From Mobula hypostoma (lineage: Eukaryota), in assembly GCF_963921235.1 (NCBI RefSeq), contig NC_086097.1:37512001-37576000 (forward strand): a stretch of DNA of 64,000 nt, in the 5' to 3' direction. The notes beneath the pieces were generated by a model, which was not told where the DNA came from, searched no databases, and saw only the letters and a program-made list of their open reading frames with translations. Shown here in pieces: positions 1 through 64,000 of this stretch (positions are counted from its first letter, which is position 1; every line of letters begins with the position of its first letter). A program made the position numbers and the translations under genes.

Positions 1-960
1 TTTGCAACTGGATCCTACCACGAAACACATCTTTACCTTCCCCCTGCGCGCGCTCCCCCCCCCCACAACTCTTTTCTGCAGGGATCGATCTCTCTGTAAT
101 TCCATTGACCATTCGTCACTCCCACTCATCTCCCTCCCTAGAATATATCCCTGCAAGCAGAAGAAGTGCTACACCTGCCCATTCACCCTTCTCCCTCAAT
201 TCCATTCAGGACTTCAAGCAGTGCTTCCAGGTGAGGTAACACTTCAACTGTGAGTTTATTGGAGTTATCTGCTGTGCTCCTGGTGTGGCCTCCTCTACGT
301 TGGTGAGACCTGATGGATATTGGGGGACTGCTTTGTCAAGCACCTTTTCTTTATCCACAACAAGCAGGATTTCCCAGTAGCCAGCCATTTTAACTCGGAT
401 CTCCATTCCTATTCCAACATGTTGGTCCATGACTTCCTCCCTGCCACGATGTGGCCACTTTCAGGTTCAAGGAGCAACAACTCATCTTTCTCAGTGGCCT
501 CCATTGATGCTCAGTATGAACATAGCTTTCTCTAACTTCTGGTAATTTAAACACACACCCCCACCTTCTCTCTTCTTCCATTCACCATTCTGGTTCCCCT
601 CTTCTTCTCATCTGCCTATCATCTCCCTCAGATGCACCTCTTTCTCTTCTCTTTCTCCAGTGGTCCACTCTCCTCTCCTAACAAATTCGTTCCTCTTCAC
701 CCTTCACTTCCCAGCTTCTCACTTCATCTACCCTCCTCTACCTACCTACCTTCACCTATCCATTCTAGCTTGTGCTCCTTGCCCTCCAAGCACTTTCTTA
801 TTCTGGCTTCTTCCCCCTTCCTTTCAAGTTCTGATGAAGAATCTTGGTACAAAATGTTGAATTTTCATTCCTTTACGTAGATGCTGCCTGACTGCTGAGT
901 TCCTCCAACATTTTGTATGTGTTACTCTGGAGTTCCAGCAACTGCAGAATCCTTGTGTTT
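1..960 (+). mobile_element. Penelope-like element, 3' fragment (GIY-YIG remnant plus terminal repeat)
   Basis: Decayed C..CP / FQVR.HF.CE..GVI.C / LYVGET motifs, pyrimidine-rich tract and the terminal repeat gatgctgcctgac..gctgagttcctccaacattttg shared with other copies in the window. Confidence 0.8.
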
Positions 961-1149
961 ACGAGGAAATAGATCAGCTTCTAAACAACTGATCTGAGTT
1001 TGTAGACTGGTCCATGTTCAAAAGCATAACTGCCAGCCTAGATGAATAGACCACTACTGTCACAGACTTCATCAGCAAGTGTTTTGAGGATTAAAAAGAG
1101 GACAATCTATGTGTTCTCCAACAGGAAACCACAGAGGAAGCATGGATGA

Positions 1150-1460
1150 GATGCATAGACAGAGTAGATAGTATCTTTTTCCCAGGGTGGTAATGTGTAA
1201 TATTAGAAGGCATGCATTTATGGTGAGGGGGTATGTTCAAAGGGGATGTATGGGGAAACTTCTTTACACAGAGAGTTGGGGATGTATGGAAGGAACTGCT
1301 TGTGGTGATGGTGAAAGCAAATACGATAGAGGCATTCAATAGACTCTTAGGTGCATTAATGTGCAGGAAATGGAAGGATATGGACATTGTGTAAGCAGAA
1401 TGGATTAGTTTAGTTGGGCATCTGATTACTAACTTAATTAGTTTGGCTTCTATTTTCGTA
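1150..1460 (+). mobile_element. CR1 LINE 3' fragment, preceded by a Rex1-like fragment at about 965-1150
   Basis: Decayed D.VD...FPRV / FFTQRV.D.W..L motif of the CR1 ORF2 end. Confidence 0.6.
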
Positions 1461-2049
1461 ATCATCAGTTATTTGATTTTGCCTGATTGAATTTTATGAA
1501 GTGCCCTGCTATAACATTGTCATTAATGCACTGGGTTTTTTCTTTTAAGACCCAGGGATAAAATCTGTCAAAATCTTGGGTTTTATCAGTTTGCAACTCT
1601 TTATAAGTTGTTTACTACAACTTTCTTTTTAATTGCAATTTTCTTTCATTTTTCCTCTCCTTCCATTTCCTGATTTACAGCTATTTCTAGGATGTAACTT
1701 GTATCTTTTATGGTATAGATTGATGAAAAATTCCTGGTGACTGGCTCCTCTTACTAACTTTGTGAAACCTCTCTCTTTGTCTTTAATGGTTATTGAATTG
1801 ACCTCCAACTCCTCTCCCAAGAGAGATACCCCATTCTGAGACACCAAGCAAAAAACTTAGTGTTGCTCTTTGATGCAAAGGACAGAGTGCATGGGGAGAG
1901 ACAAATATACACTATGTTGCACCATTGCATTCTTGTTTGCTTCTCTTCACTTGTGAGCTTCCTGTACCATGGTGCAATGGCCAGGTACCTCAACCACCTT
2001 ACTCTCATACAAATGAGCTGAAAGAAACTCAATCTGTTGGACACTGACA

Positions 2050-2180
2050 AAGAAGAAAAAATCTGCAGATGCTGGAAATTTGAGGAACACACACGAAATG
2101 CTGGGGGAACCCAAGAGGCCAGGCAGCATCTATGAAAAAATACAGTCAATGTTTTGGGCCACAACCCTTTGGCAGAACTG
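2050..2180 (-). repeat. Penelope-type terminal repeat fragment
   Basis: ctgcagatgctgga...ggcagcatctat with a degenerate hammerhead core on the minus strand. Confidence 0.6.
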
Positions 2181-2183
2181 GTT

Positions 2184-2560
2184 GAGAGGGAGACCTGATA
2201 GAGGTGTATAAGATGATGAGAGGCCTTGATCGTGTGGATAACCAGAGGCTTTTCCCAGGGCTGAAATGGCTAACGCGAGGGGGCATAGTTTTGAGGTGCT
2301 TGGAAGTAGGTACAAAGGGTATGTCAGAGGTAAATTTTTCACACAGAGAGTAGTGGGTGCCTGGAATGCACTGCCAGCGAAGGTGGTAGGGGCGGATACA
2401 ATAGGGTCTTTTAAGAGACTGTTAGATAGGTACATGGAGCTTAGAAAAATAGAGAGCTATGCGGTAAGGAAACTCTAGGCAGTTTCTGGAGTAGGTTACA
2501 CGGTCGGCATGACATTATGGGCCAAAGGGCTTGTAATGTGCTGTAGATTTCTATGACTCT
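2184..2560 (+). mobile_element. CR1 LINE 3' end
   Basis: RGDLIEVYK...RGHSF...FFTQRVVGAWNALP...FKRLLDRYM and a ctatg-type tail. Confidence 0.88.
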
Positions 2561-2883
2561 ATGTAATCAAATCTTACTATATTTAATGAGCTCTTATGTA
2601 AGTTCATGGGAACTGTAACCTGTAGGGCAATAGATATTTCTTTGAATGGTGTAATTAGGCTGAGTGGCTTTGTTTTTGGCTGCTGTTTTGATCGGAATGA
2701 CCTCCTGTGTCATCCATTTCCTATGAAACTGAGATCTGGGTAATACATTTTATCTTTTACAATCATTAACTCCACCCATGTTAAGGAATTTCTAGTCTAT
2801 ATTTTTTGCATTCATTTATTGAATTGCCATATTGATGCTATTTTTTATCTATAAGAGATAATTAGGAACCAAGATCTTTTTAG

Positions 2884-3003
2884 GAAACTGAACATAATAT
2901 CCAAGGCCCAGTAATGGAATTCTGTGCCTCTTCTATACTAAAATGTGAGAAATCTCTAACAAAGGTTTTCGATGTGGTTCCACAAGATTCTCAAAATTCT
3001 ATT
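2884..3003 (+). CDS. SIX6OS1: SIX6OS1/C14orf39 internal exon (phase 0-0): ETEHNIQGPVMEFCASSILKCEKSLTKVFDVVPQDSQNSI
   Basis: ttttag|GAA acceptor and ATT|gtaaga donor; 120 nt open frame that joins in phase with the 6318 exon. No sequence similarity recognised for this exon on its own. Confidence 0.55.
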
Positions 3004-3489
3004 GTAAGAAAATATTATCTTCTTTGTGCTTTGTGACAGATGCTTAAAGGATTTAGAATACACATAGTAACAACAATATCTAAAAGGCAATAAGGATTAT
3101 TCATGTTCTGCACTTGTAATGATACAAAGTTTTAGCACATGAACCTTGTAACTTCAGGATTATTGCATACTTATCCAAATACAGAATTCTCAAGGAGTTC
3201 CCAATGACATATTGCTCTTCCTAGGCTAGCTTCTTTTTGTCGTCTTTAAATCTTCAGTATTTTTATTTATTTCACATTTCCAGTATTTACTTTTTCTTCT
3301 GCAGAATTTGTTTTCTATGGCTTCTGCTGTCCCCCACTTCTTTTGACTATAGGTCTGTTCCCCCACTTGCCACCCTCTTTCATCTTGTGCAATCATTCCT
3401 TTTTCATTTAATTCTTCCCCACCTTCACCCTATCACAGATTCCCTTTTGTCCTCTGCACCCCCCCCCCCCAGCTTTCTCTGCATCTTGA

Positions 3490-3930
3490 AAAGGGTACAG
3501 AGGAGATTTACCAGGATGCTGCCTGGTTCAGAGAGTATGCATTATGATCAGAGATTAAGGGAGCTAGGGCTTTACTCTCTGGAGAGAAGGAGAATGAGAG
3601 GAGATATGATAGAGGTATACAAGATATTAATAGATAGAGTGGACAGTCAGCACCTCTTCCCCAGGGTACCACTGCTCAATACAAGAGGACATGGCTTTAA
3701 GGTAAGGGGTGGGAAGTTCAAGGGGGATACTAGAGAGTGGTTGATGCGTGGAATGCACTGCCTGAGTCAGTGGTGGAGGCAGATACACTAGTGAAATTTA
3801 AGAGACTGCTAGACAGGTAAATGGAGGAATTTAAGGTGGGGGGGGTTATATGGGAGGCAGGGTTTAAGGGTTGGCACAACATTGTGGGCCGAAGGGCCTG
3901 TACTGTGCTGTACTGTTCTATGTTCTATGT
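3490..3930 (+). mobile_element. CR1 LINE 3' end
   Basis: RVQRRFTRMLPG...LYSLERRRMRGDMIEVYKI and a (ttctatg)n tail. Confidence 0.88.
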
Positions 3931-4194
3931 TGTAATTGATTTCTCTAAATTTTATCATTACTGGTGAAGTGATAGCTCTGTTTCTGTTGACTAAGCATTT
4001 TCAGAATCTGCTATGTTTATATTACTAATTTATAATATTGTTTATCAAATATTCTTCAACCTGCCTACCCCACAAACAGGAACCGGTATTAAACAAGTAT
4101 ATCATAATAAAATGTATTTTAACATCATAAAGAATGAGTACTTAAAAATATAGTAATGTTTCAGCATTCACTTTAATCATATGTGCATTTTTTG

Positions 4195-5365
4195 TAATTT
4201 ATTTATTGAATTTCATCATCAAACAAACATTTCCATAAGATGTATGTCAGATACTGTACATATATATCATATAATCATATTTATCACAAATCTCCACATA
4301 ATATTTATCCGAGGTATACACTTATAGAAAGGAGAGGAAAGAAAGAACAATCGAAAGAAGGAAACTATGTACAGAGTAGGGAGTGATTTTTTTTTACAAC
4401 ATATTCATTGACTTGTGAGAATAAAATCAGGCCTATGAGGTGTTATTTAATTAAACCAATTTTTTCAGTATGAATAAAATTGTTCCAACTTATGATTAAC
4501 AGATGCTGTTATCTTTTCCATTTTGTAAATGTCCATTGTAATTTCCATCCCTACATTTAAAGTTGGGCTCTCCTGAGATAACCATTTCCTGGTAAGGGTC
4601 TTTTTGCCAGCCAGCAGCAGTACATTCATTAAATGTTTATCTCTTTTCAACCATTCTTGAGGTATATACCCAAAATATACGGTCTTAATCTCTAAGGGTA
4701 TTTCACATTTAAAGATGTCTTGTAGGGTATTATGTATCCCACTCCAATAGTCTTTGATAACGGGACATTCCCAGAAAATATTATAATAGTTTGCATTTTG
4801 ATTTCCACAATTTCTCCAGCAAGCAGGGGGTTTACTATTATAATGGGGTTTCTGAGGGGGTGTAATAAAATATCAAGTTTTTCCACCCGAACTCCCTCTA
4901 TATCTGTGAACTGGTACACTTCCATTGATACCTCCATATTATTGTCCAGTCTTCCTCATTATTATCGCTCCTTCCTTCTCCCATTTTGTTTTAATGTATG
5001 AAGTCGAATGTGTTTTAAGATTTGACAAACCCTTATAAACACTTGAAATTATTCTACTGCCGTTGTCTGAATTATATGCTTTTCTATTAGCTCTATCAGA
5101 CATGTACTTGCCTTGGATACATTTTTAACCGTCCTATTAACATACTGTCGCATCTGTAAATACTGATAAAAGTTTTGTTTTTCTAATAAGTGTTTCTCTT
5201 TGAGCATTTCAAAACTGAATAGTGTTCCTTCTTTCATTATATTGCAAATAGCTGTTAGTCCTTTAGCTGTCCAGTCCTTAAATCTAGCATCCAGTTTATT
5301 TGGCGTAAAATCCGAGTCATATGCACACCATTTAAGAATTGCAATGTCTCTCCATATGTGCATTT
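4195..5365 (-). mobile_element. L1/Tx1-clade LINE, ORF2 C-terminal fragment
   Basis: Fish-L1-like peptides WCAYDSDFTPNKLDARFKDW..KGL, FYQYLQMRQY and LLAGKKTLTRKW...PT...IYKMEKIT; AATAAA-like 3' end near 4200 on the minus strand. Confidence 0.75.
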
Positions 5366-6317
5366 CTAATCTTTATTTTGTTCTCAGAAAAATGTTTGAA
5401 ACATTAACGAGTTATGCCATTTCCATCTGTGTTTGCTATCCATGAGGATTTTTCAACATGAGCACTTGCTCAGCCAACTAGAAGACATCACAGTTGCTGA
5501 ACACAAGGGATCTTGTTAAACTGAGGCTTAACCCAATTGCTAGATCCTCATGCATAACATTTTTTTAGGTCAGTTGCCAAATCTATCGCTGTGCTACTAG
5601 CTACAAAATCCATGCCACAGTGATGGATGAATATATTGGCAGCCTAAATAGATGGACCATACTTATGCATTTTAATGTGTTTTTTAATTTAATTAGTTAA
5701 TTAGATTGTGTTTTATTTAAAAGGAATTATACATGTATAATCAACACAACACAGTAAAGCTACATAGCTATTTAGACATCCTGATGGTTAATCATCTGGT
5801 TCTGATAAAAGGAATAAGGCAAATCAGCAGGTACAGCTGCCCAAATTGATACTTTATGAAAGGCATCAATGAAAATTTAGCAAGTGTTGTTTCTCAAAGT
5901 TCCCTACCACTGGCCGTGACCCTAAGCCTTGCACTCTCTTTCCAGTCATTAGTGCTCCATTTTCCACTCCCTTTCCTGAATCACTGGGATCCTGGTTCCC
6001 TTGTTCTCTTTCCACTCACCTAGACCCCAGTTACCTGGCAGCTATTCCACTCACTGAGGCTCAAGTTCTCATGCTCATCTTCTGCAGACCCATTCCCATG
6101 CCAGAACCCTAGTTCCCATCCTCTCTTTAAATTTAACTGGTTGTGTTCACTATGCTCTTAGCTTTCCCTTTAAATGTAATGTTCACTGTAAAATTTATAA
6201 CATCAAAGTCCTGAGCATGCCAGAGTTTTGCTATAAATTGATTTCAGGATTAGTAAACACTGATTGAAAAATTCTGTAAACAATAAGATTGCTTAAAGAA
6301 AGACTATTATTTTGTAG

Positions 6318-6403
6318 GAAACCCCAGAAGTAAGCGGAATTCATCAACAGAAAATTTTTCAGATGACATTAGCAACCAAGAATCAAGGACAAGCTCAATT
6401 CTG
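6318..6403 (+). CDS. SIX6OS1: SIX6OS1 exon (phase 0-2): ETPEVSGIHQQKIFQMTLATKNQGQAQF(C)
   Basis: ttttgtag|GAA acceptor and CTG|gtaata donor; open frame whose phase matches the next exon. Confidence 0.7.
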
Positions 6404-6699
6404 GTAATAAATCTTTAAGGTTTTACTCATGCTAAATCATATTTTATCTATTTGGAATCTTATGAACCTTTCAATTTGTTTGCTCATGTGGCAACACATT
6501 GAACAAAAATATATACCACTTGTAGACAAGATATTTAATTAAAATGCTTTCTTTTACTTCACAGTTAAAAATTATTGCTTGAGATAACCCCATTGATCTT
6601 GTATAATCAGTTAATATAAACTATAAGTTTGTAACGCATTTGTAACAATTTTGCAGAAAATCTGAAAAATTCTAATCTACCCTCTTATTGTTACCTTAG

Positions 6700-6764
6700 C
6701 CCATTTGTTTGCCAGGACCAAGAAGCTCCTGTATCATGGTTAGAAAATAACCTACCAATATCAG
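6700..6764 (+). CDS. SIX6OS1: SIX6OS1 exon (phase 2-1): PFVCQDQEAPVSWLENNLPIS
   Basis: ccttag|C acceptor (an alternative ccag|GAC acceptor exists at 6716) and CAG|gtaaat donor. Confidence 0.7.
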
Positions 6765-9414
6765 GTAAATCTAATATACCGGTTTCAAGTTGCTACTTGA
6801 GCATGGAAAGAAAGGCTATGGTAAGTTTAAAGGGAGTGGGTGAAACAGGACCAGTTAAGTGTTTATTTACACAGCCTGATAGTCATTAGTTTGAACACAC
6901 AGTAAATAAATCTTATATTAATGTACATAATTGATTACAATAGATTTTGAAATACCAAGGAAAGAAGCCATGGAACATCATAGATAATATCTCGTAGATA
7001 ATTTCCTTTAAAGAAAAAGGTAGCTTACATATTTTTGAAGTGCTTTTTTAAATATAAAACACTGATGACATTTCTTGCCTTTCTGTAAGTTAAATTTCTT
7101 AAATGATTATAAGGACCTGTTCAATTAGTGACTTCCCCCCCTTTTTTTTGAATGGTGCTGTCTAGGGCAGTATTTACTGCCTGTACTTAATTGCCCTGTA
7201 TTTGATGGTGAGCCATATTCTGATAACAATACTCCCAGTTATGCCACGGAGGAATTTTTTCTGTTATGCCTAAATGACAGCAAAAGATCTGTTGGAGAAT
7301 GCAGCTCTTGGAGAGGATCCTGCAGGTGATAGTGTTCTCATGTGCTTGCTACCCCTTGTCTTTCTTGGTAGTTGAAGTTGAAGAATTGGGAGATATTGTT
7401 GGAGTAACTAGGCAAGAAATTGCAATAGGTTTTGAAGATGGTTCTTGCTGCAGCCTCAGAATGTCAGTGGAGGGGGGCATGATTGTTTAGGACACAGTTC
7501 CATTTAAGTGGCTATTTTATCTTAGCTGGTATCAAGTTTGTCAAATATTGTTGGATCAACATTCACTTGGCCATGTGAAATAATGTTCTGTTACAGTCCT
7601 GATAATATAGTCTATTACAGTTATTAAAATATATTCTATTACAGTGCTTTGTAGATGGCTTTGGAAATGAGGATAAGAGTTATCCACCAGAGAATATTCG
7701 AAATCTGGCCTGCTCTTACAGCTAGTTTTTATGGTCAGTAATGAAACTTGGGGAACTAATGGTGCAGTATTCAGTGATGGGTATTGCTTAAATTTTCTTG
7801 TTGAAGGTGATCATTGTCTGCACTTGTGCAGCATGACTTTTGCTACTACTGTGAGAAGGATGAAATTTGATTTCATTAGTCATGGTAAAACCTGTAAATT
7901 AAATGAACAAAATAATAATTAGATTTCAGAGTTCAACTAGAGCACTGACTGAACCAATGGTAATTTAGCAGTTATGCTATGTATTACTGCTGTGTTAGAA
8001 TTTCTCGTGCTGAATGCAAAGTGCCAATGAGCATATATTCAAAACATTAAAAAAATAAGAATAGGAGAGGGCCATACTGGCTCTATACCAGCTAGATAAT
8101 TTAGTAAACTTATAGATTAGTATTTAGCTTGAATATTTTCAACTTTGATCTGGATATTCCTCAATTGCCATTTCATCAAAACTTACCTTCACTCCACGTA
8201 CCTTTGCTGACTCAGCATCCATCTTGGGAGTATGTCTTTGAAAACCTTTGGATTTCCTGAATCTGTAGAATTTTGGAAGATGATAACAGACCATCCATTA
8301 TCTCTGGTACCTTCTCTTTCAAAACTCTAGGATGTAGATGTTCTTGGGTCTCTTTCAGATGTCAGGATAATTAACTTCTCTGGTAGTGGTATTTCCTTTC
8401 TAATAACAGTGCAGTACAAGTATTACCAGAAAAGTTAATAAGCCTAACATCTGATAATGTCAGTATATTGTTTCCTTGATCCTTGGTTCTCGAGCACTCC
8501 TGAAAGATTTTTTTGTCTTCATTCATAAAGACTACTTCCTCTGTCACTTATTTTTCCCAATCATAGATTCATCTGACTCTATCAGTAAGGGACCCACATT
8601 TGTTCTTGCTAATCATTTGCTTATTACATACCCATAAAAGATTTTATAGTCTGTTTTTATGTTCATCACTAGTTTATTCTCATATTCTGTTTTCCTGTTA
8701 TCAATTTCTTGGTCATCGTTTACTGAATTCTATAACACACCGTATCTTCAGGCTTCCTGTTTTACTGTGACAACCTTACAAACCTTTTTGTATGATTTAA
8801 TAATACCTTTAATTTCTGATTAAATCTGCCCTCTTTCCCCCCCCCCCAATGAGGCATCATGTGATGAGTGTTATCAAAGAACCCTAGCAAAATTAAAGCC
8901 AATAGGAATAGAGGTGAAAACGCTTCACTCTCTGGAATCAGTATGTTAGAAAGCAATTTTGGTTGTTGGAGGGCAATAGTCTTACTACTAAGAATATTGG
9001 AGGAGTTACTCAGGGCAACATCCTAGACACAGCCTTCTTCATCTACTCTGTTAAAGTTCTTGCCATTATAATGTCAGAAGGAAGCAGGAGTGCCCCTTTC
9101 CTCTTGTGACGCCTTGAGCCATTCAATCAAACCATGAGATATTTAACCTTATACTCAACTTTTCTGCAATTTCCTTCATGATCCAAAAGTGATATACCCA
9201 CCCAAGCCTGGAATATATAACAAAATGGGGAAAAAGTATACTGCAAGAGGGTTGAAATAAAAACAATGTAAGAAATACTCAACAGATAAAGGAGTATCTA
9301 TGGAGAATTAAACAGAGCTAATGTTTCAGGCTGATGTACTTTTAGTTTATTTCTGTTGCCTCGGGTGTTGCCAGATATGCTGTGTATTTCTAGCATTCTG
9401 TTTTTACTGAGCCC

Positions 9415-10545
9415 ATGGAATTACGGGAAAGTTACATATGTGGATAGAGTGTTGGCTGATTGGCAGGAAACAGAGAGTGGGAATAAAGGGATCCTATTCT
9501 GGTTGGCTGCCGGTTACCAGTGGTGTTCCACAGGGGTCCGTGTTGGGGCCGCTTCTTTTTACATTGTACGTCAACGATTTGGATTATGGAATAGATAGCT
9601 TTGTGGATAAGTTTGCTGACCATACGAAAATAGGTGGAGGGGCCGGTAGTGCTGAGGAAACGGAGAGTCTGCAGAGAGACTTGGATAGATTGGAAGAATG
9701 GGCAAAGAAGTGGCAAATGAAATACAATGTTGGAAAGTGTATGGTTAAGCACTTTGGCAGAAGAAATAAACGGGCAGACTATTATTTAAATGGGGAAAGA
9801 ATTCAAAGTTCTGAGATGCAACGGGACTTGGGAGACCTCATACAGGATACCCTTAAGGTTAACCTCCAGGTTGAGTCGGTGGTGAAGAAAGCGAATGCAA
9901 TGTTGGCATTTATTTCTAGAGGAATAGAGTATAGGAGCAGGGATGTGATGTTGAGGCTGTATAAGGCACTGGTGAGACCTCACTTGGAGTACTGTGGGCA
10001 GTTTTGGTCTCCTTATTTAAGAAAGGATGTGCTGACGTTGGAGAGGGTACAGAGAACGTTCACTAGAGTGATTCCGGGAATGAGAGTGTTAACATATGAG
10101 GAACGTTTGTCCGCTCTTGGACTGTATTCCTTGGAGTTTAGAAGAATGAGGGGAGACCTCATAGAAACATTGAATGTTGAAAGGCATGGACAGAGTGGAT
10201 GTGGCAAAGTTGTTTCCCATGATGGGAGAGTCTAGTACGAGAGGGCATGACTTAAGGATTGGAGGGCGCCCATTCAGATCAAAAATGTAAAGACATTTTT
10301 TTTAGTCAGAAGGTGGTGAATCTATGGAATTTGTTGCCACGGGCAGCAGTGGACACCAAGTCATTGGGTGTATTTAAGGCAGAGATTGATAGGTATCTGA
10401 GTAGCCAGGGCATCAAAGGTTATGGTGAGAAGGTGGGGGAGTGGGACTAAATGGGAGAATGGATGAGCTCATGATAAAATGGCGGAGCAGACTCGATGGG
10501 CCGAATGGCTGACTTCTGCTCCTTTGTCTTACAGTCTTATGGTAA
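9415..10545 (+). mobile_element. 5'-truncated CR1 LINE (RT C-terminal half plus 3' UTR)
   Basis: SGVPQGSVLGPLLF, KFADHTK, LYKALVRPHLEYC and a cttatggt tail; same subfamily as the 33995-37328 copy. Confidence 0.93.
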
Positions 10546-11419
10546 TGAAAAAGTCCAAGACGTGAATATAAATATTGTGCTTATAAAAGCAGATCAGTTG
10601 CTTGTTTTCTTAAGGCAAATGGTGTTCCTCTTCTTTCCTAAAGCCTTCCTTGAGCTTAGTTTGATGTAGTAGTCTTCATTTGAAGGGACTGTGCAGTTTC
10701 AGGAATATTCAATAATTTTGACACCTTACGTAACTAAGCAGTCAATTTATATGACATCAACTTGCACCCTAAACATTAACTCCTACAACTACACAAGCAC
10801 TATGGTTGCAATAGTCCTGTGTTTAAAAATTTGATGGCAAAGCTCCTACACCGTATCTTCCAACCCCATAATCTCTACAAAACTGGTTAAAAACAAGGAT
10901 AGAAGGTGCACAGAACTGTAACCACCTGTAAGTTCCCTTCCATGACATACATTTTTCTTAACTTAGAAATACATTGCAATTGTTTCATCGTTAGAGTAAA
11001 ATTCCTAGGCCTCTTCTCAACTGCATTATTGGAAACCTTCACTTTATGGATTACAAGTAAGCAGGTTAATAGGTCAATATTCACTACCTATCCTTAAATG
11101 CTATTTCTCAATGGCATTTAAATATGCTAATAAATACTTTATTTGCTAATGACCTCCAAATCCTATAAACAAATTTTTTAAAATGAAAAAGTAATTATGA
11201 ACAATTTGCACAGTGCTTGAGTATGGGAGTCTATTTAATACAGTAATAATGTTATTAATATTGAAGCTGGATCCCCAAGCTGACCTTGCCTCAGTAGCAG
11301 TGCCTTTTATCCAGTGAGTCTGGGTTCTAATCTCATTTTGCAGTCTTGGACATATAATTCAGAGTGAAACTAATATAGCAGGAAGGAATTTCCTTCCTAT
11401 ACTATCCCAAATCGTGGCT

Positions 11420-12921
11420 GAGCAGCTGGTGCAGGGGCAGAGATTCAGGTTCTTGGATCATTGGAATCTTTTCTGGGGGAGGTAAGACCTGTTCAAAAGT
11501 GACAGGTTGTCTCTGATCTTGAGGAAAACCAATATTCTCACAGGCAGGTTTGTTAGAACTGTTGGGGAGGGTTTAAGCTAATTTAGCCTGGGGGTGGGAA
11601 CAGGAGTGAAGGGACTCAGGATAGGATTAAAAAGCAAAGATAGCGTGCAGTCAGACTGTCAGGAAGGGCAGGCAGATGATAGGATATAATTGCAGACGGC
11701 AGAGTGAGTATCAGTGCATTAGGGATGCAGAATCAAAAAGGTAGCAAATGCAGCACTCAGTGTTATATCTCAATGCATGGAGAATAAGAAATAAACTGGA
11801 TAATCTTGTTGCATTATTACAGATTGTCAGATATGATATTGTGGCCATCACTGAATCATGGCTGAAGGGTGGTTGTAGTTGGGAGCTGAATATCCAAGGT
11901 TACATGTTGTATTGGAGGGATAGGAAGGTCAGCAGAGGGGGTTGCATGGCTCTGCTGGTGAAGAAGGGCATCAAATCAGTAGAAAGACGTGACATATAAT
12001 CGGAAGATGTTGAATCCTTGTGGGTTCACTTAAGAAATTACAAGGGTAAAAGGAACCTGATGGCAGTTATATACAGGCCTCCCAACAGTAGCTGGGATGG
12101 GGGCAACAGATTACAACAGGAAATAGAAAAGGCGTGTCAAAAGGGCAATGTTGTTATTGTCATGGGAGATTTCAACATGCAGTTTGATTGGGGAAAATCA
12201 GGTTGGAAATGGAGCTCAAGAGAGTGAGTTTGTTGAATGCCTACAAGAAGGCTTTTTAGAGCAGTTTTTCGTTGAGCCTACTAGATAGGGGATCAGCTAT
12301 TCTGGATTGGGTGTTATGTAATGAACCAGAGATGATTAGGGAGCTTAAGGCAAAAGAACCCTTTGGAACCAGTGATCACAATATGATTGAGTTCAACTTG
12401 AAACTTGATAGGGAGAAAATAAAGTCCAACGTAGCTATTTCAGTGGAATATAGGAAATTACAGTGATATGACAGAGGAGTTGGCCAAAGTAAATTGGAAG
12501 GAGATGCTGGCAGGGATGACAGCAGAGCAGCAGTGAGGTGAGTTTCTAGGAAAAATGACGAAGGTGCAGGATAGATGTATTCCAAAAAGGAAGAAATACT
12601 CAAATGGCAGAATAGTACAACGGTGGCTGACAAGGGAAGTCAAAGCTAATGTAAAAGCAAAAGAGAGTGCATACAGCAAAGCAAAAATTAATGGGAAGAA
12701 GGATTGTGAAGCTTTAAAAACCCCACAGAGAGCAACTAAATGAATCCTTAGGAGGGAAAAGATGAAATATGAAAGCAAGCTAGCAAACAATATCAAAGTG
12801 GATAGTAAATATAAAAAATAAAAGAGAGATGAGAATGGATATAGGACCGCTAGAAAATGAGGCTGGAGAAAGAATAATGGGGACCAAGGAGATGGCAGAT
12901 GAACTAAATTAGTATTTAGCA
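11420..12921 (+). mobile_element. CR1 LINE 5' half (end of ORF1, APE endonuclease), split by a nested insertion
   Basis: YLNA..I.NK, AITESWL, YRPPN, GDFN and SDHN motifs; the sequence resumes at 15964. Confidence 0.9.
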
Positions 12922-13088
12922 AGTCTGCAGCACCAGTAGTGAGGACCAAGAAGGTATGGACAAGGGAAGCACAGGAGCACTTACAGGACTGCTTTGAATG
13001 GGTGGACTGGACTGTATTCAGGGATTCATCTTCGAACCTGGATGAGTATGCTGCAGTTGTTACTGACTTCATTAAAATCTGTGTGGAT

Positions 13089-13962
13089 TAGATTAGATTA
13101 GATTCAACTTTATTGTCATTGTGCCGAGTACAGATACAAAGCCAATGAAATGCAAGTAGCATCTGACCAGAAGTGCAAAAGAATAGTATTATTTACAAAA
13201 TATCTGTGAATAAAAAGTAAGTGCTACAGCATACAAATATAAAAGTACTGAGACAGTCCAATATGGGTGCAACACTGCTTAGCGCCGTGATGCGAGGTTC
13301 AGCAGGGTCACAGCCTCAGGGAAGAAGCTCTTCCTGAGCCTGCTGGTGCGAGAGCGGAGGCTCCTGTAGCGCCTACCGGATGGGAGGAGAGTAAAAAGTC
13401 CATGGTTAGGGTCATCGGAAATGTGGACACCAAGGAATTTGAAGCTTGAGGCACGCTGGTATTCAGGGTGAGAATGGAGGAAGAGGTTGTCTAACTTAAC
13501 AGATTGAGGTCTGTTAGACAGAAAGTCCAAGGTCCAATTGTAGAGGGATGAGGCTGATACCAAGCTGGCGAAATCTGGTGATCAGCTTAGAGGGGATCAC
13601 AGTATTGAATGCCGAACTAAAGTCAATGAACAGCATTCTGACATAAGAGTTGGGGCTCTCCAAGTGGGTCAGGGCAGAATGGTGCTGTGGAGGTGGCATC
13701 CTCTGTAGACCTGTTGGTGTGATAGGCAAATTGATGGGGGTCCAGGGTAGTGGGCAGACAGGATTTCAGATGTGCTAGAACCAGTCTCTCAAAGCACTTT
13801 GCAATGATGGGGGTGAGTGCAACTGGGTAGAAGTCATTCAGGCCCGTTGCAGTGGAATGCTTCAGTACTGGCACAATGGTGGCAATCTTGAAGCTTGTGG
13901 GGACAACTGTCTGGGCCAGGGACAGATTGAAAATGTCCGTGAAGACCCTGGCCAACTGCCCG
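13089..13962 (-). mobile_element. Second, internally deleted Rex1/Babar-type LINE nested in the first
   Basis: VFTDIFNLSL, PVALTPIIAKCFERLV, LPSGRRYRS and an (aatct)n tail at 13089-13105; the outer element rejoins as tgtgtggat|gagtgtgtg. Confidence 0.85.
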
Positions 13963-14580
13963 ATGAGTGTGTGCTTACAAAGACTTACTGTACATTCCCC
14001 AGCCAAAAGCCATGGATGAACCAGGAGGTATGTCGTCTGCTGAAGGCTTGATCTGCGGCATTCAAGTCTGGCGGCCCAGGCCTATACCAGAAAACCAGGT
14101 ATGATCTGTGGAGGGCTATTTCAAGGGTGAAGAGACAATTTTGAATGAGGTTGACGGCGACATCGGATGTATAACAATTCTGGTAAGGTTTGCAAAACAT
14201 TACTTCCTACAAAGTGAAACCCAATAACATGAATGGCAGCAGTGCTTCACTACTAGATGAACTCAATGCCTTCTATGCCTGCTTTGAAAGGGAAAATGTA
14301 ACTACAGCTGTGAAGATCCCTGCTGCACCTGATGACCCTGTGATCTCTTTCAGAGCCTGATGTTAGGCTATCTAAAAAGAGGGTGAACCCACACAAGGAG
14401 GAAGGTCCCTATGGAGTACCTGGTAGGGCTCTGAAAACCAGCTGGCAGGAGTATTCAAGGACATTTTCAACCTCCTGCTGTGGGCGGAAGTTTCTACTTG
14501 CTTCAAAAAGGCAACAATTATACCAGTGCCTAAGAAGAAGAATGTGAGCTGACTTAATGACTATCGCCTGGTAGCACTCA

Positions 14581-14792
14581 ATAGACAATAGACAGTAGGT
14601 GCAGGAGTAGGCCATTCTGTCCTTCGAGCCAGCACCGCCATTCACTGTGTTCATGGCTGATCATTCACAATCAGTACCCCGTTCCTGCCTTCTCCCAATA
14701 TCCCTTCACTCCACTATCTTTAAGAGCTCTATCTAACTCTTTCTTGAAAGCACCCAGAGAATTGGCCTCCACTGCCTTCTGAGGCAGAACAT
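14581..14792 (-). mobile_element. CR1 3' end nested in the Rex1-type element
   Basis: aggtgcaggagtaggccattc...catggctgatca, the same CR1 3' UTR as at 57833 and 60362. Confidence 0.8.
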
Positions 14793-15963
14793 TCACATCT
14801 AAATGATGAAATGCTTTGAGAGGTTAGTCATGACTAGACTGAACTCCTGATTCTGCAAGTACCTAGACCCATTGCAGTTTGCCTGTCGCCACAATAGGTC
14901 AACATCAGGTGTAATCGCAATGGCTCTTCACTCAGCTTTAGACCACCTGGACAACACAAACACCTGTGTCAGGATGCTGTTCATCAACTATAGCTCAGCA
15001 TTTACTACCATCATTCCCACAATCCTGATTGAGAAGTTACAGAACCTAGGCCTCTGTACTTCCCTCTGCAATTGGATCCTCAACTTCCTAACCGGAAGAC
15101 CACAATCTGTGCGGATTGGTGATAACATACCTTCCTCGCTGGCAATCAACACTGGTGCACCTCAGGGGTGTGTGCTTAGCCCACTGCTCTACTCTCTCTG
15201 TACCCATGACTGTGTGGTTAGGCATAGCTCAAATACCATCTATAAATTTCCCGATGATACGACCATTGTTGGTAGAATCTCAGATGTGACGAGAGGGTGT
15301 ACAGAAGTGAGATATGCCAACTAGTGGAGTGGTGTTGCAGCAACAACCTGGCACTCAACATCAGTAAGACGAAGAGCTGATTGTGGACTTCAGGAAGGGT
15401 AAGGCAAAGGAACATATACCAATCCTCATAGAGGAATCAAGTGGAGAGAGTGAGCAGCTTCAAGTTCCTGGGTGTCAAGATCCCTGAGGACCTAGCCTGG
15501 TCCCAACATGTCGATGCAGTTATAAAGAAGGCAAGACTGGTTATAAATTTATTCGGCTCCATCTCAGGTACTAGCCTACAAAGTATCCAGGACATCTTCA
15601 AGGAGCAGTGTCTCAGAAAGGCAGCGTCCATTATTAAGGATCTCCAGCACCCAGGGCATGCCCTTTTCTCACTGTTACCATTAGGTAGGTGGTGCAGAAG
15701 CCTGAAGGCACACGCAGCGATTCAGGAACAGCTTCTTCCCTTCTGCCATCCGACTCCTAAATGGACATTGAACCCTTGTACACTACCTCACTTTTTTAAT
15801 ATATTATTTCTGTTCTTGCACAATTTTTAATTTATTCAATATACGTATACTGTAATTGATTTACTTATTTATTTTCTTCTATATTATGTATTGCATTGAA
15901 CTGCTGCTGCTAAGTTAACAAACTTCATGACACATGCCAGTAATAAATAAACCTGATTCTGAT

Positions 15964-17632
15964 TCAGTCTTCAATTTTGAAGACACTAGCAGTGTGCCAG
16001 ATGTTGAAGGGTGTGAGGGAAGAGAAGTGAGTGCAGTTACTATTACAAGGGAGAAGGTGCTCTAAAGGCTGAAGGACCTAAAGGTACATAAGTCACCCAG
16101 GCCAGATGAACTGTACCCTGGGGTTCTAAAAGAGGTAGCAGTGGAGATTGTGGAGGCATTAATAATGATGTTTCAAAAATCATTGGATTCTGGCATGGTG
16201 CCAAAGGACTGGAAAATTGCGATAAGTCATTCCACTCTTTAAGAAAGGAGGAAGGCAACAGAAAATAGATTATAGACCAGTTAGCCTGGTTGAGAAGATG
16301 TTGGAATCAATTGTTGAGGATGAGGTTATGGAGTACTTGGTGACGCAGGACAAAATAAGACAAAGTGAGCATGGTTTCCTTAAAAAAAAAAAATCTTGCC
16401 TGATGAACTTGTTGGAATTCTTTGAGGAGATTACATATAGGATAGTTAAAGGAGATGCAGTGGATGTTGTATATTTGGACCTTCAGAAGGCCTTTGAGAA
16501 GGTGCCACACATGAGACTGCTTATCAAATTAAGAGCCCATGCATTACAGGAAAGTTGTTGGCATGGTTAGAGAATTGGCTGATTGATAGCAAGGAGTGAG
16601 TGGGAGTAAAAGGATCCTTGTTGACTGCCAGTGACTAGTGGTGTTCCGCAGGAGTTAGTGATGGGAGCACTTCTTTTTATGCTATATATCAATGATTTAG
16701 TTGGTGGAATAGATAGCTTTGTTCCCAAGTTTGCAGATGATATGAAGATTGGTGGAGGGTCAAGTAGTGTTGTGGAAACAGGTAGGATACAGAAGGGCCT
16801 ATACAGATTAGGAGAATGGGTAAGAGAGTGGCAAATGAAATACAGTGTTGGAAGATTCATGGTCATGCACTTTGGTAGTAGAAATAAACGTGCAGACTAT
16901 TTTCTAAGTGGGGAGAAAATTCAAAAATCTGAGATGCAAAGGGACTTAGGAGTCCTTGTACACCCTATAGGTTAACTTGCAGGTAGAGTCAGTGATGAGG
17001 AAGGCAAATGCAATGCTAGCATTCATTTCAAGATGTCTAGAATACAAGAGCAAGGATGTGATGTTGAGGCTTTATAACGCACTGGCGAGGCCTCACCTTG
17101 AGTATTGGGAACAGTTTTGGGCTTCTCATCTAAGAAAAGATGTGCTGGCATTGGAGAGGGTTCAGAGCAGGTTCACAAGGTTGATTCCGGGAATTAAAGG
17201 GTGTCATACGAGGAATGTTTGATAGCTCTGGGTCTGTACTCGCTGAGAAGGATGACAGGGGATCTCATTGAAGTCTTTTGAATGTTGAAAGGCCTAGAAG
17301 GAGTAGATGTGAAAAGGGTGTTTCCCATGGTGGGGAATCTAGGACAAGTCACAGCCTCAGGTTAGAGGAGCATCCATTTAAACAGATACCGAGAAATTTC
17401 TTTAGCTAGAGGATAGTGAATTTGTGGAATTTGTTCCCACACGCAGCTGTGGAGGCCAGGTTATTGTGTGTATCTGAGGCAGAACTTGATCAGTTATTGA
17501 TTGGACACAGCATCAAAGGTTATGGGGAGAAGGCTAGGGAGTGAGGCTGAGGTGAGGAAGAAAGGATCAGCCATGCTTGAATGGCGGAGCAGACTCGATG
17601 GGCCAAGTGGTCTAATTCTGCTCCTATGTCTT
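15964..17632 (+). mobile_element. CR1 LINE 3' half (RT), continuation of 11420-12921
   Basis: KSCLMNLLEFFE, YLDLQKAF, KFADDMK and ARPHLEY; the junction matches the uninterrupted copy (ttttgca|tcagtcttca near 35630). Confidence 0.9.
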
Positions 17633-18087
17633 ATTTTTGGAAGTTCTACCTTTCAAATGCTTCATTATACCTGGCTGCTTCTGTGGGTGGACATAAGATA
17701 CATATGAAACATATTGTCTGATCATCAACTTGATTACTGCTTGTGAGACCTTGTTTTGTGAAAATTGGCTTCAATATTTCCTAAATTACCACAATGATTA
17801 CACTTTGATACTTCAGAAGTCTTTGAGAATACCATATTAATGCATAGCCTCATGAAATTTCGTTGTGCATCCTTGAGCTGTACTATAAAGGAATACTGTG
17901 TATAATGTATTCCAAGAAGTAAATTTGTTTTGCTGAAATAACAGTTTATGATTAAATACATACTCTCAAAATGATGTTACCATGAGAACTAAGCTGATTA
18001 AAAAGGACTCTGCCACCCCGCATTCACATGATACTGATGGCCATATTGTCGCTCCTGAGATTTTACAAGCCAAGATTTAAGTACACT

Positions 18088-18305
18088 AACACAAGGAAAT
18101 CTGCAGATGCTGGAATTTCAAGCAACACACATAAAAGTTGCTGGTGAACGCAGCAGGCCAGGCAGCATCTCTAGGAAGAGGTACAGTCGACGTTTCAGGC
18201 CGAGACCCTTCGTCAGAACTAACTGAAAGAAGAGCTAGTAAGAGATTTGAGAGGGGGAGGGGGAGATCCAAAATGATAGGAGAAGATAGGAGGGGGAGGG
18301 ATGGA
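18088..18305 (-). repeat. Young Penelope-type terminal repeat with an intact minimal hammerhead
   Basis: The minus strand reads gtt CTGACGA agggtctcggcct GAAAC GTC gac (about 18186-18220). Confidence 0.8.
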
Positions 18306-18551
18306 CACTATGTAAGCACGGCCTGAATAAGCACATACTATATAAACATATCATAGAATTTTTTTTAAAAATCTGGTATAGTTTTAGTTTGGCATATTGA
18401 AGTATTTAGCATTACTCTCCTTTTTTTTCCTACATCCTTAGAAAATGTATCATAATTTTAGAATAAAATAAAATTGATGAAGTTCCTAGCCTCAGCAACA
18501 TATAGGTATTTTTACATTGAAACACATTAATTCAGTGTTTTATTTCTATAG

Positions 18552-18637
18552 TAAATGCAGATGATGGAACAATGGGAAAAGAAGATGCTGGTCAGAGTAA
18601 GGCATTTGTTCAAGCTGAATCAATTTATAACTCTCAG
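18552..18637 (+). CDS. SIX6OS1: SIX6OS1 exon (phase 1-0): VNADDGTMGKEDAGQSKAFVQAESIYNSQ
   Basis: tttctatag| acceptor and CAG|gtaaac donor; phase-consistent with both neighbours. Confidence 0.78.
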
Positions 18638-19307
18638 GTAAACAAAAGTTTGTAAAACTAAAACAACTTGGATCAAAACAAGAGAGTTTGTTGATTACAT
18701 CTTTAAGTTGTTCTCCTTTCACTTCCTTTCACTCTCAAACTCCACAATAGTGTAGACCCTCCTTAGATTTAGATACCACAATACATACATAACTACCGAT
18801 AGACTCTGGCAATTCCAGGAAGTAAAAAGATTTAAATGCAACCAAATTTGAGAGTAAATACCTGAAGTATTCTTTTATAGATGTCTGAGGTAAAAAATGG
18901 AAGTCCCAACATCCAATCTATTTCTGTCTTAACTGAACAATAATTATGCTTGCAAGCCTACTTAAAATAATGTGCTCCAATAAATATGCCTTCTGTTATT
19001 TTACGCACTTCAATTAAATCATTCCTGTGTTGACATAGTTCTTAAATGTTATTTTAGCTCTTAATGTAATTAATTATTTTTCAAGAAGTCAATACATTTA
19101 AAATGAGAATTATCTTGTGACCCTCCTCTGCAATATTCATTATGGTGTGAAGGTACATACTTGAATACAGTATTTTAATTGAGTCTGAATCTAGATTTTC
19201 ACCAAATACTATTTTAATAGCTCAAATAATAATTATTTTTTTAGAAAAATCTAAACTTATCATCTTCTTCCCCAAGTAAATCTGACATGAGCTGTGTAAA
19301 TTGATCA

Positions 19308-19490
19308 AACAACAGGAATTCTGCAGATGCTGGAAATTCAAGCAACATGCATCAAAGTTGCTGGTGAACGCAGCAGGCCAGGCAGCAGGCGTCCTGACGA
19401 AGGGTCTCGGCCTGAAACGTCGACTGCGCCTCTTCCTATAGATGCTGCCTGGCCTGCTGCGTTCACCAGCAACTTTGATGTATGTTGTGT
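19308..19490. repeat. Fold-back Penelope-derived element
   Basis: 45-nt inverted arms at 19343-19387 and 19443-19487 with one mismatch. Confidence 0.85.
19391..19424 (+). ncRNA. Minimal type I hammerhead ribozyme (Penelope-associated)
   Basis: Stem I GTC/GAC, CTGACGA at 19394-19400, stem II AGG/CCT, GAAA at 19414-19417, palindromic ACGT stem III and a GTC cleavage triplet ending at 19421. Confidence 0.75.
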
Positions 19491-20380
19491 AAATTGATGA
19501 TCTGTTGTGGGATCCATTGTGAAATTCTGCCGCTGCTGTTTAGAAGCCAATGTGGCAACATTTTCTTTGCAGACCATAATTATTCTTGATTCAGGTTTTC
19601 ATACATGTCCATGAATGTTGATTGCCCTTTTATTCAGAGGAGCAATTATTTTATTCTCAATACATTCATATTATTAGTATGATAGGCTGATTAAAGACGA
19701 AAGGATGGAAGACAATAAATTATATTATTCAGATGGGAAGGAGCAAAAGAATTTGGTATGTATACCTGGTTCATCAGTTAATTCTCTAGCTTGTCTTAAT
19801 AGCTCACTACGGTTTAAGCGGGTGTGGGTGTACCTATGCCTCAGGGACTGCAGCAGTTCAAGAAGGCAACTCATCACCATCTTCTCAAGGGCAACTAGGG
19901 ATGGGCAATAAATCCTAGCTCAGCTGGCGATGCCCATATCCCATAAATGAATAAATTTAAAAAGCTTTTCATATTTGATATTTCCATTTGAAATCTTGAA
20001 TAGATCTACTGCTTTGTATTTGGCAACATTTCAGTTAGTTCCAAATTTTCCTTACAAAAATTATTTTTGTTGTATTGAATTTTAAATATTTTCCAACAAT
20101 ATTTTTGGATGCATGATTGTTCATGCAAATTAATATTTCTAGTCGATCTTGCTTTGTTTAAAAAATACAAATGCTGGTCTGCCAATATTGTTGATTGTTT
20201 TCAAGCCAAACTGGTGGAAAATTTTCCAGGGCCATTTGAGCTGTCACAGTTAATGTTACTTTAAAACTGTAATGCATTGTTGGATTAACTGTATCACCCA
20301 GGGTGGCTATGACTTTGGAATTTTGAAAGCACTTGCCATTCTCAGTGCATATTAAGTAATCTTTTCTTATTATTTCGAAG

Positions 20381-20472
20381 GGTGGTGACACTGAAGAGGC
20401 TGCAAATGGCATGACACAGATTTTTCCAAGAACACCTGAGCAGGTTGAACCAGGGCAAAAGGAATTTGAAAT
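20381..20472 (+). CDS. SIX6OS1: SIX6OS1 exon (phase 0-2): GGDTEEAANGMTQIFPRTPEQVEPGQKEFE(M)
   Basis: tttcgaag|GGT acceptor and AT|gtaata donor; FPRT and FE(M/I)N motifs resemble the mammalian protein as I recall it. Confidence 0.8.
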
Positions 20473-21153
20473 GTAATAATATAGTTAATGACACAAAATA
20501 AATGTTATCTAGTAGTAATTATATTCTTGTTAGAAATTTAGTATTTACTATTCAGTAAAATTATATATTGCATTCTTTTCAGATTAGAATATATTCATGC
20601 ACTCACCTGCGTATATAAAAGCTACAAGTTACCATGACCTCCTTTGGTTTGGAAAACATTCCTAATACATTATAGAAGGTCTTTTATTGGGCACGGTCTT
20701 TAAGAAAATATATTGCATAATGAATCATTTTAATATTTCCACAGGTGTTCTCCATAGTCTGTAGCTTGTTTTCTCCCAATGAACATGTAGTAATAATTTT
20801 GTTGGTTCTCTTTTAATGTGTTTTTTCTTCATTGCAAATTAACATCAATAGATATGAAGCTGATTTCCAATATAACTTATCTGAGACATAATAGAATAGA
20901 TCTAGTGAGCTACAGGTGTCCCAAAGCAATTTACTTTATGGATCAAGCTAAAATCTTACCTTTTTCCATAACAATGTTGAATGTTCCTAATTTGATAATC
21001 ACGTGTTAATAATTACATGAGCAGAGTCTATGATTATTCCCTATTTATTCTTTATAGTATAATCCAAATTGATATTACAGCATATTGTACTCCAGAATCA
21101 TTTTTAATTTTTAAAAAGAAAAGTATCAAATAAAATTATTGCATTTCCATCAG

Positions 21154-21289
21154 GAATTCTTATTTGCAACGTGAGGAAACACCATCAAAATCACCTGGCT
21201 TTTCTTTCCTGAATACATCTACACCCAAATCAACTGGATTTAATTTATTTGGAAGAATGCCATTTGACTTGACTGAAACACCTGAGCAG
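21154..21289 (+). CDS. SIX6OS1: SIX6OS1 exon (phase 2-0): NSYLQREETPSKSPGFSFLNTSTPKSTGFNLFGRMPFDLTETPEQ
   Basis: ttccatcag|G acceptor and CAG|gttaaa donor; SPGFSFL...STGFNLF matches the recalled SIX6OS1 motif SPG(L/F)SFL...SPGLNLF. Confidence 0.88.
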
Positions 21290-22204
21290 GTTAAATGTAT
21301 TTATTTAATAAGCAAAAGTCATTTTGAAATGTCTCTGACTGGAAGAGATCGTTTTAATGTATATGATGTTATAGTTTTAAAATGAATTTTATAATACGAG
21401 TTTAATTTTCACCAGGGATAGCACAGAATATTAAATTTGATCTCTTTTGGGGAGCCATTTTACACACATATCCATACACCACTGTATATACACATATGAA
21501 AATTGAACGTGAATGAATATTGAGGTGATATTATGATAACCCTTAAATAACACGCAGCTGCCTTAGCCATCATCTGCCTATGTCTCCCTAGTAATCTCTG
21601 ATTATTAGGGGAAAAAAGATACCTAGAGTTAAGTTTGACATGTACAGCAACAAAACAAGTAAAAGAAAATCAAGAGGAAAAAATATCAATACTATGCACT
21701 TGGAATGGAACATTTTAAAATAAAGATCAACAATCCAGTTGCTGCATTGGGTTCTATCTGCAGTTTTCTGGCATTCCACATCAATATCTAATCCTCAGGA
21801 GTTGAGGGATTTAATCAACATTCCACAGTGAAAATGAGTTCGATTCCATTTTAATTGTTGGGTGCTAGATCTTAGAAAATCTAGTGAAATGTAGGTAGTG
21901 GTACTTGACTGAGGAGTTTTTTTTAACTCTCCCCTTTTGAATCTGGAGGAGAGGCAATATGCCCCACTGACTCTCAAGGAATTATTCAGCCTCTCCTCTT
22001 CTAACCAACACTGTTTCTTCACTACCACTACTGCCAACTTGGTATTCTCTAATATCAATTCTGAATTCATTGAATGCCATTTTTCCCCCACTGTATTCTT
22101 GATAAGCCACAATTTCTGTCTCTCTCTCTCCCCCATCTCTTAATTGCTACTCTCTTCTCCCATAAAGCCATAATCAACTTCTCATTTATTCCTTTTACTG
22201 TTAA

Positions 22205-24060
22205 TAGAACATAGCACAATGTTAGACAGGAACAGGCCCTTCAGCCCATGAAGATTGTGACAATGCTGATGTTACAACCATTGTTGGTAGAACCTCAGAT
22301 GGAGATAATAGGGCATACAGGAGCAAGATATACCAGCTTTACACTCAGTGTCAGTAAGATGAAAGAGCTGATTGTTGTCTTTAAGAAGGGTAAGCGAAGG
22401 AACCCAAACCAATCCTCATAGAGGGATCTGAAGTGGAGAGAGTGTGCAGTTTCAAGTTCCTAGGTGTCAAGATCTCTAATGATCTAACCTAGTCCCAACA
22501 TATCGATGCAGCTATAAAAAGAAGGCAAGAATGTGGCTATATTTCGTTAGGAGTTTGAAGAGATTTGGTTTGTCACCTAAAATACTCAAAAACTTCTATT
22601 GTTGTACTGTGGATTCTGATAGAGTGCATCACTGTCTGGTATTGGGGTGGGGAGGGGCTACTGCACAGGACCAAAAGAAGCTACAGAAAGTTGTAAAATT
22701 AGTCAGCTCCATCTTGGGTACTAGCCTCTGTAATATCCAAGACACCTTCAAGGAGTGGTGCCTTAGAAAGTCAACGTCTATTATTAAGGACCCTTGTCAT
22801 CCAGGACATGCCCTCTTCTCATTGTTACCATCAGGAAGGAGGTACAGAAGCCTGGAGGCACGCATTCAGCGATTCAGAAATAGCTCCATTTCCTCTGCCA
22901 TATGATTCCTAAATGGACATTGCACCCAAGAACCTTACCTCGCTTCTTTATATAGATTATTTCTGTTTATCTCTATTTTAACCTAACTCTGTAATATACG
23001 TACATATACTTACTGTAATTGATCTTAGTTTTTTTCCCCTTTATAGTGTATTGCAGTGTACTGCTGCTAAGTTAACAAGTTTCACAGAATATGCTGGTGA
23101 TAATAAAAATGATTCTGATAAACATGATACTAACTTAAACTAAATCTCTCTTGATTGTACATGAAGCTCTATCCTTCCATTCCCCGCATATTTATGTGTC
23201 TGTCTATCTAAAAGCCTCTTAAATGCCACTATCATATCTACTTCCGCAGTACCCTGGCAGACCATTCCACACACCATGTAAAAAAAACTTGCCAAACTTG
23301 TCTCTCTTAAACTCTTTCCCCCCCCCCCTTAAATGCACGTCTTCTGATATTTGGCATTTCTACCCTCAGTAGAAGATTATTTCTGTCTATCCTAATGCCT
23401 CTTATAATTTATAAACTTCTGGCAGGAATCTTCTCAGCCTCCAATGCTGCAGAGAAAACAACACACTTTGTCCATTCTCTCTATAGTTTATACCCTTTGA
23501 TCCAGGGACCCTTTCCAAAGCCTACATATCCTTCCTGTCACGGGATGACATGACCTGCACACAATATTCCAAGTGTGACTTAAAGTACGTTTATATAGCT
23601 GCAACATGACTTCCTTACTTTTATACACATGCCCCAACTAATGAAAGCAACTATTCTTTAACATCGTATCTACTTGTGTGGCCATTTCAGTGAGATATGG
23701 ACCTGGACCCCAAGATCCCTCTGTACCTCAGTGCTATTAAGTGGCCTATTAAGATCATAAGTCTATTAACTGTATACTTTCTCCTTTCAATTGACCTTCC
23801 GAAGTGCAATACCTAAGATATGACCATTTCTCCAGCCAAATCTGTATCCTGCTGTATGCTAAATGCCTACGGCTCCACTAACCATTGTGCTGTGTGCAAA
23901 CCTACTAACCCACCCATCTACATTTTCATCCAAGTCATTTTTATATATCACAAACAGAGTCCCCAGCACTGATCCCTGCAGAACATCACTGGTCACAGAA
24001 CTCCAGCCACAATAATACCCTTCCACCCCTACCTTCTGTCTTCTATGGGCAAACCAATTC
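22205..24060 (-). mobile_element. Old CR1 fragment interrupted by a Rex1-type 3' fragment
   Basis: Reverse CR1 3' UTR (aacaggcccttcagccca) and a reverse HLEYCVQ-like segment (cacacaatattccaagtg). Confidence 0.7.
22275..23120 (+). mobile_element. Rex1/Babar-type LINE 3' fragment
   Basis: LYFVRSLKRFG...NFY.CT...HPGHALFSLLPSGRRYRS and an aataaa..gattctga tail. Confidence 0.85.
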
Positions 24061-24236
24061 AGTTGCTTTAGTGCCAGAAATTTTCATAAGGAATTAATCA
24101 ATTTCCTCTGATTTTCTAACTTGAAAAACCTGAAATTTACTGCAAATAATATTGAACAATTCATGCTTTCCTCTTATTTTAATTACGTGTTGGTTTGTGG
24201 ACTAAAAGTTTTTTGTTTTTTTTTACTTCATTTCAG

Positions 24237-24299
24237 GTGACTGATAACCACAGCACTGTTAATCAGTTTGAGTTCTCGAATTTGTTTTTCAAGAAAACG
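24237..24299 (+). CDS. SIX6OS1: Probable symmetric (phase 0-0) SIX6OS1 exon: VTDNHSTVNQFEFSNLFFKKT
   Basis: Long polypyrimidine tract, tttcag|GTG acceptor and ACG|gtaaaa donor; 63 nt open frame. Confidence 0.62.
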
Positions 24300-25169
24300 G
24301 TAAAAATCAGTGCATCTGAGAACTTTCATAATGTTAGATGAGGTGAAATGCGCATAGAACATAGTACAGTATAGGAACAGATTCTATGATCCACACTGTC
24401 CATGCTGACCATTATGCCAGTTTAAACTAATCACATCTGCCTGCACGTGGTCTTCCTTCCCTTGCTTGTTCCTGTCTCAAATGTTACTATGATATCTGCT
24501 TCCCCCATCACTTCCCTAGCAGTGTGTCCAGGCATCTACCACTCTGTAAATTAAATTACAAAATAAAACTGTAGATACTGGAAATTTAAGATAAAAATGT
24601 ACATGCTGGAAGTACTCGGCAGGTCTAGCTGCATCTAATGGGAAAAGAAACAGAGTTAGCAGTTCAAGTTAAAGACGTCTCGTCAAAAAACCTGGGAAGG
24701 AGAAAAGAGAAGATCATTAAGGTATAGGGAAGGTGGGTGAGGGAGATGGCTATTATAGGATAAAATTGATACAACCAGAGGGTTAAGTTGTAAACAAGGA
24801 TATCTAGCCAGTGAGTGATTGGGAACAGTAGGAGAATGAGACCAGAGGTAAAAGAAGGCAGACAAAATAGCAGAATGGTAAGACATGCCTGGTGGGTCAT
24901 GCTGGGCATTTACTCTTCTCTCAGTGAGAAAAAAATAGAAATAAACTGAGCCAATATCACCTATGAATAATGGATACAGATTTAGAAATCAAGTTACCTG
25001 AAGTAGTAGAATTCAATATTGAGGCAAGAAGGATGCAAACTACCCAGACTAGAGATGTGCTGTTCCTCCGGTTTGAGTGGGCCTCATTGTAAGAGTGCAG
25101 GATAGGCCAGGTGTTTCAGAGAAATAAAATGGCAGGCAACAGAGTCACCAGCTCACACTGAAACCACCT

Positions 25170-26885
25170 ACATCTTCTACACTTCTTGTGCCCTTGATTT
25201 CCTCTGTAACTTTCATTTTCCTGGCCCTGACCACTTCATCTTCACCATGGATACGTAGTTCCTATACACTTCTAACCCCCATCAAGAAGACCTCAAAGCT
25301 CTCCACTTCTTTCTTGACAAAAAAAGCAACCAGTCGCCGCCACCACCCTCCTCCGTCTGGAAGAACTGGACCTCCACCTAAACAGTGTTTCCTTCGGCTC
25401 CTCCTACTTTCTCCAAACTTGAGGGGTAGCTATGAACACTCACATGGGCCCCAGCTATGCTTGCCTTTTCACTGGCTATGTAGAGCAGTCCATATTCGAA
25501 GCCTTCCTCAGTTATACTCCCCAAATTTTCCTCTGATACATTGACGACTGTATTAGCACTGTTGTATGCTGAGCTCATCAATTTTATCAACATTACCTCT
25601 ATCTTCCACCCTGCCCTTAAATTCACGATCTATCTCTGGCACCTCCCTCTCCTTTCTTAATTTCTCCCTCCATCTTTGGAGACAAACTATCAACCGGCAT
25701 ATGTTATAAACATACTGATTCCCGTGGTTATCTCAACTATATCTTTTCCCACCCTATCTCCTGTAAAAATGGTGTTCACTTTTCTCAGTTTCTCCACCTC
25801 CACTACATCTGTTCCCAGGGTGCAGCTTTCCATTCCAGAACATCAGCAAAGATCAGGGTTTCCCTTCCTCCACTATTGATGCTGCCTTCACCTCCATTTC
25901 CTGTACATCGTGCTCACCCTATCTTCCTGCCTCTTTAACAAGAGTTCCTCTTGTCCTCACCTGCCACCCCATCAGCCTCCGCAAGCAGCACATTATACTC
26001 AGCAACTTCTGCCATTTCCAAAGCGATCCTATCACTGAACATATCTTTAGCTCAACATGCCCCCTGCCCCCCCCACCTTCTGCAGGAATCATTCCCTCCA
26101 TGATTTCCTTGTCCATTTGCCCTTCCCCACCAATCTCCCTCCCGGCACTTATCCTTGTGAGCGGCCTAAATCCTACACCTGCCCATATACTTCCTCTCTC
26201 ACCTCCATTCAGGGCCCCAAGCTGTCCTTCTAGGTGAAGCAACACTCTACCTATAGGTCTGCTGGGGTTGTCTACTGTGTCCGGTGTTCCCAATGCGGCC
26301 TAATCTACATTGATGAAACTCCGTGTAAATTGGGCAGCCGCTTCATTGAGCACCTCCGCACCATTTGCCACAAGTGGGTCTTCCTGGTAGTCAAGCAATG
26401 TAATTCTCATTCCCGTTCCGATGTGTCAGTCCATGGCCTCCTCTTGTGCCAAGATGGGGCCACCTTCAGGGCAGAGGAGCAACATCTTATATTCAGTTGG
26501 GATACGCTCCAACCTTATGTCACGAATATCGATTTCTCCTTTCGGTAAACATCTCCCCCCTCCCTTCCTCTATTCGCCACTCTGACCTTTTACTACTTCT
26601 CACCTGCTTATTACTTACCTCTGGGTCCCCTTGTCTTTCCCTTTCTCCTATGATCCACTGTCCTCTCCTATCAGAAGGTGTCACTTATCACCTTCCAGCT
26701 AGCCTCCTTCCCCTCCCCTCATCTTCTTATTCTGGCATCTTCCCCTTAGACCTGAAGAAGGGTCTCGGCCAATACATTGACTATATATTCACTTCCATAG
26801 ATGCTGCCTGACCTTCTGAGTTCCTCCAGCATTTTGTATGTATTGTTTTGGATTTCCAGCATCTACAGTCTTCCTCATGTTACTG
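25170..26885 (+). mobile_element. Penelope-like element (RT plus GIY-YIG), nested in an older opposite-strand Penelope-like remnant at about 24560-27130
   Basis: GVAM.T.MGPSYA, YIDD, VVYCVRCSQCGLIYIDET...RFIEHL and the terminal repeat. Confidence 0.85.
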
Positions 26886-28595
26886 AAAACAAGTGCTCTA
26901 CAAAGTGATCATTCAATCTGCATTTGGTTTTTCCAGTGTAGAGGATACTGCATTGTGAACATCAAATCCATAACACTAAACTAGAAGTGCAAGAGCTAAC
27001 CCTCCTTTCCACACTGCATGCATCTTAACAAGTTTCTTTTCTCTCCTCAGTTCTAACAGGTTCTTTAACTCTGTAGCTCTTCTTACACATGCTGCCTGAC
27101 TTTATATCCATTTCCAGCATTTTCTGTTTTTGTTATGGCTGATCTTGTACTTCACGTCCACCTTCCTACCTAATCGCTATATCCTCTGATTCCTTTAAAA
27201 TCTATAACACCTATTGATCTCAGCCTGGAGTATACTTTCTGACTGAAGCATGTGAATGGAATATACCAAAGGTTTACAAACTTTCCCATAAAGCAATTTC
27301 TCCTTATCTTCTACATCCTAAATGGCTGATGCCTTGTTCTCGGACTTGATTTTAAACCTAAGGCCCGGGTACCTGGTGGGGTTGAAAGCCTCACTTCATT
27401 GTAGACATGCATCTGTAACTTCCATGATAATTCATTCAGAACCCACATGCTCTGCCAGTTAATGTCACAGATTGTTTCTTTTAAAAAGGTCAAGAAGTCC
27501 TGGAAATTCTTAAGATTACTGGCAAGATTGTGGTTATGAGAAGTAGTGTGGAACGTGGCTATCTTAGTATTGACTGTGTTTCATTCTTTATGGATGATGT
27601 CTAGCCTCTAGGTAGCAATCTGGATAATCTATTTGCTCTTTGTCTTCGTCCTACCATTGACATTTCATTTGTTCTCCCCACTTCTCCCCAAAATATGCCT
27701 GTTTTTCCAAAGACGCTGAATATTGCCAGTATTAACTGTGAACAATTTTTTTGCTTTACAATAATTGTTAACTAGCATTGACAGAATAATTAATTAACAT
27801 ACTCTGTAAACAAAATGCCTTTAAAATTAAAATTCTGAATTAAATTCTAAATTGTAATTGCTAAGCAAAACTAAATTTCAGAATGATCTCATTCACTCAC
27901 CAATTGCCATGTTCACCAAGTTGGTGACTTCAGCAGTTTGCTTATCTTGCTGTCTTTCAATTACATAAATTACCTATTAGTCTTTGAATGTTGCATGTAT
28001 TGTGTTCATATGAAAAACTCTATAATGACCTGATCTTTTTAAAAAAAAAACTTGCTAGTGCTCCAACCAATTTAGCAATAAGATTATGGGGGGAAAATTC
28101 CTGAAATATGTGCATAATAACTTTTTTAGAAACCAACTAGGGAGCAAGCTATTCTAGACTCAGACATAATAAATTCCCCATGAAAGGAGAAAGGGAGGTG
28201 GTTGAATCAGAAGCTACTGAAGCTAAACAGGAATTGGAAACAATAAGGACATGAGCTCGAATTGTGTATAGCATGAGACTTTTCTAAATGGGTTGATTGA
28301 TGGGCAATGGATGACATGCAAAACAGTGCATTCATAAGTACAATATTTTTTCATTCCTATCTGGACCAAATATGTCAAGAAAGAGCACTTGTCCATGAGT
28401 TACCAACGAAATTAGGAGTAGTATTAGATCTAAAGAGGAGGCATGTGGAATTGCTAGAAAGGTAGTGAGTCTAACAATTGGAAGTTTTTTTAGAATTTAG
28501 CAGTATAGTGCAAGACATAAAAATTACTTCAGATTACTTTATGTTGGAACTGCAACACCTCATATTCTGTCTGGATAGTTTCCATCCTGATGACA

Positions 28596-28705
28596 TGAAC
28601 ATCGATTTTTCTAAAATCCAGTAATCACTTCCCATTGGTTTCAACCCAATGGTTGAACATCGATTTTTCTAAAATCCAGTAATCACTTCCCATTGGTTTC
28701 AACCC
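28596..28705 (+). repeat. 52-bp perfect tandem duplication inside a Penelope fragment
   Basis: 28596-28647 is identical to 28654-28705, separated by the spacer AATGGT. Confidence 0.9.
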
Positions 28706-29092
28706 CTCCCTCTCTTTTTCCATTTCCATGCTCGTTACCCTCTCACCACACTTCCTACCCTATTCTCATGACCTGTCTTAAGAAGCAGAGGAAAAAGATA
28801 CAATACTGAAGCTGTTACTGCGTAAACTAGAAGCACTTAATGAAATAGTCTGTTTGCACTGGAGAATGTACGCCTAATCAAGTTGGCATCAGTCAGGTCA
28901 GCATTTAAGAGTAGATTGGGTGGGTGTTGAAGAAAGAAATAAGATATCATACAAATAGTGCAGACAAATAGAGGTAGGGCAACTGATTATATTTAAGTAA
29001 CAGACTAATTAGGCTTTTTTTTTAACATAAATTGTCATCTGTTTGTAACTTGACTTGAGATTGCAACCTAATTCTTATGATATATTTTTCAG

Positions 29093-29153
29093 CCTGAAAA
29101 GCATTACTCATCTAATGTAACAGACAATCTTCAATCATCCTCAAAAGATAGTG
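29093..29153 (+). CDS. SIX6OS1: SIX6OS1 penultimate exon (phase 0-1): PEKHYSSNVTDNLQSSSKDS(G)
   Basis: tttttcag|CCT acceptor and G|gtaagt donor; HYS motif corresponds to the recalled mammalian EHYS. Confidence 0.82.
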
Positions 29154-29164
29154 GTAAGTAGTCT

Positions 29165-30520
29165 AACCCTTGAAAGTGGTTGGTAAGTTGATGGAAAAGA
29201 TCCTGACAGTCGGGATTTATGAACATTTGGAGAGGCATAATATGATTAGGAATAGTCAGCATGACTTTGTCAAAGGCAGGTCGTGCCTTACGAGCCTGAT
29301 TGAATTTTTTGAGGATGTGACTAAACATATTGATGAAGGTAGAACAGTAGATGTGGTGTATATGGATTTCAGCAAGGCATTTGATAAGGTACCCTATGCA
29401 AGGCTTATTGGAAAAAGTAAGGAGACATGGAATTCAAGGGGACCTTGCTTTGTGGATCCAGAATTGGCTTGCTCACAGAAGGCAAAGAGTATAGACGAGA
29501 CATTCTGCATGGAGGTCGGTGACCAGTGGTGTGCCTCAGGGAAACGTTCTGGGACCCCTTCTCTTTATGATTTTTATAAATGACCTGGATGAGAAAGTGG
29601 GGGGATGGTTTAGTAAATTTGCTGAAGACACAAAGGTTGGATGTGTTGTGGATGGTGTGGAGGGCTACAGAGGGAGGTTACAGTGGGACATCGATAGGAT
29701 GCAAAACTGGACTGAGAAGTGGCAAATGGATTTCAACCCAGATAAGTGTGAGGTAGTTCATTTTGGTAGGTCAAATATGATGGCAGAATATAGTATTAAT
29801 GGTAAGACTTTTGGCAGTGTGGAGGATCAGAGGGATCTTGGGGTCCAAGTCCATAAGACACTCAAAGCTGCTGAGCAGGTTGACTCTGTGGTTAAGAAAG
29901 CATACGGTGCATTGGCCTTCAACTGTGGGATTGAGTTCAAGAACCGAGAGGTAATGTTACAGCTATATAGGACCCTGGTCAGACCCCACTTGGAGTACTG
30001 CGCTCATTTCTGATCACCTCACTACAGGAAGGATGTGGAAACTATAGAAAGGGTGCAGAGGAGATTTACAAGGATGTTGCCTGGATTGGGGAGCATGCCT
30101 TATGAGAATAGGTTGAGTGAACTTGGCCTTTTTCCTTTGGAGCGACAGAGGGTGAGGGGTGACCTGATAGAGGTGTATAAGATGATGAGAGGCATTGATC
30201 GTGTGGATAGTCAGAGGCTTTTTCCCAGGGTTGAAATGGCTAACATGAGAGGGCACAGTTTTAAGTGCTTGGAAGTAAGTGCGGAGGAGATGTCAGGGGT
30301 AAGTTTTTTAAGCAGAGTGTGGTGAGTGTGTGGAATGGGCTGTCAGCGATGGTGGTGGATACGATAGGGTCTTTTAAGAGGCTCCTGGATAGGTACATGA
30401 AGCTTAGAAAAATAGAGGGCTATGGGTAACCCTAGGTAACTTCTAAAGTAAATACATGTTTGGCACAGCATTGTGGGCTGAAGGGCCTGTATTGTGCTGT
30501 AGGTTTTCTATGTTTCTAAC
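29165..30520 (+). mobile_element. 5'-truncated CR1 LINE
   Basis: KGRSCLTSLIEFFE, YMDFSKAFDKV, SGVPQG, LVRPHLEYC and a ttctatg tail. Confidence 0.92.
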
Positions 30521-30614
30521 TGAAACATTGCTGTTTCTTTGGGAGTAAAGGCTGTCCATGAAGGATGTTCTGTTTAGTTGAGAGTTACTGCTATCAAAAA
30601 AAGAGCTTCTGTTG

Positions 30615-32240
30615 TAGCAACACAGACAAAATGCTGGAGGAACTTAGAAGACCTCGCAGCATCTGTGGACAAAAGTAAACAATTGATGTTCCAGGCTGAG
30701 ACACTTCATCAGGACTGGAAATAGAGATGAGAAGTCAGAGTAAAAAGGTGGGAGAAGGGGAAAAAGAAGTACAAGGTGGTAGATGATAGATGAAACCGGG
30801 AGAGGGAAAGGTATGAAGTTGATTGGTAAAAGAGATAAAGGGCTGAAGAAGGGGGAATCTGATAGGAGAGGGTAGAAGACCATGGAAGAAAGGGAAGGAA
30901 GAGGAGCACCAGAGGGAGGTGATGGGCAGTTAAAGAGATCAGGTGAGAGAGGAAAACAGGAATGGGGAATGGTGAAACAGAGGAGGTCATTTATCCAGAA
31001 GTTCAAGAAATGGATGTTTATGCCATCAGATTGGAGGCTACTCAGAATATAAGGTGTTGCTCCTCCAAGCTGAGTGTGGCCTCATCGTGGCAGTAGAGGA
31101 TGCCATGGACTGACATGTCAGAAAGGAAATGGGAAGTAGAATTGAAATGAGTGGCCACCGGGAGGTCCTGCTTTTTCTGGAGGACAGAGCAGAGGTGCAC
31201 AGCGAAGCAGTCTCCCAATATACATTGGGTCTCACATATATACAGGAAGCAACACCAGGAGCACCGGATACATTAGTTGACCCCAATAGTCTCACAGGTG
31301 AAGTGTCATGTCACCTGGAAGGACTGTTTGGGGCCCTGAATGGTAGTGAGGGAGGAGGTGTAGGGGCAGGTGTGGCACTTCTGCTTGCAAGGGTAAGTAC
31401 CAGGGGAGGGACAAATGGTCAAAGGAGTAGCGTAAGGAGCAATCCCTGCGAAAAGCACTAAGGGGTGGAGGGAGGGAAAATGTGCTTGATGGTGAGATCC
31501 CATTGGAGATGGTGGACGTTATGGAGAATTATGTAATTGGTGGGGTTATGGAGACACGGAGGCTAGTGGGTGGTAGGTGAGGCCAAGATGAGCCCTATCC
31601 CTAGTGGGATATTAGGTGGATGGGGTGAGGGCAGACATGCAGAAAATGGAAGAGATGCAGGTAAGGACAGTATTGATGGTGGGAAAAGGAAAACCGCTTT
31701 CTTTGAAGAAGGAAGTCATCTCATTAGTTCTGGAATGAAAAGCCTCCTCCTGAGAGCAGGTGCAGTGGAGACGGAGGAACTGAGAGAAGGGAATGGCATT
31801 TTTACAAGTGACAGGGTAAGAAGAGGTATAGTCCAGCTAGCTGTGAGAATCAGTGGGTTTATAAAATATAAGCTGTCTCCAGAGATAGAGACAGAGAGAT
31901 TGAGAAAGTGGGGGGGGGGGGGATGTCAGAAATGGACCAGGTAAATTTGAGGGCAGGGTGGATGTCAGAGGCAAAGTTGATGAAGTCAACGAGCTCAGCA
32001 TGGGTGCAGGAAGAAGCATCAATGCAGCCATTGATGTGGTGTAGGAAAGGTTGGAGAGTGATACTGTCTTGGAACACAAACTGTTCTAGGTAGCTGACAC
32101 AAAAGCAGGCATAGCTGGAACCCATACAAGTGCCCATGGCTACTCCTTTGTTTTGTAGGAAGTGGGAGAAGCCAAAGGAGAAATTATTGAGGGTGAGGAC
32201 CAGTTCTGCCAGACGGAGGAGAGTGGTGGTGGAGGATAAC
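30615..32240 (-). mobile_element. Penelope-like element (RT end, GIY-YIG, terminal repeat)
   Basis: GVAMGTCMGSSYAC, HPALKFTWSIS and CHTCPYT...IQGPKQSFQV. Confidence 0.85.
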
Positions 32241-32577
32241 AGTTAGGGTTCTACTTTAGCTCCACTTCTGTTTAATCACCTACCTCAACTCCACCAGCAA
32301 GAAATTTGAAAGATTCTACAACATACTATCCATATGCAGGAGTTGCCATCTTTAGTTACCCTCAGCTTTTCCCTTCTGTACTGCAATAACATCCAGATTA
32401 CTTCTCTTGCTTTTATCTTGATGAAAAGCCTCTTTCTACCTTCACTAACATAATTTCCACGTTTCTTTGCCTCATTCCATCCATTATATCTACTTGTAAA
32501 TACCTTGAAATTCAAATGTTTAATATATTATAGTTTAGGAAAATTCATTTTGAAAGTGTTATTTTGAATTTTTATAG

Positions 32578-32735
32578 GAATGGCAAGTCCATCAAGTGAA
32601 CAGCCATTTACATTTTCTTTCCAATCTGATTTATCTTCAAATAATTATGGAAACAGCAAAGATGACTTCAGTTTTGGTTTCTCCTTTGGACAAGATCAGA
32701 GATCAAACCAACCAGGTCCTTTCAAATTCTTTTAA
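32578..32735 (+). CDS. SIX6OS1: SIX6OS1 terminal coding exon: (G)MASPSSEQPFTFSFQSDLSSNNYGNSKDDFSFGFSFGQDQRSNQPGPFKFF*
   Basis: tttatag|GA acceptor and TAA at 32733-32735; FTFSF..SD...KDDFSFxFSFGQ...FxFF* is the characteristic SIX6OS1/C14orf39 C-terminus. Confidence 0.9.
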
Positions 32736-33249
32736 AGTTAAACATCCTTTTCAGACTTCAACTCGTTAATATTAAATCTATATAGATGTTTAATAATGGT
32801 TTTCCTGTTTTGTATTTTGCTTACAATATTTATTTGAACTCTTAATTGAAATAATTGTAATATTTAAGTTCTAATTGCTTTGTTTTTGATTGTTGCTAAT
32901 GTGGATGCCTTTACAATAATTATTGATATGCAATTAATTTGCTTGTTACCTAATCTTAAAAAAACTGGGTCTTGTACTGAAATTCTCCAAGCAAGTATTA
33001 ACATGAAAAAATTGACTGCTTGGTTTAAAATACTTTCTGCTTTCACTCTGTCTTGATTATTTAGTGATGGCATGAATTATCAGTTCTGAATTTACAAAAC
33101 TGAAACATTTCAAATCTATTACCAGCTGTTGTGCAAGAAACAAAAATCTGCTCTCTTAATTTGTTACCGTTTTGATGTTGACTATCTGTAATAATTTCTA
33201 ATGGGCTGTTTAATTTTTGCTGTTAAGTGTCTTTTTGATCAAATGATGA

Positions 33250-33255
33250 ATTAAA
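33250..33255 (+). promoter_or_regulatory. Candidate polyadenylation signal (ATTAAA) for SIX6OS1
   Basis: ATTAAA about 515 nt after the stop codon, followed by a GT/T-rich tract; a second ATTAAA lies at 32771. Confidence 0.3.
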
Positions 33256-33994
33256 ACAGGTGTGTTGCTGCATTTTCTGACCTTTTTTTAAGAAGGACAC
33301 AGGAGCATCAGAGGCTGTTGGCAGTGGGTGGTGCCATATCTTTGAAATTCTGTTTGAAATGTGCATTGAACTTATTGGAGAGGGATGTATTGTTGCTATC
33401 AAAACTGCCCGATTTCTTTGTATAGCCCATTATAGCACGCAAGCCTTGCCATGCATGACAGTTGGTCTAGGACTCTAGTTTGATCAGGTATTGTCTTTTG
33501 ACATCACTGATAGTTTTACAAAGGTCATACTAGATTTCCTGTATAGGTCAGGTCATCCCATCTATCAGTGTAGCTTTGCATTCATCAGGAATGAGTGGTG
33601 TTTGATGCCTTCCTTCATCAATAAGAAAATTAAGTCAGGGATAAAGGCTGAAAATTTATCTTGAATAGCATAAAGTTTACCTGCTGTGCACAATGAATTT
33701 ATTTAGAAAGCTGATTACTGAAAACAATTGAGTATTTCCTGTATTTTACAAATGTTGTAAATTGATTTTGGGTCCTCCATGTGCATGTTGCATTTAAACA
33801 CTTTTGGATTCCAGTGCTACCAAATGTGTGTATATGGCCACTCATGCAGAATTAATCTGACAATGAATGCAGATCACCTTCAACAAACTGTACAGCAAAT
33901 CGAAGGTCATGGAATTGTAAACTGGGAACTACCTGGGAAATCTGCCTCCTTTGTTATGTATAGTTCTTTGTTTTGAGTCTCCCAAACTCCCATC

Positions 33995-36900
33995 CGGGCG
34001 TTAGGAAGGAAGCTGAGAAGCAGGACCTCCAGGGTAGTAATCTCGGGATTGCTACCTGTGCCACGTGCTAGTGAGGGCAAGAATAGTAGGATCAGGCAGA
34101 TGAATGCATGGCTGAAAGACTGGTGCAGGGGGCAGGGCTTCAGATTCTTGGATCATTGGGATCTCTTTTGGGGGAAGTATGACCTGTTCAAAAGGGACGG
34201 GTTACACCTGAACCTGAAGGGGACCAATATCCTGGCGGGAAGGTTTAATAGAGCTGTTAGGGAGGGTTTAAACTAATTTGACAGGGGGATGGGAACCGGA
34301 ATGATAGAGCGGAGGAAGAGGGAAACAGAAATAAATCTAAGATAGTGAGCAGTAAAGATGTCAGGAAAGACAGGCAGGTGATGGGGCAAATTTGCAGCCA
34401 TTGGGATGAGTTGCAGTGCAATCAAAGCAAAAAGTACTAAATACTGGTCTTAAGGTGTTATACTTAAATGCACGCAGCATAAGGAATAAGGTGGATGATC
34501 TCGTCGTACAGCTACAGATTGGCAGGTATGATATTGTGGCCATCACTGAGACGTGGCTAAAGGATGCATGTCTCTGGGAGCTGAACGTCCAAGGATACAT
34601 GGTGTATCGGAAGGATAGGCAGGTAGGCAGAGGGGGTGGTGTGGCTTTATTGGTAAGAAATGATATCAAATCATTAGAAAGAGGTGACATAGGATCGGAA
34701 GGTGCAGAATCTTTCTGGTTTGAGCTAAGAAATCGCAGGGGTAAAAGGACCCTGATAGCAGTTATACACAGGCCTCCAAACAGCTGCAGTGATGTGGACT
34801 ACAAATTACAACAGGAAATAGAAAAGGCTTGTCAGAAAGACTGTTATGATAATTGTGGGGATTTTAACATGCAAGTGGATTGGGAAAATCAGGTTGGCAC
34901 TGGATCTCGAGAGAGAATTTGTAGAATGTCTGCGAGATGGCTTTTTAGAACAGCTTGTTGTTGAGCCCACTAGGAAATCGGCTGTACTGGATTGGGTATT
35001 GTGTAATGAACCAGAGGTGATTAGAGAGATTGTGAAGGAACCCTTAGGAGGCAGTGATCATAACATGATTGAGCTCACTGTGAAATTTGAGAAGGAGAAG
35101 CCAAAATCCGATGTGTCGGTATTTCATTGGAGTAAAGGAGATTACAGTGGCATGAGAGAGGAACTGGCCAAAGTTGACTGGAAAGGGACACTAGCGGGAA
35201 GGATGGCAGAGCAGCAGTGGCTGGAGTTTATGCGAGAAGTGAGGAAGGTGCAAGACACATGTTCCAAAAAAGAAGAAATTTGCGAATGGAAAAAGGATGC
35301 AACCATGGCTAACAAGAGAAGTCAAAGCCAAAGTTAAAGCAAAGGAGAGGGCATACAAGGAAGCAAAAATTAGTGGGAAGACAGAGGATTGGGAAGTTTT
35401 TAAAAGCTTACAAAAGGAAACTAAGAAGATCGTTAAGAGGGAAACGATGAACTATGAAAGGAAGCTAGCAAATAATATCAAAGAGGATACTAAAAGCTTT
35501 TTCAAGTACAAATGTTTGTATATAAAGAGTAAAAGACAGGTGAGAGTAGATATAGGACCAATAGAAAATGATGCTGGAGAAATTGTAATGGGAGATAAGG
35601 AGATGGCGGAGGAACTGAACAAGTATTTTGCATCAGTCTTCACTGAGGAAGACAGCAGTATACCGGACACTCAAGGGTGGCAGGGAAGAGAAGTGTGCGC
35701 AGTCACAATTATGACAGAGAAAGTACTCAGGAAGCTGAATAGTCTAAGAGTAGATAAATCTCCCAGACCAGATGGAATGCACCCTCGTGTTCTGAAGGAA
35801 GTAGCTGTGGAGATTGTGGAGGCATTAACAATGATCTTTCAAAAGTCGATAGATTCTGGCATGGTTCCGGAGGACTGGAAGATTGTAAATGTCACTCTGC
35901 TCTTTAAGAAGGGGGCAAGGAAGCAAAAAGGAAATTATAGACCTGTTAGCTTGACATTAGTAGTTGGGAAGTTGTTGGAGTCGATTGTCGAGGATGAGGT
36001 TATGGAGTACCTGGAGGCATATGACAAGATAGGCAGAACTCAGCAAGATTTCCTTAAAGGAAAATCCTGCCTGACAAACCTATTACAATTTTTTGAGGAA
36101 ATTACAAGTAGGCTAGATAAGGGAGATGCAGTGGATGTTGTATATTTGGATTTTCAGAAGGCCTTTGACAACGTGCCACACATGAGGCTGCTTAACAAGA
36201 TGGAATTACGGGAAAGTTTCATATGTGGATAGGGTGTTGGCTGATTGGCAGGAAATAGAGAGTGGGAATAAAGGGATCCTATTCTGGTTGACTGCTGGTT
36301 ACCAGTGGTGTTCCACAGGGGTCCATGTTGGGACGGCTTCTTTTCACGTTGTACATCAACGATTTGGATTATGGAATAGATGGCTTTGTGGCTAAGTTTG
36401 CTGATGATACAAAGGTAGGTGGAGGGACCAGTAGTGCTGAGGAAACGGAGAGTCTGCAGAGAGACTTGGATAGATTGGGAGAATGGGTAAAGAAGTGGCA
36501 AATGCAATACAGTGTTGGAAAGTGTATGGTTATGCACTTTGGCAGAAGAAATAAACGGGCAGACTATTATTTAAATGGGGAGAGAATTAAAAGTTCTGAA
36601 ATGCAACAGGACTTGGGAGTCCTCGTGCAGGATACCCTTAAGGTTAACCTCCAGGTTGAGTTGGTGGTGAAGAAGGCGAATGCAATGTTGGCATTCATTT
36701 CTAGAGGAATAGAGTATAGGAGCAGGGATATGATGTTGAGGCTCTATAAGGCGCTGGTAAGACCTCACTTGGAGTACTGTGGGCAGTTTTGGGCTCCTTC
36801 TTTAAGAAAGGATGTGCTGATGTTGGAGAGGGTACAGAGAAGATTCACTAGAATGATTCCAGGAATGAGAGGGTTAACATATGAGGAACGTTTGTCTGCT

Positions 36901-37328
36901 CTTGGACTGTATTCCTTGGAGTTTAGAAGAATGAGGGGGGACCTCATAGAAACATTTCGAATATTGAAAGACATAGACAGAGTGAATGTGGCAAAGTTGT
37001 TTCCCATGATGGGGGAGTCTGGTACGAGAGGGCATGACTTAAGGATTGGAGGGCGCCCATTCAGAACAGAAATGCGAAGGAATTTTTTTTAGTCAGAGGG
37101 TGGTGAATCTATGGAATTTGTTGCCACAGGCAGCAGTGGAGGCCAAGTCGTTGGGTGTATTTAAGGCAGAGATTGATAGGTATCTGAATGGCCAGGGCAT
37201 CAAAGGTTATGGTGAGAAGGTGGGGGAGTGGGACTAAATGGGAGAATAGATCAGCTCATGATAAAATGGCGGAGCAGACTCAATGGGCCAAATGGCCGAC
37301 TTCTGCTCCTTTGTCTTATGGTCTTATG
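33995..37328 (+). mobile_element. Near-full-length CR1 LINE (end of esterase-type ORF1, APE and RT), frameshifted
   Basis: ORF1 end DGLHLN..GTNIL; ORF2 motifs YLNARSI, TETWL, SDHN, NYRPVSLT, DFQKAFD and KFADDTK; cttatggtcttatg tail. Confidence 0.95.
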
Positions 37329-37539
37329 ACTCACTACCTTCAGCACCACCCCGTCCCTTCATCTGATTTTAACTTTGATTGGATCCCCATTCACTGCCCA
37401 GCCTTTGAGTTCCTGATTTGCGTTCCCACCTATAACCAATAACACTAAAGACATGAGAGCACAGCAGATTGGAATGCTGGAGTAGTTCTAGGAACTGATG
37501 TTCCATTTCACCAATATCTTGGTCAAAGGACTCCTGAAC

Positions 37540-38905
37540 AAAGTTTAAGGTAAATTTATTATCAAAGTACATCTATTTACCATATACAACTTTACGATTC
37601 ATTTTCTTGCTGCATTCATAGTAAGTACAAAGAAGCATAATAGAATCAGTGAGAAATTGCATACAAAGATGGACAAGCAACCAATGTGCAAAAGACAACA
37701 AATTATGCAAATACAAAAAGAAAAACAAAATAATAATAATAAATAATATTGAGAATATGAGTTATAGAGTCCTTGAATGTAAGTCCGTAGTTTGTGGAAT
37801 CAGTTCAGTGTTGGGGGTGAGTGAAGTTATCCACTCTGGTTCAGGAGCCTGATGGTTGAGGGGTAGTAACTGTTCCTGAACCTGGTGGTGTGGTACCTAA
37901 AGCTCCTATACCTCCTTTCTGATGGCAGCAGCGAGAAGCAAACATGGCCTGGATGGTGTGAGTCCTTGATGATGGATGCTGCTTTGCTATGACAGCACTC
38001 CTTGCAGATGTTCTCAGCGGTTTGGAGGGTTTGGGTTGTGATGGACTGGGCTCTATCCACTACTTTTATAGGCTTTTCCTTTTAGGATATTGGTATTTCC
38101 ATACCAGACAGCAATGCAACCAGTATACTCTCCACCTTGTACCTATAGATGTTTATCATAGTTTTAGATGACATGTGGAATCTTCACAAAATTCTAAGAG
38201 AGACATTTTCATGCTCTTTTTGTAATGGCTCTTATGTGCTGGACCCAAGACATATCCTCTGAAATGATAACATTAAGGAATTTAATGTTACTAATCCTGT
38301 CCACCTCTGATGCCCTGATGAGGACTGGCTCCTGGATGTCCAGTTTCCTCCTCCTCTAATCAATAAGCTCTTTGGTTTTGCTGATGTTGAATGAGAGGTT
38401 GTTGTGGCACCATTCAGACAGATTTTAAATTACCTTCCTATATGCTGAATCATCACCATCTTTGATTTGGCCAGCAACGGTAGTGTTGTCAGCAATAAGT
38501 GTAAAGTGAGTAGATAGGGGGCAAAGCACACAGCCTTGTGGTGTACTTGTGCTGATGGTGATTGTGGAAATGTAATAGCCAATCCAAACTGACTGGGGTC
38601 TGCAAATGAGGAAATTGAGGATTCAGTTGCACAAAGAGGCATTATGGCAGAGGTCTTGGAGCTTATTGATTCATTTTGAGCCAATGATAGTGTTGAATGC
38701 AGAGCTGTAGACAACGAAGAACATCCTGATGTATGCATCTTCACTGTCCTGATGTTCCAGGGTTGAGGAAAGAGCCAATGAAATTCTATCTGCTGATAAC
38801 CTGTTTTGACAGTAGGCAAAATGGAATGGATTCAAGTCACTTCTCAGGCAGGAATTTCATCACCAGCCTCTCAAAGCATTTCATCACAGTGGATGTAAGT
38901 GCTAC
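37540..38905 (-). mobile_element. Rex1/Babar-type LINE, decayed
   Basis: KAASIIKDSHHPGH..FSLLPS.RRYRS; minus-strand tail gataataaatttaccttaaacttt. Confidence 0.82.
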
Positions 38906-39169
38906 TTAGTCTTAGCCTTCCTGGCCCAAAATGAAAAGGCAGTAGTAAGTGATGGTCAGGGAGGATCTAATCCTAATACTGGATGAAGTCTAATGACCTC
39001 ATATGTGTGGTTAAATATATCAACAAGGCCCTTCTGCAAAGAAAAGCACCACTGAACATTACCCTGTCAAAGCACCACATCCTCAATACCCAGCAATTAA
39101 CATTCTTTCGTAAAACCCATTTCACCTCATTGTAATGTATCATATACAGCAATTACAACGTTCATATAT

Positions 39170-40339
39170 ACAAACACAAGAGATTCTGCAGATGCTGAAA
39201 ATCCAGAGCAACACACTTAAAATGCTGGAGGACTCAGCAGGTCAGGCAGGATCTATGGAAAAGAGTGAACATTCTGGGTCAAGACCCTTCTTCAGGACTG
39301 GAAAGGAAGAGGGAAGATGCTGGAATAAAAATGTGGGAGTAGGGAAAGGAGGGCTAGCTAGAAGGTGATAGGTGAAGCCAGTAGGTGGGATGGGTAAAGA
39401 GCAGGAGAAGAAGGAACTTGATAGGAGATAAGAGTGGACCACAGGAATAAGGAAAGGAGGGACACCAAGGAGAGGTGATAGGCAGGTGAGGAGAAGAGGT
39501 AAGAGGCCAGAATGGGGAATAGAAGAAAAGGGAAGAGGAAGGGGAAAAAATTACCAGAAAGAGAAATTGGTGCTCATATTATCAGATTGGAGGCTACCTA
39601 GGTGGAATATGAGTGTTGCTCCCCTTGAGAGTCGCCTCACCGTGGCAAAAGAGAAGGCCATGGAGTGACATGCTGGAACAGGAATGGGGTTAGGAATTAA
39701 AATGGTTGGCTAAAGAGAAATTTTGCTTTTGGCACATGGAGCAGAAGTGCTCAACAAAACAGTCCCCTGATTTACGTTGAGGAGGTTGCATCAGGAGGAC
39801 TGGATACAATGACACCAACAGATTCGCAGGTGAAGTGTTGCCTCACCTGGAAGGACTGTTTGGGGCCCTGAATAGAGGTAAAAGAGGAGATGAATGGGCA
39901 GGTGTAGCATTTCTGTTGTTTGCAGGGATTTGTGCCAGGTAGGAGATTAGTGGGGAGGGACGAATAAATAAAAGAATCACAGAGGGAGTGTCCCCAGTGG
40001 AGAGTGGGGTGGGGGGTGAGGTAAAGATGTGTTTAGTGGCAGGATCCAATTGATCGTGGAAATTGTGGAGAATGATGTGCTAGGTGTGGAGGCTCATGGG
40101 GTGGTTGGTGAAGATAAGATGAACTCTATTTCTTTTAAGAGGGTGGGAAGATGGATAGAGCGCAAATGTCCAGGAAATGGAGGAGATGCAAGTGAGGGCA
40201 CCATCAATGGAGCAGGAAGGGAAACTTCATTTCTTAAAGAAGAGGAGGATATCTTTGATATCCTGAAAAGGAAAGCCTCATCCTGGGAATGGGTATGTTG
40301 GAGACAAAGGAACTGAGAAAAATGAATGGCATTTTACAA
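39170..40339 (-). mobile_element. Penelope-like element, truncated at the HERO-like insertion
   Basis: Collinear with the 30615-32240 copy; similarity stops at gaatggcattttacaa (40339). Confidence 0.82.
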
Positions 40340-40344
40340 ATATA

Positions 40345-43300
40345 ATTTCTGGTTTGTACCAGTGGCTTCCAGGAAAGACTGGATGGCAACTGAGGAAGGT
40401 CGGTGACGCTGTAGAGACAGCTGACCTCGAGGAAAGACTGGCACAAGTTCACAAGGCTAGCAACCTTGTGGGCAGCACTCGCAAGAGGGCACCACTCAAG
40501 CTACGACTGAACACAAAGAGCAGTACCCCCAGAGTCTCCCGAGAGGTGGGGAGGATGAGAGACTTAACAGGACGGTCATACCGGCAACGGCCAGGTCAGG
40601 AAACATGGCTACGAGGAAGCTAAAGCAAACAACACTGACCGGAGAGGAATTCACGGTAAGGTGTCATTGCGGGAGGGTCTGCAAAAACATCAGAGGGCTC
40701 AAGATACTCCAGAGCAGGTCTAGATATGGATCAGTGGTGACCCAAGTGCAGCGCACGGACTTGGTGTCCGGTGAGACGAAGGAGAATTCCAGCCAGGAAG
40801 CACCCCACAGAGCTGAAGATCTCTCCGCACTTGAGTCGCCTCAGCACCGAACAACAGACCTAATGAGGTCCTCTTCGGCTACCCCCAATCCATTCATCAA
40901 GGAAAGACAGGATCAAATGGCCTAGATCGTCAGACAACGTCGCCTGGATGCAGTTCGGTAATGATCTAGACGGCATCCTGGAAGTTGCCTTAGCAGGTCC
41001 AGTACACAGAAAGATCGACTCACTCACAGCCATAGCGTACAATCTAGCTAAGGAACGATTTGGCCCAATGGAGCGGAGAAGCCAGCTGGAGTTACCGCGG
41101 CAACCAAATAGGAGGGAAACGGAGATTTGTCGTTTGAGAGGCGAATTAAAGGCACTCAAAAAGAGGTTTAAAATCAGCTCACTGGCTGAAAAAGAAGGTA
41201 TCAAGGACTTAACCAGTATGCTGGGGGAAAAGCTGTGCAAACTCCGGAGGGCGGAACATCTGTGACAGCAAAGAAGGAAGAAAGAGAAAAGGCGAGCACA
41301 GTTTCTGAGAGATCCACTCAGCTTCACCTGGATGCTTCTCGGCCAACAAAAATCTGGTATACTATCCAGCTCGAAGCCAGAGGTAGAGGAGTTCCTGTGG
41401 GAGGCACACAGTGACCCACGGAGGGGTCAGGGGCTAGGAACCAATCGGACTGTGCGTAGACCAAAAAATCCATCAATTGAGCTGAATGTGAAGGAGCCTA
41501 CATGGCAGGAAATCCAGGACATCATCTAGAAAGCTAAAGCATCAGCTGCCCCAAGCCTAAGTGGCGTACCTTATAAGGTGTATAAAAAATGCCCAAAACT
41601 TCTTCGGAGGCTGTGGAAGGTCATGAGAAAGGTCTGGGCCAAAGGTACTATTCCAAAGGTAAATTGGCAGACGGATGCTTTATTTCAAAGGAAGGGGTTT
41701 CTTCTACAATTGCCCAGTTTAGGATAATTTCTCTCCTGGATGTGGAATGTAAGATTTTCTTTTCTGTGCTTGCAAGAAGGCTGACTTCTTACATGACACA
41801 GAACCGCTTTATCAACACATCCATCCAGAAAGGCAGCATTCCAGGCTTTTCAGGGTGTCTGGAACACACCTCAATGATTAGTCCAAGCAGCAAAAAGGCG
41901 ACCTAACAGTTTTCTGGTTGGACCTTGTGAACGCCTACAGGTCTATTCCACATGACCTCATCCTAGAAGGACTCGACCACTACTACATCCCAGTGGCTAT
42001 TCGAGACATGATCACCAGGTACCTAGGAGGATTCAAACCCAGATTTACATCAGCCCATTTCACAACTAGTTGGCAGGACCTCCAGAAGGGGATTCCAACA
42101 GGGTGCATCATCTCCCCCATCCTATTTACTATGGGAATGCACCTCCTATTATCAGCAGCAGAAGATGTAATCCGCGGCCCTATGCTGGAGTCAGGCATTG
42201 TTCAGCCGGCTCTACAAGGATTCATGGACGACATCACTATAACAACTGTGTCACATGTCCAAGCAAGATGGGTATTGGAAACCCTGGGTAATGGAACCAC
42301 TTGGGTGAGGATGGCCTTCAAGGCTAAGAAGTCCAGGTGCATGGTGATCAGAAAGGGCAAAGTTATTAGCAAGTTTAACCTCCAAGTTCAGGGTGAGTTC
42401 ATCCCTTCCATCGAAGATAACCCGATAAAATGCTTGGGGAAGTGGTTTAATGTGTCACTGACAGATGGAGCCAACGTCACCAATGCTGTGAAGCAGACAG
42501 ACGAATGTCTGAAGAAGATCGACAAATCCGGACTTCTGAGTAAATTCAAGACCTGGCTGTACCAATACGGCATTCTGCCCAGGCTTCTCTGGCTCTTCAC
42601 ACTTTGAGTTCCCCATGACTGCCGTAGAGGGCATCGAGAGGAAAACTAACAAGCACCTGTGGAGGTGGTTGGGAGTTCCCCCAAGCTTCTCTTCAGTGGG
42701 CCTCTACATTCTTTCTGGGCAACTGCAGCTTCCCCTGTCATCTGTTGTGGAGGAATTCAAGGTGGCAAAATACAGAGCCTTATTAAGCTTGAGAGATTCC
42801 AATGATATCTTGGTAAAGCAAGCAGGCATTACAACCAGATCTGGGCGCAAGTGGGCAGCCAATGCAGCTGTGGAGGAGGCAGTGTGTTGTCTGAAGCTGC
42901 GAGATATCATCAGCAACCCCTGTGTTGGGCGGCAAGGCCTCGGCTCAGTTCACTTCCAGAAGTGGGGAAATGCAAACATAAGGAACAGGCGAGACATGGT
43001 ACAGGCAGAAGTACAGATCCATGAGGAAGAGAAGCGGATGTCAAAGGCAGTGAAACAAGGGTCCCAGGGTGCCTGGACAAAATGGGGTCTGCCCAAGCGC
43101 AAGATCTCATGGGCAGAGTTATGGAGACTGGAGCCCTTCCGTATTTCCTTCCTCTTGCGATTTGTGTATGACACCCTTCACCATTACATCTGTAAAACAT
43201 GGGGAATGAGAGAGGACCTGAACTGTAAGCTCTGTGGTCAAAAGGGGACACTGGTTCATATACTGTCTGGGTGTAAAACAGCTCTAACTCAAGGACGGTA

Positions 43301-44090
43301 TAGGTGGCACCATGATAAGGTGCTTCTGGCTCTTGCTGACACACTAGAGCAGGAGAGATGCAAGAAGAGGACAGCTGGCACAGATTTGAGGAAGGCCATC
43401 ACCTTCATCAAAGAGGGAGCCAGGCCTTTCGTGACCCAAACAACCAAAGCCCAATCTGCTGCTAACGGCTAGGTCCTGGGAGATGAGGGTCGATGTGGGA
43501 AGAAGGTTGCTGTTCCCAGATGTGGTGCACACAACCCTACACCCAGATATTGTACTGTGGTCAACGGAAGACAAGAAAATTATTCTGGTTGAGCTGACTG
43601 TGCCGTGGGAGGAGGGATGGGAAGAGACCCATGAGAGAAAGGACTTGAAGTACCAGCCCTTAGTGCAGGAGTACAAGGGATGGCAGGCATGGTTTTTCCC
43701 TGTGGAGATCGGCTGCAGAGGTTTCCCAGCCAAATCAGCATGGCGGTTGTTGTTAGATCTGGGCCTGGATGAAAGGAGCAAAAAACAAGCAGCTCGTAGG
43801 ATGGGGGAAGAGGCAGAATGAGCCTCTTGTTGGATTTGGAGTAGGCGAGAGGAGGGAAGCTGGAAGCCAGGGCAGTAATTTGACCACCACTGCCGGCCCA
43901 CCAACTGGAGAGTGTCGTGGTTAAGGGTTGAAACACTCTGTGAAGGTTGGGAACCACCTGATGATATCTGCTCCTGGCTGAAGGCTACGGTTACCTTATA
44001 AGGTAACTGGAGAATGCACTCTAACAGGTGTATGTAACAAGTACACATCTCACATCATACACAAACTACCAATGGACACATCACACAGAT
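40345..44090 (+). mobile_element. HERO/R2-group non-LTR retrotransposon with restriction-like endonuclease; near full length, ORF broken by stops and frameshifts (about 40605-43878)
   Basis: N-terminal zinc finger CHCGRVCKNIRGLKI; RT motifs QFRIISLL, GCLEHT, LDLVNAYRSIPH, KGIPTGC..SPILF and FMDD; knuckle CKLC...HILSGC; YRWHHDKVL; PDIVLW..ILVELTVPWEE...RK..KY; terminal TAA at 43876-43878. Confidence 0.9.
43901..43969 (+). ncRNA. Rearranged (non-circularly permuted) hammerhead ribozyme candidate in the HERO-like 3' UTR
   Basis: Stem III 43909-15 with 43933-39 (7 bp), cleavage triplet GTC at 43914-16, stem I 43917-22 with 43952-57 (6 bp), GAAA at 43930-33, CTGATGA at 43958-64 and a weak stem II 43966-69 with 43925-28. 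Confidence 0.68.
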
Positions 44091-47000
44091 AACATTCCCT
44101 CTCTTGCAATACAGGCAGGAGGGGAGCCCTACATGGCCAGGAGACAGAAAACCAGCACTAGGCTCAGTCTAGCAGAGCCAGGGCCAGCATAAAATCAGAA
44201 GTCATTTAAGGTAATGGTACACTCATGCATTGTACTCCTTTTCGGTATCTTATGTCTGCATATCCCATGGTTTACAAGGTTGGGATGTTTACATATTTCC
44301 TCTTTAGCAGCCAAGCACTAGTTAAACCTCTTCAAACTTCCGTATAAAATGAAAATTAGAGTCTATTATCCTGGAAATGAGAGAGTCATTTGGCTGAAAA
44401 ATGCAGTAATAGGTTTACCTAGGTTACTGAATTGTGTCAATGTCAACTTCCCTACTGCTGCATTCAGAAAGTCACAGTTGGAGATGATGTTGTGCTATTA
44501 AGCCAACCTTTAATAGAGAAATAAACTGAAAATGAATTGCTTCTTTGGTTGTCAAGAAAAAGCAAATTGCACATTATTAGAAGGCTTGTTAGTCAAATTA
44601 ACAATTCATTTAAATTGAGGAAAGTAAATTCGCTTCTGAAATTTGAACAGCAGAAATAAAAGTAAAAAGAGTATTGGATTGCCAATTCATTCCAAGTGCT
44701 TGCATAGTAACATTCTCAAATATGATGATCTACTTCAGATATAAGCAACAGAATATGGAAGTGCTGGAAATTTTATATTGCAGCCACTAAAGCATTGGGG
44801 TAATTGAATCTTGAGGAACGAAGAAGTTGTTTGGACTTTGGTATTGAATGGGCTCAGGTGGAAATTGATGTTTCTTCTTACATGCAGGCCAAGGTCAGAC
44901 TGAATACTGAGATTGTAAGTAGTCTGGTTCAGCCTAATAATAGATGTGAAGGTGAATCAGTGGCCTGGAGAAATAATATGTATTGCAAAGTGATGAAAAC
45001 TGTACAGTCCATCCTTTTTAACTGAAACTGATAATCAATGAAAAATAGCAAAATCAGTAAATAACCATGTTTACTAATCTCCAAAAATATATAAAATAAA
45101 GAAATCCCACAAAACTGGGGAAAGCTCAGTCAAGATAATCAAGGGAAGAAATGGTCCAGGAGGTTGGTTTGGAATATGGGTTGAGGTGGGGGCAGCTATG
45201 AGGAGAGTGGCAAGAGGCTGTAATGCAGAAAACATTGTCCCAGAGTATGTCTATATTGTCTCAAGAATTCAGTGATCTCATCAGAGATCCTGAAGTAGGG
45301 CTCTTAACACAGATAACATCCTTGGACCCTTTGCTCATGGGACAATTCTCTTTCTCATTTTCTGAGTTTATTTTACAATTACATTGTACGTGTGTACAAA
45401 TTTACAATAATCAACATTATATTATAAATGCAGCAATAAATTGCAGATAGAAAATTGACCCCACCAATAACTAATGACTAGGTTTCGTATAAGCTTAAAG
45501 AAAAAGGCAAAATAATTAGAACAAGAGGACAAATAGACAAAATTATGATAGCATGCAATTTTAAACCATGTTCAACAAATTTAATGGGCATTATTTTTGA
45601 GAACACTTGTAGTCTAGTTGCAAGTCGAATGAGAGGATGTTGTATTTTTGAATTTTTTAAAAATACTTCTCAGATCGTTGTTACATAAAATAAGACCTCT
45701 CAGTGCTTTGAATAGCACATTAGCATGGATGAAAGATTGGTTGAAGTTCAGAAAACATTAAGCCAGATTCTGAATGTTTTTGTCTCACAACACAGAATTG
45801 CTACTTACAAATAGAGATTAAGCCTTCTGGAGATTGGGTGAAGGTCTTGCCTGGAACAGGCTTTGACAGAAGGCAAACTTGAGACAAGTATTATAATACA
45901 AAGTAGTTTTATACACAATTAATGCAAGTTATCCTGTTTAACCACTTTTTTCCGATCTACCTTGATATCAGCTGAGGTTTAATGTGTGAAAAATAAACAC
46001 CTAATTATTCAGAAGTAATATTTAGCTATAAAATATTGAAGATTAGGCAATTAATAAAGATGTTTCACTATTAGGAAAACAGCTTTTTAAAAATGTTTGT
46101 TGAACAATCTGTTAGACTTATCTAATCATCTGCGGTACACATCCTACATTTGCTAATCAAAATATCTTAACCCTCAGTCTACAGGTATTACATAATTATC
46201 TGAACGATGAAAACTGTTAAGAGTAAACTGGAAGGCTTGGTGGAGATAGAGAGACAACTAACTGAAGCTGTTAATGTGAAATTGCTCAAACCATCCCAGC
46301 AACCACCATTCTTAAAATTTAATTCTTTAGGGTTATTGACATTATGAAGAATCAGTCCCTTAAGCTGTTATCAGAACAATTAATCAGTAAAAAGTTACAT
46401 TATCATAACAATAAAAATACTGCTAGCATTAAAGCAATAGACAATGAAAATGATGCTGAAACATGCTAAACAAAATCCAAACTTTATGCATGTTAAAATT
46501 AAATTCCAAATAATTATTTTATGGAGAACAAATGAAAATAATTCTTAAAATGTAGTTCCTAATGTATATATGTGGCTGAAGAGTCCATTTCTAGTACAGT
46601 TGTTTGCTTCTCAGTTATGTTTTGCATTTGATGGCACAAGAGATGACATAAGTCAAAAGCAATCAAAGTCCTCATTCTTGGTGGAGAGACCTTGCCCTAA
46701 TACTCTGTGACTCACACCCAGGTTGTTCTCAGCTCTGCTGCTCTGCTTCCAGACACATCACTTACAGTCCTTCTGATGTGAACAACTTGCTGAGAAATTG
46801 CCTCATGGCATATAGTTTCCCTGACCCTGTACCATGCCTATTTGAGTAGGTTTTGATTTAAACAGTGTATGATGCTCTTTTCTGGTGAGCTGTTTGACCC
46901 TGCAGCCTAAAGCGGTTCTAAAGTTGAATTTCCTGCATTGTCATTGTGGCTGTAAACCATCTTAATGCACTGCTGAAATCATTAGATTCAGGAGTAATGT

Positions 47001-47664
47001 GTTCTTCATCCTATTCATCCAGCCAGCTATTTGCAATCTGTTTTGAAATCGCTTAATAAGATTATGGCATTGCCACCTGTTATCCATTAAATGTAAATAA
47101 TCTGTAAATCATCTACACATCTATACTAAATTAGAGATATTGTAGACTTTAAAACACAGGAAGGATTTATATATTTTACGTTACTTTAATATGTCATTCA
47201 TATTCATATTATTATATTTTGAAATTTTTGTTTTTTAATTAATTTATTCAATGCAGTGAACCTTCACTTTAACCTTAACTTTCACTAATTTATGTAGTTT
47301 CATGAATTAGTGATTGAACCCCCTCTCCCAGTAGTGTACCCCTCTACCAGCGCCTCATCGTCTTTGTAGTCCCTAATATAGCACGACAAGGTATTTAAAC
47401 AACTGGTTTTTCTCTGATGAGGAAATCAGTCAATGAATTTGACCCTGTAGATGATTTTCAGTGGAGTTTCTCCTTTAGTTTTAGTAATGTCATATATTTA
47501 AAATGTGCCACTAGCAGCCCAGAGTTGATGCCTCTATCAGTGTCTATGTAACTTATCACTGTGACAGCATTCAGGGTAAATCTCCCAATAGATAAAAGCC
47601 TTATTCGGCTTTGCAAACTCACCTGCAAATTACTACTCTGCAGTTACTAATTTACGTTATTTTT

Positions 47665-48390
47665 TGTTTTTTTTTCTCACGGTAACACATCGAAGCTGCA
47701 CCCTCTCTAACATGCTGGTAGAGAGAGTTTTATTTGGGTTTTCTTTAGCACTGGAAATGGTTACATCCCGACACGCGGGACAGAAGCAAGGTCACATTGT
47801 GTATTCCACGGACCAGCAAATCCCGGCCGGCTTAGCTAACAGAGCGGCGGACACCCCTGCTGAAATCCGAAGGAAAGCACACAGAGGATGCTGAGGGGGA
47901 TCACAAAGCCGAGGAAAGAGGACCGGGTCGAGACAACAGAGACTTTTGGAGAAGAGGAGTTCGGTGGGTAATACTGTTCCGGCTGACCGGAAGTGCACTG
48001 AGAGCGGTAAGCGTAAAGGAGTTGCGTGCTTACTGATCTGGCTAACAACGGATGGTGCAATCCGGGGTATATTACGATTGAGGAACGTGTTTGCAGACTG
48101 GATATTGAACTTTTTACTGTTGGACTTCGGCCACATTCCACCGTGATACAACACTTGGCGGCACGGGAGGTCATTCCTGCCTGTGGCCATCGAACGTGCA
48201 GCTCCTCCTGTGGAGGGTCAGACACCCTGAGCCAATAGACTGGTCCTGGACTTATTTTCCATCTGGCATAGTTTGCATTTTGGTGTTTGATTGTTGGGGT
48301 TTTTTGTATTGCTATATTTACGCTCTATTCTTGGTTGATGCGGCTGTAATGAAACCAAATTTGCCTCGGGATTAATAAGGTATATCTATC
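47665..48390 (+). mobile_element. Internally deleted Rex1/L2-like non-autonomous element
   Basis: CpG-rich; APE-region remnant RKGVACL / NNGWCNP...ERVC..DIELF.V.LRP joined to a 3' UTR ending gggattaataaggtatatctatc. Confidence 0.6.
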
Positions 48391-48748
48391 AATGGAAAAA
48401 TAAATGATATTCAGGATAAATAGGATTCATAGCCATTTCTGGAATGCAAACTTACATAAGTCTTCATGAAAGTTTACTACAAAGCAAATTAATGCATTTA
48501 TAATAAAACAGCAATGTCAGAAACTGTGTGGTGCTTTTACAATGAATCAGTCATCTAATTTTAAATTAAAAGCCATCTCTAGTTTTAAATAGAGGTATAC
48601 AGCAAATATACAGGCCCTTACAGCCAATCTCATCCATGGCAACTGTGATGCCCACCTACGCTAATCCCCTTTGCCTGCATTAGCCCATATCCTTCTTACT
48701 CCCTTCTGATTCAACTATTGTACCTATCTGTATGCCATACTTCTAGTA

Positions 48749-49068
48749 CAGTCGGCCCTCCGTATCCGCGGATTCAACCAACGTGGATAGGGATCGAAAA
48801 AACCCCGGAAGTTCTCTCTCCAGCACTCATTGTTTGAGCATGTACAGACTTTTTTTTCTTGTCATTATTCCCTAAACAATACAGTATAACAACTATTTAC
48901 ATCGTATTAGGTTGCATAATAATCTAGGGATGATTTAAAGTATACGGGAGGATGTGTGTAGGTTATATGCAAATACTATATTTTATATACGGGACTTGAG
49001 CATCTGCGGAACTTGGTATCTGCGGGGGGTCCCGGAACCAAACCCCCGCGGATACAGAGGGGCGACTG
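48749..49068 (-). mobile_element. Tigger/pogo-family MITE (MER2-like), 320 bp, inserted in a CR1 remnant at about 48590-49160
   Basis: TA duplications at 48747-48 and 49069-70; 23-bp TIRs CAGTCGGCCCTCCGTATCCGCGG and CAGTCGCCCCTCTGTATCCGCGG (2 mismatches). Confidence 0.9.
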
Positions 49069-51104
49069 TAGTTTGTTCCAAATATTCGCAACCCTCAATA
49101 TGGAAAATCTCACCCTGAAGGTCTCTATTAAATTTCTCTCTTCTCACCTTTAAATTGTTTTGCAATAGCTTTTCTTTCTTTGTGTATTTAATATTCTATC
49201 AAATAGTGAATACTCAGATATTTCATGTAAACTAATCTCATATACATTGTCCATTTGGAATAACATAGAAGGCAAAATGAAATAGATACTTTATTTATCT
49301 CTTTTTGAAGCAGTCTTCATTTCTACCCCTGCTTTGAAAGAATACTTTACACCAACTGCAGTTTCTATTAATCAAAGCAATTTAACAGAAATTTATGAAA
49401 ACTGAAGAAAAAATTAAAAACCTTGTATCACAAAAGGTAACAATATTGAGAAACATACTTTTCTAGACTATTTATATTTATTTTTATACAAGGCAATTCA
49501 TGAGCAGACAATTTTAAGTAAAGTCAAAAAAAAACATAGACCTATTGAAAGCCTGCAAAGGAAATTGTCTTTAACTTTTTGCATCAAAATGTAATGCTAA
49601 AGTCTTCAATTACAATTCAAGCAGTGGTTTGCAGTCCCTATTAAAGATCAAATAAATGCAATAAATTCTCTTATAATTATTATAATTTGATAATTTTGCT
49701 TTGACTATTAATATTGTTTAACTGAAGGTCTGATACAATTGTTCAGGTTCATAGATCAGATAAAACTTCAGAAACTGCAGTTGCATTCATTTTATAAGGT
49801 CTATACTTCCTCCAGCAATTGATGCCCTCTGATCTACAGTGTAAATATTTTCAATAAGATGATATTAGAAACTACTAACAGTAAACCACTGAAGATGCTG
49901 AACGTCTGTAATAAAAACAGAAAAGAAAAAAAAAAGCTGGAATTGCTCGTCAGGTTGGGCAGCACCTGTAGAGAAAGAAGCAAATGTAACATTTCAGATC
50001 ACTGAGCTTTCAACAGAACTGGGAAAAAATGAGAAAATTAGTTTTTGTTGTTAGAAAGACAGGGTTAAACATAGACAAAATGGAGTGTTTATGTTGGAGC
50101 AGAGACCAAGCGAATCTGAATCAACCAATGTCCAAGGACCAACACCTCATCTTACATTCAGGTAGATTGCAGTCCTTGGGATGCAATATTGAATTCAAAA
50201 TTTCTGTCTTGTGACAGATTTGGTAGTTGTAATGCAAGGTCATCAATCTATGATGTTAACTCATTACTTCTCTCTCTGTAATACTGCTAAGTATTTCCAA
50301 TATTCTCTGTTATTTTAGGTTTCTTGCAACTGCTGTGTTCTGTATTTTATAGTTCCAAAATGGTTTCTTTTTTCCATTCTAAAGCACTCATCTCCTTCTA
50401 TTTACACCTTTGTGAAACAGATCAGTTGTAATTAAAAAGTATTCACCACCAGATATCGTCAACAGATTTGAGTAGTCTGTATTCTCTTTGTCTCCACACC
50501 ATCAGATATTCCCTTTGTTCTCTCCATCCTTCCCCTGATCCAGTCCCACAATACATGCTTATTTCCTCAACTTTTCAATTCTTATGAAAGGTCTTTGATC
50601 TAAAGCATTAACTCTATCCTCTCTCCATAGATGCTACTTGTCCTGCTGAGATCCTCCATTATTTTTTTTTAATTTAGGAAACAAAAACTATGTATAAACT
50701 ACAAATTTAGAGATTAATATCAAGTTTAACAGTTCACAAATACTAAAAATTCAGTATAGTATAAAGGTAGTTCCTTTAGCCCACTGCGTTAATGCCAGCT
50801 ATTTTATCTATCTACACTAATCCCACGTGCCAGCATTAATTCCATATCCCTTCAATGCCTTGGTCATTCATTGTCCAGATGTCTCTTAAATGTTGTTACT
50901 CTTCTTGCCTCTTCCTCTGGTAGTTCATTCAATATGCCCTCTAGTTTTACATACTCCTACCAAGGGGAAAAATTCTGGTTATCTACCCTATGTCTGCCTC
51001 TCATATTTTATATATCTTTATCATGTCAGCTGTTAACCTCCAGGAAAAACAGTTTATCCAATCTCTCCTTATAACTAAAGCTCTTCAACGCAGGCAATAT
51101 TCGT

Positions 51105-52962
51105 GTGAACTGTATCCAAGATCCACAGAATGGACTTGGTAGGCCTATTGTTTCTGCCTGCTCCTGCCCCACTAAACTCATGTCCTTGTATCTCGATTCC
51201 ATTCTATCCCCCATGGTTCAGTCCCTTCCCACCTACATCCACGACACTTCTCATGCTCTCATTCTCCTCAGTAACTGCCAGTTTCCTGGCACTGACCACC
51301 TCCTTTTCACCATGAATGTTCAGTTCCTATACACTTCTATCCCCCATCAAGAAGGGCTCAGAGCTCTCCACCTCTTTCTTGACAAAAGGACCAACCAAAC
51401 TGTCTCTACCACCACCCTTCTCCATCTGGCAGTACTGGTCCTCACCCTGAACAATTTTTTCCTTTGGTTCCTCCCCCTTTCTCCAAGCTTGAGGTATAGC
51501 CAAGGGCACTTACATGGGTCCCAGCTATGCATGCCTCTTCATTGAAGCCTTCCCCAGGTATACTCCCCAACTCTTCCTCCGCTACATTGATAACTGCATT
51601 AACGCTACATCATGCATCCATGCTGAGCTCATCAATTTGATCAACTTTGCCTCTAACTTCCACCCTACCCTTAAATTCACTTGATCCATCTCTGACACCT
51701 CCCTCCCTTTTCTCAACCTCTCTCTCTCCATCTCTGGAGACAAACTGTCAACCAACGTATTTTATAAACCTACTATGCCTTACACCCTGGTTCGGAGAAA
51801 TGTTGTGTCATTTCTATATACATTATATGGTTATATACATTATAAACATGTATATAGCTAAATGACAATAAATTGGACTTGACTTAATTCCCACGACTAT
51901 CTCGACTATAGCTCTACCCATCCAATCTCTTATAAAAATGCTATTTATTTTTTTCAGTTTCTTCACCTCTACCTTGTCTGTTTCATTCCAGGACATCAAA
52001 GATCTTCTCCATTTCCCATACGTCCACATGCATCCCATCTTCCCACCTCTTTAACCAGAGCCATCTTGTCCTTATTTACCACCTTATCAGCCTCCGCATC
52101 CAACACATTTATCCTCAGCAACCTCTGCCATCTCCAAAGAGATCCTACCACTAAACGTATCTTTACCTCTCCCCTACCGCTTTCTGCAGATATCGCTCAT
52201 TATGCAATTTCCTTGTCCATTTGTCCCTCCCCACTAATCTCTCTCCCAGCACTTATCCCTGAAAGTAGCCTAAGTGCTGTCCATAAAGCTCTTCCCTTAC
52301 CTCCATTCAGAACCCCAAACAGTCCTTCCAGGTGAGACAACACTTCACCTGTGAATTTGCTGGAGTTGTCTGTTGTGTCTAGTGCTCCCAATGCGGCTTC
52401 CTCTACATTGGTAAGACCCTTCATAAGTTGAGGGAGCACTTCGTTGAGCACCTCTGCACCATCCACCACAAGAGGGACTTCCTGGTGGATGAACATTTTA
52501 ATTTTGATTCCCATTCCATTCCAGCATGTCAGTCCATGGTCTCCTGTTGTGCCATGGGAACCTCTGGGTACCTCCTACCTGATGGCATGAATATTGATTT
52601 CTCCTTCCAGTAGACAAATATTTGCCTCCTCCCCCCCCCCCCGCCACACTTGCTCTATTCCCCATTGACATTTTACTTCTCACCTGCCAATTACTTCCTT
52701 CTGGGTCCCCTCCTCCTCTCCTATCAGATTTTCTTTTCCAGCCCTTGATCTTTCCCACCCACCTGGCTTCACCTTTCACCTTCCAGCTAGCCTCCTTCTC
52801 CTCCCCCCCCCCCACCATTTTATACTGGCATCCCCCCACTTCCTCTCAGTCCAAAACATCGATTATTTACTTGTTTCCATGGATGCTGCCTGACCTGCTG
52901 AGATCCTTCAGCATTTTGTGTGTGTTGCTTTGGATTCCAGCATCTACAGACTTTCTCATGTT
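51105..52962 (+). mobile_element. Penelope-like element nested in a minus-strand CR1 remnant (about 50750-53280)
   Basis: GRPIVSACSCPT...YIHDTSH...LYTSIPHQEGL, GIY-YIG remnant and terminal repeat; contains a short LINE-tail insertion at about 51775-51885. Confidence 0.87.
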
Positions 52963-54609
52963 TATCCTTGTGAATTTTCTGTGCACCCTCCCTAGCTTAA
53001 TCACATCTTTTCTGCAGTCTAGCAACAAGAACAGTGCAGAATATTCCAAGTGCAACCTAATCAATGTTTTTTTATATCTGTACAAATATGACATGCCACC
53101 TCTTGTACTCAATTTTTCATCATTCTGTCTACCTGTGCCACCAATATGTACCCCTCATACAGGCTTCTCTGTTCAGCAACAATTCCCAGGGCCCTGCCAT
53201 TTTCTGTGTGTGTTCTGCTATGCTTTAACTTTTCAAAAAGCACCATGTCACCCTTGTCTGAATTAAATTTCATCCACCATTCATTCTATTGCCCATTGGT
53301 TACATTAATTACCTCACCTATCTATGACTATATAGTTTTATACCATACATTGGTTAGCATTCTAAATAGCCATGCAGAACTATAGTGTTTATTGGTGATT
53401 GTACTGTATACATAATTGTGATATTGAAATTGTAAACTTATCTGAAATTCACTGGTTCTTTCCATTAGTTAATACATACAGGCTCTAATTGAAAGTTATG
53501 TACAACATTGTAATTTTTAAAAGAAAAAAACTGCACGTTAATTGGAATTTTAAAAATCCCTTCAGTTCATTGTCTATGTCCTTAGCTGTCAAGTAACTCA
53601 TTCTTTGTTTCTCATAAGTATTCCAGAAAATTTATGTAAATAGTTTAGTGACCTTGAATTAGGTATTCCTATTGGCATTAGCACTTGAGTAGATTTAGCT
53701 CCAGCGGTCATTGTTTTGGGGGAATAGAGCATACTGCCAGTTTATAATTTCCATACTATATTTGCAGCCAGCAGTAATGGTAACTTGTGGTCATTAAAGA
53801 TTAATTAAATTAATAATCATGAAGCAAGATGATGGGGGCAAAACCTGTTCTTGAAATTTTTCACTATCCTTCATTTAAAATTAAAGACTAAAGCATTCTA
53901 GAACAAAATTTGTTATATGTTATGCTCTTGCAATATTTGGACAAAGCACATTGATTTACCAGTGATACCAGTGATAGTCTTTTTCTGCTCTGTGTAGGTA
54001 TTAAACCCCGCTGCCAAAATCAGGTTTTCACTTCTGTGGAAAACTTATTGCACTAAGCCAAATGAATATGCAACACATAAATACGAGATTCTGCAGATGC
54101 AGGAATTCCAGAGTAACACACACAGTTCTGATCAGTGGTCTTTGCCCAAAAGTTTGTGTGTTTATTCCTCTCCACCTATTCTGCCTGACCTGTTGAGTTC
54201 CTTCAGCATTTTGTGTGTGCTACTCGGAATAAGCATGCCTAAACCACTCCCATTCTTCTACTGCATTTGTTAAAGGATACCTTGTTAAAATCCATCAGCA
54301 CCAATAATAATAATCCATACACCATATTAAGTACATACAAATAGTTTAACAACTGTGAGCTAAAAACAATTTGACAATATATTAATAGTAAATTCTTCTA
54401 TGCTGGGCTTCCATTTTATAAAATCCATAGGATCCACAAAATGGAATTGCTAGAGAGCCCTGCTAGTCATGCCATGAATGGAGTGGCACTTTATCTATCA
54501 ACTGCAACCACTTGCTCATCCGATGCTCCAGAGCCAAGTTGAAACATCTGACTCCTAAGGTATGAAAAGGGGCTAATGCATCAAAGAATCTAAAGTGAAT
54601 CCTATTTGG

Positions 54610-55215
54610 CTTGTTTACTTAGATTATTGACTGGCTGCATCACAGTCTGGTATGGAAATACCAATGCTCTTGAATGGAAAATCCTACAAAAAGTGATGGA
54701 TACAGCTAAGTCCATCATGGATAAAGCCCTCCCCACCATTGAGCACATTTAGATGAAACATTTTTGCAGGAAAGCAGTATCCATCATCAGGGATCCCCAC
54801 CACCGAGGACATGCTCTCTTTTTGCTGCTGCCATCAGGAAGAAGGTACAGAAGCCGCAAGATTCACACCACCAGGTTAGGAACAGTTATTGCCCATCAAC
54901 CTTGAACGAAAGACGATAACTTCATTCAACTTCACTTTCCCCACCATTGAAATGTTCCCACAACCTATGGACTCACTTTTAAGAACTCTTCATCTCAAGT
55001 TCTTAATATTTATTGTTTATTTATTTACTATTATTATTTCTTTCTTTTTATATTTGCAGTTTGTTGTCTTGCACATTGATTGAATGCCAAAGTTGATGCA
55101 GTCTTTCATTGATTCTATTATGGATTTATTGAATATGCTTGCAAGAAAATGAATCTTGAGGTTGTATATGGTGACAAATTTGGACTTTGGTAATAAATTT
55201 ATTTTGAACTTTGAC
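54610..55215 (+). mobile_element. Rex1/Babar-type LINE 3' fragment
   Basis: ILTGCITVWYG...LLPSGRRYRS and an aataaatttattttgaactttg tail. Confidence 0.8.
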
Positions 55216-55284
55216 AGCTATTCAGTAGCTTTGTGTTATACCAATGTCCAATATTAGATCTAATTAATCCACTCCAATATATAT

Positions 55285-56125
55285 CAAACACATTGACGAT
55301 AAGACCAAGAAAGCTCACCAATACCTCTACTTCCTCAGAAGGCTAAAGAAATTTGTCATGTCTCTGTTGACCTTTACCAATTTTTATTGAAGAAAGCACA
55401 CTATCTGAATGCATAATGGTGTGGTATGGCAATTGTTCTGCACGTGACCACAAGAAACTGCAGAGTAGTAGACGCAGCTCAGCACATCACAGAAACCTGC
55501 TTTCCATCTATGGACTCTGTATATACTTCTCAATGCCTCAGCATAATTAAAGACCCTACCCACTCGAGACATTCTCTCTTCTCCCCTCTCTCATTGGGTG
55601 GAAGATACAAGAGCCTGAAAGCATGTATCACAGGGCTCAAGGACAGCTTCATAAACACAAGAGATTCTACAGCCGCTGAAAACCCTGAGCAACACACACA
55701 AAATACTGGAAGAACTCAGCAAGTCAGGCAGCATCTATGGAGTGGAATAATTAGTTAATCTTTCAGTCCAAAACGGTGATGATTTATTCTATTCCATAGA
55801 TTCTGCCTGTCTTGTTGAGTTTCTTCAACAGGTTGCATAGGTTGCTCTAGGACAGCTTCTATCCCATTGTTATCTGATTCTTGAACAGACCTCTTGTCCA
55901 ATAAGATGAACACTTGACCTTACAATCTACCTCATTATGATCTTGCACTTTTTGGTTTACCAGCACTGCACTTTCTCTGTAGCTTTTACATTTTATTCTG
56001 CATTGTTTTTTTTTACCTTGTACTATCTCAATAGACTATGTAATGATCTGATTTGAATGAACAATATTGCAAGGTAAGATTTTCACTGTATCTCGATACA
56101 TGTGACAATAGTGAACCAATACTAA
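55285..56125 (+). mobile_element. Rex1/Babar-type 3' fragment containing a fold-back Penelope repeat (55652-55848)
   Basis: LYFLRRLKKF, SIIKDPTH..HSLFSPL..G.RYKSLK; ggacagcttc occurs on both sides of the insert (about 55641 and 55850). Confidence 0.78.
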
Positions 56126-57832
56126 TACACCTTCAAGCTCTAAGTTGTGACAGGAAGGCCGGAAATACACAGACAATAACCTCACTTCGTGTATATCTGG
56201 TGCAAGGAAAAGGTCAGGCATGCTAACTTGATCACCCAGGGTATCGCTCTGCCCAATTCTGCAATCAATAGAATATCACTCTGAAATTGTCAGTTAATTT
56301 TCTAGACTCTACAATTTTATGGAATGGGAGATGATGCAACAAACCTTGATTAGTTAAAGGAAGGATGTGCATAATGAGAATAAACAATATACATTCCAAT
56401 ATCAGAAGTACTTCGATTGTATAAAGTATTAGCACCAAGTTATACCCATTATTAGCTATGCATATCACTTTGCCAAAATTCATTAGTTTTGAACAGGGCT
56501 CGCTGATCTGAAATGCTAACTCTGTTTCTCTTTCTATTTATACTGCCTGACATATTGGGTATTTTCAGCATGAATTTAATTCTGTATTAACTACATACAA
56601 TCAATCTATGTTGAATGTACATTCAACCTATGCACATGAACGCTCTTATGTATTTATATTTATTGTGCTTTTTTTATTATCATTTTCTTTATTTTATTGT
56701 GTTTTTTTATTACTGCTCCAGATGTGTAGTAACAATTATTTAATTCCCCATTACACTTGCGTATTGGAAATGACATTAAACAATTTTGGATCTTGAATCT
56801 TAAAAACTGACATTGTCTGACTTCCTTGCTATTCTCAGAGTATAGATGAGCTATTTTCCATTTCTTGAGAACACATCATCCAGCTTACAAAATTCTATTC
56901 ATATTATTATTGAGAACATGTTCTTGAGAAAAGGAATCTTTGAACAAGAAAAAGGATTTATATTTTTAATTCATAATAGAAATATCTTAGACATTTTTGT
57001 TTGCTCTTAGGATATTGTAAAAAATGTTTGACTATACCCTGAAAAGCGTAACTATTTCATAATGAAAGAAAAATAGAGAAGAAAATCAGCCTCAATGCTG
57101 CCAAGATTAATTAAGTTTAAAGTAAAATATTGGCATAAGATTAGATTATGAGTTGACTTTATGTTCTCTGTCTTCAGTAACTCATGCTCAAGGCCGTGAT
57201 TATGTTTCTGACAATTCATTGCTGCTGGCTGAGTGACTTCATCCGGTATTTCAAAACCGCTACAGGATAGTGTGCTGGGAACAGATATAAAGTGACATTT
57301 AATAGACACCATTCTCCAATGTTGGTAAAATTTAAGATCGTAGGTAAAACGTTTATAGGACTTCATTGAATCAAACTGTATTTTCTCAAAATGAATGTTC
57401 CTAATAATAAATGTATATATGCAAAATATAAAGAACATTACCTTGTTAAAGCTAGGAGAGTTGTGGGTTTCAGTTTAAGTATTGAAAACCCATTCTAATA
57501 ACCTTAGATATTTCCAACTCCTGTTTAATTTCTTCATATGTAAAATTAATATAAGTTGTAAACAACCATTGTGGTACTTTATAGATTCTAAATTCTAACA
57601 TCACCATGGGCAAATATTAAAAAGGATATCCTTAAAATTTATGTTATTCTTAAGTAATGGACAAGACAGTTCATTAGTCAGCTAAATATGGCAAACCTTA
57701 AGCTAATTATACTAATACAATGTCCTGCACATGCATGTCCCAGTCAGAGAGGTGTTTATAATGGATAACAACTTGTGTCACTGTTCAGAACTGTTGATGT
57801 TAACCTGCAAAATCTGGGACAGAGTGATATTC

Positions 57833-58546
57833 ATAGAAACATAGAAAATAGGTGCAGGAGTAGGCCATTCGGCCCTTCGAGCCTGCACTGCCATTTATTA
57901 TGATCATGGCTGATCATCCAACTCAGAACCCCGCCCCAGCCTTCCCTCCATACCCCCTGACCCCCGTAGCCACAAGGGCCATATCTAACTCCCTCTTAAA
58001 CATAGCCAATGAACTGGCCTCAACTGTTTCCTGTGGCAGAGAATTCCACAGATTCACCACTCTCTGTGTGAAGAAGTTTTTCCTAATCTCGGTCCTAAAA
58101 GGCTTCCCCTCTATCCTCAAACTGTGACCCCTCGTTCTGGACTTCCCCAACATCGGGAACAATCTTCCTGCGTCTAGCCCGTCCAATCCCTTTAGGATCT
58201 TATACGTTTCAATCAGATCCCCCCTCAATCTTCTAAATTCCAACGAGTACAAGCCCAGTTCATCCAGTCTTTCTTCATATGAAAGTCCTGCCATCCCAGG
58301 AATCAATCTTGTGAACCTTCTTTGTACTCCCTCTAAGGCAAGGATGTCTTTCCTCAGATTAGGGGACCAAAACTGCACACAATACTCCAGGTGTGGTCTC
58401 ACCAAGGCATTGTACAACTGCAGTAGTACCTCCCTGCTCCTGTACTCGAATCCTCTCGCTATAAATGCCAGCATACCATTCACCTTTTTCACCGCCTGCT
58501 GTACCTGCATGCCCACTTTCAATGACTGGTGTATAATGACACCCAG
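57833..58546 (-). mobile_element. Young 5'-truncated CR1
   Basis: Uninterrupted 199-aa ORF2 C-terminus (LVRPHLEYCVQFWSP) and a (catagaaa)n tail as read on the + strand. Confidence 0.95.
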
Positions 58547-58789
58547 ACTATCCTTGTGTAATGTTCGATAATTTGTTTCTTAAGTGTTACATAGATTTAG
58601 TACAATCTGAAAATAAAATGTTCTGTTTTCTAAAATGTATAGTAAGAATTGTAAAAAGCTTATTTTTCTTTAACTGCAGCACCAACCGCACTTCATTACT
58701 GTAAATTACAAAGCGAGGAAAAACTTTACAAAAACCAAATTGCATAACTATTTGTGTTCAAAACAAATTCATACTGAAATTTTAAGTAG

Positions 58790-59008
58790 AACCAGCTGGT
58801 GGTGTAGTGCCACCTGCACTGGACCTAGAGGTGGATGGTCCTGAATTCGAATCCAGCTGGGTTCCAACCCAAGCAGCGGCAGTATCTGCGCAGAAGAAAG
58901 GCCTGGCAATCTACTTCCGTATCCTGCCATGAAAACTCTCTGGGCAACTACACTATCCATAGGTTTGCCATAATTCTATGGTGACTCAACAGCACTCAAC
59001 AACAACTT
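58790..59008 (+). mobile_element. tRNA-headed SINE with an RTE-type (CAA)n tail
   Basis: A-box-like TGGTGTAGTG, B-box-like TTCGAATCC and the end gactcaacagcactcaacaacaac. Confidence 0.65.
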
Positions 59009-60361
59009 TCTTAAATACAGTCATGAATACACTGTATGTTTTATTGTGTAGGAGAATGGAATGCTTTTCCCTTTATTTATCCTAATATTAATCTTATTTT
59101 CCTAGAACAGACCCTTCAGCCCACAATGTTGTGCCGACCTACTCTAGAAACTGCCTAGAATTTCCCTACCGCATAGCCCTCTATTTTTCTAAGCTCCATG
59201 TACCTAGCTAAGAATCTCTTAAGTAGGAAAATTATTTTCAATACATTTATAAAAAGATTATCCATAATATATTGACTTCAATCAAGGGCTACTAATATTT
59301 CAATACCTTCAATTTGACATATAATCCTTAGAGTATGGAGATGAAATTGTACAGTACTGTAAGAGACTCCAAGAACACAATGTGAAATTGAGCCACACCT
59401 CCTTTACCTAATGAAGCATGCAAAGTTATCATCATCATGATTTCAGTAACCAACCAGCATCTTCCAGGATGGGGATTGCTTTACTGCATCAATTTAGGTT
59501 CAATCTGATTAGTGTCTAGCTCCAACAAAATTTAACTAGCATTGTTTAAAGTCAGCCTGCATCTGCTATATATTATAATAACTGCCTGAAAGCTACTGTT
59601 CTAAAGGTTTTAGCATTTTTGCTGGAAGTCATGCTAAATCCCAGTACGAATTGCTGCTTAAATCTTCTGATACAGCATTGGAAACCACAGCAGACATAGC
59701 AGAGAGGAGGAGATCAGATGAGGACCAATTATTACTCACAGGGATGCTAAATCGGAAGTACGAGGAGAAGGCTGTCAGGCTTAGTGCAAAGATTCAAACC
59801 CCAGGATATGGATGAAATGCCACTGGAAATTCATGACCTACCACACATCTTTAAGGTCAGTGAAAAAAGCTTCTAATTTTACTTTAGCATTGCTAGTCTT
59901 ACACACTGCTCAATGCAGTAGATCATAAGACATAGGAGCAGGATTAGAACATTAGGTTTTGCCCAGGAATAGCTGGATCAAAGCAATTAAGAAAGGAAAC
60001 AATGAGGCCCTTACTGTTAATCTGCTGAACTAAAGATCATTTCCAAATAATAAGTTGTTTGTGAGATGTTCTTTGGTAAGATAGGGCATGCAGGCTTATG
60101 AATAGGAGAGTCTGTGTCTATGACCTGAGGTAACCTTAGCTTAGCAACTGGCTGAACTGCTCTGATTCAGGGAGAACAAAGAAAGAGGCATTAATTACAT
60201 TTCGTTACTTGAAAGAAAAGAAAAAAATGACGCTGTTTCAGCCCAGAGTCAAAGAAAAGCTGACACATCTTAGCTAGATAGGCCAGTGCCAATGAGCTTG
60301 AAAAACAATATTTTGAACATAATCAAGGAGAATAAGGGCTTCAGATGAAAAAGCAGTGAGA

Positions 60362-60948
60362 AACATAGAAACATAGAAAATAGGTGCAGGAGTAGGCCAT
60401 TCAGCCCTTCGAGCCTGCACCGCCATTTATTATGATCATGGCTGATCATCCAACTCAGAACCCCGCCCCAGCCTTCCCTCCATACCCCCTGACCCCTGTA
60501 GCCACAAGGGCCATATCTAACTCCCTCTTAAACATAGCCAATGAACTGGCCTCAACAGTTTCCTGTGGCAGAGAATTCCACAGATTCACCACTCTCTGTG
60601 TGAAGAAGTTTTTCCTAATCTCGGTCCTAAAAGGCTTCCCCTCTATCCTCAAACTGTGACCCCTCATTCTGGACTTCCCCAACATCGGGAACAATCTTCC
60701 TGCATCTAGCCTGTCCAATCCCTTTAGGATCTTATACGTTTCAATCAGATCCCCCCTCAATCTTCTAAATTCCAACGAGTACAAGCCCAGTTCATCCAGT
60801 CTTTCTTCATATGAAAGTCCTGCCATCCCAGGAATCAATCTGGTGAACCTTCTTTGTACTCCCTCTATGGCAAAGATGTCTTTCCTCAGATTAGGGGACC
60901 AAAACTGCACACAATACTCCAGGTGTGGTCTCACCAAGGCCTTGTACT
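60362..60948 (-). mobile_element. Young 5'-truncated CR1, near-identical to 57833-58546
   Basis: Same 3' UTR and ORF2 end, with a different truncation point. Confidence 0.95.
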
Positions 60949-61059
60949 GGTAAATAACAATTGCATGGAAGTCCACCCCTCCCCACTCCCCATACTGGTT
61001 ACAGGGAGAAAAAAGGATCTTTTTTTTGCCAAAGGGAGATCCCTTTTTTCAATGGTATA

Positions 61060-61550
61060 AGGTGGAGAGGTGGTGTGAGTAAGTATTGGTACAATGGGTA
61101 CAATAGCTGACTCCACCCACCCTAGAAGTGACCCATTTATCAAAATGCCATCAGGAAGATGCAACAAGTTCATCGCCACCAGGACTACATGTCATTTTCA
61201 AAGCTTCTTTCCTGTGGCTATCCAGCTTCTCAAGAAAAGTCACTCAGGTGCAATACTCTTACTGTCCCAGCATAATATCTATTAATTGATCTTTCCTGCT
61301 CTCCTTGTTCTGTTGATAATTAATGAGTCTATTTATATGTTTTCATTTATTTAAGTTTGATCATTGATATTTGCGCATGTGACCGTCCTGCTAATTGCTG
61401 ATTGCTCATGACTACAATATTGTCTTGTATATTGTTGGTTGCTGTTGTGTTGTCTGTTATGGTATTGCCCTGTGTTTAATGCTTGGCACCGAACCACAAT
61501 CAATTCTGGTATGTTTCAGATATTGGCAATAAAGTGACTCTGATTCTGAT
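61060..61550 (+). mobile_element. Divergent Rex1/Babar-like 3' fragment
   Basis: HPRSDPFIKMPSGR...SFFPVAIQLL and an aataaagtgactctgattctgatt tail. Confidence 0.65.
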
Positions 61551-61584
61551 TCATGACTTAAATTGTTGGCATGGAGTCCACACA

Positions 61585-62800
61585 ATTCAAAGTTCAAAGA
61601 AAATTTATTATCAAAGTATATAAATATCACCATATACAATCCATTAATTTTCTTCTGGGCGTACACAATAAATCCATAATGAAATTAAAACCATAATAGA
61701 ATCAATGAAAGGCCACACCACCTTGGGCATACGACCAGTGGCAAAAGACAACAAACTGTAAATGAGTAATAAGTACCAAGAACATGAAATGAAGAGTCCT
61801 TGAAAGTGAGCCCATAAGTTATAGGAACAATTCAACGATGAGGCAAGTTATCCCCTCCAGTTCAAGAGCCTGATGGTTGAAAGGTATCAACTGTTCCTGA
61901 AACTGGAACAGTTCAGACTCTTGTTCCTTCCTCCCAATGGCAGCAATGAGAAGAGATCATGACCTGGCTGGTGGGGTTCCTGATGATGGATGCTGCTTTC
62001 CCGAGAGAACGCTTTGTGTAGATGTGCCCAGTGGTGGGGCATATCCACTATTTTTTGCAGGATTTTCCATTAAAGGGCATTCGTGTTTCCATACCAGGCT
62101 GTGATGCAGCCAGTCAATATACTCTTCACAACACATCCATAGAAGTTTGTCAAAATTTTAGATGTTATGCTGAACCATTGCACTTAGTTCGAAACTTTCT
62201 TTGTCATTGCACTTACATGCTGGGCCCAGGACAGGTCTTCCAAAATGATCATCAGCAAATGTGAATAGAGCACTGGAGCTCTGCACAGCCACACAGTCAT
62301 AAATGTAAGGGGGCAGAGCAGGGCACTAAGCACACAGCCTTATGGAGCACCTCTGGTGATGGAGATTGTGGAGGAAATGTTGTTGCCAATCTGAACTGAC
62401 GGGTCTGAAGTGAGGAAATTGAGGATCCAATTGCACAAAGAGTTATTGAGGCCAAGGTCTTGAAACATATTGAATAGTTTTGAAGGGATAATGGTATTGA
62501 ATGCCAAGCTGTGGTCTATAAAGTGCATCCTGATGTATACATCTTTGCTGTCCAGATATTCCAGGGTTGAGTGAAGAGGCAAGGAGATGCATCTGTTGTG
62601 GACTTATTGCACCAATAAGCAAATTGGAGCAGAACTAAGTTGCTTCTCAGGGAGGAGTTGATATGTTTCATCACCAGCCTCTCAAAACACTTCATCACTG
62701 TGGATGTAAGGCTACTGAATGATAGTCATTGAGACAGTTAACCACGTTCTTCTTAGGCACCAGCACAAGTCTAGTCCGCTTGAAGCAGGTGGGTACCTCA
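61585..62800 (-). mobile_element. Rex1/Babar-type LINE, decayed
   Basis: MKCFERLVMKHI, YIRMHFIDHSLAFNTIIP and TRGAP. Confidence 0.85.
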
Positions 62801-63056
62801 GACCGTGATGTACCTCATAGTTAGTTGAAATTTGTGTGGAGACAACGAAGTGCAAGCTCTGAATTAATTAAAAACTGTGCAGTGAATTGCCTTGTGATTG
62901 GTCAATAAAGTCATCTTAACCCTCCTCCACTGCATATCTCACCTACCACCAGCCATGCTCCACCTAATAGTGGGAGGAGGAGGACACACACCTTCAGAGC
63001 ACTAGGGCAGCTGAATGCACATGGAAGGCAGACATTACAAGAAAGCAAATAGTTGA

Positions 63057-63372
63057 CATTATTATTATAGGCATCCGTTAGTCTCATGAGACCATGGATT
63101 TACCCCTTGGAAAGTCTCCAGGGCGCAGGCCTGGGCAAGATTGTATGGAAGACCAGCAGTTGCCCATGCTGCAAGTCTCCCCTCTCCACGCCACCGATGT
63201 TGTCCAAGGGAAGGGCATTAGGACCCATACAGCTTGGCACTGGTGTCATCGCAGAGCAATGTGCGGTTAAGTGCCTTGCTCAATGGCACACACGCTGCCT
63301 CAGCCAAGGCTCGAACTAGTGACCTTCAAATCACTAGATGAATGCCTTAACCACTTGGCCACGCACCAACAC
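63057..63372 (-). mobile_element. tRNA-derived SINE with an RTE-like 3' end
   Basis: The minus strand shows A box TGGCCAAGTGG, B box GTTCGAGCC, core tgagcaaggcacttaacc and the tail actaacggatgccta(taa)n. Confidence 0.75.
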
Positions 63373-63393
63373 GAGTTGCCAATCTTTGACATA

Positions 63394-64000
63394 CAGTACC
63401 TATAAAAAGCATTCACCTCCCCCCCCCCGCCGAAGGCTTTTTTGACACTGATCAACAGAAAGACTCTTTCATGTCAGAGTGAAAACATCTGTACAGAGTG
63501 ATCTAAATTAATTACAAATATCAAACACAAAATAATTGATTGCATAAGTATTCACCCCCTTCAAGTCAGTATTTAGTAGATGCACCTTTGGCAGCAATTA
63601 CAGCCTTGAGTCTGTGTAGATGGGTCTCTATCAGCTTTGCACATCTGGACACTGCAATTTTCCCCATTCTTCTTTACATAACTGCTCGAGTTCTATCAGA
63701 TTGCATAGGTCTCTTGAGTGATCGGCCCTTTTCAAGTCCAGCCACAAATTCTCAGTTGGATTGAGGTCTCCAGGACATTAACTTTGTTGTTTTTAAGCCA
63801 TTCCTGTGTAGCTTTGGCTTTATACTTGGGGTCTTTGTCTTGCTGGAAAACAAATCTTCTCCCAAGTCACAGTTCTCTTGCAGACTGCATCAGGACTTCC
63901 CTGTATTTTGCTGCATTCATTTTACTCTCTCTTTTCACAAGCCTTCCAGGGCCCGCTGCAGTGAAGCATCCGCACAGCATGATGCAGCCACCACCGTGCT
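63394..64000 (-). mobile_element. Tc1-family DNA transposon, 3' end (runs off the window)
   Basis: TA followed by the CAGTACC terminus; repeated aagyattcacc motif (IR-DR type); minus-strand HGGGCIML.GCF and EEW.KIAVSRCAKLIET...LKAVIAAKGASTKY* (stop at 63566-68). Confidence 0.9.

What the first reader, a model, noticed from the sequence alone, without database searches (positions are those of the whole stretch)
43871..43970. Pseudoknotted, non-circularly permuted hammerhead ribozyme at the 3' end of a HERO/R2-group retrotransposon
Seen in sequence: about 30 nt after the ORF stop, all three hammerhead core strands are present with correctly registered helices. AGAGTGT-C (43909-16) pairs 7/7 with ACACTCT, which begins at the last A of GAAA (43930-39). 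GTGGTT, directly 3' of the GTC site, pairs 6/6 with AACCAC, directly 5' of CTGATGA (43952-64). ATCT after the core can pair with GGGT before GAAA (two G-U pairs, with a U-U at the junction). An outer helix, CCAACT 43901-06 with GGTTGG 43945-50, extends stem III, and a GGCAGT/ACTGCC hairpin overlaps the stop codon. Established knowledge: hammerhead types I-III are circular permutations of the strand order CUGANGA, GAAA, UH. Here the order is UH, GAAA, CUGAUGA, which is none of them and forces a pseudoknot. R2 elements are best known for 5' HDV-like ribozymes. Inference: a 3' self-cleaving or structural RNA that defines the template end or the RT-binding site for target-primed reverse transcription. 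I recall that rearranged hammerheads have been reported in the literature, but I cannot verify whether this family is among them. Stem II may be decayed in this copy.
Basis: partly seen in the sequence, partly recalled or inferred. Interest (0 to 1): 0.9.

Follow-up and report, generated by a model that had tools for sequence, protein, structure and literature searches.

The report
Rewired hammerhead ribozyme in a retrotransposon
The end of a jumping-gene family, whose protein relatives occur in fish, lancelets and bivalves, carries a hammerhead self-cutting RNA with its strands joined in an order not described before, pointing to an unknown RNA-processing step in these elements.

Summary
Its main idea, a non-classically permuted hammerhead behind the ORF of an RLE-type non-LTR retrotransposon, is strongly supported, but its stem II is wrong.

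The same motif was found on the sense strand just after the ORF in 66 of 80 metagenome contigs that encode relatives of the element's protein (34-79% identical). There were no hits on the reverse strands and 1 hit in 1,600 resampled loci.

Core letters are conserved. The two free positions vary as the hammerhead rule predicts: H17 is C23/U23/A19/G1 and N7 is U41/A12/C9/G1.

Five helices covary (59 sequences: 90.8% paired against 65.5% shuffled, 0 of 500 shuffles as high).

The true stem II pairs 43895-99 with 43925-29 and restores G10.1-C11.1. The bases after CUGAUGA instead form a clamp helix with the last ORF codons. A stop-codon hairpin sits between the clamp and G10.1.

The chain is therefore open between A9 and G10.1, a topology outside the six forms of Eckert et al. 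2023.

Self-cleavage is untested, and the window's own copy is damaged.

The parts
40343..44043 (+). The retrotransposon copy (about 3.7 kb). Its ORF is broken by stops and frameshifts.
   Evidence: The 5' end comes from head-to-tail junctions in L019, L030 and L058 that map to window 40343. The 3' end is 44040-44048 in the own-genome copies of family A (L002-L060) and in contigs of four runs. RVT_1 lies in 41918-42607. The CCHC and RLE motifs are visible in the translation.
43865..43869 (+). Remnant of the clamp helix 5' strand (last ORF codons). This copy lacks 9 nt after 43869.
   Evidence: 29 of 29 other copies have the extra 9 letters, and run contigs show them too. In the family the clamp is supported by cognate duplexes of -18.6 against permuted -10.58 +/- 0.4 kcal/mol, 0 of 2000 permutations.
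43871..43894 (+). Hairpin H0 (GGCAGU/ACUGCC) with the stop codon (43877-79) at the start of its loop. It ends directly before G10.1.
   Evidence: The 20-25 nt between the clamp and 10.1 fold into a hairpin in most of the 61 relatives, with different stem sequences.
43895..43899 (+). Stem II 5' strand (10.1-10.5: GGCCC).
   Evidence: Cognate against permuted duplex -8.73 against -6.08 +/- 0.22, 0 of 1000. Per-sequence listing. In A5 stem II is 88-92% paired and 10.1-11.1 is G-C 40, G.U 8, other 11 of 59.
43901..43906 (+). Helix P0 5' strand (the NC stem of the k-turn-like motif).
   Evidence: 89% paired with several pair types per position in A5. 82% paired in A4.
43907..43909 (+). Non-bulged side of the k-turn-like motif (G, then G-A).
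   Evidence: G 47 of 65 and A 50 of 65 at these two positions. The strict consensus is met in 28 of 51 rows.
43910..43915 (+). Stem III 5' strand, ending in U16.1.
   Evidence: 92-95% paired. A15.1-U16.1 is present in 56 of 59.
43916..43916 (+). C17. The predicted cleavage is 3' of this base.
   Evidence: By analogy with the hammerhead. In the family H17 is C23, U23, A19, G1. Cleavage was not tested.
43917..43922 (+). Stem I 5' strand.
   Evidence: 92-95% paired. All 6 pairs show changes on both sides.
43925..43929 (+). Stem II 3' strand (11.5-11.1). The window copy has U at 11.1. 31 of 49 sampled family-A rows have C.
43930..43938 (+). G12 A13 A14, then the stem III 3' strand starting with A15.1.
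   Evidence: G12 64 of 66, A13 65 of 65, A14 65 of 65, A15.1 63 of 65.
43939..43944 (+). Bulged side of the k-turn-like motif: a 3-nt bulge (UGU), then G-A, then A.
   Evidence: G 53 of 63 and A 55 of 57.
43945..43950 (+). Helix P0 3' strand.
43952..43957 (+). Stem I 3' strand.
43958..43964 (+). C3 U4 G5 A6 U7 G8 A9.
   Evidence: C3 60 of 63, U4 61 of 63, G5 63 of 63, A6 63 of 63, G8 62 of 63, A9 62 of 63. N7 is U41, A12, C9, G1.
43965..43979 (+). Clamp helix 3' strand. It starts at the first base after A9.
   Evidence: tail_start 1 in nearly all of the 61 sequences. In family A it is 15 bp with the last ORF codons.
43988..44033 (+). Two predicted 3' UTR hairpins before the element's 3' end.
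   Evidence: MFE fold. Both are kept between subfamilies A and B with changes in the loop or stem. Covariation was not tested.

Best explanation
Window 43865-43979 is one damaged copy of a conserved RNA domain of about 125 nt. The domain is a hammerhead ribozyme with a strand topology that has not been described.

Chain order: clamp 5' strand (last ORF codons), hairpin H0 (holds the stop codon), stem II 5' strand (G10.1...), helix P0 5' strand, G-A, stem III 5' strand, U16.1, C17 (predicted cut after it), stem I 5' strand, AA, stem II 3' strand (...C11.1), GAAA, stem III 3' strand, 3-nt bulge, G-A, P0 3' strand, stem I 3' strand, CUGAUGA, clamp 3' strand.

Consequences of this order:
- All three classical helices are closed by cross-connections instead of hairpin loops.
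- Stems I and II and helix P0 meet in a distal three-way junction.
- P0 is tied to stem III through a k-turn-like kink.
- The chain enters and leaves between A9 and G10.1, where the clamp and H0 make a four-way junction.

Shown here: the core letters, the five helices and the clamp are kept by selection across relatives down to about 35% protein identity.

Inferred: the RNA cuts itself after C17. Because stem II, P0, stem III and the clamp (about 30 bp in all) link the two products, they stay together as a nicked complex. The most likely use is processing of read-through or head-to-tail tandem transcripts of the element. Translation through the clamp and H0 would keep the ribozyme unfolded.
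For: Recurrence:
- Strict scan: 43 of 80 related loci, all shortly after the ORF. Reverse strands 0 of 80. 1 hit in 1,600 resampled loci.
- Covariance model R1: the window plus 66 of 80 loci at E <= 0.01, all on the sense strand, 17 of them not among the seeds.

Core:
- 52 of 62 complete rows have all 11 fixed letters plus H17.
- H17 is C23/U23/A19/G1 and N7 is U41/A12/C9/G1. All other core positions are 95% or more conserved.

Helices on a MAFFT alignment made without structure (A5, 59 sequences):
- Stem II 88-92%, P0 89%, stem III 92%, stem I 92% paired.
- Whole structure 90.8% against 65.5% shuffled. Covariation score 0.594 against 0.171. 0 of 500 shuffles as high. Slid partners score 0.126 or less.
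- Stem II, P0 and the clamp played no part in picking the sequences.
- 10.1-11.1 is G-C 40, G.U 8, other 11.
- 10.2-11.2 is GC17, CG16, AU13, UA4, GU3.

Other elements:
- Clamp: -18.6 against -10.58 +/- 0.4 kcal/mol, 0 of 2000 permutations.
- K-turn-like consensus: 37 of 57 rows.

Within the host genome, subfamilies A and B differ in 43901-43975 at only 4 freely varying positions: H17, N7, a bulge base and the outer stem I pair. A fifth position, 43930, was fixed by my search pattern. The flanks differ by about 20%.

Tandem copies: 3 own-genome loci, and 12 loci with the ORF start 270-470 nt after the ribozyme.
Against: - No cleavage assay and no read-end data. Only assembled contigs were on offer.
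- A break of the backbone between A9 and G10.1 has no precedent that I know of, so its effect on catalysis is unknown.
- Genomic copies do not pile up at the cleavage site: the exact 22-mer after the site is preceded by GT in 349 places and by non-G, non-T in 1.
- In one coded organism a G12-to-A form makes up about 63% of contig depth. In the host genome the same change fits decay of a CpG (29 with A against 67 with G in subfamily B).
- Sequences were first picked by a scan that required stems I and III, so the pairing percentages of those two helices are partly circular.
- The window's own copy lacks 9 nt of the clamp, has G.U at 10.1-11.1 and a broken ORF.
- 14 of 80 loci gave no match. About half of them have too little downstream sequence.
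Confidence: 0.8

Rival explanations
1. The domain is a folded recognition element for the element's own RT/endonuclease in target-primed reverse transcription. R2 proteins bind a small pseudoknot in their 3' UTR in this way. On this reading the domain keeps a hammerhead-like fold for structural reasons only and does not cut itself at a meaningful rate.
For: - R2Tg binds a small pseudoknotted 3' UTR element that is necessary and sufficient for TPRT (PMC12222951, passages read).
- The whole 75-nt region, linkers included, is conserved between subfamilies A and B.
- No excess of copies starts at the cleavage site.
- The A9-G10.1 backbone is interrupted.
Against: - A binding scaffold gives no reason for exactly the 11 catalytic-core letters to be kept at 95% or more across relatives of 34-79% protein identity, while exactly H17 and N7 vary in the hammerhead manner.
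- It also gives no reason for G10.1-C11.1 to be kept.
- Binding and cutting are not exclusive.
Confidence: 0.14
2. One reading: a type-SGC hammerhead as defined by Eckert et al., with stem II formed by the bases after CUGAUGA (ATCT) and GGGT, weakened by decay in this copy.
For: The letters can pair (A-U, U.G, C-G, U.G). Block order S-G-C is that of type SGC.
Against: - In 66 distinct family rows this register is 42-56% paired, and the register shifted by one is no better.
- Cognate duplexes are no better than permuted ones: -2.94 against -2.69, 338 of 2000.
- 0 of 62 rows pass the published SGC descriptor.
- The same bases pair far better with the ORF end as the clamp.
- GGGU(C) pairs with 43895-99.
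Confidence: 0.03
3. Chance resemblance: an ordinary 3' UTR sequence that happens to carry the hammerhead words in register.
For: A very large scan can turn up single chance motifs. The simulation gave 72 motifs with both stems of 5 bp or more in about 8.5 Gb.
Against: - 66 of 80 independent relatives carry it at the same place with different helices.
- 0 of 80 on the reverse strand, and 1 in 1,600 resampled loci.
- 0 of 500 shuffles reach the observed covariation.
Confidence: 0.01

Closest known systems
Type-SGC and type-CSG hammerhead ribozymes (Eckert, Friedrich, Weinberg and Weinberg 2023, PMC10085705; sections 13-15 and supplement parts 1 and 8 read)
   Same: - The same catalytic core.
- The same non-classical circular order of the three core strands (site, GAAA, CUGANGA).
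- Stem I joined to stem II by a short linker.
- A fourth helix made by the strand between stem III and stem I. [quoted passage not shown]
   Different: - Their block C is contiguous: CUGANGA runs straight into stem II. Here the stem II 5' strand lies at the 5' end of the domain, and the chain is open between A9 and G10.1.
- The partner of the fourth helix continues into stem III through a k-turn-like motif.
- A clamp helix and a stop-codon hairpin sit at the A9/G10.1 gap.
- 0 of 62 rows pass their search descriptor.
- Theirs come from metatranscriptome contigs thought to be circular RNA replicons. This one lies at the ORF end of an animal retrotransposon.
Hammerheads of Penelope-like elements and retrozymes (Cervera and de la Pena 2014, 2016; seen only as citations and passages in PMC13725137; details recalled)
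   Same: Hammerhead motifs carried by retroelements that often lie in head-to-tail arrays. Cutting of multimeric transcripts gives unit-length RNA.
   Different: Those are classical type I or III (or minimal) hammerheads in terminal repeats of non-LINE elements. This one has a new topology, overlaps the ORF end, and belongs to an RLE-encoding non-LTR element.
HDV-like ribozymes at the 5' end of R2 and other non-LTR retrotransposons (Eickbush and Eickbush 2010; Ruminski et al. 2011; seen as citations and passages)
   Same: A self-cleaving RNA built into an RLE-type LINE, thought to free the element RNA from a co-transcript.
   Different: A different ribozyme class and a different place (5' end against ORF end/3' UTR). 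No Rfam match of any kind was found at this element's 5' end.
Pseudoknotted 3' UTR element bound by R2Tg protein for TPRT (PMC12222951, passages read)
   Same: A small, conserved, pseudoknotted RNA in the 3' UTR of an RLE-type LINE.
   Different: No hammerhead core is reported there. It forms the last 67 nt of the UTR, whereas this domain ends about 65 nt before the element's 3' end.

Membership tests
Hammerhead ribozyme | Core letters C3 U4 G5 A6 N7 G8 A9, G12 A13 A14, the A15.1-U16.1 pair, and H17 not G | tested here: met
   All are present in the window. In the family 52 of 62 complete rows have all of them, with per-position counts.
Hammerhead ribozyme | Three helices I, II and III around the core, supported by covariation | tested here: met
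   Stem I 92%, stem II 88-92% and stem III 92% paired on A5, with 0 of 500 shuffles as high.
Hammerhead ribozyme | G10.1-C11.1 pair next to the core | tested here: met
   G-C 40, G.U 8, other 11 of 59. The window copy has G.U. 31 of 49 sampled family-A rows have C at 11.1.
Hammerhead ribozyme | Backbone runs from A9 directly into the stem II strand (all described forms) | tested here: not met
   The bases after A9 form the clamp with the ORF end. G10.1 follows hairpin H0.
Hammerhead ribozyme | Site-specific self-cleavage 3' of H17 | not testable with these tools
   No assay was possible, and only contigs were available, with no read ends.
Type-SGC hammerhead (Eckert et al. 2023) | Order of blocks S, G, C | tested here: met
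   Site 43915-16, GAAA 43930-33, CUGAUGA 43958-64.
Type-SGC hammerhead (Eckert et al. 2023) | Block C uninterrupted, and the published RNAMotif descriptor is passed | tested here: not met
   The descriptor was read. 0 of 62 rows pass it. Stem II is formed with an upstream strand.
K-turn | C stem, 3-nt bulge, tandem G.A/A.G, NC stem (consensus recalled, not from a call) | tested here: met
   The window has G43908 A43909, bulge 43939-41 and G43942 A43943. The strict form is found in 28 of 51 rows, and both GA pairs in 37 of 57. The NC stem (P0) covaries.
K-turn | Sharp kink in three dimensions | not testable with these tools
   No RNA 3D tool was available. One linker base between P0 and stem I argues that P0 must fold back (inference).
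RLE-encoding non-LTR retrotransposon (R2 group in the wide sense) | RT domain followed by a CCHC motif and a PD-(D/E)xK-type endonuclease (motif definition recalled) | tested here: met
   RVT_1 with E 3.5e-14. Cys, His, R-P-D, E-L-T-V-P-W-E and K..Y are invariant in alignment A1.
HERO clade | Placement in an RT phylogeny with reference HERO elements | not tested
   No reference set was held. PMC4640811 (passages) lists HERO as one of five RLE clades. Some NCBI names of relatives say 'R2'. A link to Rex6 is only a lead.

The most novel reading that the evidence does not exclude
An autonomous LINE uses a 'caged' hammerhead, opened between A9 and G10.1, as a reversible nick.
- Head-to-tail arrays are transcribed into multimers.
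- Two successive cuts release a unit-length RNA whose ends carry the two halves of the ribozyme.
- The roughly 30 bp that link the halves (stem II, P0, stem III, clamp) bring the ends together.
- The RNA is then re-ligated into a circular, ORF-bearing RNA that can template further tandem copies.
- Ribosomes reading the last codons and the stop-codon hairpin unfold the clamp, and so gate cutting against translation.
Probability: 0.2. Interest if true: 0.95.

Novelty: new variant of a known kind. Interest (0 to 1): 0.9.

Why it matters
Hammerheads are the best-studied small ribozymes. Their permitted strand orders were thought complete at three, and then at six (Eckert et al. 2023), on the assumption that each core strand stays joined to its two helices. 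This family breaks that assumption. The core is open between A9 and G10.1, and all three helices are closed by junctions and a k-turn-like kink. Descriptor and covariance-model searches for ribozymes would therefore miss such forms; Rfam 15 finds nothing here.

It also places a hammerhead at the ORF end of an autonomous RLE-type LINE with relatives in several animal phyla. Until now only 5' HDV-like ribozymes were known in such elements. That makes an open question directly testable: how do promoter-less, often tandem LINEs process their RNA? The cage-like fold could also serve as a pre-organised ribozyme scaffold.

Tried and rejected
- **Rfam.** Nothing reached gathering score in the window or in 20 related loci. 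E-value searches around the motif and at the element's 5' end gave only chance-level matches.
- **PDB sequence search.** The two ORF pieces found nothing.
- **Nested MFE fold.** The fold of 43868-44042 is unremarkable, z = -0.98. A 91-nt piece prefers other nested folds. Single-sequence folding says little for a multiply pseudoknotted RNA.
- **Earlier notes of this scan.** None were relevant.
- **Sequencing runs.** All 24 offered were assembled contigs, so read ends could not be examined. The four I laid gave subfamily variants only.
- **An early reading I dropped.** I first took the weak stem II and a G12-to-A subfamily as signs of a chance or vestigial motif. The G12-to-A form turned out to be CpG decay, and the true stem II emerged later.
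- **A steric argument I dropped.** I argued that P0 and stem I exclude each other because only one linker base joins them. Both covary, and the k-turn-like motif offers a way to fold P0 back. Mutual exclusion remains possible.
- **Fourth helix in the published sense.** A helix between the stem III-stem I linker and the 3' tail has no support: 634 of 1000 permutations scored as well.
- **Whole genome file.** It was not available.
Full report
**1. The observation**

- AGAGTGT-C is at 43909-16 and GTGGTT at 43917-22.
- GAAA is at 43930-33, followed by CACTCT.
- AACCAC is at 43952-57 and CTGATGA at 43958-64.
- The outer CCAACT/GGTTGG and the GGCAGT/ACTGCC hairpin around the stop codon are also there.

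My scan recovers the motif with stem I 6/6 and stem III 7/7 Watson-Crick. Rfam 15 has no match at gathering score anywhere in the window. An E-value search of 43600-44300 gave only chance-level hits to unrelated families.

In 6,000,000 simulated CTGANGA contexts (about 8.5 Gb), 72 had both stems of 5 bp or more. None had stem I of 6 or more together with stem III of 7 or more. A single copy is therefore unlikely by chance, but chance is not excluded in a very large scan. Relatives had to decide the question.

**2. The element**

The motif lies behind a broken ORF with an RT domain (RVT_1, E 3.5e-14). The C-terminus carries a CCHC motif and a restriction-like endonuclease signature. These motif definitions are recalled.

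The host genome is 3.48 Gb and holds at least 1,211 candidate copies of 43860-43990. The 40 that were scored are 96-100% identical. Copies are 5'-truncated at scattered points, and all end at 44040-44048.

Compared with 29 other copies, the window copy has three defects:
- a 9-nt deletion after 43869;
- a CGA-to-TGA stop at 43819;
- TAA in place of TGA at the ORF end.

The 5' end (40343) follows from three loci in which one copy's 3' end abuts the next copy's 5' end.

**3. What the host genome alone shows**

Two subfamilies exist. In the more diverged subfamily B the site base is A instead of C, and the core reads CUGACGA.

Within 43901-43975 the two majorities differ at four positions only: H17, N7, one bulge base and the outer stem I pair. 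The flanks differ by about 20% (49 and 27 rows). My search pattern fixed position 43930.

A G12-to-A form (29 exact matches) is outnumbered by G12 forms (67). It sits in a CpG and is best read as decay. In one coded organism, however, it makes up about 63% of contig depth.

It has C.C or U.U at the first position and a duplex energy of -0.9 kcal/mol.

**4. The literature**

The block order site-GAAA-CUGANGA is 'type SGC' of Eckert et al. 2023 (PMC10085705; sections 13-15 and supplement parts 1 and 8 read). It is known there only from metatranscriptome contigs.

Their search descriptor demands CGAAA and CUGAUGA(U)G running directly into stem II.

Searches for 'type-SGC', for hammerhead with non-LTR and restriction-like endonuclease, for hammerhead in LINE untranslated regions, for Rex6 with ribozyme, for hammerhead with k-turn and retrotransposon, and for hammerhead with non-LTR, stop codon and tandem found no description of this RNA (listings only, apart from the passages read). 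Subscription journals are not covered by this library.

**5. Relatives**

An intact 300-aa C-terminal piece from copy L005 found 326 proteins. Their NCBI names include teleosts, Branchiostoma and bivalves. The DNA of those named genomes was not examined.

A profile of 19 of them (A1) retrieved 80 metagenome loci encoding relatives of 34-79% identity, with flanking DNA.

A scan asked only for the three core words plus stem I (4 bp or more) and stem III (5 bp or more).
- It hit 43 of 80 loci on the sense strand and 0 of 80 on the reverse strand. In 38 of them the site lies 40-194 nt after the end of the protein match, and in 5 it lies 451-783 nt after.
- It hit once in 20 x 80 resampled loci.
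- Allowing one mismatch added about 17 more.

A covariance model built on 51 instances, with only P0 and stem III as pairs, found the window's motif and 66 of 80 loci at E <= 0.01. There was one hit per locus, all on the sense strand.

The 51 instances were the window plus 50 loci. Three spurious rows, two own-genome rows and three duplicates had been dropped.

Of the 14 loci without a match, about half have under 120 nt after the ORF.

**6. The core and the classical helices**

Over 66 distinct rows:
- H17 is C23/U23/A19/G1 and N7 is U41/A12/C9/G1.
- Every other core position is 95% or more conserved.
- 52 of 62 complete rows have the full core.

Stems I and III covary heavily. For example, the first stem I pair is CG34, GC13, UA8, AU2, GU1. 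Because the first scan required these two helices, their pairing percentages are partly circular. The detection controls of section 5 are what make them meaningful.

**7. Stem II is elsewhere**

- It is 42-56% paired, and the register shifted by one base is no better.
- Cognate duplexes average -2.94 kcal/mol against -2.69 for non-cognate pairs. 338 of 2000 permutations were as low.
- No row passes the published descriptor.

Instead, the five bases before GAAA pair with five bases just upstream of the outer helix.
- Cognate duplexes average -8.73 against -6.08 +/- 0.22 kcal/mol, 0 of 1000 permutations.
- Compensating examples include GGCCC/GGGCC, GACUC/GAGUC, GGGUC/GACCC, GUCAA/UUGAC and GGUGG/CCACC.

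I tested this on A5, a MAFFT alignment of 59 sequences made without structural information. It holds 59 of the 67 model matches. Three duplicates and five contig-truncated rows were left out; L149, a seed that R1 did not recover, was also not included.
- This stem II is 88-92% paired.
- 10.1-11.1 is G-C 40, G.U 8, other 11.
- 10.2-11.2 is GC17/CG16/AU13/UA4/GU3.

In the window the pairs are G43895.U43929, G43896.U43928, C43897-G43927, C43898-G43926 and C43899-G43925. Most host copies have C at 43929 (31 of 49 sampled).

**8. The outer helix and a k-turn-like motif**

It was not used to select the sequences.

Between P0 and stem III lie a conserved G-A on the 5' strand and a 3-nt bulge followed by G-A on the 3' strand. 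This is the k-turn consensus (recalled). It is strict in 28 of 51 rows, and both G-A pairs are present in 37 of 57.

Only one base links P0 to the stem I 3' strand, and one base links stem II to P0. P0 must therefore fold back to the distal ends of stems I and II. This step is inference.

**9. The clamp and the stop-codon hairpin**

The 11-15 bases right after A9 pair with the last codons of the ORF.
- Cognate duplexes average -18.6 against -10.58 +/- 0.4 kcal/mol, 0 of 2000 permutations, over 61 sequences.
- The 3' strand starts at the first base after A9 in nearly all of them.

The 20-25 nt between the clamp and G10.1 form a hairpin. In the host family it holds the stop codon (43877-79). Its stem differs among relatives.

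In the host family the clamp is a perfect 15-mer. The window copy's 9-nt deletion removes most of its 5' strand.

**10. The resulting topology**

The chain order is: clamp-5', H0, II-5', P0-5', GA, III-5', U-H, I-5', linker, II-3', GAAA, III-3', bulge-GA, P0-3', I-3', CUGANGA, clamp-3'.

In circular terms this is the SGC/CSG/GCS arrangement, with their fourth helix corresponding to P0. It differs in that it is opened between A9 and G10.1, inside what Eckert et al. treat as an unbreakable block.

The gap is bridged by what should be a four-way junction (core, clamp, H0, stem II). Whether stem II stacks under the A9.G12 pair as in classical hammerheads is inferred from the conservation of G10.1-C11.1.

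**11. Function (inferred)**

Selection on every catalytic letter argues for self-cleavage after C17, but nothing here shows it.

The two products would stay joined by about 30 bp. Genomic copies do not start at the site: 1 against 349. The cleaved 3' piece is therefore not a common template end.

Head-to-tail copies occur in 3 own-genome loci. In 12 ribozyme-bearing metagenome loci the ORF start lies 270-470 nt downstream on the same strand. Only 30 loci have 900 nt or more after the ribozyme. Two of the loci lie 3.74 kb apart on one contig.

Processing of tandem or read-through transcripts is therefore the most likely use. Circularisation and gating by translation are bolder readings that the data allow.

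**12. Limits**

- The contigs are unnamed, and whether they are DNA or RNA is unknown.
- The named taxa come from protein records only.
- The HERO assignment is untested.
- The k-turn and the junction geometries are sequence-level inferences.

Noticed in passing
L019, L030 and L058 (own genome); L091+L092 and 11 other metagenome loci: Copies lie head to tail. In the own genome the 3' end (..AACAAGTA) is followed directly by the element's 5' end (window 40343). Many metagenome contigs are about one unit long (3.7-4.0 kb) and are circularly permuted relative to the ORF.
   Followed up: partly
3' flanks of L002, L004, L009, L011, L013 and L015; window 44036-44043: The element has no poly(A). It ends in ..TGTAACAAG and is often followed by an extra (A)CAAG. 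This suggests priming by microhomology or a preferred target word.
   Followed up: no
Tails of L094, L100, L119, L096, L159 and others, 12-35 nt after A9: Many relatives carry a small hairpin of the form GCAGU...ACUGUAU shortly before the element's end. In the window the word GUGUAUGUAAC near 44028-44038 may correspond to it. It could be the site of reverse-transcription start.
   Followed up: no
Loops of hairpin H0 in many loci; window 43877-43888: The loop of the stop-codon hairpin often contains UGAUCA or a close variant, although the stem sequences differ.
   Followed up: no
window 40605-40760: The start of the ORF encodes a Cys/His pattern (..C.CGR.C......GL..)  that looks like an N-terminal zinc finger, as in R2-type elements.
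   Followed up: no
L058:1400-1493: This truncated copy (it starts at window-equivalent 43910) sits inside a sequence that encodes an RT-like peptide of another LINE.
   Followed up: no
runs X5 and X6: Single contigs in two coded organisms lack 9-10 nt that include the CUGAUGA word. These are probably decayed copies.
   Followed up: no
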